From assembly GCA_902556355.1 (NCBI GenBank), contig CACDVW010000001.1, positions 5,164-69,163 on the forward strand: a stretch of DNA of 64,000 nt, read 5' to 3'. Under the pieces are notes generated by a model. That model made no database searches. It was not told where the DNA came from and was given only the letters and a program-made list of their open reading frames with translations. How positions within the stretch are numbered: position 1 is the stretch's first letter; the number at the start of each line of letters is the position of its first letter. This stretch comes from an uncultured SAR86 cluster bacterium (GTDB lineage: Bacteria; Pseudomonadota; Gammaproteobacteria; Magnimaribacterales; D2472). Of this stretch, positions 1 through 64,000 are shown one piece after another. The translations under genes were made by a program, and so were the position numbers.

Positions 1-782
1 TTTTCACATAATTCATTTAGCTCAGTTAAATACATTCTTGGCCATAAATAGATAATTTTTTTATCTAAAAAATAATTTTTTGAAAGATATAGCTCACCTA
101 GAGCAACATGGCCTCCCCTTCTTGATCCATCAGTAAAATCACGAGCCATTCTTGATGAATACTTTACAACATAATCTTTATCATCATAGGTAACGGTACT
201 TCTTTGTTTGCCAAATTCTTTCCATGAGCCTTTATATCTTGTTTTAAACTTTTTCATGAATTTCTCGTAGCTCGATTCGAGATAATTATTTATATATTCA
301 TGCATTTTAGACATGTCAGAGCTCATATACATCAAAATATTTTTTATCACATCTAGTTCATCAGTAACCAAATAAGGGGTCTTTAAATTTTTAGACATTT
401 TATATGTTATACCGTACAAGTCTTCTTGAATTTTATGCTTGCCCTTTTTGAGATAATACACACCGACGACTCCATTTAAAACAGCCCCATATGCATGATG
501 CAATCGTTGCATTTGAGCATTCCCGGAAGAACCTCTGTTCAACGCATCTGTTCCTTCAATGGCTAGAACTGGTATATCTTTATTTCCTTCTTTCTTTACA
601 TATACACAATCATTAGATCCATAGGACTTACCATTATGACTAAAGGTAAGCCCTCCATCTTCAAATAGTTTTTGATCGTCATTAGACCCCTCAAAGAATA
701 CCCTGGCCTCATACCCAAATGGTGCAATACCAACATGATCAATGATTTCTCTTTTGATGGTTTCGTCGCTTGATAGGGCCAT
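1..782 (-). CDS. Hypothetical protein, C-terminus cut by the window edge. Candidate nuclease or partner subunit of the adjacent R-M operon.
   Basis: My own minus-strand translation from the ATG at 782..780 stays open to position 1 (MALSSDETIKREIIDHVGIAPFGYEARVFFEGSNDD...DCVYVKKEGNKDIPVLAIEGTDALNRGSSGNAQMQRLHH...). It is absent from the track because it has no stop in the window. It lies 45 nt downstream of 828..1913. No family recognised. Confidence 0.55.
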   Translation of the reverse strand, partial: MALSSDETIKREIIDHVGIAPFGYEARVFFEGSNDDQKLFEDGGLTFSHNGKSYGSNDCVYVKKEGNKDIPVLAIEGTDALNRGSSGNAQMQRLHHAYGAVLNGVVGVYYLKKGKHKIQEDLYGITYKMSKNLKTPYLVTDELDVIKNILMYMSSDMSKMHEYINNYLESSYEKFMKKFKTRYKGSWKEFGKQRSTVTYDDKDYVVKYSSRMARDFTDGSRRGGHVALGELYLSKNYFLDKKIIYLWPRMYLTELNELCE

Positions 783-827
783 ATGTTCATTTGAGCATAT
801 GATTTTTTTCTTTGCAAAGTTTTGGAA

Positions 828-1913
828 TCAGAATTCTTTTTTTAAAACTAATTTTATTAGTTTGTTGATATCAATTTCACTAATTATATTAATAAGATCT
901 TTTTCTGATGAAACATCATTTCCAAATAAATTTTTGTTAATTTGATTGATCTCATCGAATGTAAAATTTGATAAAAGATATAACTTGCAATATCCACTAA
1001 ACCATTTTGAGAATTCAGTCTGTTTAGTTTTATTTACCACATTTTTGTATGAGGATTTTTTAAAAAACACATTATTTTCTTTGACTGAAAGTAAAGATGA
1101 GGTTTCTACCTCAGGAATTTGGTTGTTATTATGTATTTCGATTACATTTTCAAAAACCTCATAGTTGGCGTATTTTTGTATTTGTTTTTCTAAAGTTGCA
1201 GATTCTGTTTTGGCCTCTCCAATTAAAAATTCATCTTTATCAATAACTTCAGTATTATTATTTTCTTCTTGCGAAGGAAACATTCTTATCATTGATAGCT
1301 CAATTATATTAAATCCTGATGGAAGAATTGTTCTAAGGCAATTCTCATTTTGTATTTGGCTCTGCTTTATAGCCATAAAATCAGGACTTCCCGATTTATA
1401 ATCTAATGGAACTTGAGTTTCTGTAATATATCCATTTTTTGAAAAATAAAAAGAAGATATCATTTCAAGGTAGGGCTCCATCCCATAACCCTTTTTAGAT
1501 TTATCAATTTTCAAAACTAAAATATTTTCATTCTCTGATCTATTAAGGTTTTTTTTAATTATTTTTCTAAAATGATTTTCATTCTCGATTTCAACTGGAA
1601 CAAAAATTTTATTTCCTTTAAATAAATATTCTCTTTTTTTAGACAATAATATGGGTGAATATTTTGGTTTATATCCATCATATATGCCTGTGATAAATCT
1701 ATATTCCAATGCAGATGAAACAATTTTAAGAAGTCCTCTTGTAGAAAAAGGATAAATAGAATTTTCTAAATATGCGCTACCAGATAAACTGCTAACCAAA
1801 AAAGCTGTTCTGGGATCAAGTATTAACCCTTGACCTATAGGTGTGTCTGTAATTTTTACATTTAATAACTTTTGTAAAGTATATAAAACACTTTTACTTT
1901 CAAGATTAGACAT
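828..1913 (-). CDS. Hypothetical protein; candidate restriction endonuclease (possible PD...ExK motif)
   Basis: 361-aa ORF with an ATG start that overlaps the upstream methyltransferase stop by 8 nt (ATGTCTAA). It contains SGSPDFMAIK ... FLIGEAKTES, which could be a PD-(D/E)xK motif with long spacing. The context is two MTases. Confidence 0.6.
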   Translation of the reverse strand: MSNLESKSVLYTLQKLLNVKITDTPIGQGLILDPRTAFLVSSLSGSAYLENSIYPFSTRGLLKIVSSALEYRFITGIYDGYKPKYSPILLSKKREYLFKGNKIFVPVEIENENHFRKIIKKNLNRSENENILVLKIDKSKKGYGMEPYLEMISSFYFSKNGYITETQVPLDYKSGSPDFMAIKQSQIQNENCLRTILPSGFNIIELSMIRMFPSQEENNNTEVIDKDEFLIGEAKTESATLEKQIQKYANYEVFENVIEIHNNNQIPEVETSSLLSVKENNVFFKKSSYKNVVNKTKQTEFSKWFSGYCKLYLLSNFTFDEINQINKNLFGNDVSSEKDLINIISEIDINKLIKLVLKKEF

Positions 1914-3036
1914 TTCTCATAATCAAAACTCTATCGAGTTTCTCTTTTTTCTTTTGAATTGAATTAGTTCCACCATATTTCACAATTGTTGTTTTTGATG
2001 CTGGTATTTGATCATTAATAATATCAACCTTTTTAAAACCAATTTTTTCATAAAGATCAGCAATGTCTTCAGCTGTGTTTAGTGACTTGCTTGGAGAAAG
2101 ATGAACATCTCCTAAAATAAATACAAGTAAACCGTCTTTTTTTAATACTCGTTTCATTTCCCTTCCAACCAAATACATTTGATCAAGGTAGGTAGATCTT
2201 TGTTGGATTAAATTAGTAGTTAATTCCTCTTGTTGGTGATCATTTTGATCACATAACCACAACCTAAGCCTATTGGAGTGAACATAGTCTAGGGTGTGGT
2301 AATAAGGTGGGGATGAAATAACATTGTTTACTGAATTAGTTTTTAGAGATAGCTTTCTTGAGTCTTCTTGAAGAATTTTTCCTTGAACATCTAAACTAAC
2401 TTCATCCTTATACATCCTTGATGCTTTGCTAATCATTCTTGGGATTACTTCTCTATATTCTTTTTTAGGTTTTGGATTTGGAATATATGGAATTATATAT
2501 CCGGTTCTAATAGATAGATGTTGAGGTCTGTGACCATGTAAAATCCCCAAAAGACATCCGTATAAAAAATTTCTTTCATTTTTAATTAAAATCTCTTTAA
2601 GCTGTAGTATTTCTACAAGTGTTTTTTTATGGAAATATTCTTTTACCCACATAGGTACAGATTCTAAGTCTGGTATTGGTTCTTTTTTCAAATTGATTTG
2701 ATTTAAAAAATTAATTTCTTCATCAACCCCCCTTCTATCAAATTTTGATTTTGAAATTAACACAGCGTAGGGATTTAAATCATTTCCTATAAATTTACGA
2801 TTTAATTGATCTAACTCTAAGGGAATTGTTCCAATACCACAAAAAGGATCCAAAACTACCTGACCTTCAGTTGTTAATTCTTTTATTAAAAAATGAGCAA
2901 ATGCTGGTTTAATTCTTCCAACATACGATGAAATAGAATGCATCCAAATTCCCCAATTTTGTTTTGAAAATGGCTGCTCTTTCCATGGACACTTTTTAAG
3001 TCGCCTTATCCTTTTTTTTAAATCACTATCATTCAT
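1906..3036 (-). CDS. SAM-dependent DNA methyltransferase with an SPPY motif (N4-cytosine or N6-adenine type)
   Basis: AdoMet motif VLDPFCGIGT (aa 61-70) and catalytic motif SSPPYY (aa 241-246) are separated by about 170 aa (order I, insert, IV). There is an 8-nt ATGAATGA overlap with the upstream MTase. Confidence 0.85.
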   Translation of the reverse strand: MNDSDLKKRIRRLKKCPWKEQPFSKQNWGIWMHSISSYVGRIKPAFAHFLIKELTTEGQVVLDPFCGIGTIPLELDQLNRKFIGNDLNPYAVLISKSKFDRRGVDEEINFLNQINLKKEPIPDLESVPMWVKEYFHKKTLVEILQLKEILIKNERNFLYGCLLGILHGHRPQHLSIRTGYIIPYIPNPKPKKEYREVIPRMISKASRMYKDEVSLDVQGKILQEDSRKLSLKTNSVNNVISSPPYYHTLDYVHSNRLRLWLCDQNDHQQEELTTNLIQQRSTYLDQMYLVGREMKRVLKKDGLLVFILGDVHLSPSKSLNTAEDIADLYEKIGFKKVDIINDQIPASKTTIVKYGGTNSIQKKKEKLDRVLIMRNV

Positions 3037-4084
3037 CTTTTTTGAAAATCAAACAATAATGGTGAACAATGTTGGAGGTCCATCCAAAAGGATATCCAAA
3101 TGGCGCTAATCCAACTTTATCTTGACACCATATTTTTTCATCTTTTAATGAATACTTTGTTTCTAAGTTTTTAGCTAAATCCCATGCGAGTGGATAATGC
3201 TTACCTGATTTTTTTAAATTCTTTACAATAACAACCAAATATCCACCTGGTTTAATAAAACTAAATATATCTAAATATATATTTGAAAGAATTGATAAAA
3301 ATTCCTTGTAATCACTTATATTTCCAATGTCTTCTTCAAATGAAGAATAATTAATATCTAGATTTTTTGAACTTCTTATTTTAGAAAATTTACCTGTACT
3401 TCTGTTAAGAATGTCCCAATAAGGAGGTGAACTTATACAAAAATCAATTTTATCTACTTTATGTTTTTTTAATAATTTTTTGACATTTTTAGAATCTCCA
3501 TGAATCACTTTCGATTTGGTTCTAAGTTTAATTATTTGACAATACTTTTTATTTATCTCAATACCAATACCCGTTCTATTAGTTCTGTCACATGCAACTA
3601 AAGTAGACCCAATTCCAGAAAAGGGATCAAAAACTATCTCATTTTCTTTTGTAAAAAATTTAATAAAATCTTCCATCATAGATGGTGAATATGTTGCAGG
3701 ATGTTCTTCAGCATTTAACCCAGCCTTTGTTGTAATTTCTTTTTCTTCTTTTAAGTCTTTACTGAGAGCGTCAAACACAAACCAGCTTTTAGTAAATTTG
3801 GTCCAGCTTTTTCCTTCTAAGTGATTTAATTTATTTCTTAATGAGTAAGATCCTCTTTCTGGATCTAATATAATGGAATCTGCTTTTTCAATTTCACCTT
3901 TGGTATGAAAAAGAGATACATTCTTCCAGTCATCTTGATATTCTTTTGGAATAGTTTTAAAAATCTTTTTCCTTCTTATTGATCTTAATATATCCCTGGC
4001 TTGTATATGCAACTCCTCAGATGCAACTGGTACTATTTTTCTTTTATCTGAATAATAAAAATATGGTCTTTTAAGTGATTTCAC
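3029..4084 (-). CDS. SAM-dependent DNA methyltransferase with an SPPY motif (N6_N4_Mtase-like)
   Basis: Motifs HPATYSPSMMEDFIKFF...VFDPFSGIGST (aa 128-161), IGIEINKKY, then ISSPPYWD (aa 217-224), only about 60 aa after motif I. The start is GTG. Confidence 0.85.
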   Translation of the reverse strand: MKSLKRPYFYYSDKRKIVPVASEELHIQARDILRSIRRKKIFKTIPKEYQDDWKNVSLFHTKGEIEKADSIILDPERGSYSLRNKLNHLEGKSWTKFTKSWFVFDALSKDLKEEKEITTKAGLNAEEHPATYSPSMMEDFIKFFTKENEIVFDPFSGIGSTLVACDRTNRTGIGIEINKKYCQIIKLRTKSKVIHGDSKNVKKLLKKHKVDKIDFCISSPPYWDILNRSTGKFSKIRSSKNLDINYSSFEEDIGNISDYKEFLSILSNIYLDIFSFIKPGGYLVVIVKNLKKSGKHYPLAWDLAKNLETKYSLKDEKIWCQDKVGLAPFGYPFGWTSNIVHHYCLIFKKDE

Positions 4085-4127
4085 GTATCGAATTATATAT
4101 TATTTTAGTATGTTAAATATTTGTTAT

Positions 4128-4574
4128 TCATGCGTTTTTCCAATAACTTAATGTTTTTTGATTAATTTGTGTTTGATCACAAATATCGGTAATTGATGTA
4201 TAAAATTTATCTGCAGACTCGTCATCAATTAGTAGTCTCAAGCATTCAATGATTCTTGTTATCCTGAGTTGATTATGGTTATATCCTCTTTTCCAATACT
4301 TATGTCTTTTTAAGAAAGATAAAAACCAATCAGAAGATTTAATGATATTTTGTCTTACCAGATTATCATTTTTTAATATCTGGACTAATTCATCTGTATC
4401 CAAATAGTATCCATGAAATGAGGACTGGCTTTTTTTGTTTAATGGAAAAAGTATTTGAATAAAGTCATGATTAATTTCTATTTCGTTGTCTGAGTAATTC
4501 CATATGTCCTGAATCATTCTATTTTTAAAGTCTGAATCTTTACCCAATAAAAAATTATGGAAATTCATCTCCAT
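4128..4574 (-). CDS. OGFr_N-like protein (homologue of the opioid growth factor receptor conserved region)
   Basis: NHDFIQILFPL and YNHNQLRITRIIECLRLL match the two signature blocks of the OGFr N-terminal domain (human HNHTYIQWLFPL / QHNYLRITRILKSLGELG). The track start at 4577 is TTG; the ATG at 4574 is preferred. Confidence 0.75.
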   Translation of the reverse strand: MEMNFHNFLLGKDSDFKNRMIQDIWNYSDNEIEINHDFIQILFPLNKKSQSSFHGYYLDTDELVQILKNDNLVRQNIIKSSDWFLSFLKRHKYWKRGYNHNQLRITRIIECLRLLIDDESADKFYTSITDICDQTQINQKTLSYWKNA

Positions 4575-4628
4575 CAAAAAAGAGTCTCTGATTTATTTGT
4601 TTGATTTAAGAATATGATTTTAAAAAAT

Positions 4629-5021
4629 TTACTTATTCTTTCTTGAGAAGTCATTAATATCTCCATAAAATGATTCAAAAATCAAAGCTCCGTTGGTGAT
4701 TTTTATAAACTTCTTAACGTGTTCAGATGTTGGTACCCGATAACCATACGCGTATGATTTCATGGTTGATCTTTTTTCATCAAAAATTTCAGAAGACGCT
4801 CTAATACCAATATGTAAAATTAAATTTTGAAATGTATAAATATTGTTATTTTTAACTAAGTCAATTTTTTTTCTCTTATAAGAATTGATAATTTTTTTAT
4901 TTTTATTTAAAAATAGATCTAATGGATCATCGTAGGACTCTTCATTATTTTTAAATAAAATAGTTTTTGATTTTGCGTATTTCTCTATGTTTTTATAGTA
5001 ATTTAATTGATACTCATCCAT
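4629..5021 (-). CDS. Hypothetical protein (130 aa)
   Basis: The ATG start overlaps the upstream protease stop by 8 nt (ATGGATGA), which suggests translational coupling. No motif recognised. Confidence 0.6.
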   Translation of the reverse strand: MDEYQLNYYKNIEKYAKSKTILFKNNEESYDDPLDLFLNKNKKIINSYKRKKIDLVKNNNIYTFQNLILHIGIRASSEIFDEKRSTMKSYAYGYRVPTSEHVKKFIKITNGALIFESFYGDINDFSRKNK

Positions 5022-5727
5022 TTATTGTCCCTATAAAAATTTTTTCAGATTTATAATGAAATGTTAATGCGAAGTGATGAAAGATGTCTGCCCCCAAGAT
5101 TGCTTTAGTGTTTGAAGATAACATTGCTGATTCAAGTTGATCTGGCAAAACCCCAAAATTAAAAGGTATTTCAATTCCGTTAAACGTAATTGGAAGTGAG
5201 TATATTGGAACATCAAATTCACCAAAACTAGGAAAGAAGTCTTTCTTTTGATCTATTGCAATTAAATCTTTTACATATTGACTATTAATATACGAAATCT
5301 TTGCCCCAGTATCTAACCAAGATATGATTGGGTAGTCTTTGTTCACTATGACATACATTGAGGGTATGCTTCTAAAATCTGCATCGACGTATATTTCTTG
5401 ATTAATTTCATTCTCCGGAAATGAGTCCCATACAGAAAATAATTTATTCTTAAAATCAATTTGAAAAACATAATTTGCTAGAACATTGTTGCCAATTAAT
5501 GCATCAAGATGGCATCCAACAAATTCACTTAACTGTTCTATGTCTGCTCCGTGATATTTGTCCTTTGTTGCAAAAGTTCTATCAAAGATTTCGAATACAT
5601 CTTCTCCAGATATTGAAACAGGTGCCCCGGTGTCAATCAGAATTCTTCTATCTTTGTCTAATACAATGACATGATTATCAAAGATATCTATTTCATATCT
5701 TTTGCAATTATTAACATCATTATTCAT
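5014..5727 (-). CDS. Single-chain, two-lobed retropepsin-like aspartic peptidase
   Basis: Two DTGA catalytic motifs (ILIDTGAPVS aa 29-38; WLDTGAKIS aa 137-145). Each is followed about 45-70 aa later by a retropepsin-type ILG-like block (LIGNNVL aa 77-83; ILGADIF aa 210-216). Confidence 0.7.
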   Translation of the reverse strand: MNNDVNNCKRYEIDIFDNHVIVLDKDRRILIDTGAPVSISGEDVFEIFDRTFATKDKYHGADIEQLSEFVGCHLDALIGNNVLANYVFQIDFKNKLFSVWDSFPENEINQEIYVDADFRSIPSMYVIVNKDYPIISWLDTGAKISYINSQYVKDLIAIDQKKDFFPSFGEFDVPIYSLPITFNGIEIPFNFGVLPDQLESAMLSSNTKAILGADIFHHFALTFHYKSEKIFIGTING

Positions 5728-6123
5728 CTATGTCTCAAGTCCTATAATTCTTTTTTGGCACTCATGAAAATCAATCAAGTATTCGTAGGGTTTTATTGTC
5801 TCTATATTATGTTCGACTACTCTTCTAAACATAGACTCAATGTTTTTTATGGCTGATGTATGTCCATACTTAATTTTGTAATCTTCAATGGTTTCTTCGA
5901 TTACTTCTTGATGAATGATTAACATTGTCATTCCACTAACAAAAAGATCCTTTGATGAGTACCATCTAACATTGTTTCTATTTCTATCGTCTTCGATTAT
6001 TAAGTAATCTGTAAACTCTTTTGATTCTTTTATGAAGTCTTTGCATGACTCTACAAGTTCATGATCATCATTAGTTAACTCAACTTCATTAAAATTACCG
6101 AAAATACTCTGAACGTTAGACAT
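5728..6123 (-). CDS. Hypothetical protein (131 aa), first gene downstream of the SOS-box-like site
   Basis: ATG start. Its TAG stop abuts the protease ATG (TAGATG). No motif recognised. Confidence 0.6.
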   Translation of the reverse strand: MSNVQSIFGNFNEVELTNDDHELVESCKDFIKESKEFTDYLIIEDDRNRNNVRWYSSKDLFVSGMTMLIIHQEVIEETIEDYKIKYGHTSAIKNIESMFRRVVEHNIETIKPYEYLIDFHECQKRIIGLET

Positions 6124-6149
6124 CTATCAATACTATCGAAAATAATTAC

Positions 6150-6169
6150 TACTGTATATACATATAGTT
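6150..6169 (-). promoter_or_regulatory. LexA (SOS) box-like operator TACTGTATATACATATAGTT
   Basis: CTGT-N8-ATAG, the same half-sites and spacing as the box in front of the window's own lexA (36617..36636, TACTGTATAAATATATAGTA). It lies 27 nt upstream of the 5728..6123 start codon, in a 48-nt intergenic gap. Confidence 0.5.
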
Positions 6170-6171
6170 AA

Positions 6172-6375
6172 TTAATCGTACTTATTTTTTAAAGTCTTGG
6201 TTATCTCTCTCATAAAAGAAAGTTGAGAAAATAAATTTGCACTTTCATCATTTAAATCTTCCCACGTTAACCAATCAAAATTATTGGATCCAATTTTTCC
6301 AAGTTTCTTTATTTTTTTATCAATTGACTTAATTCTAAACCAAAGTCTAATATCGTTATCATTTTTGATTTCCAT
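6172..6375 (-). CDS. Hypothetical small protein (about 67 aa)
   Basis: An internal ATG (MEIKNDNDIRLWF...) sits 1 nt after the stop of the upstream ORF. The longer track start (6420) would overlap that ORF by 44 nt. Confidence 0.5.
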   Translation of the reverse strand: MEIKNDNDIRLWFRIKSIDKKIKKLGKIGSNNFDWLTWEDLNDESANLFSQLSFMREITKTLKNKYD

Positions 6376-6376
6376 A

Positions 6377-6670
6377 TTAGACCCAAGTATTAGTTGAATA
6401 CTTGATTCCCTTATCATCACAAATATCTTTTAAGTCATGAAGAGTGAATTTCTCTTCGGAATTAAATCCCATGATAAGAATCTCTATTGCGAACTTGGGT
6501 AAATAGTCTTTCTCAATAATTAGATAATACTCATACTCATCATTACCCCAGAATTCTTCAACATCTGAACCGTAGTGAAAAGAACTGAGAATAAGGTCTC
6601 CATTAACACCATATTCACCATAAACAGAATAACTGCCATGGGGAAACTCTTCTCTATAGATTTGTTCCAT
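6377..6670 (-). CDS. Hypothetical acidic small protein (about 97 aa)
   Basis: The ATG at 6670 (MEQIYREEF...) is preceded by GGAG with a 6-nt spacer. Alternative starts are the ATG at 6682 and the GTG at 6691. The protein is rich in E/D/Y. Confidence 0.55.
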   Translation of the reverse strand: MEQIYREEFPHGSYSVYGEYGVNGDLILSSFHYGSDVEEFWGNDEYEYYLIIEKDYLPKFAIEILIMGFNSEEKFTLHDLKDICDDKGIKYSTNTWV

Positions 6671-6810
6671 ATTTTTCTCCATAAAAATCACACTCGAAAT
6701 TGAGTGAAATGACGTGGGTAATGAAATTCGAAATAGAAAAAATATTTCTTTGATTACACTTATATATATGGGGTTTAGATTAGGTTTTTAAAGGTCGGTT
6801 AGATAGTTTA

Positions 6811-7245
6811 TTAAAAAGAAATTGATTCGCTGTCTTCATTAAAAAAATACTTTTCCATTTCTTTATACTTGGTTGTTGATGAGTACCATCCTTTTTCATT
6901 CCATGAAGTTGTATTTTTATATCTATCAATAAACAACTCTAAAGCTTCATCGTGATTATAGATATAAAAACCATTATCGCTTGGATAGGCCATATAAATA
7001 TTTTTATTCATATATTTTTTTTCGAATGTTAATCGACTTTTGAGTTGTATTTTGTATACATCCCCCTCGGTTGATAACGCTAATAGGTCAGCGCCATGAA
7101 CATCGTCATTTAACCATATACAGTTAAACCCATAAGTGCTGAGCAAGGATGCAAGTTTATGAAAATTATAGTTTTCTTTTTGTTTATTATTTAGAGATAC
7201 GTAAGATGCTTTTTTGAAAGTCTTATTTAAGTCTTTGTTTATCAC
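6811..7245 (-). CDS. Small PD-(D/E)xK-fold nuclease-like protein (Hjc/DUF4365-like pattern)
   Basis: The pattern is E24 ... YGFNCIWL ... GAD53LLAL ... VYKIQ67LK69S. This resembles the Hjc-type E / D / (E/Q)xK arrangement with the GF-containing helix. The start is GTG. Confidence 0.55.
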   Translation of the reverse strand: MINKDLNKTFKKASYVSLNNKQKENYNFHKLASLLSTYGFNCIWLNDDVHGADLLALSTEGDVYKIQLKSRLTFEKKYMNKNIYMAYPSDNGFYIYNHDEALELFIDRYKNTTSWNEKGWYSSTTKYKEMEKYFFNEDSESISF

Positions 7246-7305
7246 GTTTGATTTGGTTATTAATAATTTAGTTTAATTTTAATGATATTTTTTTTAAAAG
7301 TTGAT

Positions 7306-8679
7306 TTAATTAAGTTTTTTATCAATTCCTTGAATCCTGTTTAGATATTCATGAGTTTCTTGGGAATTAAGTATTATAGTTTCTCGGTCTCTTCTTAAAT
7401 AAAAAATAGGCTCTTTGTCTGGATATTTTTTAATCTTGTTAAAATGTGTATCTACACAAAAAACTCCCCCGTTTACTCTTTCAACTGAAATTTCACAAAC
7501 TCTTTTATTCTGAATTGTTTCATATACAAAAGATATTTTGTTTGAAACTTCTTTTCCCAGACAGTCCATTACATATCTGTTAATAAGACGTGTGTACTCA
7601 TCTTCATTTTCAACAAGAACTTTAGGAATTTTATTGCTGATTTTATCTTTTTCTAAACCTATGATTTCCAAGTCATCTCTAACACCAATTATTAAAGTTC
7701 CTCCTTTAGAATTCATAAACCCAGCTATTGCTTTAAGACATTCGTGTCTTATCTCTTTTAAGACATTGTTTGTTTTCTGACATTTAAAAAAAGAAGATTT
7801 TAGTTCAACAGTGGTAGTTTCGTGATTAATTATTTTTGACATAATTCTGTCTACTGATTCTGATTCAAAAAACTTTAAATAGTCTTCTACTGTTGTTGAT
7901 GCAAGGGTTAAGCTTTGTCTAGTCATTTGCTGAGTTTCATTTAAATTTATTAAACCTTTTTCATTTGGTATAGGGTCTGTTAAATCTTCTCGTAGACTCA
8001 TCATGCTGCTAACAAATTCCTCTTTTCTGATTATTTGGGTTACTAAAAAAAGGGGTATTATTATTGAAGACATTCCGAATGATTTATAGGTCGCATGAAG
8101 AGTTATAAGGCAAGCTCTCTGTTCTTCAGTTAAAGTTTTTATATCATTGATAATGCTTTTTACAATTTTTAGTTCTTGATATTTTTTAATATCAATAAAA
8201 TCAAAAGGATTTTCATCCTTGTCTAAATTTCCTCTTAAGGGGTTGTTATGATAAATTCTTGCCATTCCGTATTGAAATAGTTTATGTACTTCTTCTTCTC
8301 CATATTTGCTTATTAGCGCTTTGGTCACAGAGTTGCTTCTTCGATGTTTAATATTTTCAGAATCAGGGTCCATTAACTCGGAAACCCACAAACCATCTTC
8401 ATAAATTGCGTGTGGGTAATAATTGTGATAATCACTGTTTTCAGTTCCATGAATTTGTGTGCTAAAGATTCTATATGCACAAAATTCTTGTGTATTAATA
8501 TAACCATCTTTTAATTCTGTATTTGAACAATTTTCAAGATCAGCAATAATAAAATCCAAGAATGATTTATTTGTATGGCATATTTCAGATTTTCCACGAA
8601 AATTAAGAATGTTTTTTTGTGTTGATTCATCAATTATGAAATATTTGTTATTTTTTTTTAATATGGAGAAAAAATTCAT
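7306..8679 (-). CDS. AlbA_2 (Schlafen-like, 'divergent AAA') domain protein with an unknown N-terminal domain of about 280 aa
   Basis: The C-terminal block TVELKSSFF...EIRHECLKAIAGFMNSKGGTLIIGVRDDLEIIGLE matches the AlbA_2 signature (E.K ... ia AfaNt.GG.l.iGv.d.g.i.G). The start lies 5 nt after the stop of 8685..8966. Confidence 0.7.
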   Translation of the reverse strand: MNFFSILKKNNKYFIIDESTQKNILNFRGKSEICHTNKSFLDFIIADLENCSNTELKDGYINTQEFCAYRIFSTQIHGTENSDYHNYYPHAIYEDGLWVSELMDPDSENIKHRRSNSVTKALISKYGEEEVHKLFQYGMARIYHNNPLRGNLDKDENPFDFIDIKKYQELKIVKSIINDIKTLTEEQRACLITLHATYKSFGMSSIIIPLFLVTQIIRKEEFVSSMMSLREDLTDPIPNEKGLINLNETQQMTRQSLTLASTTVEDYLKFFESESVDRIMSKIINHETTTVELKSSFFKCQKTNNVLKEIRHECLKAIAGFMNSKGGTLIIGVRDDLEIIGLEKDKISNKIPKVLVENEDEYTRLINRYVMDCLGKEVSNKISFVYETIQNKRVCEISVERVNGGVFCVDTHFNKIKKYPDKEPIFYLRRDRETIILNSQETHEYLNRIQGIDKKLN

Positions 8680-8684
8680 AATTT

Positions 8685-8966
8685 TTAGATCTCAAAAATT
8701 AGGGACATAGATAAATATACATATACCATTAAACTTAGAAAAAAAACAACCCAAGGAACTGGCTCTATTTCTGTTTCAATAAGAGATCCGAATCCAAATT
8801 TTATTATTGTAAATAACAAAATAACGAAAAAAATTAAAGAAAAAATAAAAAATATAGCGCCTACAAAAAATAAATATCTTATATCTCCGGTCATTAAATA
8901 GACTATTGTTAATATAAGAGATGCATAAGGAACAATTAAAATTTTAATTGAATTGAATATATTCAT
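8685..8966 (-). CDS. Small integral membrane protein (3 predicted TM helices)
   Basis: 93 aa with three long hydrophobic stretches and an ATG start. It is tightly coupled to the AlbA_2 gene. Confidence 0.6.
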   Translation of the reverse strand: MNIFNSIKILIVPYASLILTIVYLMTGDIRYLFFVGAIFFIFSLIFFVILLFTIIKFGFGSLIETEIEPVPWVVFFLSLMVYVYLSMSLIFEI

Positions 8967-9008
8967 TTGTCACTTAACATAAAAATTATTAATAAATTAA
9001 TATACATA

Positions 9009-9037
9009 ATCCTAAACAATGTGTTTTATTTTGACAA
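9009..9037 (-). repeat. Copy A of a perfect 29-bp repeat (plus strand ATCCTAAACAATGTGTTTTATTTTGACAA); promoter-like on the minus strand
   Basis: Identical to 12211..12239. On the minus strand it reads TTGTCA-N17-TAGGAT. It contains the palindrome AAACA-ATG-TGTTT. Confidence 0.85.
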
Positions 9038-9040
9038 ACT

Positions 9041-9736
9041 CTAAATATAGTTAGTGTCCTGTATGTCAGATTGATAAATATCATAGCTACTCATGCACAT
9101 TCTTTCAGAATGTTTAATAGCATGTGACAGTCCTTCGATAGTAAAGCGCATATCTTTTAGAGGTGATGAATTATCAAATTTAATTTCAAAAGATTTAGCA
9201 TCTCTCATGGATAGAATGTATTTTAGTTTAAAGACGTAGTCGATATTAGAACCTTCGCCAATGATATTGCCTACCTTCAAAACAATATCTTTCGGTTTGC
9301 CCCTATCAACAGTCATAGTTGCTTTAATTTCATCATCCTCTGAATAGTTAGTGTTTCCAACTGGTGCTGTAATTGTTGGCTCAGAGGTAACACAAAAAGG
9401 TCTAGCCATTTCTAGATAAAAATTAGTATTAGTATCATTACCTGTTTTATGGAGGATAAGATTTTCATTGGAGTAAGAATCTATACCCCAGCCATCAATA
9501 GTTCTTGTCCAGTCAGCTGAGAGAAATGAAGATGAGACTGTAAGGAGGAGGATAAACTTATGATGCTTGTACATAGGGTTCCCGGAGAAAGGACCGAGAT
9601 GTACCATCTTGTCGTCTAAGATAATCTCATCTTCATATTCAAACAAATCTTTCTTGGGCTTTAACCATCTCTTAACACCAAGACCAACTGTGAAAATTAT
9701 TAAACCAAGTAAACCAAACCCAAAAACTTCTTCCAT
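9041..9736 (-). CDS. Membrane-anchored hypothetical protein (231 aa); predicted target of the island ECF sigma factor
   Basis: N-terminal TM segment (FGFGLLGLIIFTVGLGV) and an AGGAG Shine-Dalgarno 6 nt before the ATG. It is preceded by the TGTAAC-N16-CGTTAAG motif. Confidence 0.65.
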   Translation of the reverse strand: MEEVFGFGLLGLIIFTVGLGVKRWLKPKKDLFEYEDEIILDDKMVHLGPFSGNPMYKHHKFILLLTVSSSFLSADWTRTIDGWGIDSYSNENLILHKTGNDTNTNFYLEMARPFCVTSEPTITAPVGNTNYSEDDEIKATMTVDRGKPKDIVLKVGNIIGEGSNIDYVFKLKYILSMRDAKSFEIKFDNSSPLKDMRFTIEGLSHAIKHSERMCMSSYDIYQSDIQDTNYI

Positions 9737-9773
9737 ATATAACTCCTAAATAAAAAAATTGTTTCGTTATTTT

Positions 9774-9807
9774 CTTAACGTGTCAGAAATGGATTTGTTA
9801 CAAATTA
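9774..9807 (-). promoter_or_regulatory. ECF-type promoter motif TAATTTGTAACA-N13-ACGTTAAG (copy 2)
   Basis: Minus strand: ATTAATTTGTAACAAATCCATTTCTGACACGTTAAG. The AAC (-35) and CGT (-10) elements are spaced as in TGTAAC-N16-CGT ECF consensus promoters. Both conserved blocks are identical to those at 11071..11104. Confidence 0.6.
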
Positions 9808-9809
9808 AT

Positions 9810-10469
9810 TTAACAATGACAAAAGATATGACGTTTTACTTCACTGGCTGCGAAGGAAACATCGACAGTTTCAATAATAGATAAATCAACAAAGTAATCT
9901 CTATCTGCTCTTGGAGCATTGATATCATTGTTTACAAAGAAATCTTTATTAGCTTCATAGATTGCGTACATAACTTGATACTTATCTACTCCCAGATCGT
10001 TAGCTATCTGTGATGCAGTGCTCCATAGAGTTTCCATCTCAGAGCCAGATACAAATATTGGCTCGGGCTCTTCAATGACTTCTCTAATCATTGGTTCGGT
10101 CTCTTCATATGCTATCTGTACCGAAGAGACTGGTTCTACTATCTCAGAAGAGGACTTCACAATCGTAAAAGCTATAACTCCAAGACTTGCTGCAATTGCA
10201 AAACCAATTAAAGGTTTGAAATTAATTGTTGAAACATTCGAAAGCTTCTCAAGTTGCTCACTGATAAAAGCTTCTGCCTTAGCATTGAGCTCATCTCTTC
10301 TTTCCCCGCCAAAGAAGCCCTCAAGCATGGACTCTGAGACAAGCAAGCTTTCATAAAATTCTTTGGCTTCTTTTGAGGCATCAATAAGTGCTTTTAGCTC
10401 AGGAGAGTTTTCGAGCGTAGCTCCATCATCCATTAGTTCAATTATTTGTATTTGCTTTTCTTCGTTCAT
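9810..10469 (-). CDS. Anti-sigma factor-like single-pass membrane protein with a FimV/LysM-like C-terminal domain
   Basis: Its ATG overlaps the sigma-factor TGA (ATGA). It has a central TM segment (LIGFAIAASLGVIAFTIV). The C-terminal TLWSTASQIANDLGVDKYQVMYAIYEANKDFFVNNDIN resembles the FimV N-terminal motif. Confidence 0.65.
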   Translation of the reverse strand: MNEEKQIQIIELMDDGATLENSPELKALIDASKEAKEFYESLLVSESMLEGFFGGERRDELNAKAEAFISEQLEKLSNVSTINFKPLIGFAIAASLGVIAFTIVKSSSEIVEPVSSVQIAYEETEPMIREVIEEPEPIFVSGSEMETLWSTASQIANDLGVDKYQVMYAIYEANKDFFVNNDINAPRADRDYFVDLSIIETVDVSFAASEVKRHIFCHC

Positions 10470-11044
10470 AATTTTCTGTCCATACATTTAGCAAGTTTTA
10501 TTCTTGCTCTATTAGCTTTCACCCTCAAATTTGCCATACTGTTATCACTCACAACTTCTTGAATCTCTTCATAGCTATGACCAGCACCCAGCATTGATAA
10601 AATAATTTGATCTGTTTCATCAAAAGACTCTAAGCATGTGAGCATTTGCTGAAACTCAAAATTCTGTTGGTGAAATCCATCATTGGTTACTGGTATATCA
10701 TTACCTTCAATTGAGACCATTCTTTTTTGTTTGCGTAAATTATCTACATGGTTATTCTTGAGAATTTTTTTGGCGTAAGCCATGGGTTTTGCATGCTCTA
10801 AGAATTTATCTTTGTTGTTGATTAGTTTTATTATGGTGTTATGAACCAAGTCTGATGAATCTGCCTTATTCTTATAAGTTAAAAACATGGCATAAGGCAT
10901 TAGCTTTTTGCTCATATCTTCAAGTAATTCTTTAAATGTCATCTCTATTTCATTCTTACACGATTTATTATCTTCGTGTCTAAGCGCAAGAAGTTTTTCC
11001 TGCTTATTTACAGTCCTAGATTCTATGTTCACAAGTGCTTCCAT
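10466..11044 (-). CDS. ECF-family (sigma-70 group 4) RNA polymerase sigma factor
   Basis: Region 2-like DLVHNTIIKLINNKDKF...AKKILKNNHVDNLRKQKR and a region 4 HTH, DQIILSMLGAGHSYEEIQEVV...NLRVKANRARIKLAKCM. Confidence 0.8.
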   Translation of the reverse strand: MEALVNIESRTVNKQEKLLALRHEDNKSCKNEIEMTFKELLEDMSKKLMPYAMFLTYKNKADSSDLVHNTIIKLINNKDKFLEHAKPMAYAKKILKNNHVDNLRKQKRMVSIEGNDIPVTNDGFHQQNFEFQQMLTCLESFDETDQIILSMLGAGHSYEEIQEVVSDNSMANLRVKANRARIKLAKCMDRKL

Positions 11045-11070
11045 GTTTGAGTAAATATATCTATCTACTC

Positions 11071-11104
11071 CTTAACGTACCAGGATCAAAAATGTTACAA
11101 ATTA
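11071..11104 (-). promoter_or_regulatory. ECF-type promoter motif TAATTTGTAACA-N13-ACGTTAAG (copy 1, upstream of the sigma gene)
   Basis: Minus strand: AATAATTTGTAACATTTTTGATCCTGGTACGTTAAG. It ends 26 nt before the sigma ATG, and its -35 element overlaps the stop of the HTH gene. Confidence 0.6.
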
Positions 11105-11355
11105 TTTTTAATTAATTTTTTAATTGATTTTGAGACAACCATTTTTTTATAGCCAACCCTAAAAGATTCAAGCATATTATATTTAATGTATTGCCTAACC
11201 TTGTGAGGGGTGCAGCCTAAAATAATAGCTGTATCTTTAATAGTATATGAGGGTTGCATATCGTCGTAGATGGTCTTTTTATAAATACCAAGATGCTTTT
11301 CAATGTTTTCCAATTTCTCAAGAATTAAATCTAACTTATCTTCTTTTTCTTTCAT
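11095..11355 (-). CDS. Excisionase-family (HTH_17/MerR-like) DNA-binding protein
   Basis: YTIKDTAIILGCTPHKVRQYIKYNMLESFRVGYKKMVVSKSIKKLI fits the Xis-type HTH pattern (EaA.lLgvs..tv...i..g.l....G....i....l..). Confidence 0.7.
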   Translation of the reverse strand: MKEKEDKLDLILEKLENIEKHLGIYKKTIYDDMQPSYTIKDTAIILGCTPHKVRQYIKYNMLESFRVGYKKMVVSKSIKKLIKNNL

Positions 11356-11486
11356 TCCGACTTAATTATGTTTTCAAACACTTCATAGCAAACCTCAGTC
11401 TGTCCTTTTCTATCAATGACCAGAAATATTAGTGGTACTGCTAGAGCTATTATTATTCCAATATATAAATAATCTTTTTTATTCAT
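11352..11486 (-). CDS. Small TM protein (44 aa) missing from the ORF track
   Basis: Own translation: MNKKDYLYIGIIIALAVPLIFLVIDRKGQTEVCYEVFENIIKSE. Its TGA overlaps the ATG of the HTH gene (ATGA). Confidence 0.45.
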   Translation of the reverse strand: MNKKDYLYIGIIIALAVPLIFLVIDRKGQTEVCYEVFENIIKSE

Positions 11487-11499
11487 TTATTTATCACTT

Positions 11500-11886
11500 T
11501 CATTTATTAAATTCATCTATGCATCGTTGTTGATCTTCATAAATTGCATGCTTTTCCCAACAAAACTCTTCTGGTGTTTGGGTTTTGATACCGGTACATT
11601 CCAAGATATCTGGATTATCTAAAACCGATCCATCATGCCAGTCTGAACATGCATTGAGTCTACCTTCAAAAATACTTTGCATCTCAGGATGTTTGGCAGC
11701 ACATACCTCATAAACCCCAAAGGTACACTCATCTCCCTTATTTTCATCTTTACAAATTTTGAGTTCTTTCTCCCAACAGCTTGAGAGAACTCTTGAAGCT
11801 CTGATTTCATCATCTGAGGGAAACATATAAACAAAAACCACAAGCCCAACCAAAATAACTCCCATCACTATCATTAATTTACTCAT
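11500..11886 (-). CDS. Cys-rich exported or membrane-anchored hypothetical protein
   Basis: An N-terminal hydrophobic anchor (LMIVMGVILVGLVVFVYMF) is followed by a soluble part containing 8 Cys. Confidence 0.6.
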   Translation of the reverse strand: MSKLMIVMGVILVGLVVFVYMFPSDDEIRASRVLSSCWEKELKICKDENKGDECTFGVYEVCAAKHPEMQSIFEGRLNACSDWHDGSVLDNPDILECTGIKTQTPEEFCWEKHAIYEDQQRCIDEFNK

Positions 11887-11892
11887 CTCTTA

Positions 11893-12204
11893 TCATTCCT
11901 TTGATGATCCATATTCAATCTCATATTCACTTATATAATCTTCTATGTCAGGTATTAAATCATTAAGTCGATTTACTCTTTTTTGGTAGTAATCTAATAC
12001 CTCTTTAATATCTTTTTTAATTTGCGCATGCTTTATTTCGGTAATGTAGCCCTCACTGAAGAATCTAGAGAACTCATCTGCATGACTTTGCATCCTAATG
12101 AGCATGTCATGAGCATCTTCAAGTTCTTTATTTTTAACTTGTAACTGCTCTTTCATTTTGAAATAAAATGCTTGGAGGTCATTAATTGCAATTACATCGG
12201 ACAC
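11893..12204 (-). CDS. Hypothetical coiled-coil-like protein (103 aa)
   Basis: GTG start 6 nt downstream of copy B of the 29-bp repeat. The sequence is charged and heptad-like. Confidence 0.5.
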   Translation of the reverse strand: MSDVIAINDLQAFYFKMKEQLQVKNKELEDAHDMLIRMQSHADEFSRFFSEGYITEIKHAQIKKDIKEVLDYYQKRVNRLNDLIPDIEDYISEYEIEYGSSKE

Positions 12205-12210
12205 TACTCC

Positions 12211-12239
12211 ATCCTAAACAATGTGTTTTATTTTGACAA
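12211..12239 (-). repeat. Copy B of the perfect 29-bp repeat; promoter-like on the minus strand
   Basis: Identical to 9009..9037. It lies between the stop of 12254..12553 and the start of 11893..12204. Confidence 0.85.
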
Positions 12240-12253
12240 TTCTTATCTAAGAA

Positions 12254-12553
12254 TTAGGCAGTTATTTTTCTATTTTTGAGCAAATATTTTTTTAGCACTA
12301 TTGGGTCGCCACCATTTTCTATTTGATACTCCTCTGATGTTTTCAATTTTCCTCCCTCACACCACGCAAAAACTCCCTCAGAGTATTTACTTGGATTCTT
12401 TGTTGATTCTGTGCCATCAATAATTATGTAGTTATATCCATCTTCAAAAATTGAAGGTTTAAATAGTTTGTATATAAGTTTTATCCATTGAAATATAGTT
12501 ATAACGACTATAACTAACCAAGCTGTAAAAATTATAAGAACAATGCTTGTCAT
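12254..12553 (-). CDS. N-terminally membrane-anchored hypothetical protein (99 aa)
   Basis: ATG start and TM segment IVLIIFTAWLVIVVITIF. Confidence 0.55.
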   Translation of the reverse strand: MTSIVLIIFTAWLVIVVITIFQWIKLIYKLFKPSIFEDGYNYIIIDGTESTKNPSKYSEGVFAWCEGGKLKTSEEYQIENGGDPIVLKKYLLKNRKITA

Positions 12554-12589
12554 TAACTACATGCTAAATAATGAATTATATTTAATCAA

Positions 12590-12787
12590 TTAATCATTAA
12601 TAAAATAAGTCCCCCATTCTTCATATACGTATTTCCAATGCTCTTGTTCACAAATGGGACAGTGATAATGCCAACTCATTGGAAATGATTTGGTTTTTGG
12701 GTAATTAAGACTATTCATAAAACCAGTAACATTTACTATGCAAGGTATATATTCGCAGTTGTGAAGTTCACAAATTTGTTTATTCAT
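12590..12787 (-). CDS. Small Cys-rich (zinc-ribbon-like) protein (65 aa)
   Basis: CELHNCEYIPC ... HYHCPICEQEH. An AGGAG Shine-Dalgarno sits 6 nt before the ATG. Confidence 0.55.
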   Translation of the reverse strand: MNKQICELHNCEYIPCIVNVTGFMNSLNYPKTKSFPMSWHYHCPICEQEHWKYVYEEWGTYFIND

Positions 12788-12945
12788 TTTTAACTCCTAT
12801 GTTTGTTAGTTAACCGCATCTTTTTTCCACCTTGCCGGAGTTGGCAGGTTGGAGAGGAACTTAATCCTGCTCGTAATGCATATCAATATTATAACAAATG
12901 AATTGGCACAGGTATTGCAATACAAAGGGTATTTAGGAGGTATTT

Positions 12946-13056
12946 ATGACAGATTACTGGCTAAGAGTATTTGAATTTTGTAAAGAGGAGCCTGGTTGGG
13001 CTATTGCATTTTTCTTTTGTGGTTTTGTTATAGGTGAAACTTACTTCATTCTATAA
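12946..13056 (+). CDS. Small hydrophobic ORF (36 aa) missing from the ORF track
   Basis: AGGAGG lies 5 nt upstream of the ATG. Sequence: MTDYWLRVFEFCKEEPGWAIAFFFCGFVIGETYFIL. It ends 3 nt from the convergent DUF2237 gene. Confidence 0.4.
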   Translation: MTDYWLRVFEFCKEEPGWAIAFFFCGFVIGETYFIL

Positions 13057-13059
13057 ATA

Positions 13060-13434
13060 TTAGTTCATATCTATAGCGAACTCTTTCAATATTTCTATAT
13101 CGATAATAGAAGTAGTTTTTTTATTAGTTTTTTTAAGGTAAATCTTAGGAGCAAAACCATGCTCATAAGCTTCCTTCCATCGTTCAGCACAAACACACCA
13201 GGAGTCCCCTGCTTTTAATCCTGGAAAATCAAATTCAGGCCTTGGAGTAGAAAGATCATTACCTCGAGATTTTGAGAAACTTAAAAACTCATCGTTCATC
13301 AAAGAGCAAACAATATGCAAACCTCTATCGAGTTGATCGGTATGACAGAACCCATCTCGAAAAAATCCTGTAATAGGATTTGAGCAACACTCCTCAATTG
13401 GTTCATCAAAAATATTAACTTGCTGCATATCCAT
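13060..13434 (-). CDS. DUF2237 family protein
   Basis: NPITGFFRDGFCHT...GLHIVC...GNDLSTP...FPGLKAGDSWCVCAERW is the typical DUF2237 pattern. Confidence 0.8.
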   Translation of the reverse strand: MDMQQVNIFDEPIEECCSNPITGFFRDGFCHTDQLDRGLHIVCSLMNDEFLSFSKSRGNDLSTPRPEFDFPGLKAGDSWCVCAERWKEAYEHGFAPKIYLKKTNKKTTSIIDIEILKEFAIDMN

Positions 13435-13496
13435 TGAGTAGAATCTTATTATTTAAAATAAAAGATATCTAGTATCAATCTTGATAAAATAATTTT

Positions 13497-13823
13497 ATGA
13501 ATAATGATGGAAAAGTTCTCTTCAACGAAAAGTGTTCGATCTGTAATTTTGAAATTAAGCATTACAAAAAAAGATCAGAATTAGACTTCACTGATTGCAG
13601 TCACATGGAAGATAAATACCTAAAAAAACTTCATGTAACTTTTGATGATGGAAAAGAATTAGTAGGTGTTGATGCATTTATTTATGTCTGGAACAGAACC
13701 AAAGGTTATCGTTGGCTTGGTACATTCGTTGCACTTCCGGTTGTAAAACAACTAGCTGTTTTTGCTTATTCTATTCTTGCTTTTTTACTCTTCTGGCGCT
13801 TTAAAATATTTAATAAAAGTTAA
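13497..13823 (+). CDS. DCC-family thiol-disulfide oxidoreductase-like protein (DUF393)
   Basis: An N-terminal CSIC motif in the position of the DUF393 CxxC, and a C-terminal hydrophobic helix. Confidence 0.6.
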   Translation: MNNDGKVLFNEKCSICNFEIKHYKKRSELDFTDCSHMEDKYLKKLHVTFDDGKELVGVDAFIYVWNRTKGYRWLGTFVALPVVKQLAVFAYSILAFLLFWRFKIFNKS

Positions 13824-13842
13824 AAAAAATAATACCTAGATG

Positions 13843-13865
13843 CGAATGATTATCATAATGATTCG
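13843..13865 (+). promoter_or_regulatory. Fur-box-like imperfect palindrome
   Basis: CGAATGATTATCATAATGATTCG. The core TGATTAT-C-ATAATGA matches the 7-1-7 Fur consensus TGATAAT-n-ATTATCA at about 12 of 15 positions. It lies about 100 nt upstream of the ferritin-like gene. Confidence 0.45.
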
Positions 13866-13963
13866 TATTAAAAAAATACCTTATATCAGTAGTTTACATC
13901 ATATATAAATTCTTTTATAGTTATCTTAATTAATTAACTTTTTAATGCTTAAGGAGCAATAAT

Positions 13964-14404
13964 ATGGGATTAAAACCACTTGATACAAATAAAGCTTGCG
14001 CCATATTAAATGAGATAATGGAATACGAATTAGCAGGAGTTGTTCGCTATACTCACTCAGCTATGATGATAACTGGCCCTTATAGAATTCCAATTGTTGC
14101 TTTCTTAAAAGAGCAAGCAAGTGAATCATTGTTACACGCTCAAGGAGCTGGTGAATTAATTGCGGGACTTGATGGACACCCTAGCCAAAGAATAGCAAAA
14201 ATTGAAGAGACCGGGCAGCATACTATCAAAGATATTTTAGAAGAAAGTTTAGAACATGAACTTCATGCTGTTGGCCTTTATAAAAAACTTTTGGAAGAAG
14301 TTGAGGACAGGTCTATTTATTTAGAAGAGTATGCAAGAGGCATGATCGGTGAAGAGGAGCAACATTCCTTAGAACTCAAAAGAATGTTAAAAGATTACGG
14401 GTAA
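13964..14404 (+). CDS. Bacterioferritin/ferritin-like di-iron protein
   Basis: 146 aa with a four-helix ferritin-like pattern and E...ExxH-type ligands (EYELAG, ESLLHA, LEHELHA, EEQHSLE). Confidence 0.75.
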   Translation: MGLKPLDTNKACAILNEIMEYELAGVVRYTHSAMMITGPYRIPIVAFLKEQASESLLHAQGAGELIAGLDGHPSQRIAKIEETGQHTIKDILEESLEHELHAVGLYKKLLEEVEDRSIYLEEYARGMIGEEEQHSLELKRMLKDYG

Positions 14405-14410
14405 ACTTAA

Positions 14411-14848
14411 TTAAGCTTTTTTAAAATACCTTTGATGATGAGCTTCTGATAAATCCAAAAACTCTTTATTAATCTCGTCACGTATTTTCATAGGATCATA
14501 ATTTTTAAGACTAGTAATCCCAAATTGTTCTAAATCTAAATTTTGTGATCCTGCTGCTCTAAGCAAATCAAAAATCCAAGTTAAAGGATCCATAGAGTTG
14601 TTGTAGTTAATTGCATTCTCTTTTAATTTTATTTGAAGCAAATCTGAATCATGAACTTTAAATCTATCTTGAAGAATTAAGACTTTAAATTTTTCAAGGC
14701 GATCATTTACAAGTGCCCTTTCGTCTTGTGAATATTTTGGCCAACTAATAATCTCGTGAACAAATCTTTTACACCCTTTGCAGACGTCATCTCCATAAGT
14801 TGTAGAGCAAATACCTAAACAAGGGGTTGTAGATCGAGTTTTTTGCAT
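14411..14848 (-). CDS. DUF1289 (YdhL-like) domain protein
   Basis: TPCLGICSTTYGDDVCKGCKRFVHEIISW matches the DUF1289 Cys motif. Confidence 0.65.
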   Translation of the reverse strand: MQKTRSTTPCLGICSTTYGDDVCKGCKRFVHEIISWPKYSQDERALVNDRLEKFKVLILQDRFKVHDSDLLQIKLKENAINYNNSMDPLTWIFDLLRAAGSQNLDLEQFGITSLKNYDPMKIRDEINKEFLDLSEAHHQRYFKKA

Positions 14849-14950
14849 AATTAAGCAAAATAATAACCCATTTTTAAATAAAATCTGCTATTTACTAGAA
14901 GCCTTTTGCTTATAAGAGTAAAATTACCACCGTTAACAAGGAGATAATCA

Positions 14951-17533
14951 ATGTTAAACGAATACAAAGCACACGTAGACGAAAGAGCGGCACAAAATAT
15001 CCCACCGCTTCCATTAGATGCAGACCAAACTGCACAATTAGCAGATCTTTTAAAATCTGAACACGAAGAATCTGAACTTTTATTACATTTACTTAAAGAA
15101 AGAGTGCCTGCTGGTGTAGATCAATCAGCATATGTAAAAGCAGCTTTTTTGGCTGATATTACAACCGGCGAAACTTCTAGTCCTTATATTACAAAATCTG
15201 ATGCAGTACATATTCTTGGCACAATGCTTGGTGGTTATAACATCCAACCTTTGATTGAATGCCTAAAAATAGATGAATTGGGCGATGAAGCTGCTGAAGC
15301 TTTAGGAAAAACATTACTAATTTTTGATGCCTTTAATGAGATCTTTGAATTATCAAAGACTAATGAGTATGCAAAAAAGGTAGTAGATGCATGGGCTGAA
15401 GGAAAATGGTTTACTGAAAAAGCTAAACTTCCAGAACAGATTAAACTAACTGTCTATAAAGTACCTGGTGAAATTAATACTGATGATCTTTCGCCAGCAA
15501 CAGATGCTTGGTCACGCCCTGATATCCCTCTTCATGCATTAGCTATGTTCAAAATGCCAAGAGAAGGTCTGGATAGACCATTAGAAACTATTGAAGAGTT
15601 AAAAGAAAAAGGTAATCCGCTTGTATTTGTTGGTGATGTTGTTGGTACCGGTTCATCAAGAAAGTCTGCTACAAACTCAGTGTTATGGCATATGGGAGAT
15701 GAGATACCTTATATACCCAATAAAAAAGAAGGCGGTTTTTGTTTTGGTGGAAAAATAGCTCCTATCTTTTTTAATACGTTAGAAGATTCAGGCGCTTTTC
15801 CAATTGAATTAGATGTTTCTAAAATGGAAATGGGTCAAGAGATTATCCTTGAGCCTTATAACGGAAAAGTTCTTGATGCTTCAAGTAATGATGTTATCTC
15901 TACTTTTGAACTTAAAACTGATGTGCTTCTTGATGAGGTAAGAGCTAATGGAAGAATACCGTTAATCATTGGAAGACAATTAACAGATAAAACTAGAGAA
16001 GCTTTAGATTTAGAACCTACAGATATATTTACAAGACCTGATGCCGCTGATGCCTCAGATAAAGGTTATACGCTGGCACAAAAAATGGTTGGTAAAGCTT
16101 GTGGAGTTGAGGGTATTAGACCAGGTACTTATTGCGAGCCAAGAATGACAACTGTTGGCTCTCAAGATACTACTGGGCCAATGACAAGAGATGAATTAAA
16201 AGAGTTAGCTTGCTTAGGTTTTTCTGCTGATTTGGTTATGCAATCATTTTGTCATACTGCAGCTTATCCAAAACCTGTAGACATTGAGACACAACATAAC
16301 CTACCTGATTTCATTATGAATCGTGGCGGTGTTTCATTAAGACCGGGTGATGGAATAATTCATTCGTGGCTTAACAGAATGTTATTACCTGATGGAGTTG
16401 GAACAGGTGGCGATAGCCATACTAGATTCCCAATAGGTATCAGCTTTCCTGCTGGATCAGGACTTGTGGCATTTGCTGCAACATTAGGTGTAATGCCGTT
16501 AGATATGCCTGAATCAGTTTTGGTTAGATTCAAGGGTGAGATGCAGCCAGGAATAACTTTAAGAGATCTTGTTAATGCTATTCCATATGCTGCTATTCAA
16601 AAAGGTCTTTTGACTGTTGCAAAAGAAGGTAAGAAAAATATTTTCTCAGGAAGATGTTTGGAAATCGAAGGTCTTCCAAATATGAAAGTTGAACAAGCGT
16701 TTGAATTATCAGATGCCTCTGCAGAAAGATCAGCTTCAGGTTGTACTGTTAGATTAAATAAAGAACCAATCATTGAATATCTTCAATCAAACATTGTTAT
16801 GTTGAGATGGATGATTGCAAGCGGCTATGGCGATGCTAAAACTTTAGAAAGAAGAGCTCAAGCTATGGAAGAATGGATTAAAAATCCTGAACTTCTAGAG
16901 CCAGATGAAAATGCTGAATATGCAGAAATTATCGAGATTGATTTAAACGAAATCACTGAGCCATTACTTGCATGCCCTAACGATCCTGATGACATCAAAC
17001 CATTATCAGAGGTAGCTAATACTGAAATCCAAGAAGTGTTTATTGGGTCTTGTATGACTAATATTGGTCACTTCAGAGCTGCCGGTACTTTGTTACAAAA
17101 ATATAACGGAACAAAAGCTAGATTATGGGTTGTTCCTCCAACAAAAATGGATGAAAAGCAGCTGATGGAAGAAGGTATCTATAATGTGTTTGGTGTATCT
17201 GGAGCTAGAACTGAGCTCCCGGGATGTTCTCTGTGTATGGGTAACCAGGCAAGAGTGCTAGCTAATTCTACTGTGGTATCAACATCTACTAGAAACTTCC
17301 CAAATAGATTGGGTGATGGTGCTGATGTATTTTTAGCATCTGCAGAACTTTCAGCCATAGCATCAGTATTAGGTAGACTGCCAAGTGTTGAGGAATATCA
17401 CAAATATATGGATGATATTAATCCTTTGGCAGATGACATATACAGATATCTAAATTTCAATGAGATTGATACATATGTGGAGAGTGCAAACTCAGCAAGC
17501 ATACCTGCTGTGAATATTGTTAATCCTAGTTAG
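14951..17533 (+). CDS. acnB: Aconitate hydratase B / 2-methylisocitrate dehydratase
   Basis: 860 aa. The N-terminus [26 protein letters not shown] parallels E. coli AcnB, and the Fe-S Cys motifs are present ([14 protein letters not shown]). Confidence 0.95.
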
Positions 17534-19014
17534 GCTTTAGCTTTTTCTCTTTGTGCTTTGACTTCGTCTTGTCTGGATATCTCTAGGTCTTTAAGATAAT
17601 TTTCACCAAGCGGAGTTATATATTCACCGGTGAATATTGAGGTTTCAAATTCTTTGATTTCAGGATTACCAGTTTTACATGTATCAATTAAGTCCTCTAA
17701 CGTTTGATAGACAAGCCAGTCTGCACCTATTTCTGTAGCAACCTCTTCATCTGTTCTATTTGAAGCTATTAATTCGCTGGTAGCAGGCATGTCTATACCG
17801 TATAGATTTTGATATTTAATGGCAGGTGCTGCAGAGGCAAAATAAACTTTTTTTGCTCCAGCCTCTTTAGCCATTTCAATAATTTTCTTACTAGTAGTCC
17901 CTCTTACAATCGAATCATCAACTAGCATTACATTTTTACCTTCAAATTCTAAATCAAGAATATTTAACTTCCTTCTCACGGACTTTCTTCTCTCTTCTTG
18001 GTAAGGCATGATGAACGTTCGCCCAATATATCTATTTTTAACAAAGCCCTCTCTGTATGGAACATTTAAGTCAACTGCAAGTTGCAATGCTGCAGTGGTG
18101 GAACTATCAGGTATTGGGATTACAACATCAATGTCGTGATCAGGATTTTTCTTCTTTATTAATTCAGCAAGCTTAGACCCCATTCTCATTCGAGCTTTAT
18201 AAACTGAAATTTCATCAATGTTTGAATCGGGTCTTGAGAAATATACATACTCAAATATACAAGGTCTTTTTTGAGGAACTTCTGCACATTGTTGTGAAAA
18301 AAAGTTACCTTTCTTATCAATATATATAGCCTCTCCTGGCTCTACATCTCTTAGTTTTTTAAAGCCCTGTGATTCGAAAAGTGCGTCCTCAGAAGCAATA
18401 ATGTACTCATCTCTAGTCTTACCTTCTCTTATACCAATAGATAAAGGTCTAATGCCATTGTTATCTCTAAAAGCAAGAATTCCATGACCTGTAATGAGTG
18501 CTAGGACAGCATAAGCTCCATCACATCTTCTATGAGTTTTGGCAACAGCTTTAAAAATATGTTCGGCTGAAGGATAGATTTCTCTCTGCTTACCTAACTC
18601 ATGAGCAAAAATATTTAGCAAGACTTCTGAATCAGAGTCTGTATTGAGATGTCTCATTTCTGCATGAAACAATTGAGTCGCAAGTTCTTTAGAATTAGTT
18701 AGGTTACCGTTATGAGCTATGCTGATTCCATAAGGTGAGTTTACGTACATTGGCTGAGCAAACTCTTTACCTGTACCTCCAGCAGTTGGATATCTGACAT
18801 GCCCAATGCCGTAATTACCAATAAGCTTACTCATATGTCTTTGTTGAAAGACATCTCTTACATAACCCATTGATTTTCTACTGTGGAGTCTGTCTTGTGA
18901 GTCACATACCACCATACCAGCAGCATCTTGACCTCTATGCTGAAGCATTAAAAGGGAGTCATATATTTCTGCTGCTATGTTAGTCTCAGCAGAAATTCCA
19001 ACTATTCCACACAT
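17530..19014 (-). CDS. purF: Amidophosphoribosyltransferase
   Basis: MCGIVGI N-terminal nucleophile and a PRPP-binding [13 protein letters not shown] motif. Confidence 0.95.
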
Positions 19015-19598
19015 TAGGAGTCCTCTTTAGTAGGATTAATATCTTCTTCATCTGGGGCCACCTCTTCTCTTATTGGTTCAATGACTTCCAGCGCTTCTTC
19101 GACTAAGCTTCTATTATCTATTAATTCTCTAAAATAAGCTTCAATTTGTGGAGCATATTTTTCAATTATCGGTGTTATTTTTGATTTGTTAATTAAGTCT
19201 GTTGATTTGACGCTTGAGGGTAAGAGTAAAAAGATTACAAATAAAACAATTAAGCCTCTCGTTAGACCAAATAATACTCCTAAAAATCTATCAAATCCTG
19301 AAGCACCAGACCATTTGATAAGAGTGCCAATGAATTTGATTACCATTCCGCCAAGAATGATACAGACCATAAAGACAACTATGTAGGATAAGATCTTTGA
19401 AATCTCTTCATTGCCAACGAATTCATTAATCTTTGGAGTTGCTAAATATTCCAGACTAACTGCAGCGATAAAAGCTACAACCCATAAAAATAAAGATAAA
19501 AATTCTTTTGTAAAACCTCTAGCGAGAGAAATAAGGCCTGAAGCAGTTAATACAACTAATATAAACCAGTCAGTTACATTTAGTCCTAGAGCTTCCAT
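19014..19598 (-). CDS. cvpA: CvpA family membrane protein
   Basis: Multi-TM protein immediately upstream of purF, as in other gammaproteobacteria. Confidence 0.8.
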   Translation of the reverse strand: MEALGLNVTDWFILVVLTASGLISLARGFTKEFLSLFLWVVAFIAAVSLEYLATPKINEFVGNEEISKILSYIVVFMVCIILGGMVIKFIGTLIKWSGASGFDRFLGVLFGLTRGLIVLFVIFLLLPSSVKSTDLINKSKITPIIEKYAPQIEAYFRELIDNRSLVEEALEVIEPIREEVAPDEEDINPTKEDS

Positions 19599-20068
19599 CT
19601 AGATATCTCTCCATTTTGTGACTCTGAAACCTTTTGAATTAATTCTATATTTTGATTTATGTCACTCTCTTCAATAAAAGGTCCCACATAAACCGCATGA
19701 AGGTTTTTCTTAGAACCAAAAACTTCGGTAAATGCTGGAAAGCCTCCTTCGTTAATCTTTGTGACCATTTTTTTTGCATTGTCCTCAGACGAAAGAACAT
19801 GAACTCTTAAAACAAATAAATCAAAATCTGATCTATCAATATTTGCAACATCTGCGACTATTTCTTTGTTGGGTTTTAAAGGTTCTTCTTTGGCTATTTC
19901 TTTGGACTCTTCTTCAAATTCTATTTTAGCTATTTCTTCAATTTCTGGAGCTGCATCTGCGATTTTAAAATCTTGTTGATAATCAACTTGAGGAGTTAAA
20001 ACAACAAAAAGAAGAATTAGTAATGCGCTAATGCTGAAAACAAGACCTACAATTCTCTCAATATTCAT
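19586..20068 (-). CDS. SPOR-domain cell-division protein (DedD-like)
   Basis: An N-terminal TM segment and a C-terminal SPOR-like block (FVLRVHVLSSEDNAKKMVTKINEGGFPAF...AVYVGPF). The position between accD and cvpA fits. Confidence 0.7.
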   Translation of the reverse strand: MNIERIVGLVFSISALLILLFVVLTPQVDYQQDFKIADAAPEIEEIAKIEFEEESKEIAKEEPLKPNKEIVADVANIDRSDFDLFVLRVHVLSSEDNAKKMVTKINEGGFPAFTEVFGSKKNLHAVYVGPFIEESDINQNIELIQKVSESQNGEISRWKL

Positions 20069-20913
20069 TAAGCTTTATATATTTTTTTTAGTAGTCCGTG
20101 AACTTTAGTTCTAATATTTCTTCTGTGAACAATCATATCAATTGCTCCATGTTTTAACAAAAACTCTGATTTTTGGAAGTCGTCAGGTAAGTCTACTCTA
20201 ACAGTTTGTTCAATAACTCTTCTACCCGCAAAACCAACTAAGGCATCAGGTTCAGCAATATTTATATCACCAAGCATCGCCAAACTAGCGGAAACACCTC
20301 CATAGATAGGATCAACCATTACAGAAATATAAGGTAATTTTTCTGCCTTAAGTTTTTGTAAAGCTGCCGAAGTTTTTGCCATCTGCATCAAAGAAATCAT
20401 TGATTCTTGCATTCTTGCTCCACCACTTGTGGAAAAGCAGACAAACGGACAACGAGACTTTATAGCCTCATTTACTCCTTGTACAAATTTTTCTCCTACG
20501 ACTCCTCCCATAGAGCCACCCATAAATCTAAACTCAAATGCAGCTACAACCACATCCATTGAATCGAGCGCACCTTTACCAATAATAATAGCTTCATTCT
20601 CTCCTGTATTTGAAACAGCATCTTTAATTCTTGAGGAATAATTTTTTGTATCTTTAAATTTTAGGGAATCTTTAGTTTTTATATCAGCTGCTATTTCTTC
20701 AAAATAACCATTATCTAAAAATATTTCTAATCTTTTTCTAGCTCCAATTCGAAGATGATGGTCGCATTTAGGACAAACAAAAAGTGATTTTTCTAGATCA
20801 GGAGCATACAAAACAGATTCACAAGAAGGGCAAGAGCTCCAAAGTCCATCAGGCACCTTACTTTTAGACTTGGATGTCATTATTGAAGGTATGAGCCTTG
20901 TTAGCCAGTTCAT
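20068..20913 (-). CDS. accD: Acetyl-CoA carboxylase carboxyltransferase beta subunit
   Basis: Zn-ribbon CPSC...CPKC followed by the carboxyltransferase domain (FEFRFMGGSMG). Confidence 0.95.
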   Translation of the reverse strand: MNWLTRLIPSIMTSKSKSKVPDGLWSSCPSCESVLYAPDLEKSLFVCPKCDHHLRIGARKRLEIFLDNGYFEEIAADIKTKDSLKFKDTKNYSSRIKDAVSNTGENEAIIIGKGALDSMDVVVAAFEFRFMGGSMGGVVGEKFVQGVNEAIKSRCPFVCFSTSGGARMQESMISLMQMAKTSAALQKLKAEKLPYISVMVDPIYGGVSASLAMLGDINIAEPDALVGFAGRRVIEQTVRVDLPDDFQKSEFLLKHGAIDMIVHRRNIRTKVHGLLKKIYKA

Positions 20914-21695
20914 GATATAGCGGTTTTCATCTCCCTAAGATATTCACCTATTCTACCAAATTCTTTTGACTTAGACTCATCTGCAATCATTTCAACAATT
21001 GATGAACCAATCACAATACCATCAGAACATGCTGCTAGAGTTGAAGCATCCTCGACTGATTTAATTCCAAACCCTGCCATAGTTGGAGCATCTGAATATT
21101 GTTGAATTTTTTGAATATTATTTTTAATTTCTTCAATATTTAAATTAGATGAGCCTGTAACACCTCTGAGGGTGACGTAATAAATAAACCCAGTACTATT
21201 TTTTGCTATAGATTCAACTCTATCGTCTTTAGTGGTCGGTGATATTAGTGAAATAGTATTAATATTTGGGTTTGTGATTCCATAAGTCTGCAGATTAAGT
21301 TCGCCTGGAACATCTACAACTAAAATTGAATCCGCACTATTCTCTCCAATTGATTGCACTAGATCAATATGCGATATAAAGGTATTTAAATAACCCATTA
21401 AAACTATAGGCGTTTCGGTATTTGTTTCCCTAAACTTATCAACTAATTCAAGTATCATCTTCAGTGATATATTATTTTTAAGAGCTCGGTCATGAGCTTT
21501 TTGTATAGTTGGTCCCTCAGCGATTGGATCAGTAAAGGGAACGCCAATTTCAATAACATCAACTCCTGAATCAACAAATAAATGCATCAGATCTAGTGTT
21601 GTATCCAAATCAGGATCACCTGCTACAAGATATGCTACTAAAGCCTTTTTATTGTTTTCTTTAAGATTTTGTAATTTTGATGTCAGTCTATTCAA
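20910..21695 (-). CDS. trpA: Tryptophan synthase alpha chain
   Basis: [27 protein letters not shown] and GFGI motifs. Confidence 0.95.
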
Positions 21696-22897
21696 AACTC
21701 TATCCCGTCGATTTCAGCAACAGTATTAATGTCTTTATCTCCCCTACCAGAAACATTCACAACTACATTTGCTGATGAATCTAATTCCTTCATAAGAGGT
21801 TCTAGATATGCGAAAGCATGTGCTGTCTCAAGAGCAGGCATAATACCTTCAAGTTCAGTTACTTCGTGAAAAGCTTTTAAGGCATCATCATCGCTAACTG
21901 CCACATACTCAGCTCTACCAATATCTTTTAGCCATGAGTGTTCAGGACCAACTCCAGGATAATCTAAACCAGCTGAAACAGACTTGGTGTCTTTTACCTG
22001 ACCTGATTCATCTTGCATTAAATAACTGCGAGCACCGTGAAGAACTCCAGGTGTGCCATCATTTAATGGAGCTGCATGCTCACCTGTTGAAACACCCTCT
22101 CCACCAGCTTCGACACCAATAAGTCTAGTTTCTTGAATATCGATAAATGGGTGAAATATGCCCATTGCATTTGAGCCACCGCCAACACAGGCAACAACAG
22201 CATCAGGCATTTTGCCAAATAAATCTTTAGATTGCTCAATCACCTCTTTACCAACAACAGAGTTGAAATCTCTGACTATCATCGGATATGGATGAGGGCC
22301 AGTAACACTTCCAATAATGTAATAGGTATCATCAACATTAGTTACCCAATCTCTTAAAGCTTCATTTAAAGCATCTTTTAATGTTGCTGAACCAGAATCA
22401 ACAGGATGCACATGAGCCCCAAGTAATTTTATTCTATAAACATTTAAAGATTGTCTTCTAACGTCTTCAGCGCCCATATAAATATGACATTCTAGCCCTA
22501 ACCTTGCTGCAACAGTTGCTGTGGCAACACCATGCTGACCGGCACCGGTTTCTGCAATGATTCTTTTTTTGCCCATATATTTAGCAAGAAGTATCTGACC
22601 AACAGTATTATTTATTTTATGTGCGCCAGTATGATTAAGGTCTTCACGTTTAAGCCAGATAGAGCCAGATTTGTAATGGTCTGTTAATCTTTGTGCAAAA
22701 TATAGTGGCGAAGGTCTTCCAACAAAATGGGAAAGATCTTTATAGAACTCATCTATAAAGTCTTTATTATCTTTTAGTTTGTTATAAGTATTTTCTAGCT
22801 CTTCAAGAGCATACATCAGAGTTTCTGGTACAAATTTACCGCCATACTCGCCATAAAATCCTTCTTTATCAGGAAAGTTAGAATTACTAAATGTCAT
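21692..22897 (-). CDS. trpB: Tryptophan synthase beta chain
   Basis: [23 protein letters not shown] and GGGSNAMG motifs. Confidence 0.95.
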
Positions 22898-23513
22898 AGT
22901 TTCTGATTATTTTTAAAATATCTTTTATTAAATGGATGTCTTTGATTCCAGCCTGAGATTCAACCCCAGAGTTTAAGTCTAAACACCACGAATTAGTCTT
23001 TAATGCATTATCGACATTTTGAGAATTAATTCCACCTGAAAGGACAAAATTATGAGAATCATTATCAATATTTTTTAATAACTCCCAATTAAAAGACTCG
23101 CCCGTTCCGCCATATAATCCATCCTTGTGATTTTCAAGAAGAATAGCTGAAGCAGAGCTGTATTGAGAAATCATTTCTATATCGCTAGCATTTTTTACTC
23201 TAATTGCCTTCCAGTAATCTAATCCAAAAGTTTCACAAAAATTTTGATCTTCATCTCCATGGAATTGTAGAATCGGATTATTAAAAAATGATGAAGTTTT
23301 GTAAATAAAATCTTCGTCAGCATTAACATAAACGCATACAGGTCTAGTTTCTTTAAAATCTATATTTTGTATTTTTTCTAGAAAGACTTCATCTACAAAT
23401 CTTGGGCTTTTGGAATAAAAAATAAAACCTACGTAATCCAGATTAAGCTTTATAAGCTGTTTTAGTATCTCAATATCTGAGATACCACAGATTTTTATCT
23501 TTGGATTAATCAT
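22887..23513 (-). CDS. trpF: Phosphoribosylanthranilate isomerase (monofunctional)
   Basis: The KICGI N-terminus, the LSGGI motif and the position upstream of trpBA. Confidence 0.85.
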
Positions 23514-24295
23514 CTCTTAAACCTATCTAATAAATGCTCAGTTGGACTTTGGATATTAAATTTTAAATCATATTTAGGTCCAAGAAAAAATAATCCTTTT
23601 GCTGAAACAGTTTTGCCAGCATAACTTCTATCGTGTTTTGACAAAATTTCTTCTACAGAAAGATTTATTTCTCCCTTAGCAATATCTAATAAGGTACCAA
23701 CCATAATTCTTACCATATTATGCAAAAAGGCATTTGCATGGATGGATATAAAAATAAATTTATCGTGGTGTTCAATTTCGATATCTCTTATTGATTTAAT
23801 AGGATTTTTTGAGCTGCAGCTTGAACTTCTAAAGGATGTAAAATCATGTTTTCCAATAAACATTTTTGCCTGTTGATTTAGAACATCTATATCTAAATTA
23901 TTATTATCCCAGTGAGAGCAATTATCAAAAAATAACGGTTTACTTCTGGAGTTATAAATAACATAGGTATAGCTTCTCTCAATAGCAGAAAACCTAGAAT
24001 GAAAATCATCAGACACTTCAAACATTTTAGTTACAGCGATAGCGTCTGGAAGGTTTGAATTTATTCCGTCAATCCAATTTTTTTCTTCTCTTTTGATGTC
24101 GGTAGTAAAATCAAAGACTTGGGAAAGTGCGTGAACGCCAGCATCCGTTCTTCCAGCATAATTTATAACTTTTTTTTCTTGAGTAATCTTTTCAATAACT
24201 TCCTCAAGGTTTTGTTGAATTGAGATGGCATTCTTTTGTCTCTGGAAACCTGAAAACCCAGAACCATCATACTCAGTTGTAAAAGCTAGTCTCAC
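23510..24295 (-). CDS. truA: tRNA pseudouridine(38-40) synthase
   Basis: YDGSGFSGFQRQ and AGRTDAGVHA motifs. Confidence 0.9.
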   Translation of the reverse strand: MRLAFTTEYDGSGFSGFQRQKNAISIQQNLEEVIEKITQEKKVINYAGRTDAGVHALSQVFDFTTDIKREEKNWIDGINSNLPDAIAVTKMFEVSDDFHSRFSAIERSYTYVIYNSRSKPLFFDNCSHWDNNNLDIDVLNQQAKMFIGKHDFTSFRSSSCSSKNPIKSIRDIEIEHHDKFIFISIHANAFLHNMVRIMVGTLLDIAKGEINLSVEEILSKHDRSYAGKTVSAKGLFFLGPKYDLKFNIQSPTEHLLDRFKR

Positions 24296-25605
24296 TTTTC
24301 AGAAAATTTATCAAGCAAAGCTTTAGCATTATTTTTTATTTTATCGCTCTGAGATGATTTCATTAGTTCATCTAAAATAGATTTTGAGTTTTCTAAGTCA
24401 CCCATCTCAAAATATGTCACTGCAAGATCTAATTGCTGCTCTTCTTCATTATTTGTAATACTAAGGCCTTTTGGTAAACCCGCAACAGATGATGAAGTAT
24501 CAGGAGCTTCATCAAAATCATAATCTATTTTCTTTGTCTGTCTTGATTTGAGCTGAATATAAATCAGTGCTATTAAAATTCCAGAAAGAATTGATACAAA
24601 GGCAACAAAAAGGAGGTCCATTAATCCAAATTCTTGAACATCAGCAGGCTTTATATCCTCTGTCTCTTTAATTAATTCCTCAGCAACTTTGCTTTCAAAG
24701 GCCATTTCAAGTGTTTTAGTATTATTTTTAATAATGTCTGCTGGATCATTTAATTCTTCGTTATTAATATCTAACTGTTTAGCCTCATCTTCGTCAACAA
24801 TCTCTTTAACTTTCTGTTCAGGTGCTTCTATTATTTTTGGAGCAGTTAAAACTAATAAAGATTTTACTGCTGGTGCTATAGATAAAGAATATGATTCATT
24901 CATAGCAAGAATTGAAGCTTTTGCCTCGGTGTGCGAAGTCTCATATATACTTGAATATGAAGGAATTATTAAATCTTTATCATTTCGAACTAAATTAATA
25001 TTTCCATCTATAAACGCATTTTTGTTTCCAAGATAAATTGACCACATTATTTGATATATTGATGCATCAGACATATCTGTCTTAATGTTAGAAGCTAAAC
25101 TCCACATTGTTGTAATTTCATTAGCTTTAATAACTCTTAGCTCTTTTTTAATCTCTTTAGCAGCAGGAAGAATCTCCATTGGAGGTACATCATTTGATTT
25201 TTCAATAATAGCTGGTTTATATACTTGAGTGGGTTTAGGTTTTTTTGAAGAGGATTTTAGTTTTGAGGGTAAAAAAATAAATATATCTTTTGATATTTGA
25301 TCCTCTATAACCAACTTAAAATTAAAATAATTTCCATCGTAAGAGTTATTTAAAACTATTGAATAGGTCTTATAAGAAGAAAAGTCCTCTAATAAGGTAT
25401 AGGAAATATTTTCTTGATTTAATAATTCGTTAGACTTGTACTCTTTTAAGATAATATCTTCATCAGAAATCCTAGCGCTTTGGATCTTAAATTCAATTAC
25501 TCTTTCCCCTTGAGAATTAAGCGATAACTTGGGAGAAGATAAAAAAGCGTCGGCAACTATATTTAGAGGAAGAAGGATTAAAGATAATACAAAAACTCTT
25601 AACAC
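24292..25605 (-). CDS. FimV-like protein (LysM-like motif, TM segment, C-terminal TPR-like FimV motif)
   Basis: Signal peptide, TTMWSLASNIKTDMSDASIYQIMWSIYLGNKNAFIDGNIN, TM segment, C-terminal LDLAVTYFEMGDLENSKSILDEL. Its position between asd and truA matches Pseudomonas-type synteny. Confidence 0.7.
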   Translation of the reverse strand: MLRVFVLSLILLPLNIVADAFLSSPKLSLNSQGERVIEFKIQSARISDEDIILKEYKSNELLNQENISYTLLEDFSSYKTYSIVLNNSYDGNYFNFKLVIEDQISKDIFIFLPSKLKSSSKKPKPTQVYKPAIIEKSNDVPPMEILPAAKEIKKELRVIKANEITTMWSLASNIKTDMSDASIYQIMWSIYLGNKNAFIDGNINLVRNDKDLIIPSYSSIYETSHTEAKASILAMNESYSLSIAPAVKSLLVLTAPKIIEAPEQKVKEIVDEDEAKQLDINNEELNDPADIIKNNTKTLEMAFESKVAEELIKETEDIKPADVQEFGLMDLLFVAFVSILSGILIALIYIQLKSRQTKKIDYDFDEAPDTSSSVAGLPKGLSITNNEEEQQLDLAVTYFEMGDLENSKSILDELMKSSQSDKIKNNAKALLDKFSEK

Positions 25606-26618
25606 AATTTATTATTTGTAATTAACTTTTGAAGTATCTGCACAGCATTAAGAGCAGCGCCTTTTCCGTATACGTTATCTGCAACAACCCAAAGTGAAAC
25701 CCATGAATCTCCTTGAATTTGTTGTGAACGTATTCTTCCAACATAAACATCCTCAGAGTCATTAGCTTGTTCATAAGGTGTTGGATACTCTAAAGTATCA
25801 GGATTATCCATAACACATACCCCCTCATTACCTTCAACAGAATTAATAACCTCTTCTCTTGAAGCTGAGTTTGAAAGCTTTAAAAAAACTGCTTCTGAAT
25901 GTCCATTAAAAACAGGAACTCTGGCACAAGTTGCCTGTACCTCAATATTTGGGTCTAATATTTTTTTAGTTTCCCAGACTAATTTCATCTCTTCTTTTGT
26001 AAAAGCATTATCTAGAAAGATATCACATTGAGGTATTACGTTAAATGCGATTGGTTTTGGATAAACTTTTGATTCTGCAGTATCACTCTCATAAGTTTGG
26101 GATCTCAACTCTTCTACAGCCTCTTTACCAGTTCCAGAGACCGCTTGATATGTTGCAATGTTTAAAAATTCAATTCCAAACTGCTCATGAATTGGTTTTA
26201 AAACCATTAAAAGCTGTGAGGTTGAACAATTTGGATTAGCAATTAATGTTGGTTCATCAAGATTCTCAACAATATTGCCATTAATCTCAGGGATAATTAG
26301 CGGCACATCATCTTCATACCTGAACTCAGAAGATAAATCTATTACATAATTACCGGCCTCTACAAATTTTCTAGCATACTGCTTTGCAACAGAGCCACCT
26401 GCTGAAAATATAGTTATATTTACATCTGTTGGGTCAAAATCATCAAGACTTCCAATAACGTAATCTTGATTTTGAAAATGTACAGTTTGGCCAACTGTTG
26501 AACTACCCAATGGAAACAACTTGTCTACTTGAATACCTTTTTTTTCAAGCAATTGAAGAATTTTTTTACCCACTACACCAGAAGCGCCAACAAGCGCCAT
26601 ATTTAATGTTTTATCCAT
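25599..26618 (-). CDS. asd: Aspartate-semialdehyde dehydrogenase (short type)
   Basis: VGASGVVG Rossmann motif and active-site NPNCST. The start could instead be the internal Met at 26600. Confidence 0.85.
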   Translation of the reverse strand: MDKTLNMALVGASGVVGKKILQLLEKKGIQVDKLFPLGSSTVGQTVHFQNQDYVIGSLDDFDPTDVNITIFSAGGSVAKQYARKFVEAGNYVIDLSSEFRYEDDVPLIIPEINGNIVENLDEPTLIANPNCSTSQLLMVLKPIHEQFGIEFLNIATYQAVSGTGKEAVEELRSQTYESDTAESKVYPKPIAFNVIPQCDIFLDNAFTKEEMKLVWETKKILDPNIEVQATCARVPVFNGHSEAVFLKLSNSASREEVINSVEGNEGVCVMDNPDTLEYPTPYEQANDSEDVYVGRIRSQQIQGDSWVSLWVVADNVYGKGAALNAVQILQKLITNNKLC

Positions 26619-27687
26619 TTTTTAATATTCCTATTAATATTGATGCTACTTCAGAGGTTTTTACATACTCATCGTTAGTGCTTATATCTTTTGTTCTATA
26701 ACCTTTGGCAATAAATTCTTTGATAGCACGGTCAATGCTATCGGATAGCTCTTTTTGATCTAATGAATATTTTAGTGCCATACCAAGTGAAGCGATCATT
26801 GCAATTGGATTAGCTATATCCATTCCAGCAATATCTGGGGCGCTACCATGACAAGGTTCATACATGCCCTGAGATGAGCTATTTAATGAAGCAGATGGAA
26901 GCATACCAATTGATCCAGATAGTGTTGCAGCTATATCAGACAAGATATCTCCAAATAGATTGCTTGATACAATCACATCATACTGATTTGGGTTAAGAAC
27001 TAGCTGCATTGCAGTATTGTCAGCAAGTTGATGAGAAAGCTCTACGTCTGGATAATCTTTTGCCATATCTGAAACTATAGATCTCCAAAACTTAGAAACC
27101 TCAAGAACATTTGCCTTTTCAACTGAGCAAAGCTTTCCACCTCTTTTTTGTGCTGATTCGAAAGCCACCTTCGCAATACGTTTAATCTCATTTTCGTTAT
27201 AAACCATCGTATTAAATGCATAAGGGGGATCTTCATTCTCAACGATTGCCCTAGGCTCACCAAAATATATTCCTCCTGTAAGCTCACGAACAATCAGAAT
27301 ATCTAAATTTTCAATAATATGATTTTTAATTGGGGACGCTGCTGCAAGCTCATTAAATAAAAATGCAGGTCTTAAGTTGGCAAATAACTCTAATTCTTTT
27401 CTTAATGATAAAAGCGCTTGCTCTGGTCTGTTATCCCAATCTAGCTCATCCCATTTTGGTCCACCAACGGCACCAAATAATATTGCATCACTTTCTTTTG
27501 CCTTTGCTAAAACTTTTTCTGGCAAGGGCGATCCAAACTTATCATAAGCTGTTCCACCTGCATCCATTTCTTCAATACTAAAATCAAGATTATGTTTTGC
27601 AATTAAAAAGTCTAAAACTTCTTTTGCAGAAGCAGTAACTTCTTGACCAATACCGTCTCCAGGCAAAATTAAAATCTTTTTAGTCAT
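26611..27687 (-). CDS. leuB: 3-isopropylmalate dehydrogenase
   Basis: ILPGDGIGQEV, LFGDILSD and GSAPDIAG motifs. Confidence 0.95.
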   Translation of the reverse strand: MTKKILILPGDGIGQEVTASAKEVLDFLIAKHNLDFSIEEMDAGGTAYDKFGSPLPEKVLAKAKESDAILFGAVGGPKWDELDWDNRPEQALLSLRKELELFANLRPAFLFNELAAASPIKNHIIENLDILIVRELTGGIYFGEPRAIVENEDPPYAFNTMVYNENEIKRIAKVAFESAQKRGGKLCSVEKANVLEVSKFWRSIVSDMAKDYPDVELSHQLADNTAMQLVLNPNQYDVIVSSNLFGDILSDIAATLSGSIGMLPSASLNSSSQGMYEPCHGSAPDIAGMDIANPIAMIASLGMALKYSLDQKELSDSIDRAIKEFIAKGYRTKDISTNDEYVKTSEVASILIGILKNG

Positions 27688-28330
27688 TTGAAAATATCCA
27701 TGGTGTATTTTTCATTCGTGTCTGCTCAAAAGCTAGTATTTTATCTTTATGTTTTAAAGTCATGTCAACATCATCTAAGCCATAAATTATTCTTTCAAGA
27801 AGGTTGTCTTCAACATCAAAACTATACAGTTCATTTTCATTTTGGAATATTTTTTTTGAATCAAGGCTTACTGATAGATCAGCTGAGCTGTCACTCATTT
27901 TTTGAAACAAGTCTTCAATTTTATTTTTATCAAGTTTTATTGGTAAAACTCCATTTTTAAAGCAATTGTTATAAAAAATATCTCCAAAAGATGAAGCTAT
28001 GACTATCTTTATCCCAAAATCTCTTAAAGCCCATACTGCATGCTCTCTTGAAGAGCCACAACCAAAATTATCTCTAGTTAATAAAATGGTGGCTTTGTCA
28101 TAAGGGGCTTGATTTAAAATAAAATCTGGATTCTGCTCCCTATCATTTTTAGAAACTCCTAGTTTACCTTCATCAAGATATCTCCACCCATCAAATAGAT
28201 AATCTTCAAAACCAAACTTTTTAATTGATTTTAAGTATTCAGTAGGGATGATTTGGTCAGTATCAATATTATCTCTATCAATACTAGCTACAACACCACC
28301 TATTATTAATTCGTTTCCTTCAATCTTCAT
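27680..28330 (-). CDS. leuD: 3-isopropylmalate dehydratase small subunit
   Basis: NIDTDQIIP and [11 protein letters not shown] motifs. Confidence 0.9.
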
Positions 28331-29727
28331 GACGGGTCAACAACTCTCCCATTAACAGCTGTGAGAGCTGCCATTAAAGGACTCATTAGATGAGTTCTTC
28401 CAAGATTGCCCTGCCTGCCTTCAAAATTTCTATTAGATGTTGAAGCACATCTTTCATAGGGCTTTAATTGATCTGGATTCATTCCTAAACACATTGAACA
28501 ACCTGGATCTCTCCACATAAATCCTGCTTCTTCAAAAATTATATGCAAACCTTCAGATTCAGCCTGTTCTTTAACTAGGCCAGAGCCTGGTACAACAATA
28601 GCTTCAATAATATCTTCTGAAACTTTTTTTCCATCGACAACTTTTGCTGCATCTCTAAGATCTTCGATTCTTGAATTTGTACACGAACCTATAAAAACTC
28701 TGTCAAATTTTAAATCTGTAACTTTCTGATTTTCTTCTATGCCCATATATTTTTTTGCTAATTCAAAATTTCTCTTATTTTCACCATCAACAAAATCTAA
28801 ATTTGGAATTTCTTGATCAAAATCAACGACCATTTCTGGTGATGTCCCCCATGTAACCTGAGGTTTAATTAAAGAAACATCTATTGCTATCTCTTTATCA
28901 AAAGAAGCATCATTATCAGAAACAAGTGATGTCCAATGAGACATGGCATCTTCAAACTCCTCTTCTGATAATTGGCTATGATCTTTAACGTAATTAAAGG
29001 TTGTTGCATCTGGAGCAATTAACCCAACCTTTGCCCCAGCTTCGATAGACATATTACATATTGTCATTCTAGCTTCCATAGATATGCTCTCAATATATGA
29101 TCCGGCAAACTCTATTGCATGACCGTTACCTCCAGCAGTTCCTATTGTTCTTATTAAAAATAGAACAATATCTTTTGAAGTCACTCCTTCTTGCGGCTCG
29201 CCACTAAATTTAACTCTCATATTCTTAAGTTTTGAAACTTTTAATGTTTGTGTTGCAAGAACATGTTCTACCTCAGAAGTTCCTATGCCCATAGCCAAAC
29301 ATCCAAATGCACCATGTGTTGATGTATGCGAATCTCCACAAACTATTGTCATGCCAGGTAGTGTATAACCAAGCTCAGGACCAATAACATGAACTATTCC
29401 TTGATTGATTGACGTTATATCAAATTGCTTAATACCAAACTTATTACAATTTTTATCAAGCTCTGTTACTTGTATTTTTGATATCTCATCTTTTATATTT
29501 TCTGTTTTAAAAGACTCTCCTCTTTCAGTAGGAACATTATGATCAGGTGTAGCAATATTCGCATTCAATCTCCATGGAGATAACCCTTTTTTAGATAGCC
29601 CCTCAAAAGCCTGAGGAGATGTAACCTCATGAAGATACTGTCTATCTATGTACAATAAAGATTCCGATGAATCTAAAGTGGTTATATGATGCTCTTCCCA
29701 AAGCTTGTCGTATAAAGTCTTTGGCAT
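28327..29727 (-). CDS. leuC: 3-isopropylmalate dehydratase large subunit
   Basis: [14 protein letters not shown]-terminus, with VCGDSHT and GSCTNSR Fe-S motifs. The track start at 29775 would overlap aroC by 47 nt. The ATG at 29727 sits 1 nt after the aroC stop. Confidence 0.95.
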
Positions 29728-29728
29728 C

Positions 29729-30814
29729 TTACTTGGTAAAAGGTAATTGTTGATTAACCTCACCGCATTGAGCACGGTTTCTCAAAACATGGTCCATGAT
29801 TACAAGATTCACCATTGCCTCTGCGATAGGAACTGCTCTTATGCCAACGCATGGGTCATGCCTTCCAGTAACTTCAATATCTACTTCGTTGCCATCTTTG
29901 TCGACAGTTTTTCCTTTTTTCTTAATACTTGAAGTTGGCTTGATTAAAAAGTCTAAATCTATATTGTCCCCGTTTGAAATACCTCCAAGTATTCCACCAG
30001 CATTATTAGACGCAAATCCATCAGATCTAATTTCATCGCGTATCTCAGAACCTTTTAGATTGAGAATGTTTTCTGCATTTCCAATAGAAACAGATTTAAC
30101 AGCATTAATACTCATGATTGCTTTAGCAAGATCTGCATTCAGTTTATCGAAAACAGGCTCTCCTAAGCCAACCGGGCAATTCTCAACGCAAACTCCAAGT
30201 TTTGCTCCAACAGAATTACCTTCAGCAATTAGTTCTTCAAACATCTTATTTAAATCATCAAGTTTAGATAAATCTGCAAAGAAGTATTTGTTTTCATTTG
30301 CAGAGCTTGGATTAATTGAATCAGCTGAAACATGGCCTATTTGTGATACATATCCTGTCGTTTTAACTCCATATCTAGCTAGGTATTTCTTTGCAATAGC
30401 ACCTGCAGCAACCCTCATAGCAGTCTCTCTAGCGCTTGATCTTCCTCCGCCTCTATAGTCTCTATGACCATATTTTGCTTGATAAGTTATATCTGCGTGA
30501 TTAGGCCTGAAAGAATCTTTAATATTTGAGTAATCTTTAGACTGTTGATCCTTATTAAAAATCAATAAGCTTATTGGTGTTCCGAGTGTTTTTCCTTCAA
30601 AAACTCCAGATAATATTTGCACCGCATCATCTTCTTTTCGCTGAGTTGTAACATCTGATTGACCAGGCTTTCTTCTATCTAATTCGAACTGTATATCAGC
30701 TTCACTTAACTCAAGATTTGGCGGGCATCCATCAATAATGCAGCCCAAAGCATGCCCATGACTCTCACCAAAGGTCGTAATTTTAAATAATTTTCCAAAC
30801 GTATTGCCTGACAT
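29729..30814 (-). CDS. aroC: Chorismate synthase
   Basis: [18 protein letters not shown] and [10 protein letters not shown] motifs. Confidence 0.95.
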
Positions 30815-30883
30815 GGCAGTGATTATAGTCCAAAATTGATAAAACGCCTTATTTTAGGGGTTATTTAGGCCATTATCAAATAA

Positions 30884-32344
30884 TTAAAAATTATTCTGTT
30901 TTTTTGATAATAATTCTTGAAATTCAATAACCGAAGTATTTTCAAGCTTTTTTTGATCCGTGCAAAGTGCATAAATTTCTTTACACTTTTCTGAATCATA
31001 TGAAATTTCTAAGTTTTTTAAAAACTTTTGTTCTAGCACAGGGATTCCCTCTTCTCTTCTTCTTTTGTGACCAATTGGGTACTCTACCTCAACTTCATCT
31101 GTTGAACTTCCATCAGTAAAATGTATTTTAATCCTATTAGCTATGGATCTTTTATCTGCCTCATGATATTCCTCAGAGTATCTTTTATCTTCATTAATCA
31201 CCATTTTTTCTCTTAGTGCATCAACTCTTGGATCAGAAGCAACGTCATCCTCATAATCCTCTGCAACTAAATCACCTTTAAGTAATCCTATTGCAACCAT
31301 GTATTGAAGACAGTGATCTCTGTCTGCTGGATTATTAAGCTCACCAACTTTAGAGATAATTCTAATAGCAGATTCATGTGTTGTAATCTCAATAGTTTTT
31401 ATGTCATCAAGCTTATCTTTTATCTTAGAATGAAGTGCAACAGCTGCCTCAACTGCAGTTTGAGCATGGAATTCAGCTGGAAAACTGATTTTAAAAAGAA
31501 TATTTTCCATCACATAAGAGCCAAAAGCTTGAGGAAGGGAAAGCTGTTCACCTTTAAATAGCACGTCTTCAAAACCCCAAACAGGTGCAGATAAAACTCC
31601 TGGATAACCCATCTCACCTGAGAGAGTAATCATAGCCAATCTTACAGCCCTACTAGTAGCATCACCCGCTGCCCAACTTTTTCTTGAGCCAGCATTTGGT
31701 GCATGCCTATATGTTCTTAAGCTTTGTCCATCTACCCAAGCCTGACTAATTGCATCCTTAATTTGCTCATTGGTGCCCCCCATTAATTTTGTTACTACAG
31801 CTGTTGATGCAACTTTTACAAGAACAACATGATCTAGACCAACTTTATTAAAGCTGTTCTTAAGCGCTAAAACTCCTTGAATTTCATGAGCCATGATCAT
31901 GGCTTCTAAAACATCTTTCATGGTAAGAGACTCTTTACCCTCTTCAACATTTTTTTGTGAAATAAAATCTGTTACAGCTAAAATGCCGCCAAGGTTATCT
32001 GAAGGATGCCCCCATTCAGCAGCCAACCAGGTATCGTTATAATCGAGCCATCTTATAATACAACCAATGTCAAAAGCACCTTTAATGGGGTCAAGTTTAA
32101 AATTTGTTCCTGGTACTCGAACTCCATATGGTACTGATGTTCCATCAACAACAGGTCCAAGCATTTTTGTGCAAGCTGGAAATTTTAAGGCAAGAAGACC
32201 ACATCCTATTGTGTCTATGAGGCAATTTCTTGCAGTATCTAGTGCAAGTTCAGAATCAATTTGATAATTTGATACATAGTCAGCGATTTCAGAAATTACT
32301 GAGTCATATCCGGGCCTAACATTTAAATCAACATTAGAAGACAT
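30884..32344 (-). CDS. prpD: 2-methylcitrate dehydratase
   Basis: 486-aa MmgE/PrpD family protein downstream of prpB and prpC. Confidence 0.9.
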
Positions 32345-32347
32345 GAA

Positions 32348-33469
32348 TTAGTCCCTATCTTCTATATCAACCCACTCAGAACTTTCAACACCAATGTATT
32401 CAGCACTTGGTCTAATAATTCTATTATTTGCCCTTTGCTCCATGCAATGAGCCGTCCATCCTGAAACTCGAGACATTACAAAGATTGGCGTGAATAATTT
32501 TGTTGGTATGCCCATGTAAAAATATGCTGGTGCATGAAAAAAGTCAGCATTGGCAAACATTTTTTTCTCATCTGCCATTACCTTTTCAACTTCTTCTGCA
32601 ACTTGATATAAGGTATCGTTATCGTGAAGTAAAGAAAGTTCCTTTGCATACTCTTTAATGACAGCATTTCTGGGATCACGAATAGAATAGACTGCATGCC
32701 CAAAACCCATAATTTTTTCTTTGTTAGCAAGCATAGCTAAGATATTCTCTTTTGCTTCTTCTCTTGAAGTCCAGTTTTCAATTAGTTCCATTGCCTTTTC
32801 ATTGGCTCCTCCGTGAAGAGGACCTCTTAATGAACCAATAGCAGCCACAACACAAGAATGAATATCAGACATGGTTGATGCACAAACTCTGCCAGTAAAA
32901 GTTGAAGCATTAAATTCATGCTCAGCATAAAGCACTAAAGATACATCCATTACTTTTCTATGAAGATCACTGGGAGTTTTTCCGTGAAGTATATGCAAGA
33001 AGTGACCTGCCATTGAATCTTCGTCATTTACTAAACTGATATCTTCTCCCTCATGAGAATACTTGTACCAATAGGTAACTATAGAAGCCATAGTAGCTAT
33101 CATTCTATTTATTGAATTTAATTGATTGCTGAAATCACCTTCAGGCTCAAGATTTCCCAACATTGATGTTCCGGTTCTCATAACATCCATTGGGTGAGCC
33201 GATGCTGGTATTTTTTGAAGTACTTCTTTTAGAGCTTGAGGAAGGTCTCTTTGACTTTTAAGAAGTGCTTTATATTCTGAAAGTTCGCTCTTGTTAGGAA
33301 GTTTATTGTAAAGAAGTAGGTATGCTACCTCTTCGAATGATGCTTTGTCAGCCAAGGTTTCAACCTTATGACCCCTATATGCAAGGCCTTCAATCTGACC
33401 AACTGTTGATAATGAAGTTTCTCCTGCCACCTGGCCTCTTAGACCAGCACCTTCTAACTTTTTAACCAT
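32348..33469 (-). CDS. prpC: 2-methylcitrate synthase
   Basis: Citrate-synthase family motifs (GPLHGGANE, GFGHAVY) in a prp context. Confidence 0.9.
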   Translation of the reverse strand: MVKKLEGAGLRGQVAGETSLSTVGQIEGLAYRGHKVETLADKASFEEVAYLLLYNKLPNKSELSEYKALLKSQRDLPQALKEVLQKIPASAHPMDVMRTGTSMLGNLEPEGDFSNQLNSINRMIATMASIVTYWYKYSHEGEDISLVNDEDSMAGHFLHILHGKTPSDLHRKVMDVSLVLYAEHEFNASTFTGRVCASTMSDIHSCVVAAIGSLRGPLHGGANEKAMELIENWTSREEAKENILAMLANKEKIMGFGHAVYSIRDPRNAVIKEYAKELSLLHDNDTLYQVAEEVEKVMADEKKMFANADFFHAPAYFYMGIPTKLFTPIFVMSRVSGWTAHCMEQRANNRIIRPSAEYIGVESSEWVDIEDRD

Positions 33470-33487
33470 AATATTTAGTAATCCTCT

Positions 33488-34357
33488 TTATTCTTCTTTA
33501 TATAGTTCATCCAATTTTTGTTCAAAACTGTGATAATTTAATCGATCGTATAATTCTTCCCGGGTCTGCATTATATCTAACAGATCTTTCTGTGTCCCCT
33601 CTTTAGCAATCGAAATGTAAACTTTTTCCGCAATCTTGCTCATTGCCCTAAATGCACTTAATGGAAAGAGAATCATATCAACCCCAACTTTATGAAGTTC
33701 ATCTTTTGTAAATAATGGAGTTTTTCCAAACTCAGTAATGTTTGCAAGAATTGGAATATTAAATGCTTTTTTTACAGCAGCATATTCCTCAAGAGTTGTT
33801 GCTGCCTCAAGAAATATACCATCAGCTCCTTCGGTAATATATGAACCGATTCGATCAATGGCACCTTCAATACCCTCTGATGCAATTGCATCAGTTCTAG
33901 CCATAATAAAAAATTCTTCATCATGTCTTCCATCCACAGCTGCTTTTATTCTGTCTTGCATTTCATTTTTCGAAACTAATGATTTGTTAGGTCTGTGACC
34001 ACATCTTTTTTGTGATATTTGATCTTCCATATGAACTGCAGCACAGCCAGCATCAATCATATTTTTTATTGTTTTAGCTATGTTAAAAGCTCCTCCCCAA
34101 CCAGTATCAATATCAACAAGGAGTGGCAAAGAAGAAGCGCTTGTAATTCTTTTAACATCTATAAGAACATCTTCCATAGATGTAATCCCTAAATCCGGAA
34201 TTCCATATGAAGCAGCAGCAACTCCACCGCCTGATAAGTACACTGCTTTATGACCTGATTTTTCGGCTAATATTGCTGAGTAGGCATTGATAGCGCCTGG
34301 AATAATAAGTGGAGTATTATCTTTAAGTGCTTTTCTGAATTTTGTGCCTGCTGACAT
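33488..34357 (-). CDS. prpB: Methylisocitrate lyase
   Basis: ICL/PEP-mutase family with the KRCGH motif (QKRCGHRPNK). Confidence 0.9.
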   Translation of the reverse strand: MSAGTKFRKALKDNTPLIIPGAINAYSAILAEKSGHKAVYLSGGGVAAASYGIPDLGITSMEDVLIDVKRITSASSLPLLVDIDTGWGGAFNIAKTIKNMIDAGCAAVHMEDQISQKRCGHRPNKSLVSKNEMQDRIKAAVDGRHDEEFFIMARTDAIASEGIEGAIDRIGSYITEGADGIFLEAATTLEEYAAVKKAFNIPILANITEFGKTPLFTKDELHKVGVDMILFPLSAFRAMSKIAEKVYISIAKEGTQKDLLDIMQTREELYDRLNYHSFEQKLDELYKEE

Positions 34358-34401
34358 GGTTGGAGATTATAGAACACAAATATACCAATTCCCAAATCTG
34401 A

Positions 34402-35064
34402 CTAACTGTAGAATTTTACTCCTCTGATAATTCTGTCTTTGTTATTCTTTCTTCTCCATCGATTAGTATCTCTTAAGCTATATACACAACCACAATATTC
34501 TTGCTGATAAAATTCTTCTCTTTTAGAAATCTCAATCATCCTTGAAGATCCACCCTGTTTTCTCCAATTGAAGTCCCAATAAACAACATCTTCGTATCTA
34601 TCAGCAGCTCTATGCCCTGCTGAATTAATTTGATTCATGTCTTTCCATCTGGATATACCAAGTGTCGTTGCATAAACAGAAAAATTGTTTTCTTTTGCAT
34701 AAAGAGCGGACCTCTCAAACCTCATATCAAAGCACTTTGTACACCTTTCACCTCTTTCAGGTTCATCTTCAAGACCTTTAATTCTCTCAAACCAATTATC
34801 TTTATCATAATCAGCATCGATGCATTCAAATCCTAGCTTCTCACAAAATCTTCTATTTTCATTTTTTCTAATTTCGTATTCTTCCTTCGGATGAATATTC
34901 GGATTATAAAAATAAACTGTTGTTTTAATATCAGACGCAGCCAAGGCCTCCATTATTTCTCCAGCACATGGAGCACAACAACTATGAAGTAATAAATCAG
35001 TGCCTTCTTTAGGCATCTGAAGTTTTGGTCTTTCGTAATTATCTAATTTTAAATGGTCACTCAT
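34402..35064 (-). CDS. queH: Epoxyqueuosine reductase QueH (DUF208)
   Basis: [16 protein letters not shown] and C-terminal EYCGCVYS motifs. Confidence 0.8.
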
Positions 35065-35669
35065 TTTACAAAAATAGAACTTTTTAGTATGGCATCTTCT
35101 AAATGATCATAATTATGGAATGATGGAATGTCAGGATGACTTGCGGCAATCTTTTCTGGCGCATTCATAAAAAAACCTTTTTCAGCAACTTCGAACATCT
35201 GTATATCATTATAAGAGTCTCCTGCAGCAATACATCTATATCCAATTGATTGAAAAGCCATAATTGCTTGTTTTTTAGCTTGTTTGTGCCTTAGCTTATA
35301 AGAAATGACTTCATCATTTTCAACCTCTAAGTTATGACATAGTAAAAGTGGGTGACCCATCTTTTCCATTAAAGGTTTAGCTATTTCATGGAATGTATCT
35401 GAAAGAATAACAACTTGGAAATTAGATCTAATACTATTTAAGAAATCTTCTGCACCATCTAGAAGATTCAACTCTCCTGATGCTTTTTGGATATCAGATA
35501 ATTTAAGATTATGCTTTTTCATGACTTCAAGTCTAAAGTCCATAAGATCTGAATAATCAGGTATGTCTCTAGTAGTTTTATTGAATTCTTCAACTCCAGT
35601 ATTTAAAGCTATTTGCTCCCATATTTCAGGTGTTAAAGTTCCTTCCATATCAAAACATACTATTTCCAT
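35061..35669 (-). CDS. thrH: ThrH-like HAD phosphoserine phosphatase / homoserine phosphotransferase
   Basis: [17 protein letters not shown]...[12 protein letters not shown] closely parallels the Pseudomonas ThrH N-terminus. Confidence 0.75.
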
Positions 35670-35681
35670 TCGTAATCCTTA

Positions 35682-36581
35682 TTATTTATTTTTTATGCCA
35701 TACGGAACATGTCCAGAGGCGGTTGTTTCAATAGCGTCCATGATATGTTTTTTTTGGTCATCAAAAAAGATGTCTGCTTGAAAAGATTTAAGAAAATGTT
35801 GTTTAGACATCCCCCCAAGGAATAATGATTCGTCAATCCTGACACCCCATTCTCTCAATGTTTTTATTACACGCTTATCAGATGGAGCCGATCTAGCAGT
35901 TACAAGCGCTGTTCTGATTGGACATTCATTGATATCAAAATCATTTTGAATTTTATTTAGTTCTACTAAAAATGATTTAAATGGTCCCTCTTTTAATGTC
36001 GTGGTTGCTTTAACTTCATTTTCAATAAATGCATCTAAGCCTTCTTCATGAAAAACTTTTTCAGAATCATCTGAAAAAATCACTGCATCTCCATCAAATG
36101 CTATTTTCAATTGATCATTCTCAGAATGCATGTTGCATTCTCCATCTCTTGAAATTATTGTTGCGGCTGCAACATTGCTTTCAATGGCCAGCTTTACATC
36201 TTCAAAGCTGCTTGATAAAAATAAATGAACTCCAAAATCTTTTACATACCTGTGAGGGCTTTCACCTCCACAAAATGCTGCTCTGCTTATATCTAAACCA
36301 TGAGCTTCTATAGAGTTTCTTATTCTTAAGCCAGTATCTGATGTATTTCTTGATAATAGAATTACTTCTATTCTATTTTCATCTTTGTATAAGGAATTAA
36401 TGCCTAGAATTTTTTTAACCAAACCAAAAGCTTCACCTGGTTCAAGTGTTTTATCTTCATTTGCTATTTGATAATCTCTGTATGATTCTAAGCCTTCTTT
36501 TTCATATATCTCATGGCTTTTATCAAGATTAAATAAAGCTCTGGAAGATATGCCTATAATTAATTTTGATTTATTACTCAT
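35682..36581 (-). CDS. 5'-nucleotidase family protein (pfam06189-like)
   Basis: The LIIGISSRALFNLDKSHEIYEKEGLESYRDYQ pattern is typical of this family. Confidence 0.6.
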   Translation of the reverse strand: MSNKSKLIIGISSRALFNLDKSHEIYEKEGLESYRDYQIANEDKTLEPGEAFGLVKKILGINSLYKDENRIEVILLSRNTSDTGLRIRNSIEAHGLDISRAAFCGGESPHRYVKDFGVHLFLSSSFEDVKLAIESNVAAATIISRDGECNMHSENDQLKIAFDGDAVIFSDDSEKVFHEEGLDAFIENEVKATTTLKEGPFKSFLVELNKIQNDFDINECPIRTALVTARSAPSDKRVIKTLREWGVRIDESLFLGGMSKQHFLKSFQADIFFDDQKKHIMDAIETTASGHVPYGIKNK

Positions 36582-36616
36582 AATTTTATATTGATTTTAA
36601 AAGCTAAATGGCATTA

Positions 36617-36636
36617 TACTGTATAAATATATAGTA
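36617..36636 (+). promoter_or_regulatory. LexA autoregulatory SOS box TACTGTATAAATATATAGTA
   Basis: CTGT-N8-ATAG, 13 nt upstream of the lexA ATG. It differs from the gammaproteobacterial consensus TACTGTATATATATACAGTA mainly at C to T in the right half-site. Confidence 0.7.
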
Positions 36637-36649
36637 TATTTAAAACATT

Positions 36650-37264
36650 ATGAAAGATATTACACCACAACAACAAAAAGTGCTTGATTGTATTCAAGTA
36701 TACATAAATAAAACAGGCTTTCCTCCTACAAGAGCAGATATTTGTAGAGAGCTAGGATTTAAATCACCTAATTCGGCTGAAACTCACCTAAGAGCTCTTG
36801 AAAAGAAAGACTTTATTTCAATAGAAAGCGGTGCCTCAAGAGGTATATCAATAAATAATCCAGAAATTAAGCATGAGGGTAACGATTATCCCATAGTTGG
36901 ATTAGTTGCTGCTGGGTCACCAACTTTAGCAAGTGAAAATGTCGAAAAAGTACTAAATTGTCCAAAAGGTTTCTTTGGATCTGATTTTGATTATTTCTTA
37001 AGGGTTAGAGGTCTTAGCATGAAAGATGCTGGAATTATGGAAGATGATTTGATTGCTGTTAAAAAAACTCAAGAAATTAAAAATGGTGATATTGTTATTG
37101 CAAGAATAGAAGATGAAGTAACAGTCAAATATTTTCAAAGAAGTGCTCCAAATATAGTTCACCTAAAACCAGCAAATGAAGAATTTAATGATATAGAAGT
37201 TAATCTTGAAGAGACTGAATTATATATAGAAGGAAAAAGTGTCGGGCTAATTAGAGAGAATTAG
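36650..37264 (+). CDS. lexA: LexA repressor
   Basis: N-terminal winged HTH, AG cleavage site (VAAGSP), and S/K peptidase motifs (GLSMKDAGI, VKYF). Confidence 0.95.
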   Translation: MKDITPQQQKVLDCIQVYINKTGFPPTRADICRELGFKSPNSAETHLRALEKKDFISIESGASRGISINNPEIKHEGNDYPIVGLVAAGSPTLASENVEKVLNCPKGFFGSDFDYFLRVRGLSMKDAGIMEDDLIAVKKTQEIKNGDIVIARIEDEVTVKYFQRSAPNIVHLKPANEEFNDIEVNLEETELYIEGKSVGLIREN

Positions 37265-37518
37265 TGCAATATAACTGTCTTCTTTGAAAGTCTCTCTTTT
37301 TGATTATCAAAAAACTCGTCAAAATCACTTACATTACCACTCACACTTTCTATACCGGCCCTGATCATCTCCTTGGCAACAGAAAGTTCTTGTCCTTGAA
37401 GAAATTCCTTAGACTCATTTGAAAACTCAATTTTAACTATTGGGTTGTCTTGATCATCTGATCTTCTTAAGACAATAGTTCCGTCTGGTAGTTGAGCTAG
37501 TTCTAAGTAATTTGACAT
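37261..37518 (-). CDS. Hypothetical small acidic protein
   Basis: 85-aa ORF convergent with lexA; the two overlap by 4 nt. No family recognised. Confidence 0.5.
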   Translation of the reverse strand: MSNYLELAQLPDGTIVLRRSDDQDNPIVKIEFSNESKEFLQGQELSVAKEMIRAGIESVSGNVSDFDEFFDNQKERLSKKTVILH

Positions 37519-37540
37519 AATTTCTCCGTATTAATGAAGC

Positions 37541-37987
37541 TTAACACTCCTCAAGGGTTTTGCGAAGCAACAATATAAAGCTTTTATATTTATCTAATAT
37601 CGAATTTAGTTTTTTCAAGTTAATAGGATCATTTGAAGCAATTATTGATGTATCAATTGGTATTAAAAGTTTATCTTTTGCTATCAATATATCTGATAAA
37701 AATCCATCATCACCCATCTCTCTTTTTATAATGTTTGCAAGAGACGCTTCATTGGATAGCAGCTTCCACTTAGAATAGTAATTAAGATCGTGAAAGTTTG
37801 AAATATTTAAATTTAATTCTGTATGCAAATTAATTGCAAACTGATCAATGCTTTGCTCAAGAGAGGAAAAAAATAAATATTTATTATTTTGATTTAAATT
37901 ATTGTCAACTAAGATTTGGTCACAGATATCTATATATAGATTAACTAATTCTTTTGCGCTCACTAACTTTTGAGGTTTTGAACCCAC
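37541..37987 (-). CDS. Hypothetical protein
   Basis: 148-aa ORF downstream of topA (25-nt overlap, start uncertain). No family recognised. Confidence 0.45.
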   Translation of the reverse strand: MGSKPQKLVSAKELVNLYIDICDQILVDNNLNQNNKYLFFSSLEQSIDQFAINLHTELNLNISNFHDLNYYSKWKLLSNEASLANIIKREMGDDGFLSDILIAKDKLLIPIDTSIIASNDPINLKKLNSILDKYKSFILLLRKTLEEC

Positions 37988-40578
37988 TCTCCATTAGTAT
38001 AAACAGCAGTCCATTTTGTTTTTTTGCCATCTTTTTCAGATGCTAAGTAGTGAACATCTTCAGATTTGTTATATCTTATGACATAAGGATTGCCATCTCT
38101 GTCTTTTTCTGGAGCACTCATAAGATAAGAATGCTTATCGGTATTTGGAAGAAATCTGCAGGCTTCTAAAATTTCATTTGATAAATTATTAATTTCTGAA
38201 ACCTTTGGAGCTCTAGTCTCTCTATTTTTGGGGTACTTGCTTGCGGCTAAGAACAAACCCTTCATGCTGTCTCTAAGAAGATAATGATCCTCACACTTTA
38301 AACATGACAAATCAGGCAAAGAAATAGGTTCCATCATTAATGGTTTTGGCTCACCATTTCTTTGCAATGCCCTAGTGGCACCGCAATTATCATTAAGGCA
38401 ACCAAAGTACTTACCAAATCTTCCAGTTTTTAATTGCATTTCTGAGCCGCATTTATGACATTCCAGTGTTGGGCCGTCATAACCTTTGATTTTGAATTGC
38501 CCCTCTTCAACAAGGTAGCCGTTACAATCCGGATTTTTGCCGCAAACATGAAGTTTTCTATTTTCATCAATAAGGTAGTTGTCCATACTGGTGTCGCACT
38601 TAGGACATCTTTTTTTGATTAATAAATTTTCAGCTTCTTCAGTATCATCAACACTGACTGCTTCATCACCAGAAACAAGATTTAAAGTTTCCTTACATTT
38701 ATCATCGCCAGTATTTTGATATCCAGAGCAACCAAGAAAAACACCATTTGAAGAATTTCTTATAACCATGTTGGTTTTACCGCATGGACATATAATGTCT
38801 GTTGAAGTTGGTCTATTACCTCTCATTCCAGTATCTTCATCTGATGCTGAAGCTAAATCAGTTTTAAATGATGCATAAAAATCATCTAATACGTTTCTCC
38901 AATCGATTTCACCTTGCGCTACTCTATCTAAGTTATTTTCTAAATTAGCAGTAAACTCATAATCCATAATGTCATCAAAACTTTCTAACAATCTTTCAGT
39001 TACTATGTGTCCGATTTTTTTAACAAAAAATCTCCTGTTTTGAATCTCGACATACCCTCGATCTTGGATAGTAGAAATAATATTTGCATAAGTTGAAGGT
39101 CTGCCTATTCCTTTCTTTTCCAATTCTTTAACCAGGGCTGCTTCAGAGAATCTTGCAGGTGGTTTAGTAAATTTTTGTTCTAAATTAACTTCGTTTAATG
39201 TCAATACTTCTCCTTCATTCAATGGGGGCAAAATATCTTCACCATCTGATTTGGCAGGTTGAGAAACTTTTGTATAACCATCAAAGACCACCTCTCTGCC
39301 TTTAGCAGAAAAAGTGTATTCATCAATCATTATTTTTGCTGAAGTAGATAAATACTCTGCGTCAGGCATTTGACAGGCTATGTATTGCTGCCATATTAAT
39401 TGATAGAGTCTTTTTTCTTCTTCTGTTTGATTCAGCAAATCATTAGGTGTCAAAAAAGCATTAGTTGGTCTGATGGCTTCATGAGCTTCTTGAGCATTTT
39501 CTGATGTTGCATATATTCTGGGAGCATTAGTAAGATATTTATCACCAATTTTTTCATGAATATAATTTCTTGCATCTTGGATAGATTCTTTACTAAGACT
39601 TGGAGCATCTGTTCTCATATAAGTTATGTGGCCCGCTTCATATAACTTTTGTGCAACTCGCATGGTTCTTTTAACTGTAAAGCTTAACTTAGTGCTAGCA
39701 GCCTGTTGAAGAGTTGATGTAATGAATGGAGCTCTTGGCTTAGCCTTAACAGGCTTTTTTACTATCTCATTGATAGTTAATTCAGAATTATTAATTAAAT
39801 CTTGTATTTTTCTAGCTTCTTCTTCTTTTAATAATGGATCTGATTTTTTTCTATTTAGAGAAAAAGGTATAGATAGATCATTCTTGCCTAGGTTCAATGA
39901 AACTTCCCAAAACTCCTCAGGAATAAATTCTTGGATTAATCTTTCTCTTTCATCTAAAACTCTTAAGGCCACAGATTGCACTCTGCCTGCTGAAAGGCCT
40001 CTAGCAATTTTTTTCCATAGTAAGGGTGACAACTCAAAGCCAATTACCTTATCTAAGAATCTTCGAGCTCTATAGGCTTTTACTAAATCTAAATCAATTT
40101 CTTTTGGGTCAGCAAATGAATCAACAATTGCTGTTTTGGTAATCTGATTAAATCTAACTCTTGAGTATTCATATTTATCTGGCCCTAGAGCTTCTTTAAG
40201 GTGCCATGCAATTGCCTCACCCTCTCTATCTAAGTCAGTTGCTAAATAAATATGATCAACTTGTTTTGCTGCTTTTTTTAGATTTTTTATTACTTTCTCT
40301 TTTTCTGGAATAATTTGCCAATCAGCCGTCCATCCATTATCAGGATCAATACCCATTCTTCTTATTAATCTGTTTCTATCGTTGATAGCTTTTAATCTAA
40401 TTTTTTCTTCTGGACTCACATCCTTTGGGATGGATGCTCTTTTACTAGTTGGTGATGCTTTTTTTGGAAGATCTCTAATATGACCTACACTAGATTCAAC
40501 AATAAAATCATTACCCAAGTACTTAGATATTGTTTTAGCTTTTGCTGGAGATTCAACGATTACTAATGATTTTGCCAT
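37963..40578 (-). CDS. topA: DNA topoisomerase I
   Basis: TOPRIM N-terminus (LVIVESPAKAKTI), the active-site region, and C-terminal Cys4 Zn-ribbon repeats. Confidence 0.95.
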   Translation of the reverse strand: MAKSLVIVESPAKAKTISKYLGNDFIVESSVGHIRDLPKKASPTSKRASIPKDVSPEEKIRLKAINDRNRLIRRMGIDPDNGWTADWQIIPEKEKVIKNLKKAAKQVDHIYLATDLDREGEAIAWHLKEALGPDKYEYSRVRFNQITKTAIVDSFADPKEIDLDLVKAYRARRFLDKVIGFELSPLLWKKIARGLSAGRVQSVALRVLDERERLIQEFIPEEFWEVSLNLGKNDLSIPFSLNRKKSDPLLKEEEARKIQDLINNSELTINEIVKKPVKAKPRAPFITSTLQQAASTKLSFTVKRTMRVAQKLYEAGHITYMRTDAPSLSKESIQDARNYIHEKIGDKYLTNAPRIYATSENAQEAHEAIRPTNAFLTPNDLLNQTEEEKRLYQLIWQQYIACQMPDAEYLSTSAKIMIDEYTFSAKGREVVFDGYTKVSQPAKSDGEDILPPLNEGEVLTLNEVNLEQKFTKPPARFSEAALVKELEKKGIGRPSTYANIISTIQDRGYVEIQNRRFFVKKIGHIVTERLLESFDDIMDYEFTANLENNLDRVAQGEIDWRNVLDDFYASFKTDLASASDEDTGMRGNRPTSTDIICPCGKTNMVIRNSSNGVFLGCSGYQNTGDDKCKETLNLVSGDEAVSVDDTEEAENLLIKKRCPKCDTSMDNYLIDENRKLHVCGKNPDCNGYLVEEGQFKIKGYDGPTLECHKCGSEMQLKTGRFGKYFGCLNDNCGATRALQRNGEPKPLMMEPISLPDLSCLKCEDHYLLRDSMKGLFLAASKYPKNRETRAPKVSEINNLSNEILEACRFLPNTDKHSYLMSAPEKDRDGNPYVIRYNKSEDVHYLASEKDGKKTKWTAVYTNGEWVQNLKS

Positions 40579-40637
40579 AATAAATAATTTGTTCCTTTTT
40601 TAGAAATACCATTAATTAGTTTGGTTTGACAAGAGTT

Positions 40638-41072
40638 TTAGAAAACTTTTAATAAATTTAAAATCTTTTCAAGTTCAGTAATGCCTGCTTTTTCTCTCCA
40701 AATAAAAGCTACAACAGAGTTTGAAAATATTATCTCTAACACATTAGATGAAAGAGAACTTAGCTTACTTTTTATCTCGTCATACTCATCTGAGTACTTC
40801 AACTTGAGAGGAGAATACAAAATTAATTCATCTTTGTCTCTAATAAAATGAGCTTCTTTTAAATTTGTTTCATTTTTAAGAGAGTAAATCATTAAGTTTA
40901 CATCTTTATTTTTAAACGAATTTTTACCAATATTTGATGGTACGATTTTTAACCCCAGTCTCGATGCATTCAATCTTAATTCTGAAATTTTCTTTGAAGA
41001 CTTTGATGGTAATGCAAAACCAATAGTTCCAATTAGAAAAGATATAACAACAAAAATAATTAATAATTCCAT
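40638..41072 (-). CDS. Hypothetical membrane-anchored protein
   Basis: 144 aa with an N-terminal TM segment. No family recognised. Confidence 0.5.
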   Translation of the reverse strand: MELLIIFVVISFLIGTIGFALPSKSSKKISELRLNASRLGLKIVPSNIGKNSFKNKDVNLMIYSLKNETNLKEAHFIRDKDELILYSPLKLKYSDEYDEIKSKLSSLSSNVLEIIFSNSVVAFIWREKAGITELEKILNLLKVF

Positions 41073-41079
41073 TAACTTA

Positions 41080-42063
41080 TTAATTTAATATGTCGCTAAC
41101 GATTTGAGGCCCATTGATTATAAAACCTGTATAAATTTGAACCAGTGATGCGCCTGATGCAAGCTTATTATCAAAATCTAGCTTATTCATAACTCCGCCA
41201 ACACCAATAATTGGAAGTTCAGGAAATTCTTCATTTATCTTTTTCAATAAAGATGTAGATCTTTCCATCAAAGGGCTGCCTGATAAGCCACCTTGGAAGT
41301 CTTTATATTTTGAATTCTTAAGCATCTCTCGATTTGTTGTTGTGTTTGATATTATCAAACCAGTTAAACTTGAATTTTTTATATATTCAGCAGTGCTTTT
41401 AATTACTTCATATGGTTCGTCAGGAGATATTTTAATAAAGATGGGTTTAATGAAATTTAGTTCTATAACTCTTTGCTCTAAGGAATCTATAAGGTTTTTA
41501 ATATGCTTATCTTCATGAAGATTTCTTAACCCTGGAGTATTAGGAGAGGAAATATTTATAGTTATATAGTCAGAGTATTCTGCAACTTTATCAAAACAAA
41601 TCAGATAATCATTGGTTCTTTGTTGAGCTTCAGATGTTTTATTTGCTCCAATATTTACCCCAACAACACCATTGTATTTTCTTTTTTTTAGATTCTTTAC
41701 AAGATAATCCACACCTTTATTGTTAAAGCCAAGTCTATTAATTACTGCTTGTTCATCAAATAGCCTAAATACTCTAGGCTTGGGATTACCCTTTTGGGGT
41801 AGTGGTGTTACCGTACCCACTTCAAGAAATCCAAAACCCAAGGCACCAAGTGAGTCTATATAATCACCATTTTTATCTAGTCCTGCTGCAGTTCCAAGCC
41901 TATTTTTAAAACTAAGATTCAAATATTCGAAGTTATTTTTTTTATCGATAGGGAATAGAAAATTTAAGATTTTTAATTTATGTAAAACCTTTAATAAAAA
42001 AAGAGCGATCTTATGAGAGGCCTCAGGTGGAAAAATTTTAATTATCTTTAGAATTAACTTCAT
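41080..42063 (-). CDS. pyrD: Dihydroorotate dehydrogenase (quinone)
   Basis: Class 2 DHODH motifs (GLDKNG, GFLEVGTVTP, NISSPNTPGLR). The start was chosen at MKLILKIIKIFPPEASH and is uncertain; the track start is 42105. Confidence 0.9.
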   Translation of the reverse strand: MKLILKIIKIFPPEASHKIALFLLKVLHKLKILNFLFPIDKKNNFEYLNLSFKNRLGTAAGLDKNGDYIDSLGALGFGFLEVGTVTPLPQKGNPKPRVFRLFDEQAVINRLGFNNKGVDYLVKNLKKRKYNGVVGVNIGANKTSEAQQRTNDYLICFDKVAEYSDYITINISSPNTPGLRNLHEDKHIKNLIDSLEQRVIELNFIKPIFIKISPDEPYEVIKSTAEYIKNSSLTGLIISNTTTNREMLKNSKYKDFQGGLSGSPLMERSTSLLKKINEEFPELPIIGVGGVMNKLDFDNKLASGASLVQIYTGFIINGPQIVSDILN

Positions 42064-42925
42064 TAATGTTTTGGATGTAGCTTTTAATATCATCCTTGAG
42101 ATCATTATCTCTCAAAGAAATAGCAATAGTGGCCTCTACAAAACCTTTTTTGCTCCCACAATCAAATTTCTCACCATGATACATAGCAGCTAAAATTTTC
42201 TCTTTGGATAACATGGATTTTATTGCATCAGTTAATTGGATTTCATCTGAGCCATCAGCATGAGTTTTTTCTAAAAATTCAAAAATAGTACTATTTAATA
42301 TATATCTTCCGCATACAGCAATATCGGAAGGAGCCTCAACTCTAGATGGTTTCTCTATAATATTATTAATTTCCATGTAGTTACCTTCTACTTTACCTGG
42401 ATCAATAACTCCATATTTGTGAATATTATGAGGATCTATCTTGTTAACAGCAATAACTGAATTGCCAGTTTCTTTATAGATTGAAGTGAGTTGAGAAAGG
42501 CAACTTATATCTGAAAAAAATAAATCATCGGGAAGAAGAATCGCAAATGGCTCATCTTGAATATAATCTTTAGCAAGCAAAATTGCATGCCCCAAACCTT
42601 TTTGTTCATCTTGATTTATATACTTAAAATCTATTTCACCAAAAATATTGGGGTTTGCTAATTCAGCAAGCATATCTTTACCAGAATTCCTTAATTTATT
42701 GTCGATGACCTGGTTGAAATCAAAATGTTTTTTTATTGAATATTTTGATGGACTTGTAATAAAAATAATTTCTTCAATACCAATTTCTATTGCTTCTTCA
42801 ACAGCATATTGAACCAACGGCTTGTCAATAATTGGCAGCATCTCTTTAGGTGTTGCCTTTGAAGCGGGTAGAAACCTAGTACCAAGACCAGCAACTGGCA
42901 ATACTGCTTTTTTTATTTTATTCAT
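42038..42925 (-). CDS. galU: UTP--glucose-1-phosphate uridylyltransferase
   Basis: KAVLPVAGLGTRFLPASKATPKEMLP motif. Confidence 0.9.
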   Translation of the reverse strand: MNKIKKAVLPVAGLGTRFLPASKATPKEMLPIIDKPLVQYAVEEAIEIGIEEIIFITSPSKYSIKKHFDFNQVIDNKLRNSGKDMLAELANPNIFGEIDFKYINQDEQKGLGHAILLAKDYIQDEPFAILLPDDLFFSDISCLSQLTSIYKETGNSVIAVNKIDPHNIHKYGVIDPGKVEGNYMEINNIIEKPSRVEAPSDIAVCGRYILNSTIFEFLEKTHADGSDEIQLTDAIKSMLSKEKILAAMYHGEKFDCGSKKGFVEATIAISLRDNDLKDDIKSYIQNINEVNSKDN

Positions 42926-43553
42926 TTATGTCTCTAATAAAAACATATCTGGTTATCATGGCAAAAATTATACCTGATATCAGTCCACCAAGATGAGCAT
43001 AATTTGCTACATTACCAAAACCAAATAAATTCAGTATTCCAAGAAAACCAAGAATCAACCAAATCAACATAAATAAATAAAGTGCTGGAGGTAGATCATA
43101 TCTTTCTTGTTTAGTATCAATCTCTATTATCATGCAATATCCAAGCAAACCATAAATAACTCCTGAAAGTCCACCAAACAGAGCAGATCCACCAAAAAAA
43201 TGTTGTCCTAAATTTGAAATAATAGATGAAAAAATTACTAAATTTATAAATGTTATATGTCCATCAATCTGCTCAATTTTTGAACCAAGCACATAAATCC
43301 ACAAACAGTTAAAAATTAAATGAGTTAATGAAAAATGAATAAACATAGGAGTTATTAGTCTCCACCATTCATTATTTTGTATATACGTGGTTTCAAGAGA
43401 GTTAAAGCTCACATAACCATTTTGATAGGAACCTAGATCAATTTTAACAAAGGTAAAAGGCTCTACAATGGCTATGATTGATCCATAATTGGATAAAAAG
43501 GCAATTAACATTGATATCAATATTATTGGCATATGGAAATTTCTAATATTCAC
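42918..43553 (-). CDS. Rhomboid-family intramembrane serine protease
   Basis: Multi-TM protein with GGLSGVIYGL (GxSG) and a downstream AHLGG His motif. The GTG start lies inside the 8-bp tandem repeat. Confidence 0.8.
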   Translation of the reverse strand: MNIRNFHMPIILISMLIAFLSNYGSIIAIVEPFTFVKIDLGSYQNGYVSFNSLETTYIQNNEWWRLITPMFIHFSLTHLIFNCLWIYVLGSKIEQIDGHITFINLVIFSSIISNLGQHFFGGSALFGGLSGVIYGLLGYCMIIEIDTKQERYDLPPALYLFMLIWLILGFLGILNLFGFGNVANYAHLGGLISGIIFAMITRYVFIRDINE

Positions 43554-43582
43554 TTATTCACTTATTCACTTATTCACTTATT
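43551..43582. repeat. Perfect octanucleotide tandem repeat (CACTTATT)x4
   Basis: Read directly from the sequence. On the minus strand it is (AATAAGTG)x4. It spans the nadK stop codon and the rhomboid GTG start. Confidence 0.9.
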
Positions 43583-44444
43583 ATTTTTTAGAAATATCTA
43601 AACTCCAACCCAGCTTTTCTCTGCAGGCTTCAAAAAAATCATTATTAAGTGGGTGAACTAATCTAAGCTTATTATCCATTTTAGAAATAACTATATCTTT
43701 AGCATATGGTGCATTCTCATCCTCTTGACCATCTGCACATATCTTGGCTTCTTTCATAGGCCCACTTATTAAATTGATTGTTACATTTTCATCTGAAGAT
43801 ATTACAAAGGGTCTTGATGAAATACTTTGGGGAAGCATTGGTAATATTGTCCAAACATCAAGTGCAGGATGAATAATTGGCCCACCAGCAGATAGAGCAT
43901 ATGCAGTTGATCCAGTTGGTGTTGCAATAATTAGACCATCAGACCTTTGTTCATAAACAATTTTATTATTTACTGATAACCTATATCTCATCAATTGTGT
44001 GTAGCCACCAGAATGAATTACTATCTCATTTAAACCATAAACTGTTTTATTGGCAAAAGTTGCGCTAACAAGATTTCTTTCTTCTACCTGGCAATTACCA
44101 TTTAAAACATCTTGAATTATTGATTCGAAATCTTGAGTTTTAACATCAGTTAAAAATCCAACGGTTCCCATATTAATACCAAGAATTGGTATATCGTATT
44201 CTAAATACTTTCTAGCTGATCTTAGAAGAGTTCCATCGCCACCAAAGACAATTATCAAGTCAACTGTAGATGCAAATTCGTTATGTTTAAGAACTGTTAA
44301 AGAATTATTTTTATATTTTGATGTTTCTTCAATAAAAATATTTGAAGTATGTTTGATTAAGGATGAAATTAAAACATCAAGACCATGAGAGTCTATACCC
44401 TCATCTGTTTTTTCTTTTACGTAGATGCCAATATTTTTAAACAT
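43581..44444 (-). CDS. nadK: NAD kinase
   Basis: GGDGTLL motif and a C-terminal NAD kinase fold pattern (ATPTGSTAYALSAGGPI). Confidence 0.9.
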   Translation of the reverse strand: MFKNIGIYVKEKTDEGIDSHGLDVLISSLIKHTSNIFIEETSKYKNNSLTVLKHNEFASTVDLIIVFGGDGTLLRSARKYLEYDIPILGINMGTVGFLTDVKTQDFESIIQDVLNGNCQVEERNLVSATFANKTVYGLNEIVIHSGGYTQLMRYRLSVNNKIVYEQRSDGLIIATPTGSTAYALSAGGPIIHPALDVWTILPMLPQSISSRPFVISSDENVTINLISGPMKEAKICADGQEDENAPYAKDIVISKMDNKLRLVHPLNNDFFEACREKLGWSLDISKK

Positions 44445-44581
44445 GCGCTTATTATACTATTTCAATCAATTCATAAGGAAAGAATATAGATATCGTTGAT
44501 AAATTTTGAACATTTTAAACCTTTTGAACTAAATCAAGTTTGCTATAGAATGATTTACTCTACAAAAATATATATAAAAAT

Positions 44582-45772
44582 ATGCAAAATTTAGAAGAAT
44601 TCAGAAACGAAGTTAAAGAATGGCTAGATAAAAATTGCCCACCATCAATGAGAAGTGGTGCAGATCCATCTATTCCAGTTGATGAGGTTTGGGGAGGAAG
44701 AAAAGCAGAATATAAAAATCCTGAATCTAAAATTTGGCTTGATAGGATGGGTGCTAAAGGATGGACAATGCCAACGGTTCCCAAAGAATATGGTGGTGGT
44801 GGACTAAATGCCGAACAAGTAACAATTCTGAATCAAGAAATGTTTGCAATTGGTGCTAAACAGCCTTTACTAAGTTTTGGTATTTGGATGCTTGCTCCAG
44901 TTTTACTTGAATACGGCTCAGAAGAGCAAAAAAAAGAACATCTACCAAAAATTATTAAAGGTGAAATTAGGTGGTGTCAGGGTTACTCAGAGCCTGGATC
45001 AGGATCTGATTTGGCCAGTCTTGCAACAAAAGCCGAAGATATTGGAGATCATTTTTTAGTAAATGGGCAAAAAGTATGGACATCATATGCAGATAAAGCT
45101 GATTGGATATTTGCGTTAGTTAGAACAGGCCCTAAAGAACCAAAGCATGATGGAATTAGTTTCCTCCTAATTGATATGGAAACGGCTGGGGTTAGTACAA
45201 AACCAATCACCTTGATATCGGGTAAATCACCTTTCTGTGAAACATTTTTTGATGATGTAAAAGTACCAAAAGAAAATCTTATTGGCCAGCTAAACGCCGG
45301 TTGGGCCATTGCTAAAGCATTACTTCAACATGAAAGAGCCTTCATATCTAGCTTTGGTCTTGGATCAGGTATGGGAAGTGGTAGAGATCTTGTTTCAATT
45401 GCTAAAAAGCATGTTGGTGAAGAAGATGGAAAGATAAGCAACGGGTTTTATAGGTCTCAAATAGCTTCTCATAAAATAAAAGAGCATGCTTTTGGATTAA
45501 CATTTAAAAGAGCAAAAGACGAAGGTGGAAAAGCTAGTGCAACTGCTTCAATGTTTAAACTCTACGGAACAGAACATAATAAAAAGCGCCATGAACTTAT
45601 GATTGCAGCCACTGGAATCAATGGAGTTGCCTGGGATGGAGATGAGTTTGATAAAGAAGATAAAAACCTTACTAGGGCGTGGTTAAGAACTAAAGGAAAT
45701 TCAATTGAAGGTGGTACTTCTGAAGTGCAATTAAATGTTATTTCTAAAAGAGTTTTAGGACTTCCAAGCTAG
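44582..45772 (+). CDS. Acyl-CoA dehydrogenase (FadE-type, first of a tandem pair)
   Basis: IRWCQGYSEPGSGSDLASL, and a C-terminal IEGGTSEVQ. Confidence 0.85.
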   Translation: MQNLEEFRNEVKEWLDKNCPPSMRSGADPSIPVDEVWGGRKAEYKNPESKIWLDRMGAKGWTMPTVPKEYGGGGLNAEQVTILNQEMFAIGAKQPLLSFGIWMLAPVLLEYGSEEQKKEHLPKIIKGEIRWCQGYSEPGSGSDLASLATKAEDIGDHFLVNGQKVWTSYADKADWIFALVRTGPKEPKHDGISFLLIDMETAGVSTKPITLISGKSPFCETFFDDVKVPKENLIGQLNAGWAIAKALLQHERAFISSFGLGSGMGSGRDLVSIAKKHVGEEDGKISNGFYRSQIASHKIKEHAFGLTFKRAKDEGGKASATASMFKLYGTEHNKKRHELMIAATGINGVAWDGDEFDKEDKNLTRAWLRTKGNSIEGGTSEVQLNVISKRVLGLPS

Positions 45773-45780
45773 AGTTTAAG

Positions 45781-46920
45781 ATGAAATTAGTACTAACAGA
45801 AGAACAAGAATTTCTAAGGGATACTGCAAAAGATTTTGCTCAAGAGAGAACACCAGTAACTCATTTTAGAGCTCTTAGAGATAATAAAGATAAAAACCTT
45901 TGGGATAGGGATATTTGGCAAGAAATGGTCAATTTAGGTTGGTCTGGAATACTAATACCTGAAGAATTTGGTGGTTCAAATTTTGGTGTTGCAGGCATAA
46001 GTGTAATTTTGCAAGAATGTGGTAAAACACTTACCCCTTCCCCTCTTTTTTCTACAGGTGTTTTAGGAGCTTATGCTATTTCAAACTTTGGAACTCAAGA
46101 GCAAAAAGAAAAATACCTCCCAAAAATAGTGAGTGGTGAAATTACTACAGCTCTGGCGGTTGACGAATCTAGCCATCATGACCCATTAAAAACATCATTT
46201 GAGGCAAAAAAAAATAACGAAGAGTATCTTCTAAATGGCAAGAAAACCTTTGTTATAGATGGTGCTAGTGCTGATATTTTGATTGTACTTGCAAGAACAT
46301 CTGGCAACTCTGGTGAATTAGCTGGATTGACTTTGTTTATTGTTGACGCAAATGCTGATGGTCTAAATATAATTAAGCTTGATATGGCTGATTCAAGAAA
46401 TTATGCAAATATTGAGTTCAATGACGTTAAATGCTCTAACCAAGAAATTTTAGGAACAGTAGAGACTGGTGGTGAAACAGTTGAAAGAATTCTTGATATT
46501 GGAAGAATAGCCATGTCAGCTGAAATGCTAGGCAATGCTGAGTCAGCTTTTGAAACAACAATTGAGTATCTTAAACAGAGAAAACAGTTTGGTGTGCTAA
46601 TTGGAACATTTCAGGCACTACAACATAGAGCAGCTGAAATGTTTTGTGAGATTGAGCTTACTAAGTCAGCAGTAATGGCAGCTGTTCAGGGCGCCGATGA
46701 AAACTCTAATGAACTCCAAAGATTGTCCAGTCTTGCTAAAACAATAGCTGGAGAAACTCTCCACCTAGTTTCTAATGAAGCAATTCAAATGCATGGTGGT
46801 ATTGGTGTGACAGATGAATATGATCTGGGGTTCTTTATAAAAAGGTCGAGAGTTGCTGAGCAAATATTTGGAAGTTCTACATATCATACTGAAAGATATG
46901 CTAATCTAAGCGGGTTTTAA
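45781..46920 (+). CDS. Acyl-CoA dehydrogenase family protein (second of a tandem pair)
   Basis: ACAD fold pattern (FQALQHRAAEM, HGGIGVTDEY). It starts 8 nt after the previous ACAD. Confidence 0.85.
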   Translation: MKLVLTEEQEFLRDTAKDFAQERTPVTHFRALRDNKDKNLWDRDIWQEMVNLGWSGILIPEEFGGSNFGVAGISVILQECGKTLTPSPLFSTGVLGAYAISNFGTQEQKEKYLPKIVSGEITTALAVDESSHHDPLKTSFEAKKNNEEYLLNGKKTFVIDGASADILIVLARTSGNSGELAGLTLFIVDANADGLNIIKLDMADSRNYANIEFNDVKCSNQEILGTVETGGETVERILDIGRIAMSAEMLGNAESAFETTIEYLKQRKQFGVLIGTFQALQHRAAEMFCEIELTKSAVMAAVQGADENSNELQRLSSLAKTIAGETLHLVSNEAIQMHGGIGVTDEYDLGFFIKRSRVAEQIFGSSTYHTERYANLSGF

Positions 46921-46935
46921 ATTTGAAAATTTGAT

Positions 46936-47820
46936 ATGTACTTCATAAAGTCCAACCTAGTAGGATTTTTTACATTTATTTTTGTTATTGTTGAATTAAC
47001 AATTGGCTTTGGTACGCTGGCAATTGTAAATATTCCTAGAGCAATATTTCCATTTAAATCTCTTAAAATTAGATTAAGTAAAATCTCAAATTCTATTGGT
47101 GAATACACCGTCTATGGATTAAAAGTTATTATGAAAATAATGCATAAAGATTCTATGCAGGTATTTGACGATAATGAATTTGATAAAAATGCATGGTATA
47201 TGGCCGTTTCTAACCATCAGTCATGGGCAGACATTTTTATACTTTTAGTAGCAGCACATAAAAGAATCCCTCTGCTTAAATTTTTTATGAAAAAAGAGTT
47301 AGCCTGGATACCTTTTATATTTCTAGCTAATAAAACTTTAAATATGCCTTTTGTAAATAGGCACTCAAAAAAAGAATTAGAAAAAAATCCTGATCTAAGG
47401 TTCAAAGATTATGAAAATACATTAAAGGCTTGTAAAAGATTCCAAAGATCGCCATCAACAATTTTTAGTTACGCAGAGGGTACAAGAAATAATCCTACAA
47501 AACATTTAGCTCAAAACTCACCATATAAAAATCTTCTAAAGCCAAGAATTGGTGGAATTGCTACTGCCCTTTCGGCTATGCCTAATATTGATGTTTTGGT
47601 AGATTATTCGGTAGTCTATAAATCAAATAAAAGAGGATCATGGGCCTTTTTAAAAGGTGATATGCGTGATGTTAAAGTTTTCGTAAGAAAATATACGATA
47701 CCTGAAAATCTTAAAAATAAAAATTATTCAACTGATAATGAATACAGAGAAAATTTTAAGAAATGGATTGAAGAGATTTGGGAAGAAAAAGATAAAGAAA
47801 TAGAAAGATTAAAGTTCTAA
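46936..47820 (+). CDS. Acyltransferase (PlsC/YihG-like)
   Basis: HX4D motif (NHQSWAD) and an EGTR motif, with an N-terminal TM segment. Confidence 0.7.
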   Translation: MYFIKSNLVGFFTFIFVIVELTIGFGTLAIVNIPRAIFPFKSLKIRLSKISNSIGEYTVYGLKVIMKIMHKDSMQVFDDNEFDKNAWYMAVSNHQSWADIFILLVAAHKRIPLLKFFMKKELAWIPFIFLANKTLNMPFVNRHSKKELEKNPDLRFKDYENTLKACKRFQRSPSTIFSYAEGTRNNPTKHLAQNSPYKNLLKPRIGGIATALSAMPNIDVLVDYSVVYKSNKRGSWAFLKGDMRDVKVFVRKYTIPENLKNKNYSTDNEYRENFKKWIEEIWEEKDKEIERLKF

Positions 47821-48303
47821 TTTTTTGCTACTTACAACCCATCCATTAGTATCAACATAAATCCAATTTCCAGAGCTCATTTCAACAGATCCAATATTAA
47901 TTTTTTTATCTTTTGTTCCAATGCCAACAGCTTTATCTGTTTTCATTGGGTATGTATTTTTTGCATAAACACCAATTGAGATATTTTCAATTACCTCTAT
48001 GTCTCTAATGAAACCATTCACAAAAATGCCTCTCCATTTGTTTTCATAAGCTTTTCGAGCAATTTGATCACCAACCATTGAGCAAAATTTTTCTCCAGTA
48101 TGGTTTATAACTAAAACCTTACCATCACCATTTTCCTGAACCATTTCCTTAACAATACTATTACTATGCGGACAATTTGCTGTTCTAATTTCTCCACAAA
48201 ACTTATCAATACCTCCATATGAATTTAAAAAAATGTCGCCTATCAGTACCTCATGAGGAAAGGCGTCGCATATATCTGGAACTGTGAAATTATATGTTTG
48301 CAT
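47809..48303 (-). CDS. rraA: RraA-family protein (RNase E regulator / HMG aldolase family)
   Basis: DGKVLVINHTGEKFCSMVGDQIARKA...GIFVNGFIRD pattern. Confidence 0.75.
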   Translation of the reverse strand: MQTYNFTVPDICDAFPHEVLIGDIFLNSYGGIDKFCGEIRTANCPHSNSIVKEMVQENGDGKVLVINHTGEKFCSMVGDQIARKAYENKWRGIFVNGFIRDIEVIENISIGVYAKNTYPMKTDKAVGIGTKDKKINIGSVEMSSGNWIYVDTNGWVVSSKKLEL

Positions 48304-48376
48304 TAAGTGGAAAATTTTAAATTTATCTGATAATTATAATAGAATTAAAAATATATATAAAAAAGTAGAGTAAATT

Positions 48377-49534
48377 ATGAAATCACCAATATGTGAAATG
48401 TTTGAAATTGAATTTCCGCTTGTTGCATTTAGTCATTGTAGAGATGTTGTTGTAGCAGTTTCCAAGGCTGGTGGTATGGGCGTATTGGGAGCAGTTGGCC
48501 ATACACCAGAAATGTTAGAACAAGATCTTAAATGGATAGATGAACATATTGACGGCAAGCCCTATGGTGTCGATATCTTGGTACCAACCACCTTCGAGGG
48601 TAAAGGATCATCAGTTTCATCAGAAGACCTTATTAACATGATTCCACAAGAGTACCGAGATTTTAGAGCTGATGTTCTGAAGCAGCATGATGTTGATGGA
48701 GAATCATTAAGAAATCCTTCGGACTCAAAAAAAATTGAAATGGATTCAGATTCTAGATTTGGAAAAAATCTTAAAGAAAAAGGAGCTAAAAAATTGCTAG
48801 AAGTTGCTTTTTCTCATCCAATTAAACTAATCGCAAATGCATTAGGAGTCCCCCCTCATTGGATGTTAGAAATGGGAAAAGCAAATAATGTAAAAGTAGC
48901 TGCACTTTTGGGAGCAAAAGAGCATGCAATTAAACAGGTTCAAGCTGGCGTAGATGTATTAGTTGTATCAGGAACTGAAGGTGGTGGACACTGCGGGAGC
49001 GTTTCAACTATGGTGCTTATACCAGAAGTAAAAAGAGCAATAAAAGACTTAGGCGATGTTCCTATCCTAGCAGCTGGTGGAATTGCCACAGGTGAGCAAA
49101 TGGCTGGAATTATGACAATGGGTGCAGACGGTGTTTGGTGCGCCTCGGTATTTCTTCCAACTACTGAAGCTGAAACCTCTGAAAACATTAAAGAAAAAAT
49201 GATTCAAGCTACTTCAAGCCAAACTGTAAGATCAAAAAGTAGAACAGGTAAGCACTCTAGACAACTTCAATCAGCATGGACTGATGCATGGGAATCAAAA
49301 GATGCACCTGAACCACTGCCAATGCCTTTGCAAACAATTGTTGGAGAGCCAGCATTAGCAATAGTCTCAAAACAGGCAACTCTCGGACATGAAGGAGCAA
49401 AAAAACTTGATACGTATTGGGTTGGTCAAGGCATAGGATTAGTGAATGAAACTATTTCAGCTGGACAGACCGTTCAAAAATTCAAAGAAGAATTCATTGA
49501 GGCCTATGAACGAATAGCAAACTTGGTGGAGTAG
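48377..49534 (+). CDS. Nitronate monooxygenase (NMO/2-nitropropane dioxygenase family)
   Basis: FMN TIM-barrel pattern (GGMGVLGA, GTEGGGHCG, LAAGGIATG). Confidence 0.8.
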   Translation: MKSPICEMFEIEFPLVAFSHCRDVVVAVSKAGGMGVLGAVGHTPEMLEQDLKWIDEHIDGKPYGVDILVPTTFEGKGSSVSSEDLINMIPQEYRDFRADVLKQHDVDGESLRNPSDSKKIEMDSDSRFGKNLKEKGAKKLLEVAFSHPIKLIANALGVPPHWMLEMGKANNVKVAALLGAKEHAIKQVQAGVDVLVVSGTEGGGHCGSVSTMVLIPEVKRAIKDLGDVPILAAGGIATGEQMAGIMTMGADGVWCASVFLPTTEAETSENIKEKMIQATSSQTVRSKSRTGKHSRQLQSAWTDAWESKDAPEPLPMPLQTIVGEPALAIVSKQATLGHEGAKKLDTYWVGQGIGLVNETISAGQTVQKFKEEFIEAYERIANLVE

Positions 49535-49539
49535 GATTA

Positions 49540-50799
49540 TTAAGAGTTTTTAATATCTTCTCTGGCAATAAATTCAAGAACTGTTGCATTAATACAATAT
49601 CTTGGCATGCCATTGGGGCCATCATCAAAAACATGACCTAAATGAATGTTACTTGATTTTGATTTAACCTCTGTTCTTTTCATGCCATATGAATTATCAG
49701 GTAGTTCATAGGTTGAGTTAGGCACCGGGGCTGTAAATGATAACCAGCCACTTCGTGAAACGAATCTATCTCTAGTATCAAACAAAGGTGCTCCACTTAA
49801 TTTATCTACAAAAATTCCGTCAGGAGTATTTTTGAAAATCTGATATTCTTTACAGAATCTTGCATCAGTTCCTTGATTAAAAGCAACGTCATAAGCTTCT
49901 GTGTCACCTAATTTAAATTTTCCAAGAGCTTTATAAAATAATTCAGGTTCCATGTATCCTTGGTATGAGAATAATTCACTACCATTCTCTAAGAAAACAA
50001 TTGTAGGTGTTGCCCATGTGGGTGTTTGAATATCTAAACCACTCAATTCAATTGCTGTTCTGTATACCATTGGGATACTTCCCTGATAATCATTTGCCAC
50101 ATCTTTTTTGAAATTTTCACAATAAGGACAATAATCTTGTGAATCAATTACAAGAACATACTTACCTGATAAAAGAAATGAATTATCAATGGCTGGTGTT
50201 TCAATTTTGTTAAAGGCAACACCTGTGGAATGATCAGGACAATATCCATTTGGATTTTTTTTAATATAGTCTTGATGATATTCTTCAGCATCGTGAAACT
50301 TATCAAGAGATTTAATTAAAGTCTTAATTTCTCCATATCCTTCATCACTTAGTAGTTTTTGAAATTCTTTAGTTGTTTCGTCTATTACTTTTTTTTGTGA
50401 TGGTTTTGTATACAAAATAGTTGACCTGTATTGAGTACCAATATCATTACCTTGTCTATTAAGTTGGGTTGGATCATGTGATTCATAGAAATGTTCAAGA
50501 AGAGACCTTAAGCTTATTACCTCTTTGTTAAAAGTTACTTTAACAACTTCAGCAAAATTATTTCTTTTATATTTGTTTGTATATTTTGTTATCTCTCTGT
50601 AAGTTGGTTTTATTCCATATCCATCAGCATATCCTGATACTGCATCCTCAACTCCTTCAAGAGCTTCATAACCCTTTTCAGCACCCCAGAAACATCCAGA
50701 CCCTAAAACTATAGTCTCTAAATGCGATGTATGATTTTCATTAGAATGGATACTTAAGCAAAAAGCCATGATTGGCAGAAATGTAAAAAATCTTTTCAT
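49540..50799 (-). CDS. msrAB: Secreted MsrA - CPYC thioredoxin-fold - MsrB fusion protein
   Basis: Signal peptide; MsrA GSGCFWG; a central CPYC domain; MsrB GWLSF...HLGHVFDDGP...RYCIN. Confidence 0.85.
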   Translation of the reverse strand: MKRFFTFLPIMAFCLSIHSNENHTSHLETIVLGSGCFWGAEKGYEALEGVEDAVSGYADGYGIKPTYREITKYTNKYKRNNFAEVVKVTFNKEVISLRSLLEHFYESHDPTQLNRQGNDIGTQYRSTILYTKPSQKKVIDETTKEFQKLLSDEGYGEIKTLIKSLDKFHDAEEYHQDYIKKNPNGYCPDHSTGVAFNKIETPAIDNSFLLSGKYVLVIDSQDYCPYCENFKKDVANDYQGSIPMVYRTAIELSGLDIQTPTWATPTIVFLENGSELFSYQGYMEPELFYKALGKFKLGDTEAYDVAFNQGTDARFCKEYQIFKNTPDGIFVDKLSGAPLFDTRDRFVSRSGWLSFTAPVPNSTYELPDNSYGMKRTEVKSKSSNIHLGHVFDDGPNGMPRYCINATVLEFIAREDIKNS

Positions 50800-51419
50800 T
50801 ATATCTTTTCTTCGTATTTATAATTTTTACTTTTTATAAAGGCTTCTCTCTCAAAAAGCATGGATGTCCATCTAGTTATATTTGGTTTAAATGCTTCTTT
50901 AATACCAAGAGCCCCTGCTAGGTTAATTGCATAACTTACACATATATCAGCAATCGTAAATCTATTTGAGCAAAGATAAGTTTTATTTTCTAACTCAGAT
51001 TCAAGTAATTTTAAACGAGAAACAAACCATCTGCTATATCCTTCTATTGCTGCATCAGCAACGCCCGGTTCTTGAAATTTATATCTTAATACAACCGTCT
51101 GAGGAAAAGTTAATGTAGCATCTGCATGATGGAGCCAATTTAAATAATTTGGATAATCTACTTCATCGGACATTACTCTCAAATCTGTTGGACCGTATTT
51201 TTCAACTAGATACTGAGTCATTCCAACAGACTCTGTCATTTTTACATCTCCATCTACTAAATAAGGAACAGTTCCAAGCATGTTTATATTTAAATATTCT
51301 TTATGAAAAACTCTTGGTGGAAAAGGCATCATTACAAGCTCGTATTCAAGACCCATCTCTTCAGCGGTCCAAATCGGTCTCATAGCTCTAGAATTTTGTG
51401 TTCCGTATATTTTTAACAT
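50799..51419 (-). CDS. Glutathione S-transferase
   Basis: GST N- and C-domain pattern. The ATG at 51419 (MLKIYGT...) is preferred over the TTG track start at 51440. Confidence 0.8.
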   Translation of the reverse strand: MLKIYGTQNSRAMRPIWTAEEMGLEYELVMMPFPPRVFHKEYLNINMLGTVPYLVDGDVKMTESVGMTQYLVEKYGPTDLRVMSDEVDYPNYLNWLHHADATLTFPQTVVLRYKFQEPGVADAAIEGYSRWFVSRLKLLESELENKTYLCSNRFTIADICVSYAINLAGALGIKEAFKPNITRWTSMLFEREAFIKSKNYKYEEKI

Positions 51420-51505
51420 AATAGTTATTTTTTTTAACAATCATACATCTTAATATTGGTAATATTAATGCTATTATATTACCATAACAAAATTATTAAC
51501 TTTTA

Positions 51506-53173
51506 ATGCCTATGAAGACAGAAAATATTGCTCCTATATTTAAATCAAATTTAGATACTAAGTCTGAACAATATCTACAAAATAAAAAGATGATGCTCGA
51601 GAAATTAGTATTTCTTGATGAGTTATTAGATCTAGCTGAATTAGGTGGTGGGCAAAGACATCATGAAAGACTGGCTAAAAGAGGAAAAATGCCTGTTCGT
51701 GAAAGAATTATGAATGTTTTAGATCCAGATAGTCCATTTTTAGAAATACAACCTTATGCTGGCTATGGAACAAATAATTATAACGTGGGAGGTGGATGTG
51801 TTTCTGGAATAGGAATTATTTCCGGTGTTGAATGCGTAATATTTGCAAATGATCCTACTGTTAAGGCTGGTGCAATGACAGTATACGTAGGTGAAAAATG
51901 GAACAGGGCTATGGAAATAGCTCGTGATAATCACATACCTTTCATAAGTTTTGTTGAATCAGCAGGAGGAGATTTGAGTGTTTCTGGCTCAGGTGGTGGT
52001 GAAAACCCTCCAGAGGCTCCCTCACTTCATCAAAATCATTTTGCCTCAACTGGAAGATTCTTTTATGACATGACTGAGCTTTCAAAATTAAGAATACCTG
52101 TAATTTCAGTTGTGTTTGGTTCCTCAACAGCAGGAGGTGCATATCAACCAGGGATGTCTGATTACAATATTTTTATTAAAGGACAATCAAAAGCTTTTCT
52201 AGCTGGGCCACCTTTAGTAAAAATGGCAACTGGCGAAGAATCTGATGATGAAACTTTGGGAGGTGCTAAAATGCATTCTGAGCAATCTGGATTATCTGAT
52301 TATTTAGCTGAAGATGAAATGGATGCATTAAGAATATGTAGAGAGGTTGTTTCTCATTTAAATTGGAATAAAAAAGGTTTAGGTCCACAAAAAATTAGTA
52401 CTGACCCAATATATAACTCAGAAGAACTCCTAGGAATAATAAGTGAAGATCTAAAGTCTGCTGTTGATATCAGGGAAATAATTGCAAGATTTTCTGACGG
52501 CTCAAAGTTTGAAGAGTTTAAACCTTTATATGGTCCAACAATGGTATGTGGATGGACCTCAGTTCATGGTTACCAAGTTGGTATCTTAGGTAATAACGGT
52601 CCAATCTATCCTGAAAGTGCAGAAAAAGCAGCTACCTTCATTCAGCTATGTAATAAAAGAAATATCCCATTGATATTTCTTCATAATGTCACTGGTTTTT
52701 TAGTAGGTAAAGATTTTGAAAGTCAGGGCATTATTAAAAAAGGGTCTCAATTAATAAATGCCGTATCAAACTCTACCGTACCTCATATAACATTTATAGT
52801 TGGTGCTTCTTATGGTGCTGGAACTTATGCCATGTCTGGAAAAGCTTTTAACAATAGGTTTACGTTCTTATGGCCAACAGCAAAAATTGCTGTCATGGGA
52901 CCCGAACAAATGGCTGGTGTAATGTCAATTGTAAGAAAAGCCAAAGCATTAAGAGATGGAAAGGATTTTGATGAAAAAGCTGACGATGAATTAAAGAAGA
53001 TGGTAATTATTTATTTAGAAAAATTATCTAGGGGATTGGTTGCAAGCAGTATGGTTACTGACGATGGAATTATAGACCCGAGAGATACAAGAGATGTCAT
53101 TGGTTTTTGTTTATCGATAATTAATAACATCCCAATTGAAGGGGCACGAGAATATGGGGTATTTAGATTATGA
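51506..53173 (+). CDS. Acyl-CoA carboxylase carboxyltransferase (beta) subunit, methylcrotonyl-/geranyl-CoA type
   Basis: 555 aa with two carboxyltransferase halves. The 4-nt overlap with the biotin carboxylase gene fits a LiuB/AtuC-like role. Confidence 0.9.
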   Translation: MPMKTENIAPIFKSNLDTKSEQYLQNKKMMLEKLVFLDELLDLAELGGGQRHHERLAKRGKMPVRERIMNVLDPDSPFLEIQPYAGYGTNNYNVGGGCVSGIGIISGVECVIFANDPTVKAGAMTVYVGEKWNRAMEIARDNHIPFISFVESAGGDLSVSGSGGGENPPEAPSLHQNHFASTGRFFYDMTELSKLRIPVISVVFGSSTAGGAYQPGMSDYNIFIKGQSKAFLAGPPLVKMATGEESDDETLGGAKMHSEQSGLSDYLAEDEMDALRICREVVSHLNWNKKGLGPQKISTDPIYNSEELLGIISEDLKSAVDIREIIARFSDGSKFEEFKPLYGPTMVCGWTSVHGYQVGILGNNGPIYPESAEKAATFIQLCNKRNIPLIFLHNVTGFLVGKDFESQGIIKKGSQLINAVSNSTVPHITFIVGASYGAGTYAMSGKAFNNRFTFLWPTAKIAVMGPEQMAGVMSIVRKAKALRDGKDFDEKADDELKKMVIIYLEKLSRGLVASSMVTDDGIIDPRDTRDVIGFCLSIINNIPIEGAREYGVFRL

Positions 53174-55098
53174 TTTATGACTCCATACTAATTGCCAACA
53201 GAGGTGAAATAGCGTCTAGGATTATTGAAACTGCTCATGAAATGGGTATCAGATGCATTGCAATATATGTTGATGCTGACAAAAATGAACCTTTCGTACA
53301 CATGTCTGATCAATCAATCAGATTACCTGATAGAGGCTATCTCGATAGCAAAGAGATTATAAAAGCTGCTAAAGAATCAGGCGCTCAAGCAATTCATCCA
53401 GGATATGGCTTCTTATCTGAGAATGCCTCTTTTGCAAGAAAAGTAATCAAAGAAGGTTTGATATGGGTTGGTCCATCGCCACACGTAATTTCTGTTATGG
53501 GAGACAAATTAAAAGCAAAGGAGCTTGCTGAAAAAGCTGGAGTCCCGACACTTCCGATGACATCAAACATTAAAAATGCAAAAAAAATTGGGTTCCCTCT
53601 CCTTATAAAAGCTGCTGCAGGTGGCGGTGGAAAAGGCATGAGAATAGTTCATAAAGAAAAAGATTTAAAAGAGTCCATTAAAAGCGCACAAAGAGAAGCT
53701 CAGTCAGGATTTGGAGATGACAGAGTTTTTATAGAAAGATATGTACAAAAATCTAGACATATAGAAATCCAAATACTTGGTGATGCTCATGGAAATGTTG
53801 TTCATCTAGGTGAGAGAGAATGCTCTATTCAAAGAAGGCATCAAAAAATTATTGAAGAATCACCCTCCTCTAGAATCTCCGAAGATGTTAGGGCCGCAAT
53901 GGGTAATGCGGCAATCAAACTTGCAAAGAAAATTAAATATAAGTCAGCTGGAACCGTTGAATTTTTATTTGATGACAAAACAGAAGAATTCTGGTTTTTA
54001 GAAGTTAATACAAGATTGCAAGTTGAGCACCCTGTTACAGAAGAAGTAACTGGAATAGATCTAGTTTCAGAGCAATTAAGAATTGCTAGAGATGAGGAAT
54101 TAGGCTACACCCAAGACGATATCACCTTTATAGGTCATTCTATTGAAGCAAGACTTTATGCTGAAAATCCCGATAATGATTTTCTGCCTGAAACTGGACA
54201 AATAATTGCCTTTGAAAGTGACCCTGAAAATGAAGCGAGATGGGATTCAGGCATCAGCATTGGCTCAAATATAGGAACTAATTTCGATCCTATGCTAGCA
54301 AAAATAATTTCTTATGCAGATACTAGAAATGATGCAATTTTAAAATTAATTCGCACACTAGAATCTGCTCATATTGGAGGCGTAATCACTAATCGAGAAT
54401 TTTTAATTGAGTGTCTCAAAGCAAAAGAATTTTTTGATGGGAATACTACTACAGATTTTATTAACCAAGTTCAGCCTAATAAAAAACGCAAACTTACTCC
54501 AGCTGAAATAGAGCATGCTGCTTCTATAGCGGCGCTTTGGGTTCAAAGAAACAATAGAATAAAGACAGGCATTGCTGGTTTTATGCCATCGGGATGGACT
54601 AATGGGAGACTGCCTAAACAAAAAATTGATTTTGTTGTTAATGATAATGAACATAGTGTTTCATATAGATATAAGAAAAATAAGGGGTTCGTATTTGACT
54701 GGGGGAAAACTGGAATAATTCATTCAGAAGATGACTTTGGTCTTGATGTTGAATTTAATGGAAAAAGACATTATTCCAGGATAACTCTAAAAAATGAAAA
54801 TATTCTCGTGCACATGCCTTTTGGTGATGTAATGCTAAAGATAAAACCAAGATTTGTTTTGCCAGGAATTGAAATTCAAGCTGGAAGTTTAACAGCGCCT
54901 ATGCCTGGAAAAGTTATTGCATTGAATGTTAAAAAAGGTTCAAAAGTAAAAACTGGAGATGTTCTGGTGATACTAGAGGCAATGAAAATGGAGCATTCAA
55001 TAAAGGCCTCTCACAACGGAATAGTAACTAAAGTACTTATTACTAAAGATGATCAGGTAGAAAATGGAGCTCCACTTATGATTGTAGATTCAAAATAA
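53170..55098 (+). CDS. Acyl-CoA carboxylase biotin carboxylase/BCCP (alpha) subunit
   Basis: ATP-grasp motifs (GGGGKGMR, EVNTRLQVEHPVTE) and a C-terminal biotinyl EAMKME motif. Confidence 0.9.
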   Translation: MIYDSILIANRGEIASRIIETAHEMGIRCIAIYVDADKNEPFVHMSDQSIRLPDRGYLDSKEIIKAAKESGAQAIHPGYGFLSENASFARKVIKEGLIWVGPSPHVISVMGDKLKAKELAEKAGVPTLPMTSNIKNAKKIGFPLLIKAAAGGGGKGMRIVHKEKDLKESIKSAQREAQSGFGDDRVFIERYVQKSRHIEIQILGDAHGNVVHLGERECSIQRRHQKIIEESPSSRISEDVRAAMGNAAIKLAKKIKYKSAGTVEFLFDDKTEEFWFLEVNTRLQVEHPVTEEVTGIDLVSEQLRIARDEELGYTQDDITFIGHSIEARLYAENPDNDFLPETGQIIAFESDPENEARWDSGISIGSNIGTNFDPMLAKIISYADTRNDAILKLIRTLESAHIGGVITNREFLIECLKAKEFFDGNTTTDFINQVQPNKKRKLTPAEIEHAASIAALWVQRNNRIKTGIAGFMPSGWTNGRLPKQKIDFVVNDNEHSVSYRYKKNKGFVFDWGKTGIIHSEDDFGLDVEFNGKRHYSRITLKNENILVHMPFGDVMLKIKPRFVLPGIEIQAGSLTAPMPGKVIALNVKKGSKVKTGDVLVILEAMKMEHSIKASHNGIVTKVLITKDDQVENGAPLMIVDSK

Positions 55099-55709
55099 TG
55101 CAGTATTCAGAAAATATTCATAACTCAACACTAGAACCACTAAAGCCTTTAACTAAAAAACATAAAGAGATAATTGGCACTCTTGAGAAAATGCTAGAGA
55201 AAGGCATTCCAGAATTAACTATGTCTGAGCTTGCATCTAAGTTGAAAATATCTCTAAGAACTTTATATGAAATTGCTCCAAGTAAAGATCAATTAATCAC
55301 AATGACCGTGGATAATATCTTAAAGAAATTAGGTAAAAGTGCACTAGAGCAAGTATCTAAAATTGAATCGCCTATAGACAAACTTGATACATATTTAAGT
55401 ATTGTCAATCAGGCTGTTGGTCCAAAGTTTGATGCATATATCAAAGGCTTGGGAAAGATAAATGGCTCGTCTGAGATGATTGATTATCATGAAGCTTTTA
55501 TTACAAAGTATACTGAAAAACTCTTGGTTGAGGCCATAAGTGCTAATGAAATACAAAAAATAGATCCTAATGCATTTGCAATTTTACTTGGAGGCATTGG
55601 CAGAGAGTTTGCAAAAAGTAAAAACAGATCATCAATAAATGAATCTCCTGAAAAGTCTGCTAATTCAGTAACAAAAGTTATTTTAAAAGGAATAAGGTTG
55701 GAGAATTAA
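55098..55709 (+). CDS. TetR-family transcriptional regulator
   Basis: N-terminal HTH (TMSELASKLKISLRTLYEIAPSKDQL). The gene is embedded in the carboxylase/AtuA cluster. Confidence 0.7.
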   Translation: MQYSENIHNSTLEPLKPLTKKHKEIIGTLEKMLEKGIPELTMSELASKLKISLRTLYEIAPSKDQLITMTVDNILKKLGKSALEQVSKIESPIDKLDTYLSIVNQAVGPKFDAYIKGLGKINGSSEMIDYHEAFITKYTEKLLVEAISANEIQKIDPNAFAILLGGIGREFAKSKNRSSINESPEKSANSVTKVILKGIRLEN

Positions 55710-55710
55710 T

Positions 55711-57495
55711 TTGGGTAATAATGTTATAAAAATAGCCAACTGTAGTGGATACTACGGCGATAAGCTTTCTGCAGCAAAAGAAATGGTGGACGGCGGTCCT
55801 ATTGATGTTCTTACAGGTGATTATCTGGCTGAACTTACTATGACTATTCTTTATAGTCAAAAACTATCAAGAGGTGAGGACAAAGGATATGTTGGGACCT
55901 TTCTTAAGCAAATAAAAGAAATCGCTGAAGATTGTAAAACTAAAAATATAAAAATTGTCACTAATGCTGGTGGTTTAAACCCAAAATCAATGGCAAATGA
56001 AATTGAAAAAATTTTAAAAGAAATTTCTGTCGACTTAAAAGTTGCTTATATAGATGGTGATGATTTGATACCTAGAATTGATGAACTATCTCAACAAGGT
56101 GAGAATTTTGTCAATATGGATAAAGACAAAGCTTTAAAAGATTCTGGATTTGAGCCCTTAACTGCAAATGTCTATTTTGGGGCTTGGGGTATAAAGGAGG
56201 CTCTTGATAATGATGCAGATATTGTTGTTTGTCCAAGAGTTACTGATGCTGCGGTTGTAATTGGTCCAGCAGCATGGAAATTCAATTGGGATAGAAATAA
56301 CTATGATGCTTTAGCTGGAGCATTAGCAGCAGGACATATTATTGAATGTGGGTGTCAGGCGACTGGTGGAAATTATGCTTTTTTTAAGGAAGTTCCAAGC
56401 TTTAATAATGTAGGTTATCCAATAGCAGAAATCGAAGAAAATGGTAATTTTACAATTACCAAGCACCCCAATACCGGAGGATTAGTATCTGTTGGAACGG
56501 TAACTGCTCAACTTTTATATGAAATTAGTTCTCCTTCATATATCAACCCTGATGTAATTGCTCATTTTGATACTTTAAAAATTGAAGAAATTGCAAATGA
56601 TAGAGTTTATGTATCCGGATGCAGAGGTAGCTCACCTCCTCCATCACATAAGGTTTGCATTAATCTTGCTGGTGGATATAGGAACGGGATGGAAATTATA
56701 CTCACCGGACTTGATATTGAAGAAAAGGCTAAAGTATTTACAGATACTTTGTTTAATTCTATTGGAGGCATGGATCAATTTGATGAAGTGTCTATTGATT
56801 TACACCAAACTCAAAAAAATAATCCCAAAACAAATGAAGAAGCGATGGCTTCCCTTAATATATCTGTAAAATCAATGAATCCTGACTTAGTCGGAAGGCT
56901 TTTCACTGCGAAAATTGTTGAATTATCTTTATCAAATTTTCCTGGTTTCTTCGCACGAGGTGCTGCTAAACCTAATGGTCCAGTAATAGTCTATTGGCCT
57001 GCTTTAGTAGACAGCAAATATATTAAGGAAACCGTTAATATCAATGGAAAGAAAATTGAAATTCTTCCAACTAGTCAACTTGATTTTGAAGAAATTTACT
57101 ATCAAAAGAAACCAATTAAAATTCCTGAGATTAAAGAAAAAGAAGAAGTATCAAAAGTTTATTTTGGAGAAATATACGGAACAAGATCAGGAGATAAAGG
57201 TGGATGTGCAAATTTAGGTGTTTGGGCTAAAGATTTATCTTCCTATGCATTTCTATATAAATTTTTAACAGTTAAAAAACTAAAAGAACTTTTGCCTGAT
57301 TTAAAAAATTACAAAATAGATAGATATGAACTAGCAAATATTCATTCTCTAAACTTTTATGTGCATGATATTCTTCAAGATGGTGTTTCTTCAAATAATA
57401 AATTAGATAGCCAAGCCAAATCTCTTGGTGAGTATCTAAGGGCTAAGATGATAGAAGTGCCCTCTTCAATATTAAAAGGAAAAAACTATGAGTGA
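55711..57495 (+). CDS. AtuA-like protein (DUF1446, acyclic terpene utilisation family)
   Basis: IANCSGYYGDKLSAAKEMVDGGPIDVLTGDYLAELTM is the typical DUF1446 N-terminus. TTG start with GGAG upstream. Confidence 0.8.
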   Translation: MGNNVIKIANCSGYYGDKLSAAKEMVDGGPIDVLTGDYLAELTMTILYSQKLSRGEDKGYVGTFLKQIKEIAEDCKTKNIKIVTNAGGLNPKSMANEIEKILKEISVDLKVAYIDGDDLIPRIDELSQQGENFVNMDKDKALKDSGFEPLTANVYFGAWGIKEALDNDADIVVCPRVTDAAVVIGPAAWKFNWDRNNYDALAGALAAGHIIECGCQATGGNYAFFKEVPSFNNVGYPIAEIEENGNFTITKHPNTGGLVSVGTVTAQLLYEISSPSYINPDVIAHFDTLKIEEIANDRVYVSGCRGSSPPPSHKVCINLAGGYRNGMEIILTGLDIEEKAKVFTDTLFNSIGGMDQFDEVSIDLHQTQKNNPKTNEEAMASLNISVKSMNPDLVGRLFTAKIVELSLSNFPGFFARGAAKPNGPVIVYWPALVDSKYIKETVNINGKKIEILPTSQLDFEEIYYQKKPIKIPEIKEKEEVSKVYFGEIYGTRSGDKGGCANLGVWAKDLSSYAFLYKFLTVKKLKELLPDLKNYKIDRYELANIHSLNFYVHDILQDGVSSNNKLDSQAKSLGEYLRAKMIEVPSSILKGKNYE

Positions 57496-58279
57496 TAAGA
57501 AACTTTCTTTGGATGGTCTTATTTTTGAAGCAACCAAAGTTGTTATTAAAGATAATATTTTGACAATCACCCTAAATAGGCCTGATAAGAAGAATGCTAT
57601 CAATACTGTAATGATGAATGAAGTTAATTATGCTTTGGCGTATGCAAAACAAGAGAGAAAAATTAGAGTTGTTGTAATAGATGCTGAAGGGGATATTTTT
57701 TGTGCTGGTGCAGACTTAAGTAATTCAAAATCTGAATCCAATGTTCCAAAATTAGAAAATCACGATGATTTAAGCCTGTCGATTAGGCATTTGTATAAGC
57801 CTGTAATATGCAAAATTCAAGGATCTGTTCTAGCTGGAGCTCTTTTAATGGTCGCGAATGCTACTCATGCAGTTGCAGTGAAGGATGCAAAATTTTCAGC
57901 ACCTGAGATTAAGAGAGGATTATGGCCGTTTATGGTTATGGCTGGTTTATTTAGGGTTATGCCAAAAAGAGCTGGGTTAGATTTTATTATGAGGGGTAAT
58001 TATATAGATGCCTCTAAAGCTGAGGAATGGGGATTAATTAATAAATCAGTGGAGAGGGATCAACTTGATGAGTATGTTGATAATTTAGCTAAAGAACTTT
58101 CTAGACTTGCACCTGGCACTATGCAAATAGGACTAAAAGCATATGCATATCAGGATAATATGAGTTTTGATGAAGCTTTACCCTACCTTCAAACACAAAT
58201 TGCAGAATGTTTTAAAAGTGACGATGCTAAAGAAGGTATTTCTGCTTTTTTAGAAAAAAGAGATCCTAAATGGGACTAA
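57488..58279 (+). CDS. Enoyl-CoA hydratase/isomerase (crotonase) family protein
   Basis: Crotonase pattern (LNRPDKKNAI, FCAGADL, GSVLAGA). Confidence 0.85.
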   Translation: MSDKKLSLDGLIFEATKVVIKDNILTITLNRPDKKNAINTVMMNEVNYALAYAKQERKIRVVVIDAEGDIFCAGADLSNSKSESNVPKLENHDDLSLSIRHLYKPVICKIQGSVLAGALLMVANATHAVAVKDAKFSAPEIKRGLWPFMVMAGLFRVMPKRAGLDFIMRGNYIDASKAEEWGLINKSVERDQLDEYVDNLAKELSRLAPGTMQIGLKAYAYQDNMSFDEALPYLQTQIAECFKSDDAKEGISAFLEKRDPKWD

Positions 58280-58299
58280 ATAATCTATGAGAATAAAAC

Positions 58300-59523
58300 A
58301 TGAATCTTAATTACGGGCCTGAATATAAAAATTTTAAAAAAGAAGTTATAAGCTTTTGTAAAAAATGGGAAGGTGTTCACTTTGTTGATGAAGCAAAATC
58401 ACCATTGACTCCAATAACTAAAGTTGGTGGAAAAAAAATTACTAGAACTGAATGGCAATCAATTTTAATTAAAGAGGGTTACTTTGCGCGTTCTATACCT
58501 AAAGAATATGGTGGTTATGGTGGTGAAAGTGACGTTATTAAAAATAGAATTATTGCCACTGAATTTTCTAATCATGGAGTGCCCTCTCCTATGAGTGGTC
58601 AAGGCATAGATATGCTTGTTCCAACTCTTCTTGAACTGGGCACTGAACAACAAAAAAAACAATATATTGAAAAAACATTACTGGGAGAAATTATATGGTG
58701 TCAGGGATACTCTGAACCTAATGCTGGAAGTGACTTGGCCAGTCTTCAAACAAAAGGAGAATTAGTAGATGGTAATTGGGTTATAAATGGTCAAAAAATA
58801 TGGACTAGCACTGCTCAATATTCACAAATGATGTTCTGCCTGGTGAGAACGGAACCAGAGGCAAAAAAACATGCTGGTATAAGTTATTTATTAATTCCAA
58901 TGGAAACGCCTGGCATAGAAATTAGGCCCTTAGTGGACATGACCTTAAAAGCTGGCTTTAACGAAGTTTTTTTTACAAATGTGACGATACCTGAAGCAAA
59001 TATTGTTGGAAAAAGAGGTGAAGGCTGGGCAGTAGCTAATGCAACACTTACTCATGAAAGAGGTTCATTAACCAATCCTAATGCAACTATGAATAGGGTT
59101 AATTCTCTCATCAATATCATGAAAAAGGAGACCATTAATGGCAAGAAATTAATTGATATTCCTGTCTATAGAGATAAGTTAATGACTTTACAGGCAAAAG
59201 TCATGGCCTTTCAGTCAAACTCGTTGAGAGTATTGTCTGCAAAACTTAATCCTGGGCAAGATGTCAAAATGGCTGGAATGATTCAAAAGTATTATGGAAC
59301 TGAGCTCCGACATGAATTAGAAGGTTTTGCTGTTGACGTTATGGGTGAGATTGGAACTTTGTATGAAAGCAGTCCTCATCTGAGAGATAAAGGCTCGTGG
59401 CAATTCTTATATATGTACTATCTTGGTTTAATAATTGGAGGAGGTACAAGTCAAATTCAAAAAAATATAATTGCAGAGAGGGGTTTGGGTATGCCTCGTG
59501 AGCCAAAGGTTCAGGAGGCATAA
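58300..59523 (+). CDS. Acyl-CoA dehydrogenase (FadE-type, first of the second tandem pair)
   Basis: IIWCQGYSEPNAGSDLASL. The C-terminus reads IIGGGTSQIQ, where the paralogue at 44582 has IEGGTSEVQ. Confidence 0.85.
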   Translation: MNLNYGPEYKNFKKEVISFCKKWEGVHFVDEAKSPLTPITKVGGKKITRTEWQSILIKEGYFARSIPKEYGGYGGESDVIKNRIIATEFSNHGVPSPMSGQGIDMLVPTLLELGTEQQKKQYIEKTLLGEIIWCQGYSEPNAGSDLASLQTKGELVDGNWVINGQKIWTSTAQYSQMMFCLVRTEPEAKKHAGISYLLIPMETPGIEIRPLVDMTLKAGFNEVFFTNVTIPEANIVGKRGEGWAVANATLTHERGSLTNPNATMNRVNSLINIMKKETINGKKLIDIPVYRDKLMTLQAKVMAFQSNSLRVLSAKLNPGQDVKMAGMIQKYYGTELRHELEGFAVDVMGEIGTLYESSPHLRDKGSWQFLYMYYLGLIIGGGTSQIQKNIIAERGLGMPREPKVQEA

Positions 59524-59524
59524 A

Positions 59525-60613
59525 ATGTATTTTGGTTTATCAGAAGATCAAGAATTTTTTAAAGACAACGTAAGTAAATTTTTACAAGACCATGCTCCTT
59601 TAGATGTTATAAAAAAAATCATAGAAGATGATGAACACGACTTAAAAAATAATATTAAAAATGGATTAGTTAATCTTGGTATTAACTCTTTGTTGATTCC
59701 AGAAGAGTATGGAGGTCTTGGACTTGACTTACTTTTTGCCACAGCAGTATCTCAAAGCCTAGGTGAGAATATAGCACCATTTTCTTTCCTAAGTTCTTAC
59801 GTGATGGCTCCAATAGCTTTAATAAATGGTGGGAACACAGAACAAAAAGAGAAATATCTCAAGGGAATTTTAGAAAATAATTATAAGTTCGGAGTTGGTT
59901 TTTCAGAGTTTATTTCGGCTAGAAATGATTTTGGATTTATTTTTAAAGATAATAAAATCAATGGGAAATCAATCTTTGTTTTGGATGCTGATGATGTATC
60001 CCATCTCTTATTGGCAGATGAAAATGGAGTAATTGGTGTTGTAGACACAAGTGACAAAAATATTGAAATTATAAAACTTACAACAGTAGATAAAACTAGA
60101 AGCTACTCGGAGGTTATTTTTAAAAATGCTTCAATTGATGTTCTTGAAAATTCAATTACTGATATTGAGCCATTAAAAAAATCTATCGATGCTGGAAGAA
60201 TTATATTAGCTGCTGATTCGTTGGGAGCATCTGAAGCGCTAATTAGAAAAGCTGTTGCATATTCAAAGGAAAGAAAACAGTTTGGTCGTGCTATAGGTTC
60301 TTTTCAAGCAGTAAAACATATGTGTGCAGAAATGGCATCTGATTTAGAGCCTTGTTACTCATTGGTATGGCATGCTGCTCATTGTTTTGATAATATTCCT
60401 GATGAATCAAGACTGATGGCTTGTCATGCAAAATCACATGTTTCGGAAGTCTCTAAAGTTATAAGCAAAAAAGCTACAGAAGTTCATGGTGGCATGGGTT
60501 TTACTGATTTGATGGGTATTCATTATTGGTTCAAAAGGATTGGAGTAAATAGACAAAACCTAGGTTCTCCAGAAACTATTAGAGAAGAAGCTGCAAAAAT
60601 ACAAAATTTATAA
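59525..60613 (+). CDS. Acyl-CoA dehydrogenase family protein (second of the second pair)
   Basis: The ATG at 59525 (MYFGLSEDQEFF) is 1 nt after the preceding stop; the track start at 59471 overlaps. ACAD pattern FQAVKHMCAEM, HGGMGFTD. Confidence 0.8.
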   Translation: MYFGLSEDQEFFKDNVSKFLQDHAPLDVIKKIIEDDEHDLKNNIKNGLVNLGINSLLIPEEYGGLGLDLLFATAVSQSLGENIAPFSFLSSYVMAPIALINGGNTEQKEKYLKGILENNYKFGVGFSEFISARNDFGFIFKDNKINGKSIFVLDADDVSHLLLADENGVIGVVDTSDKNIEIIKLTTVDKTRSYSEVIFKNASIDVLENSITDIEPLKKSIDAGRIILAADSLGASEALIRKAVAYSKERKQFGRAIGSFQAVKHMCAEMASDLEPCYSLVWHAAHCFDNIPDESRLMACHAKSHVSEVSKVISKKATEVHGGMGFTDLMGIHYWFKRIGVNRQNLGSPETIREEAAKIQNL

Positions 60614-60616
60614 CTT

Positions 60617-62686
60617 GTGATTAAAAATAAACTCATTTGGTCTTTCGTTTGTGTTGTCCTGATTTCATGTGGCAACTCAACTTATGAACCGCAAGAATAT
60701 ATATCTACCAATCTTACTGATGAAAAAATCAATCTCAGCAAAGAGGTTTTTAAGAAGTTAAAAAAAGAACACTATATAAAGAATTTTGTTAAAAATGACT
60801 TTAACAATAAATACATAGATGCATTAATTGAAAGGCTTGATGAAAATAAATTATATTTTCTTGAATCAGAAATAAAAAACTTCAAAGAAGAATCAAGCCA
60901 ATATTCAGGAAAATTTTTTGATATTGATTTAGCATACCTAATAATTAATTTATATTTTGAAAGGCTCGTAGACTTTTCTGAATTTCAAATAAAACTCATT
61001 GAAAAAGATTCATTTGATTTTACAAAAGATGAATTTATAGACATTTATTATGAAGACAACCAATGGTCTTCATCTGAAGATCTTCTAAAAAATGTATGGA
61101 GAAATGAGACAAAAAATGATTTGCTTGTGGCATTGATGTCAGAAACATTGTCTGATGATCCAAATAAAGTTTTATTAAAAAGATATAAAAATAGAATTAG
61201 AAGAATTCAGCAACAAAAAGAAGAAGATATTTTTTCAATAGCTATAAATACCCTTAGCAATCAATTTGACCCACATTCATCATATTTATCTCCAAGATCA
61301 GCAGAAGATTTTGATATGAATATGAGTCTTAAGTTAGAGGGTATTGGTGCTCTATTAGGGGCCGATGATGACTACACAAAAATTGTCAGCCTAGTGCCTG
61401 GTGGTCCAGCTGAAAAGTCTGGAGAAATATTACCAGAGGATAAAATAACAAGAATAAGACAGATAGATACAGAAGATAAAGAATATGTTGATGTTGTAGG
61501 TTGGAGGATTGATGAAGTTGTAGATTTAATAAGAGGTAAGTCAGGAACTCAAGTTGAGATAGAGTTCATATCCTCTGATTCTGCAGATAGCACTAGAAAA
61601 TTAGTGACTTTAACAAGAGAAGAGATAAAGCTTGAAGACAGAGCTGCTAAATCTAAAATCATAGAAACTAAAGAAGGAAATAAGATTGGAATAATAGATT
61701 TACCCTCTTTCTATATTGATTTTAATGCCTATCAAAATAGAGATTCAGACTATAGAAGTAGTAGTAATGACGTAGAGAATATTCTTAAAGATTTTAAAAT
61801 CGAAGGTGTCGATGCTGTTATTTTAGATCTTAGAAATAACGGTGGAGGTGCATTAATCGAAGCTAATAAAATAGTTGGCTTATTTGTTTCCTCTGGCCCA
61901 ACAGTTCAAGTTAAACATAAGGCTGGCTATATTCAACCTTATGGTTCAAGCAAGGCTAAACAAGCATGGCATAAACCAATGGCAGTTCTGGTTAATCGTT
62001 ATTCAGCATCAGCCTCTGAGATAGTTGCTGGTGCAATCCAGGATTATCAAAGGGGTATCGTGCTTGGTCAAAGAACATTTGGCAAAGGAACAGTTCAAAG
62101 CTTAGAAAGTATTTCAAAGGGTCAGATTAAGATTACAGAATCGAAGTATTATCGTATTGATGGTTCTAGCACACAAAATAAAGGCGTGATACCTGATATT
62201 GAACTCCTTTCTACTTGGGATATTGAAACTGTTGGTGAAAGCTCATACCCAACCGCATTGGAATGGGATACTGTTAGACCTTATAGGCATAAGAAATTTA
62301 GCTTTGATACTGACAAAGTTCTTGAAATAAAAGATCTGTATTCTCAAAGATTAACTACCAGTCCAAACTTAAAATATCTTGTAGAGGTAAGAGATAGATA
62401 TTACTTAAATAAAGATAAAAAACTTCTTAGTCTAAACTTAGAAACTAGAAAATCTGAAAAAGAAGCCAGAAAGGATTGGCTTTTGCAAATAGAAAATAAA
62501 AGAAGAGAAGGTCTTGGTCTAGAAATTTTTTCAACCTATGAAGATCTGGATGAAAATAATAAAGAAAATGAAAACACAAATAACGATATTGATTTTAAAC
62601 GAGATTATTTATTAATAGAGTCTACTAATATCATTAATGATTATTTAAACTTAGATAAGAAATTTCTTGCCTCTAAAGTAGGATAA
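60617..62686 (+). CDS. prc: Tail-specific (C-terminal processing) protease, S41 family; probable lipoprotein
   Basis: PDZ block (LEGIGALLG...VSLVPGGPAEKSG), S41 motifs (RNNGGGAL, SASASEIVAGA, GKGTVQ), a lipobox-like LISC, and a GTG start. Confidence 0.85.
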   Translation: MIKNKLIWSFVCVVLISCGNSTYEPQEYISTNLTDEKINLSKEVFKKLKKEHYIKNFVKNDFNNKYIDALIERLDENKLYFLESEIKNFKEESSQYSGKFFDIDLAYLIINLYFERLVDFSEFQIKLIEKDSFDFTKDEFIDIYYEDNQWSSSEDLLKNVWRNETKNDLLVALMSETLSDDPNKVLLKRYKNRIRRIQQQKEEDIFSIAINTLSNQFDPHSSYLSPRSAEDFDMNMSLKLEGIGALLGADDDYTKIVSLVPGGPAEKSGEILPEDKITRIRQIDTEDKEYVDVVGWRIDEVVDLIRGKSGTQVEIEFISSDSADSTRKLVTLTREEIKLEDRAAKSKIIETKEGNKIGIIDLPSFYIDFNAYQNRDSDYRSSSNDVENILKDFKIEGVDAVILDLRNNGGGALIEANKIVGLFVSSGPTVQVKHKAGYIQPYGSSKAKQAWHKPMAVLVNRYSASASEIVAGAIQDYQRGIVLGQRTFGKGTVQSLESISKGQIKITESKYYRIDGSSTQNKGVIPDIELLSTWDIETVGESSYPTALEWDTVRPYRHKKFSFDTDKVLEIKDLYSQRLTTSPNLKYLVEVRDRYYLNKDKKLLSLNLETRKSEKEARKDWLLQIENKRREGLGLEIFSTYEDLDENNKENENTNNDIDFKRDYLLIESTNIINDYLNLDKKFLASKVG

Positions 62687-62689
62687 ATT

Positions 62690-63502
62690 ATGAGAATTAT
62701 ATCTTTCAATATCAATAGTATTAGAGCTCGCCCACATCAACTTATTCATTTAAGAGACACTCTTGACCCTGATGTCATTGGGCTGCAAGAAACTAAAGTA
62801 AATGATCCTGATTTTCCTTTAGATGTGATTGAAGAAATTGGTTATCATCCAGAATATTGGGGTCAAAAAGGTCATTATGGCGTTGCTATTCTCAGCAAAG
62901 AAAAACCTATCAAAACGGTAAAAGGTTTTAAAAAAGATACTCTAGAAGATCAAAAAAGGTTTATAGAGTGTACGTTTGCAACAAAGGATTCTGAAATAAC
63001 AATTATGAATGGTTATTTCCCTCAAGGAGAAAATATCAATCATGAAACAAAATTTCCAAAGAAAATTAAATATTATGATGACTTAAAAAAGCACATCAAA
63101 GAACTGCAAAAAACAAAAGAAAATTTAATTGTTATGGGTGATTTTAATGTAGCCCCCGAGGATACCGATATTGGAATTGGTGCGGAAAATGTAAAAAGAT
63201 GGCTTCGCGATGGTAAGACGTCTTTTCAACCTCAAGAGCGAGAAATGTGGAATAGCATCAAGAACCTAGGCTTCACAGATTCATGGAGAAAAGAAAACCC
63301 TGATGAATCATCTATTTTTTCATGGTTTGACTACAGATCAAGAATGTTTGATGACAATCCAAAAAGAGGTCTAAGAATTGATCATATTATGGTTTCAAAT
63401 AACTTAACGAATGCGATATCTGGAACTGGAATCGATTATGATGCTAGAGCTATGGAAAAACCATCAGACCACTGCCCTGTCTGGGTTGATATAGATATTT
63501 AA
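62690..63502 (+). CDS. xthA: Exodeoxyribonuclease III
   Basis: MRIISFNINSIRAR, LQETK, GDFNVAP and SDHCPV motifs. Confidence 0.9.
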   Translation: MRIISFNINSIRARPHQLIHLRDTLDPDVIGLQETKVNDPDFPLDVIEEIGYHPEYWGQKGHYGVAILSKEKPIKTVKGFKKDTLEDQKRFIECTFATKDSEITIMNGYFPQGENINHETKFPKKIKYYDDLKKHIKELQKTKENLIVMGDFNVAPEDTDIGIGAENVKRWLRDGKTSFQPQEREMWNSIKNLGFTDSWRKENPDESSIFSWFDYRSRMFDDNPKRGLRIDHIMVSNNLTNAISGTGIDYDARAMEKPSDHCPVWVDIDI

Positions 63503-63510
63503 TCATCTTT

Positions 63511-63954
63511 ATGATGGATCAAATTGAAATCAGATCCCCAAAAACTGAAGCAGAATGGAAAAAATATGATGATTTTAGATGGGAAATTTTACGAAAGCCT
63601 CTCAATATACCTCACATCCCCCTAAAAGATGATCTTGAAGATAAAAGCTATCATTTTATGGCAATAACATCATCAAATAAGATTGTGGCCTGTGGAAGAT
63701 TGCATATGAATAATGATAAAGAAGCTCAAATAAGATACATGGGTGTATCTGAAAATAGAAGAAGAATGGGTTTGGGGTCATTAATTGTTGATCGATTAGA
63801 AAATCAAGCCAAGGCCCTTGGAGCGAGCAGTATTACATTAAATGCTAGAAACGTTGCCTTAAATTTCTATAAATCACAAGGATATGAAGCGATTGAACCA
63901 TATCAATCTGATACAAATATCCCTCATACCAGAATGGAGAAATTTTTAACCTAA
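63511..63954 (+). CDS. GNAT-family N-acetyltransferase
   Basis: Acetyl-CoA binding motif RRRMGLGSLIV and a YKSQGY tail. Confidence 0.8.
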   Translation: MMDQIEIRSPKTEAEWKKYDDFRWEILRKPLNIPHIPLKDDLEDKSYHFMAITSSNKIVACGRLHMNNDKEAQIRYMGVSENRRRMGLGSLIVDRLENQAKALGASSITLNARNVALNFYKSQGYEAIEPYQSDTNIPHTRMEKFLT

Positions 63955-64000
63955 CTATCTTTTAGTTTTGAAAAATTTCTTTAATAAGTTTGAGCTTTCA

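Follow-up and report, generated by a model that had tools for sequence, protein, structure and literature searches.

The 64-kb stretch of SAR86 DNA analyzed here (the window) carries on its minus strand genes for an ECF sigma factor, an anti-sigma candidate and a 231-aa protein (p231), together with two matching promoter-type motifs. The gene calls of an earlier note on this DNA (the sigma gene, the ORF coupled to it and the 231-aa, 3-TM and AlbA_2 ORFs) proved correct. The features of the locus are as follows.

9009..9037, minus strand: 29-nt conserved element TTGTCAAAATAAAACACATTGTTTAGGAT, directly past the p231 stop
9041..9736, minus strand: p231, 231 aa (ORF call; no family match)
9774..9809, minus strand: P_231, predicted internal ECF-type promoter (motif match, conserved across loci)
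9810..10469, minus strand: anti-sigma candidate, 219 aa (ATGA overlap, single TM, FimV_core match)
10466..11044, minus strand: ECF (group 4) sigma-70 factor, 192 aa (TIGR02937, Pfam Sigma70_r2 and PDB profile matches)
11071..11106, minus strand: P_sigma, predicted ECF-type promoter before the sigma gene (exact motif match, conserved core)
11095..11355, minus strand: 86-aa HTH protein with weak excisionase/MerR-like matches (Pfam HTH_17 E 0.004; TIGR01764 E 0.02)

The three proteins of the module

Profile searches confirmed that the sigma gene is of the ECF type: its product scored 45.1 bits against TIGR02937 (cut-off 42.9) and 28.4 against Pfam Sigma70_r2 (cut-off 24, E 1.5e-6), and residues 45-186 matched PDB 5uxx_A with an E of 6e-8. 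The profile alignments span residues 36-188 and cover both sigma2 and sigma4, preceded by a variable N-terminal extension of ~34 aa; the Pfam region-4 model by itself gave no match at E 0.1. By these alignments, the 192-aa product fits the definition of an ECF (group 4) factor, i.e. sigma2 and sigma4 only within ~170-220 aa. Matches to NCBIfam equivalog and subfamily models were all far below their cut-offs (best, the GFO_1088/PG0214 family, 56.9 vs 130). The exact sequence of the window's sigma factor is not on record in an exact-sequence look-up, and 1331 homologues were found in marine metagenomes.

The start of the next ORF, at 10469, overlaps the sigma stop codon as ATGA, consistent with the coupling that had been described. 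Residues 1-84 of its product form a cytoplasmic N-domain with a DDG-plus-helix pattern that recalls ASD helix 1 and with no Zn motif; the His/Cys motif of the ZAS class (HxxxCxxC) is absent from these residues. One TM helix (~85-105) and a variable linker follow, and the periplasmic part, residues 135-219, is a FimV-type LysM-like domain that hardly varies among orthologues and ends in HIFCHC. The window's copy scored 34.5 bits against FimV_core (TIGR03505), below the 43.45 cut-off and over profile positions 1-40 of 74, and the orthologues in loci L014 and L025 reached 53.3 and 45.2 bits, above that cut-off, over positions 2-69. The FimV/HubP core is thus a feature of the anti-sigma candidate's family and, in part, of the window's copy. 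Searches returned no zf-HC2/RskA-type Pfam match at E<=0.1, no match to an anti-sigma family and nothing meaningful in a profile-vs-PDB search. We regard the second ORF as an anti-sigma candidate on account of its position and topology (ATGA coupling, single TM).

The third protein, p231, begins with TM1 (residues 4-21) and a cytoplasmic loop with an invariant GPFSG. The second hydrophobic segment (...FLSA|D) resembles a signal peptide, and after it comes a periplasmic beta-rich domain of ~155 aa in which Cys115 and Cys214 are invariant. No match to p231 was found in Pfam, NCBIfam, PADLOC or PDB sequences, and a Pfam scan of 25 family members gave single chance-level matches only (LolA 0.038). 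Sixty-six representatives were found among 1.84 billion proteins. AlphaFold2 (AF2) modeling on a shallow alignment of sequences 74-94% identical gave a pLDDT of 34.6; with 20 distant representatives (21-47% identical) added to the alignment, the mean pLDDT was 75.5, and 10-residue blocks of the domain averaged 80-93. Foldseek searches of this model against the PDB gave no fold match (best E 0.07, TM-score <=0.22). p231 is an orphan protein without a convincing fold match.

Two copies of an ECF-type promoter motif

As the earlier note stated, both quoted motif strings are present on the minus strand, and they agree at every position of the blocks TAATTTGTAACA (12/12) and ACGTTAAG (8/8). The gap between the blocks, given there as 13 nt, is in fact 14 nt, of which 5/14 are the same, including a common T(C/T)CTG. 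P_sigma has its -35 TGTAAC at 11094-11099 and, after a 16-nt spacer, its -10 CGTT at 11074-11077, followed by AAG; its -35 hexamer provides the TAA stop of the upstream 86-aa HTH ORF. The sigma leader has no clear ribosome-binding site, and in L004 and L012 the sigma ATG lies just 6 nt past CGTTAAG. P_231 (-35 TGTAAC at 9797-9802, -10 CGTT at 9777-9780) lies in a 73-nt gap past the anti-sigma candidate's stop codon; the ~35-nt leader downstream of the promoter contains a strong AGGAG ribosome-binding site. Because the P_231 motif begins 3 nt past that stop codon, it is non-coding.

The pattern TGTAAC-N(15-18)-CGTTAAG had two matches in the 64-kb window, at 9774-9802(-) and 11071-11099(-), with 0.00 expected from 100 shuffles; the looser TGTAAC-N16-CGT likewise had two, against 0.05 expected. 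Allowing <=2 mismatches to TTGTAACA-N15-CGTTA added one further site in the window (59560), which is at chance level. The sigma gene therefore appears to be preceded by its own AAC/CGT promoter at 16-nt spacing, a feature of autoregulation. Published ECF promoters are alike (SigX TGTAAC/CGWC, SigAb GTCAAC/CGTT; PMC12153292), and the ECF16 promoter (T/C)GTAAC-N17-CGAA resembles the SAR86 motif as well (PMC8315932).

Conservation across SAR86 loci

The sigma/anti-sigma/p231 trio recurs in 14/14 related loci examined (L001-L014), with sigma identities of 47-97%. Both motif copies are kept in every locus that reaches both sites, namely L001-L013 (sigma identity ~57-97%) minus L003, which is cut inside the anti-sigma gene and hence stands outside the P_231 counts. 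P_231 is kept in all loci that reach its position (L001, L002 and L004-L014). In L014, whose sigma factor is 47% identical, the strict pattern is matched by P_231 alone, and the -10 of P_sigma reads AGTT. The invariant core is TTTGTAACA-N15-CGTT (for P_sigma, 13 unique orthologous sequences all have TTTGTAACA...CGTT unchanged), around which the flanks diverge and the upstream neighbours differ. That the core is invariant while its flanks diverge argues for selection, and the ECF promoter geometry proposed for both motifs (AAC at -35, CGT at -10) is retained across the related loci as a phylogenetic footprint.

In a distant subfamily, in which the p231 homologue is ~25% identical, the order and strand of the trio are unchanged in 45 of the 48 loci with all three genes detected, and the strict TGT[ACG]AC-N16-CGTT precedes the p231 gene in 67/80 distant-clade loci (the metagenome query for relatives was a four-sequence alignment). 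The -10 of P_sigma is degenerate in distant clades (GGTC/AGTC), and therefore autoregulation may not be universal.

Genomic context

Downstream of p231, the window encodes a 93-aa 3-TM ORF and then a 457-aa AlbA_2 protein. The 29-nt element between p231 and the downstream gene is promoter- or leader-like and separately conserved. It has a second perfect copy at 12211-12239(-), so that 29-nt direct repeats flank 3.2 kb in the window. We considered these repeats as att sites of an inserted element and rejected this, as other loci have the 29-mer in front of many different genes. The 86-aa HTH gene is found in the window and L001-L003 only and is an accessory cassette outside the conserved module. 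The trio adjoins the core genes DUF2237-AcnB, without upstream cassettes, in L004, L005 (where DUF2237 alone is visible, AcnB lying off that locus) and L009-L011; short cassettes lie between the trio and DUF2237-AcnB in L006 and L007, and distant SAR86 clades have the trio too, in different surroundings. Overall, the trio is the conserved part at the border of a hypervariable region, and core genes are often its immediate neighbours.

Discussion

Gene identities, coupling and the motif pair with its conservation come directly from sequence and comparison; from them we infer that the sigma factor recognizes the promoters, that its partner acts as an anti-sigma, that peptidoglycan is sensed and that release is proteolytic. 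In the resting state, the single-pass anti-sigma candidate would hold the sigma factor at the inner membrane via its cytoplasmic N-domain, and the FimV-type LysM-like domain on its periplasmic side is probably in contact with peptidoglycan. Inactivation of the anti-sigma by an envelope signal, most likely through regulated proteolysis, would free the sigma factor, which could then guide RNA polymerase to TGTAAC-N16-CGTT promoters. P_sigma would give positive autoregulation of sigma and anti-sigma, and the internal P_231, with its strong ribosome-binding site, would lift the 231-aa envelope protein above the level of the regulators; p231 would be the sole conserved output or perhaps a partner in feedback. 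Because the sigma factor is of the ECF type, the anti-sigma ORF is coupled to it and the motifs are footprinted, autoregulation plus one dedicated adjacent target, as the earlier note predicted, is the best reading. We consider it likely that the trio is a canonical, chromosomally conserved SAR86 ECF signalling module of this kind.

Among the alternatives, it is hardly credible that the motif is the binding site of another regulator, e.g. the 86-aa HTH protein, or a neutral duplication, rather than a sigma-dependent promoter. The HTH gene does terminate inside the first motif, but it is missing from L004-L014, where both motifs remain, and the conserved positions are not palindromic but fall into two blocks separated by 16 nt that carry the AAC/CGT signature of ECFs. 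The module had also been described as island-borne and mobile, with transcription extending by read-through into the 3-TM/AlbA_2 pair. A mobile-island switch that drives island cargo in this way, whether that pair or other defence genes, strikes us as very unlikely, even though the stretch around the trio is low in GC (27-30% vs 32-37%) and variable in gene content, the trio's neighbours include restriction-modification methylases and AlbA_2 (BREX, Dnd and GmrSD genes in other loci) and no terminator is predicted past p231 (fold z-score -0.3). The cargo differs in every locus while the trio stays constant and in several loci abuts core genes, and read-through into the 3-TM/AlbA_2 pair is not a conserved trait; similarity between loci ends <=45 nt past the p231 stop, at a boundary marked by the 29-nt element, which intervenes before the downstream genes. 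Furthermore, the window contains no tRNA and no integrase among the scanned ORFs, no relatives of the sigma factor or of the 128-aa neighbour were found in viral contigs, and at E<=1e-3 PADLOC gave no match for any of the three proteins. The locus therefore lacks the marks of an integrative mobile island, and synteny largely refutes the mobile-island reading.

A stronger competitor, though still an unlikely one, is that p231 is a third regulatory component (like RseB, AabB or YhdK), acting as a co-sensor or feedback inhibitor, and that the physiological regulon lies elsewhere in the genome. Three-gene operons of sigma, anti-sigma and periplasmic partner exist (RpoE-RseA-RseB, SigAb-AabA-AabB; PMC12153292). 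Across loci, identity of the p231 periplasmic domain tracks that of the anti-sigma LysM-like domain and not that of sigma region 2, but this co-variation may just reflect physical linkage of adjacent genes. A regulatory role would also suit L014, which retains the N-terminal 62 aa of p231 alone (TM1 and GPFSG) behind an intact promoter; however, a strong promoter and ribosome-binding site of its own, as p231 has, are typical of an output gene, and p231 shows no similarity to RseB/MucB or LolA-like folds. With regard to the regulon, relatives bear additional motif copies at other places, but neither the 64-kb window nor ~240 kb of sequence from close relatives contains a further copy; the earlier term "self-contained regulon" is apt at the local scale only. 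It is more doubtful still that the LysM-type anti-sigma and p231 form a sensor of cell-wall damage or phage attack that switches on new envelope protection. The p231 model weakly resembles uncharacterised T4-like phage membrane proteins (Foldseek BFVD E 3e-5, TM-score ~0.4-0.47), and a tblastn search with p231 found nothing in 50,697 phage genomes. This weak resemblance and the module's place at the fixed border of a flexible, defence-gene-rich region are the reasons for considering such a sensor.

An autoregulated ECF module with one adjacent target thus remains our preferred reading. SAR86 bacteria are among the most abundant uncultured bacterioplankton, are streamlined and have very few regulators. 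A full-text literature search for ECF and SAR86 found no description of an ECF system in SAR86. The consensus TTTGTAACA-N15-CGTT offers a handle for envelope-stress signalling in metatranscriptomes, and the sigma/promoter pair is compact, orthogonal and usable in synthetic biology. The claim that such a switch is not a described system finds no support: ECFs are stated to be autoregulated and encoded together with their targets as a rule (PMC7826278), and many of them have a small direct regulon (PMC12153292). The module is a real but ordinary ECF stress-signalling unit with the textbook pattern of autoregulation plus adjacent target, and it leaves the understanding of ECF systems unchanged.

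The closest likeness is to B. subtilis SigX/SigW and A. baumannii SigAb-AabA-AabB, which share with the SAR86 module a two-domain sigma factor, a coupled downstream single-pass membrane partner, an own TGTAAC-like -35 and CGT(T) -10 at 16-17 nt spacing and a very small local regulon; the SigAb operon likewise has three genes, the third periplasmic (PMC12153292). Unlike these systems, the SAR86 module has a third gene with an internal promoter, a FimV-type LysM-like anti-sigma domain and an orphan target, and its sigma factor is set apart from the named NCBIfam equivalogs. E. coli RpoE-RseA-RseB, whose regulon is large, is similarly a gammaproteobacterial envelope ECF system with a membrane anti-sigma, a periplasmic third protein and an autoregulated operon. 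Its promoter differs, however (GGAACTT/TCAAA; PMC12153292), p231 has no sequence or fold similarity to RseB, and the SAR86 anti-sigma has no RseA family match. Finally, the periplasmic domain of the anti-sigma candidate matches the profile of the LysM-like core of the polar landmark proteins FimV/HubP, with orthologues above the curated cut-off; FimV/HubP are large and have this domain at the N-terminus, whereas in SAR86 it forms the C-terminus of a 200-220 aa ECF partner.

The ECF sigma gene and the paired putative promoter motif

The genes encoding the ECF sigma factor, the anti-sigma candidate and the 231-aa protein p231 (together, the trio) lie on the minus strand in the following arrangement.

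11095–11355, minus strand: HTH ORF, 86 aa; the first -35 hexamer contains its TAA stop
10466–11044, minus strand: sigma factor, 192 aa
9810–10469, minus strand: anti-sigma candidate ORF, 219 aa; start codon and sigma stop share the overlap ATGA
Gap of 73 nt between the anti-sigma candidate and p231, minus strand; contains the second motif
9041–9736, minus strand: p231, 231 aa
After p231, minus strand: 93-aa 3-TM ORF, then a 457-aa AlbA_2 protein

As the earlier note had proposed, the first gene of the trio encodes an ECF sigma factor: the protein scores 45.1 bits on the ECF superfamily model TIGR02937, above its cut-off of 42.9, and also passes Pfam Sigma70_r2. Sigma2 and sigma4 are both covered in the profile alignments and in the top PDB hit (5uxx_A, E 6e-8). 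Because it scores far under every equivalog and subfamily cut-off, it belongs to no named ECF. The N-terminal extension of ∼34 aa is variable, with the frame kept. Marine metagenomes yielded 1331 homologues, and the genome matches were SAR86.

The motif TGTAAC-N16-CGTTAAG occurs only twice in the 64-kb window, at 11071–11099(-) upstream of the sigma gene (P_sigma) and at 9774–9802(-) upstream of p231 (P_231), against shuffled expectations of 0.00 for this motif and 0.05 for the looser TGTAAC-N16-CGT. A search for TTGTAACA-N15-CGTTA with up to two mismatches returned one further site in the window, at chance level. The motif pair is real and highly non-random. The 12-nt and 8-nt blocks are identical between the two minus-strand copies, as claimed, and are separated by 14 nt rather than the 13 nt reported earlier, 5 of these 14 positions being common to both copies. 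The leader behind P_231 is ∼35 nt long and has a strong AGGAG ribosome-binding site; the sigma gene leader is without a clear one, a difference consistent with abundant p231 and scarce regulators.

Conservation of the trio and extent of the proposed regulon

The 14 related loci fetched via the sigma factor (L001–L014; sigma identity 47–97%) all have the same sigma and anti-sigma gene order. In 12 of them, p231 comes next; L003 ends within the anti-sigma gene, and L014 has a 62-aa remnant. Both motif copies are present in each of L001–L013 that reaches both sites (L003 is cut before the second), and the only strict match in L014 lies upstream of the remnant. In anchored promoter alignments, TTTGTAACA and CGTT were invariant, the spacer semi-conserved and the flanks diverged; upstream of P_sigma stands the 86-aa ORF in some loci and the intergenic region after DUF2237 in others. 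The bases 3' of CGTT differ among loci (AAG, ATA, TAG and others), so the 8-nt block shared by the window copies is clade-specific.

A further 80 metagenomic loci (L015–L094) were pulled with p231 relatives only ∼25% identical to the window protein. Where all three genes were detected, order and strand were the same in 45 of 48 loci; in the remaining three (L015–L017) the sigma pair is divergent from p231, and a few distant loci have an extra gene between the anti-sigma gene and p231. A strict TGT[ACG]AC-N16-CGTT lies upstream of p231 in 67 of the 80. The conserved order and upstream motif thus show deep conservation of P_231 and the trio. P_sigma has its canonical form in the window's clade and a degenerate -10 in distant clades (GGTC/AGTC; AGTT in L014).

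The regulon was checked in the window (64 kb), in ∼240 kb of close relatives and in ∼460 kb of distant relatives. The proposal of a self-contained regulon holds for the window but is not general across the family, because distant relatives have extra motif copies: 24 of 34 distant-clade loci carry one upstream of sigma on the opposite strand, L054 and L088 have one 3' of p231, and in L015–L017 a further copy lies ∼3 kb past the anti-sigma gene. In L021, L025 and others, the opposite-strand copy, a third canonical TGT[AC]AC-N16-CGTT, lies ∼60–100 nt upstream of sigma, back to back with the degenerate P_sigma. The L025 copy (∼4650–4690) is directed, in antisense orientation, into the 3' end of a 468-aa lipoprotein-like gene. 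An antisense or small RNA that depends on the ECF sigma may be transcribed from such copies.

The anti-sigma candidate and p231

Neither anti-sigma families nor solved structures gave a match to the anti-sigma candidate. In its predicted layout it resembles an anti-sigma factor, with a cytoplasmic part of ∼84 residues, a single TM helix and a variable linker ahead of a C-terminal domain (135–219, ending HIFCHC) that is nearly invariant in the alignment. Against the FimV/HubP core model (cut-off 43.45), this domain scored 34.5 bits in the window, under the cut-off, and 53.3 and 45.2 bits in the orthologues from L014 and L025. In FimV, the matched region is the LysM-like part that binds peptidoglycan.

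p231 had no match in Pfam, NCBIfam, PADLOC or PDB sequences. It belongs to a tiny family, with 66 representatives in a set of 1.84 billion proteins. Relatives of 170–185 aa start with an ordinary signal peptide exactly at the second hydrophobic segment of p231 (...FLSA|D), and we therefore read p231 as TM1, a cytoplasmic loop of ∼38 aa, a signal-peptide-like segment and a periplasmic beta-rich domain of ∼155 aa. Invariant are GPFSG in the loop and two cysteines in the periplasmic domain. The AF2 model from a diverse alignment had a mean pLDDT of 75.5, the 10-residue blocks of the domain averaging 80–93. Foldseek found nothing in the PDB (best E 0.07) and, in a viral library, only weak matches to uncharacterised phage RB16/KP15 proteins (E 3e-5, TM-score 0.40–0.47).

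In L014, a complete SAR86 genome (CP097973.1), p231 is cut to 62 aa comprising TM1 and the GPFSG loop (11122–11310), with an intact TGTAAC-N16-CGTT promoter and ribosome-binding site upstream and a thioredoxin-like protein with a WCPDC motif next. The remnant is either a pseudogene or an N-terminal module functional by itself.

Genomic setting

The window from 1 to ∼12.9 kb has a GC content of 27–30%, against 32–37%, and carries restriction-modification methylases, AlbA_2 and orphans. The trio directly follows the core block AcnB...DUF2237 in L004, L005 and L009–L011 (only DUF2237 is visible in L005), and short cassettes intervene in L006 and L007. By tblastx of each locus against the window, similarity ends within ∼45 nt of the p231 stop; the genes beyond vary by locus, BREX, Dnd, GmrSD, UmuDC and OGFr_N-like among them. 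No tRNA or integrase was found in the window, and viral contigs held no relatives of sigma or of the neighbouring 128-aa gene. The trio is thus not variable cargo, nor the mobile-island switch of the earlier note; the description that fits it best is a conserved set of SAR86 genes located either at the fixed border of a flexible region or a short way into it. With no terminator found after p231, transcription may physically run on into the 3-TM/AlbA_2 genes, as also proposed; such read-through is not a conserved feature, the downstream genes varying among loci.

The window sigma is only 51–54% identical to those of L006 and L007 in region 2 and 76–77% in region 4; in the same loci, AcnB is 97–99%, p231 ∼90% and the LysM-like domain 95–98% identical. 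This mosaic divergence may reflect recombination with its breakpoint within the sigma gene, or replacement of an allele there, at the flexible-region border.

The window has a few inserted cassettes upstream of the trio, namely a riboswitch-preceded 65-aa ORF, then ORFs of 99, 103, 128, 43 and 86 aa. The riboswitch, SAM-I/IV (RF01725, 77.4 bits, E 3e-11; 12789–12884(-)), lies between the core DUF2237 gene and these cassettes, directly upstream of the cysteine-rich 65-aa ORF (12590–12787), which has no family match; the riboswitch turned up in none of seven related loci. The region at 828–4084(-) holds a pair of neighbouring N6/N4 DNA methyltransferase genes, matched by PADLOC type II MTase profiles at E values as low as 6e-34. 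Downstream of the pair on the minus strand is a 361-aa orphan, possibly their cognate nuclease. A 149-aa OGFr_N-like gene (4128–4577) recurs immediately 3' of p231 in L009–L011.

A 29-mer, TTGTCAAAATAAAACACATTGTTTAGGAT on the gene strand, is perfectly conserved at 9009–9037(-) and 12211–12239(-), with a weak third copy at 12561–12589. It is also present in L001, L002, L003, L006, L007 and L012, with 0–2 mismatches between loci that differ by 10–40% in their neighbouring proteins, and absent from L015–L094. Most copies end 5–8 nt short of a start codon, the gene differing from copy to copy, and the element is often directly 3' of the p231 stop. It can be read in two ways, as a sigma-70-like promoter (TTGTCA-N17-TAGGAT) whose transcripts would be leaderless, or as a leader with an AGGA ribosome-binding site beside a small AAACA/TGTTT hairpin, and may be a cassette-junction element of the SAR86 flexible region.

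Proposed circuit and comparison with known systems

A standard ECF circuit is the most likely reading of the gene and promoter arrangement. The anti-sigma factor would sequester sigma until an envelope signal inactivates it, a link to peptidoglycan through the LysM-like domain being plausible; released sigma would then transcribe from P_sigma, autoregulating itself and the anti-sigma factor, and from P_231. In the main rival reading, p231 would not be an effector but would take part in regulation, as do RseB and AabB, the third, periplasmic partners in the RpoE-RseA-RseB and SigAb-AabA-AabB systems. The data cannot separate these roles.

The module has two modestly interesting parts, the candidate anti-sigma factor with its FimV-type LysM domain and the orphan target p231. 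The suggestion that this is a novel kind of system falls away, since ECFs are described as typically autoregulated and encoded together with their targets (PMC7826278), and many have small direct regulons (PMC12153292). The TGTAAC/CGTT motif is likewise a well-known promoter type, comparable with SigX (TGTAAC/CGWC) and SigAb (GTCAAC/CGTT) promoters (PMC12153292) and with those of ECF16 ((T/C)GTAAC-N17-CGAA; PMC8315932). Overall, the trio is a lineage-specific, uncharacterised ECF module of textbook design.
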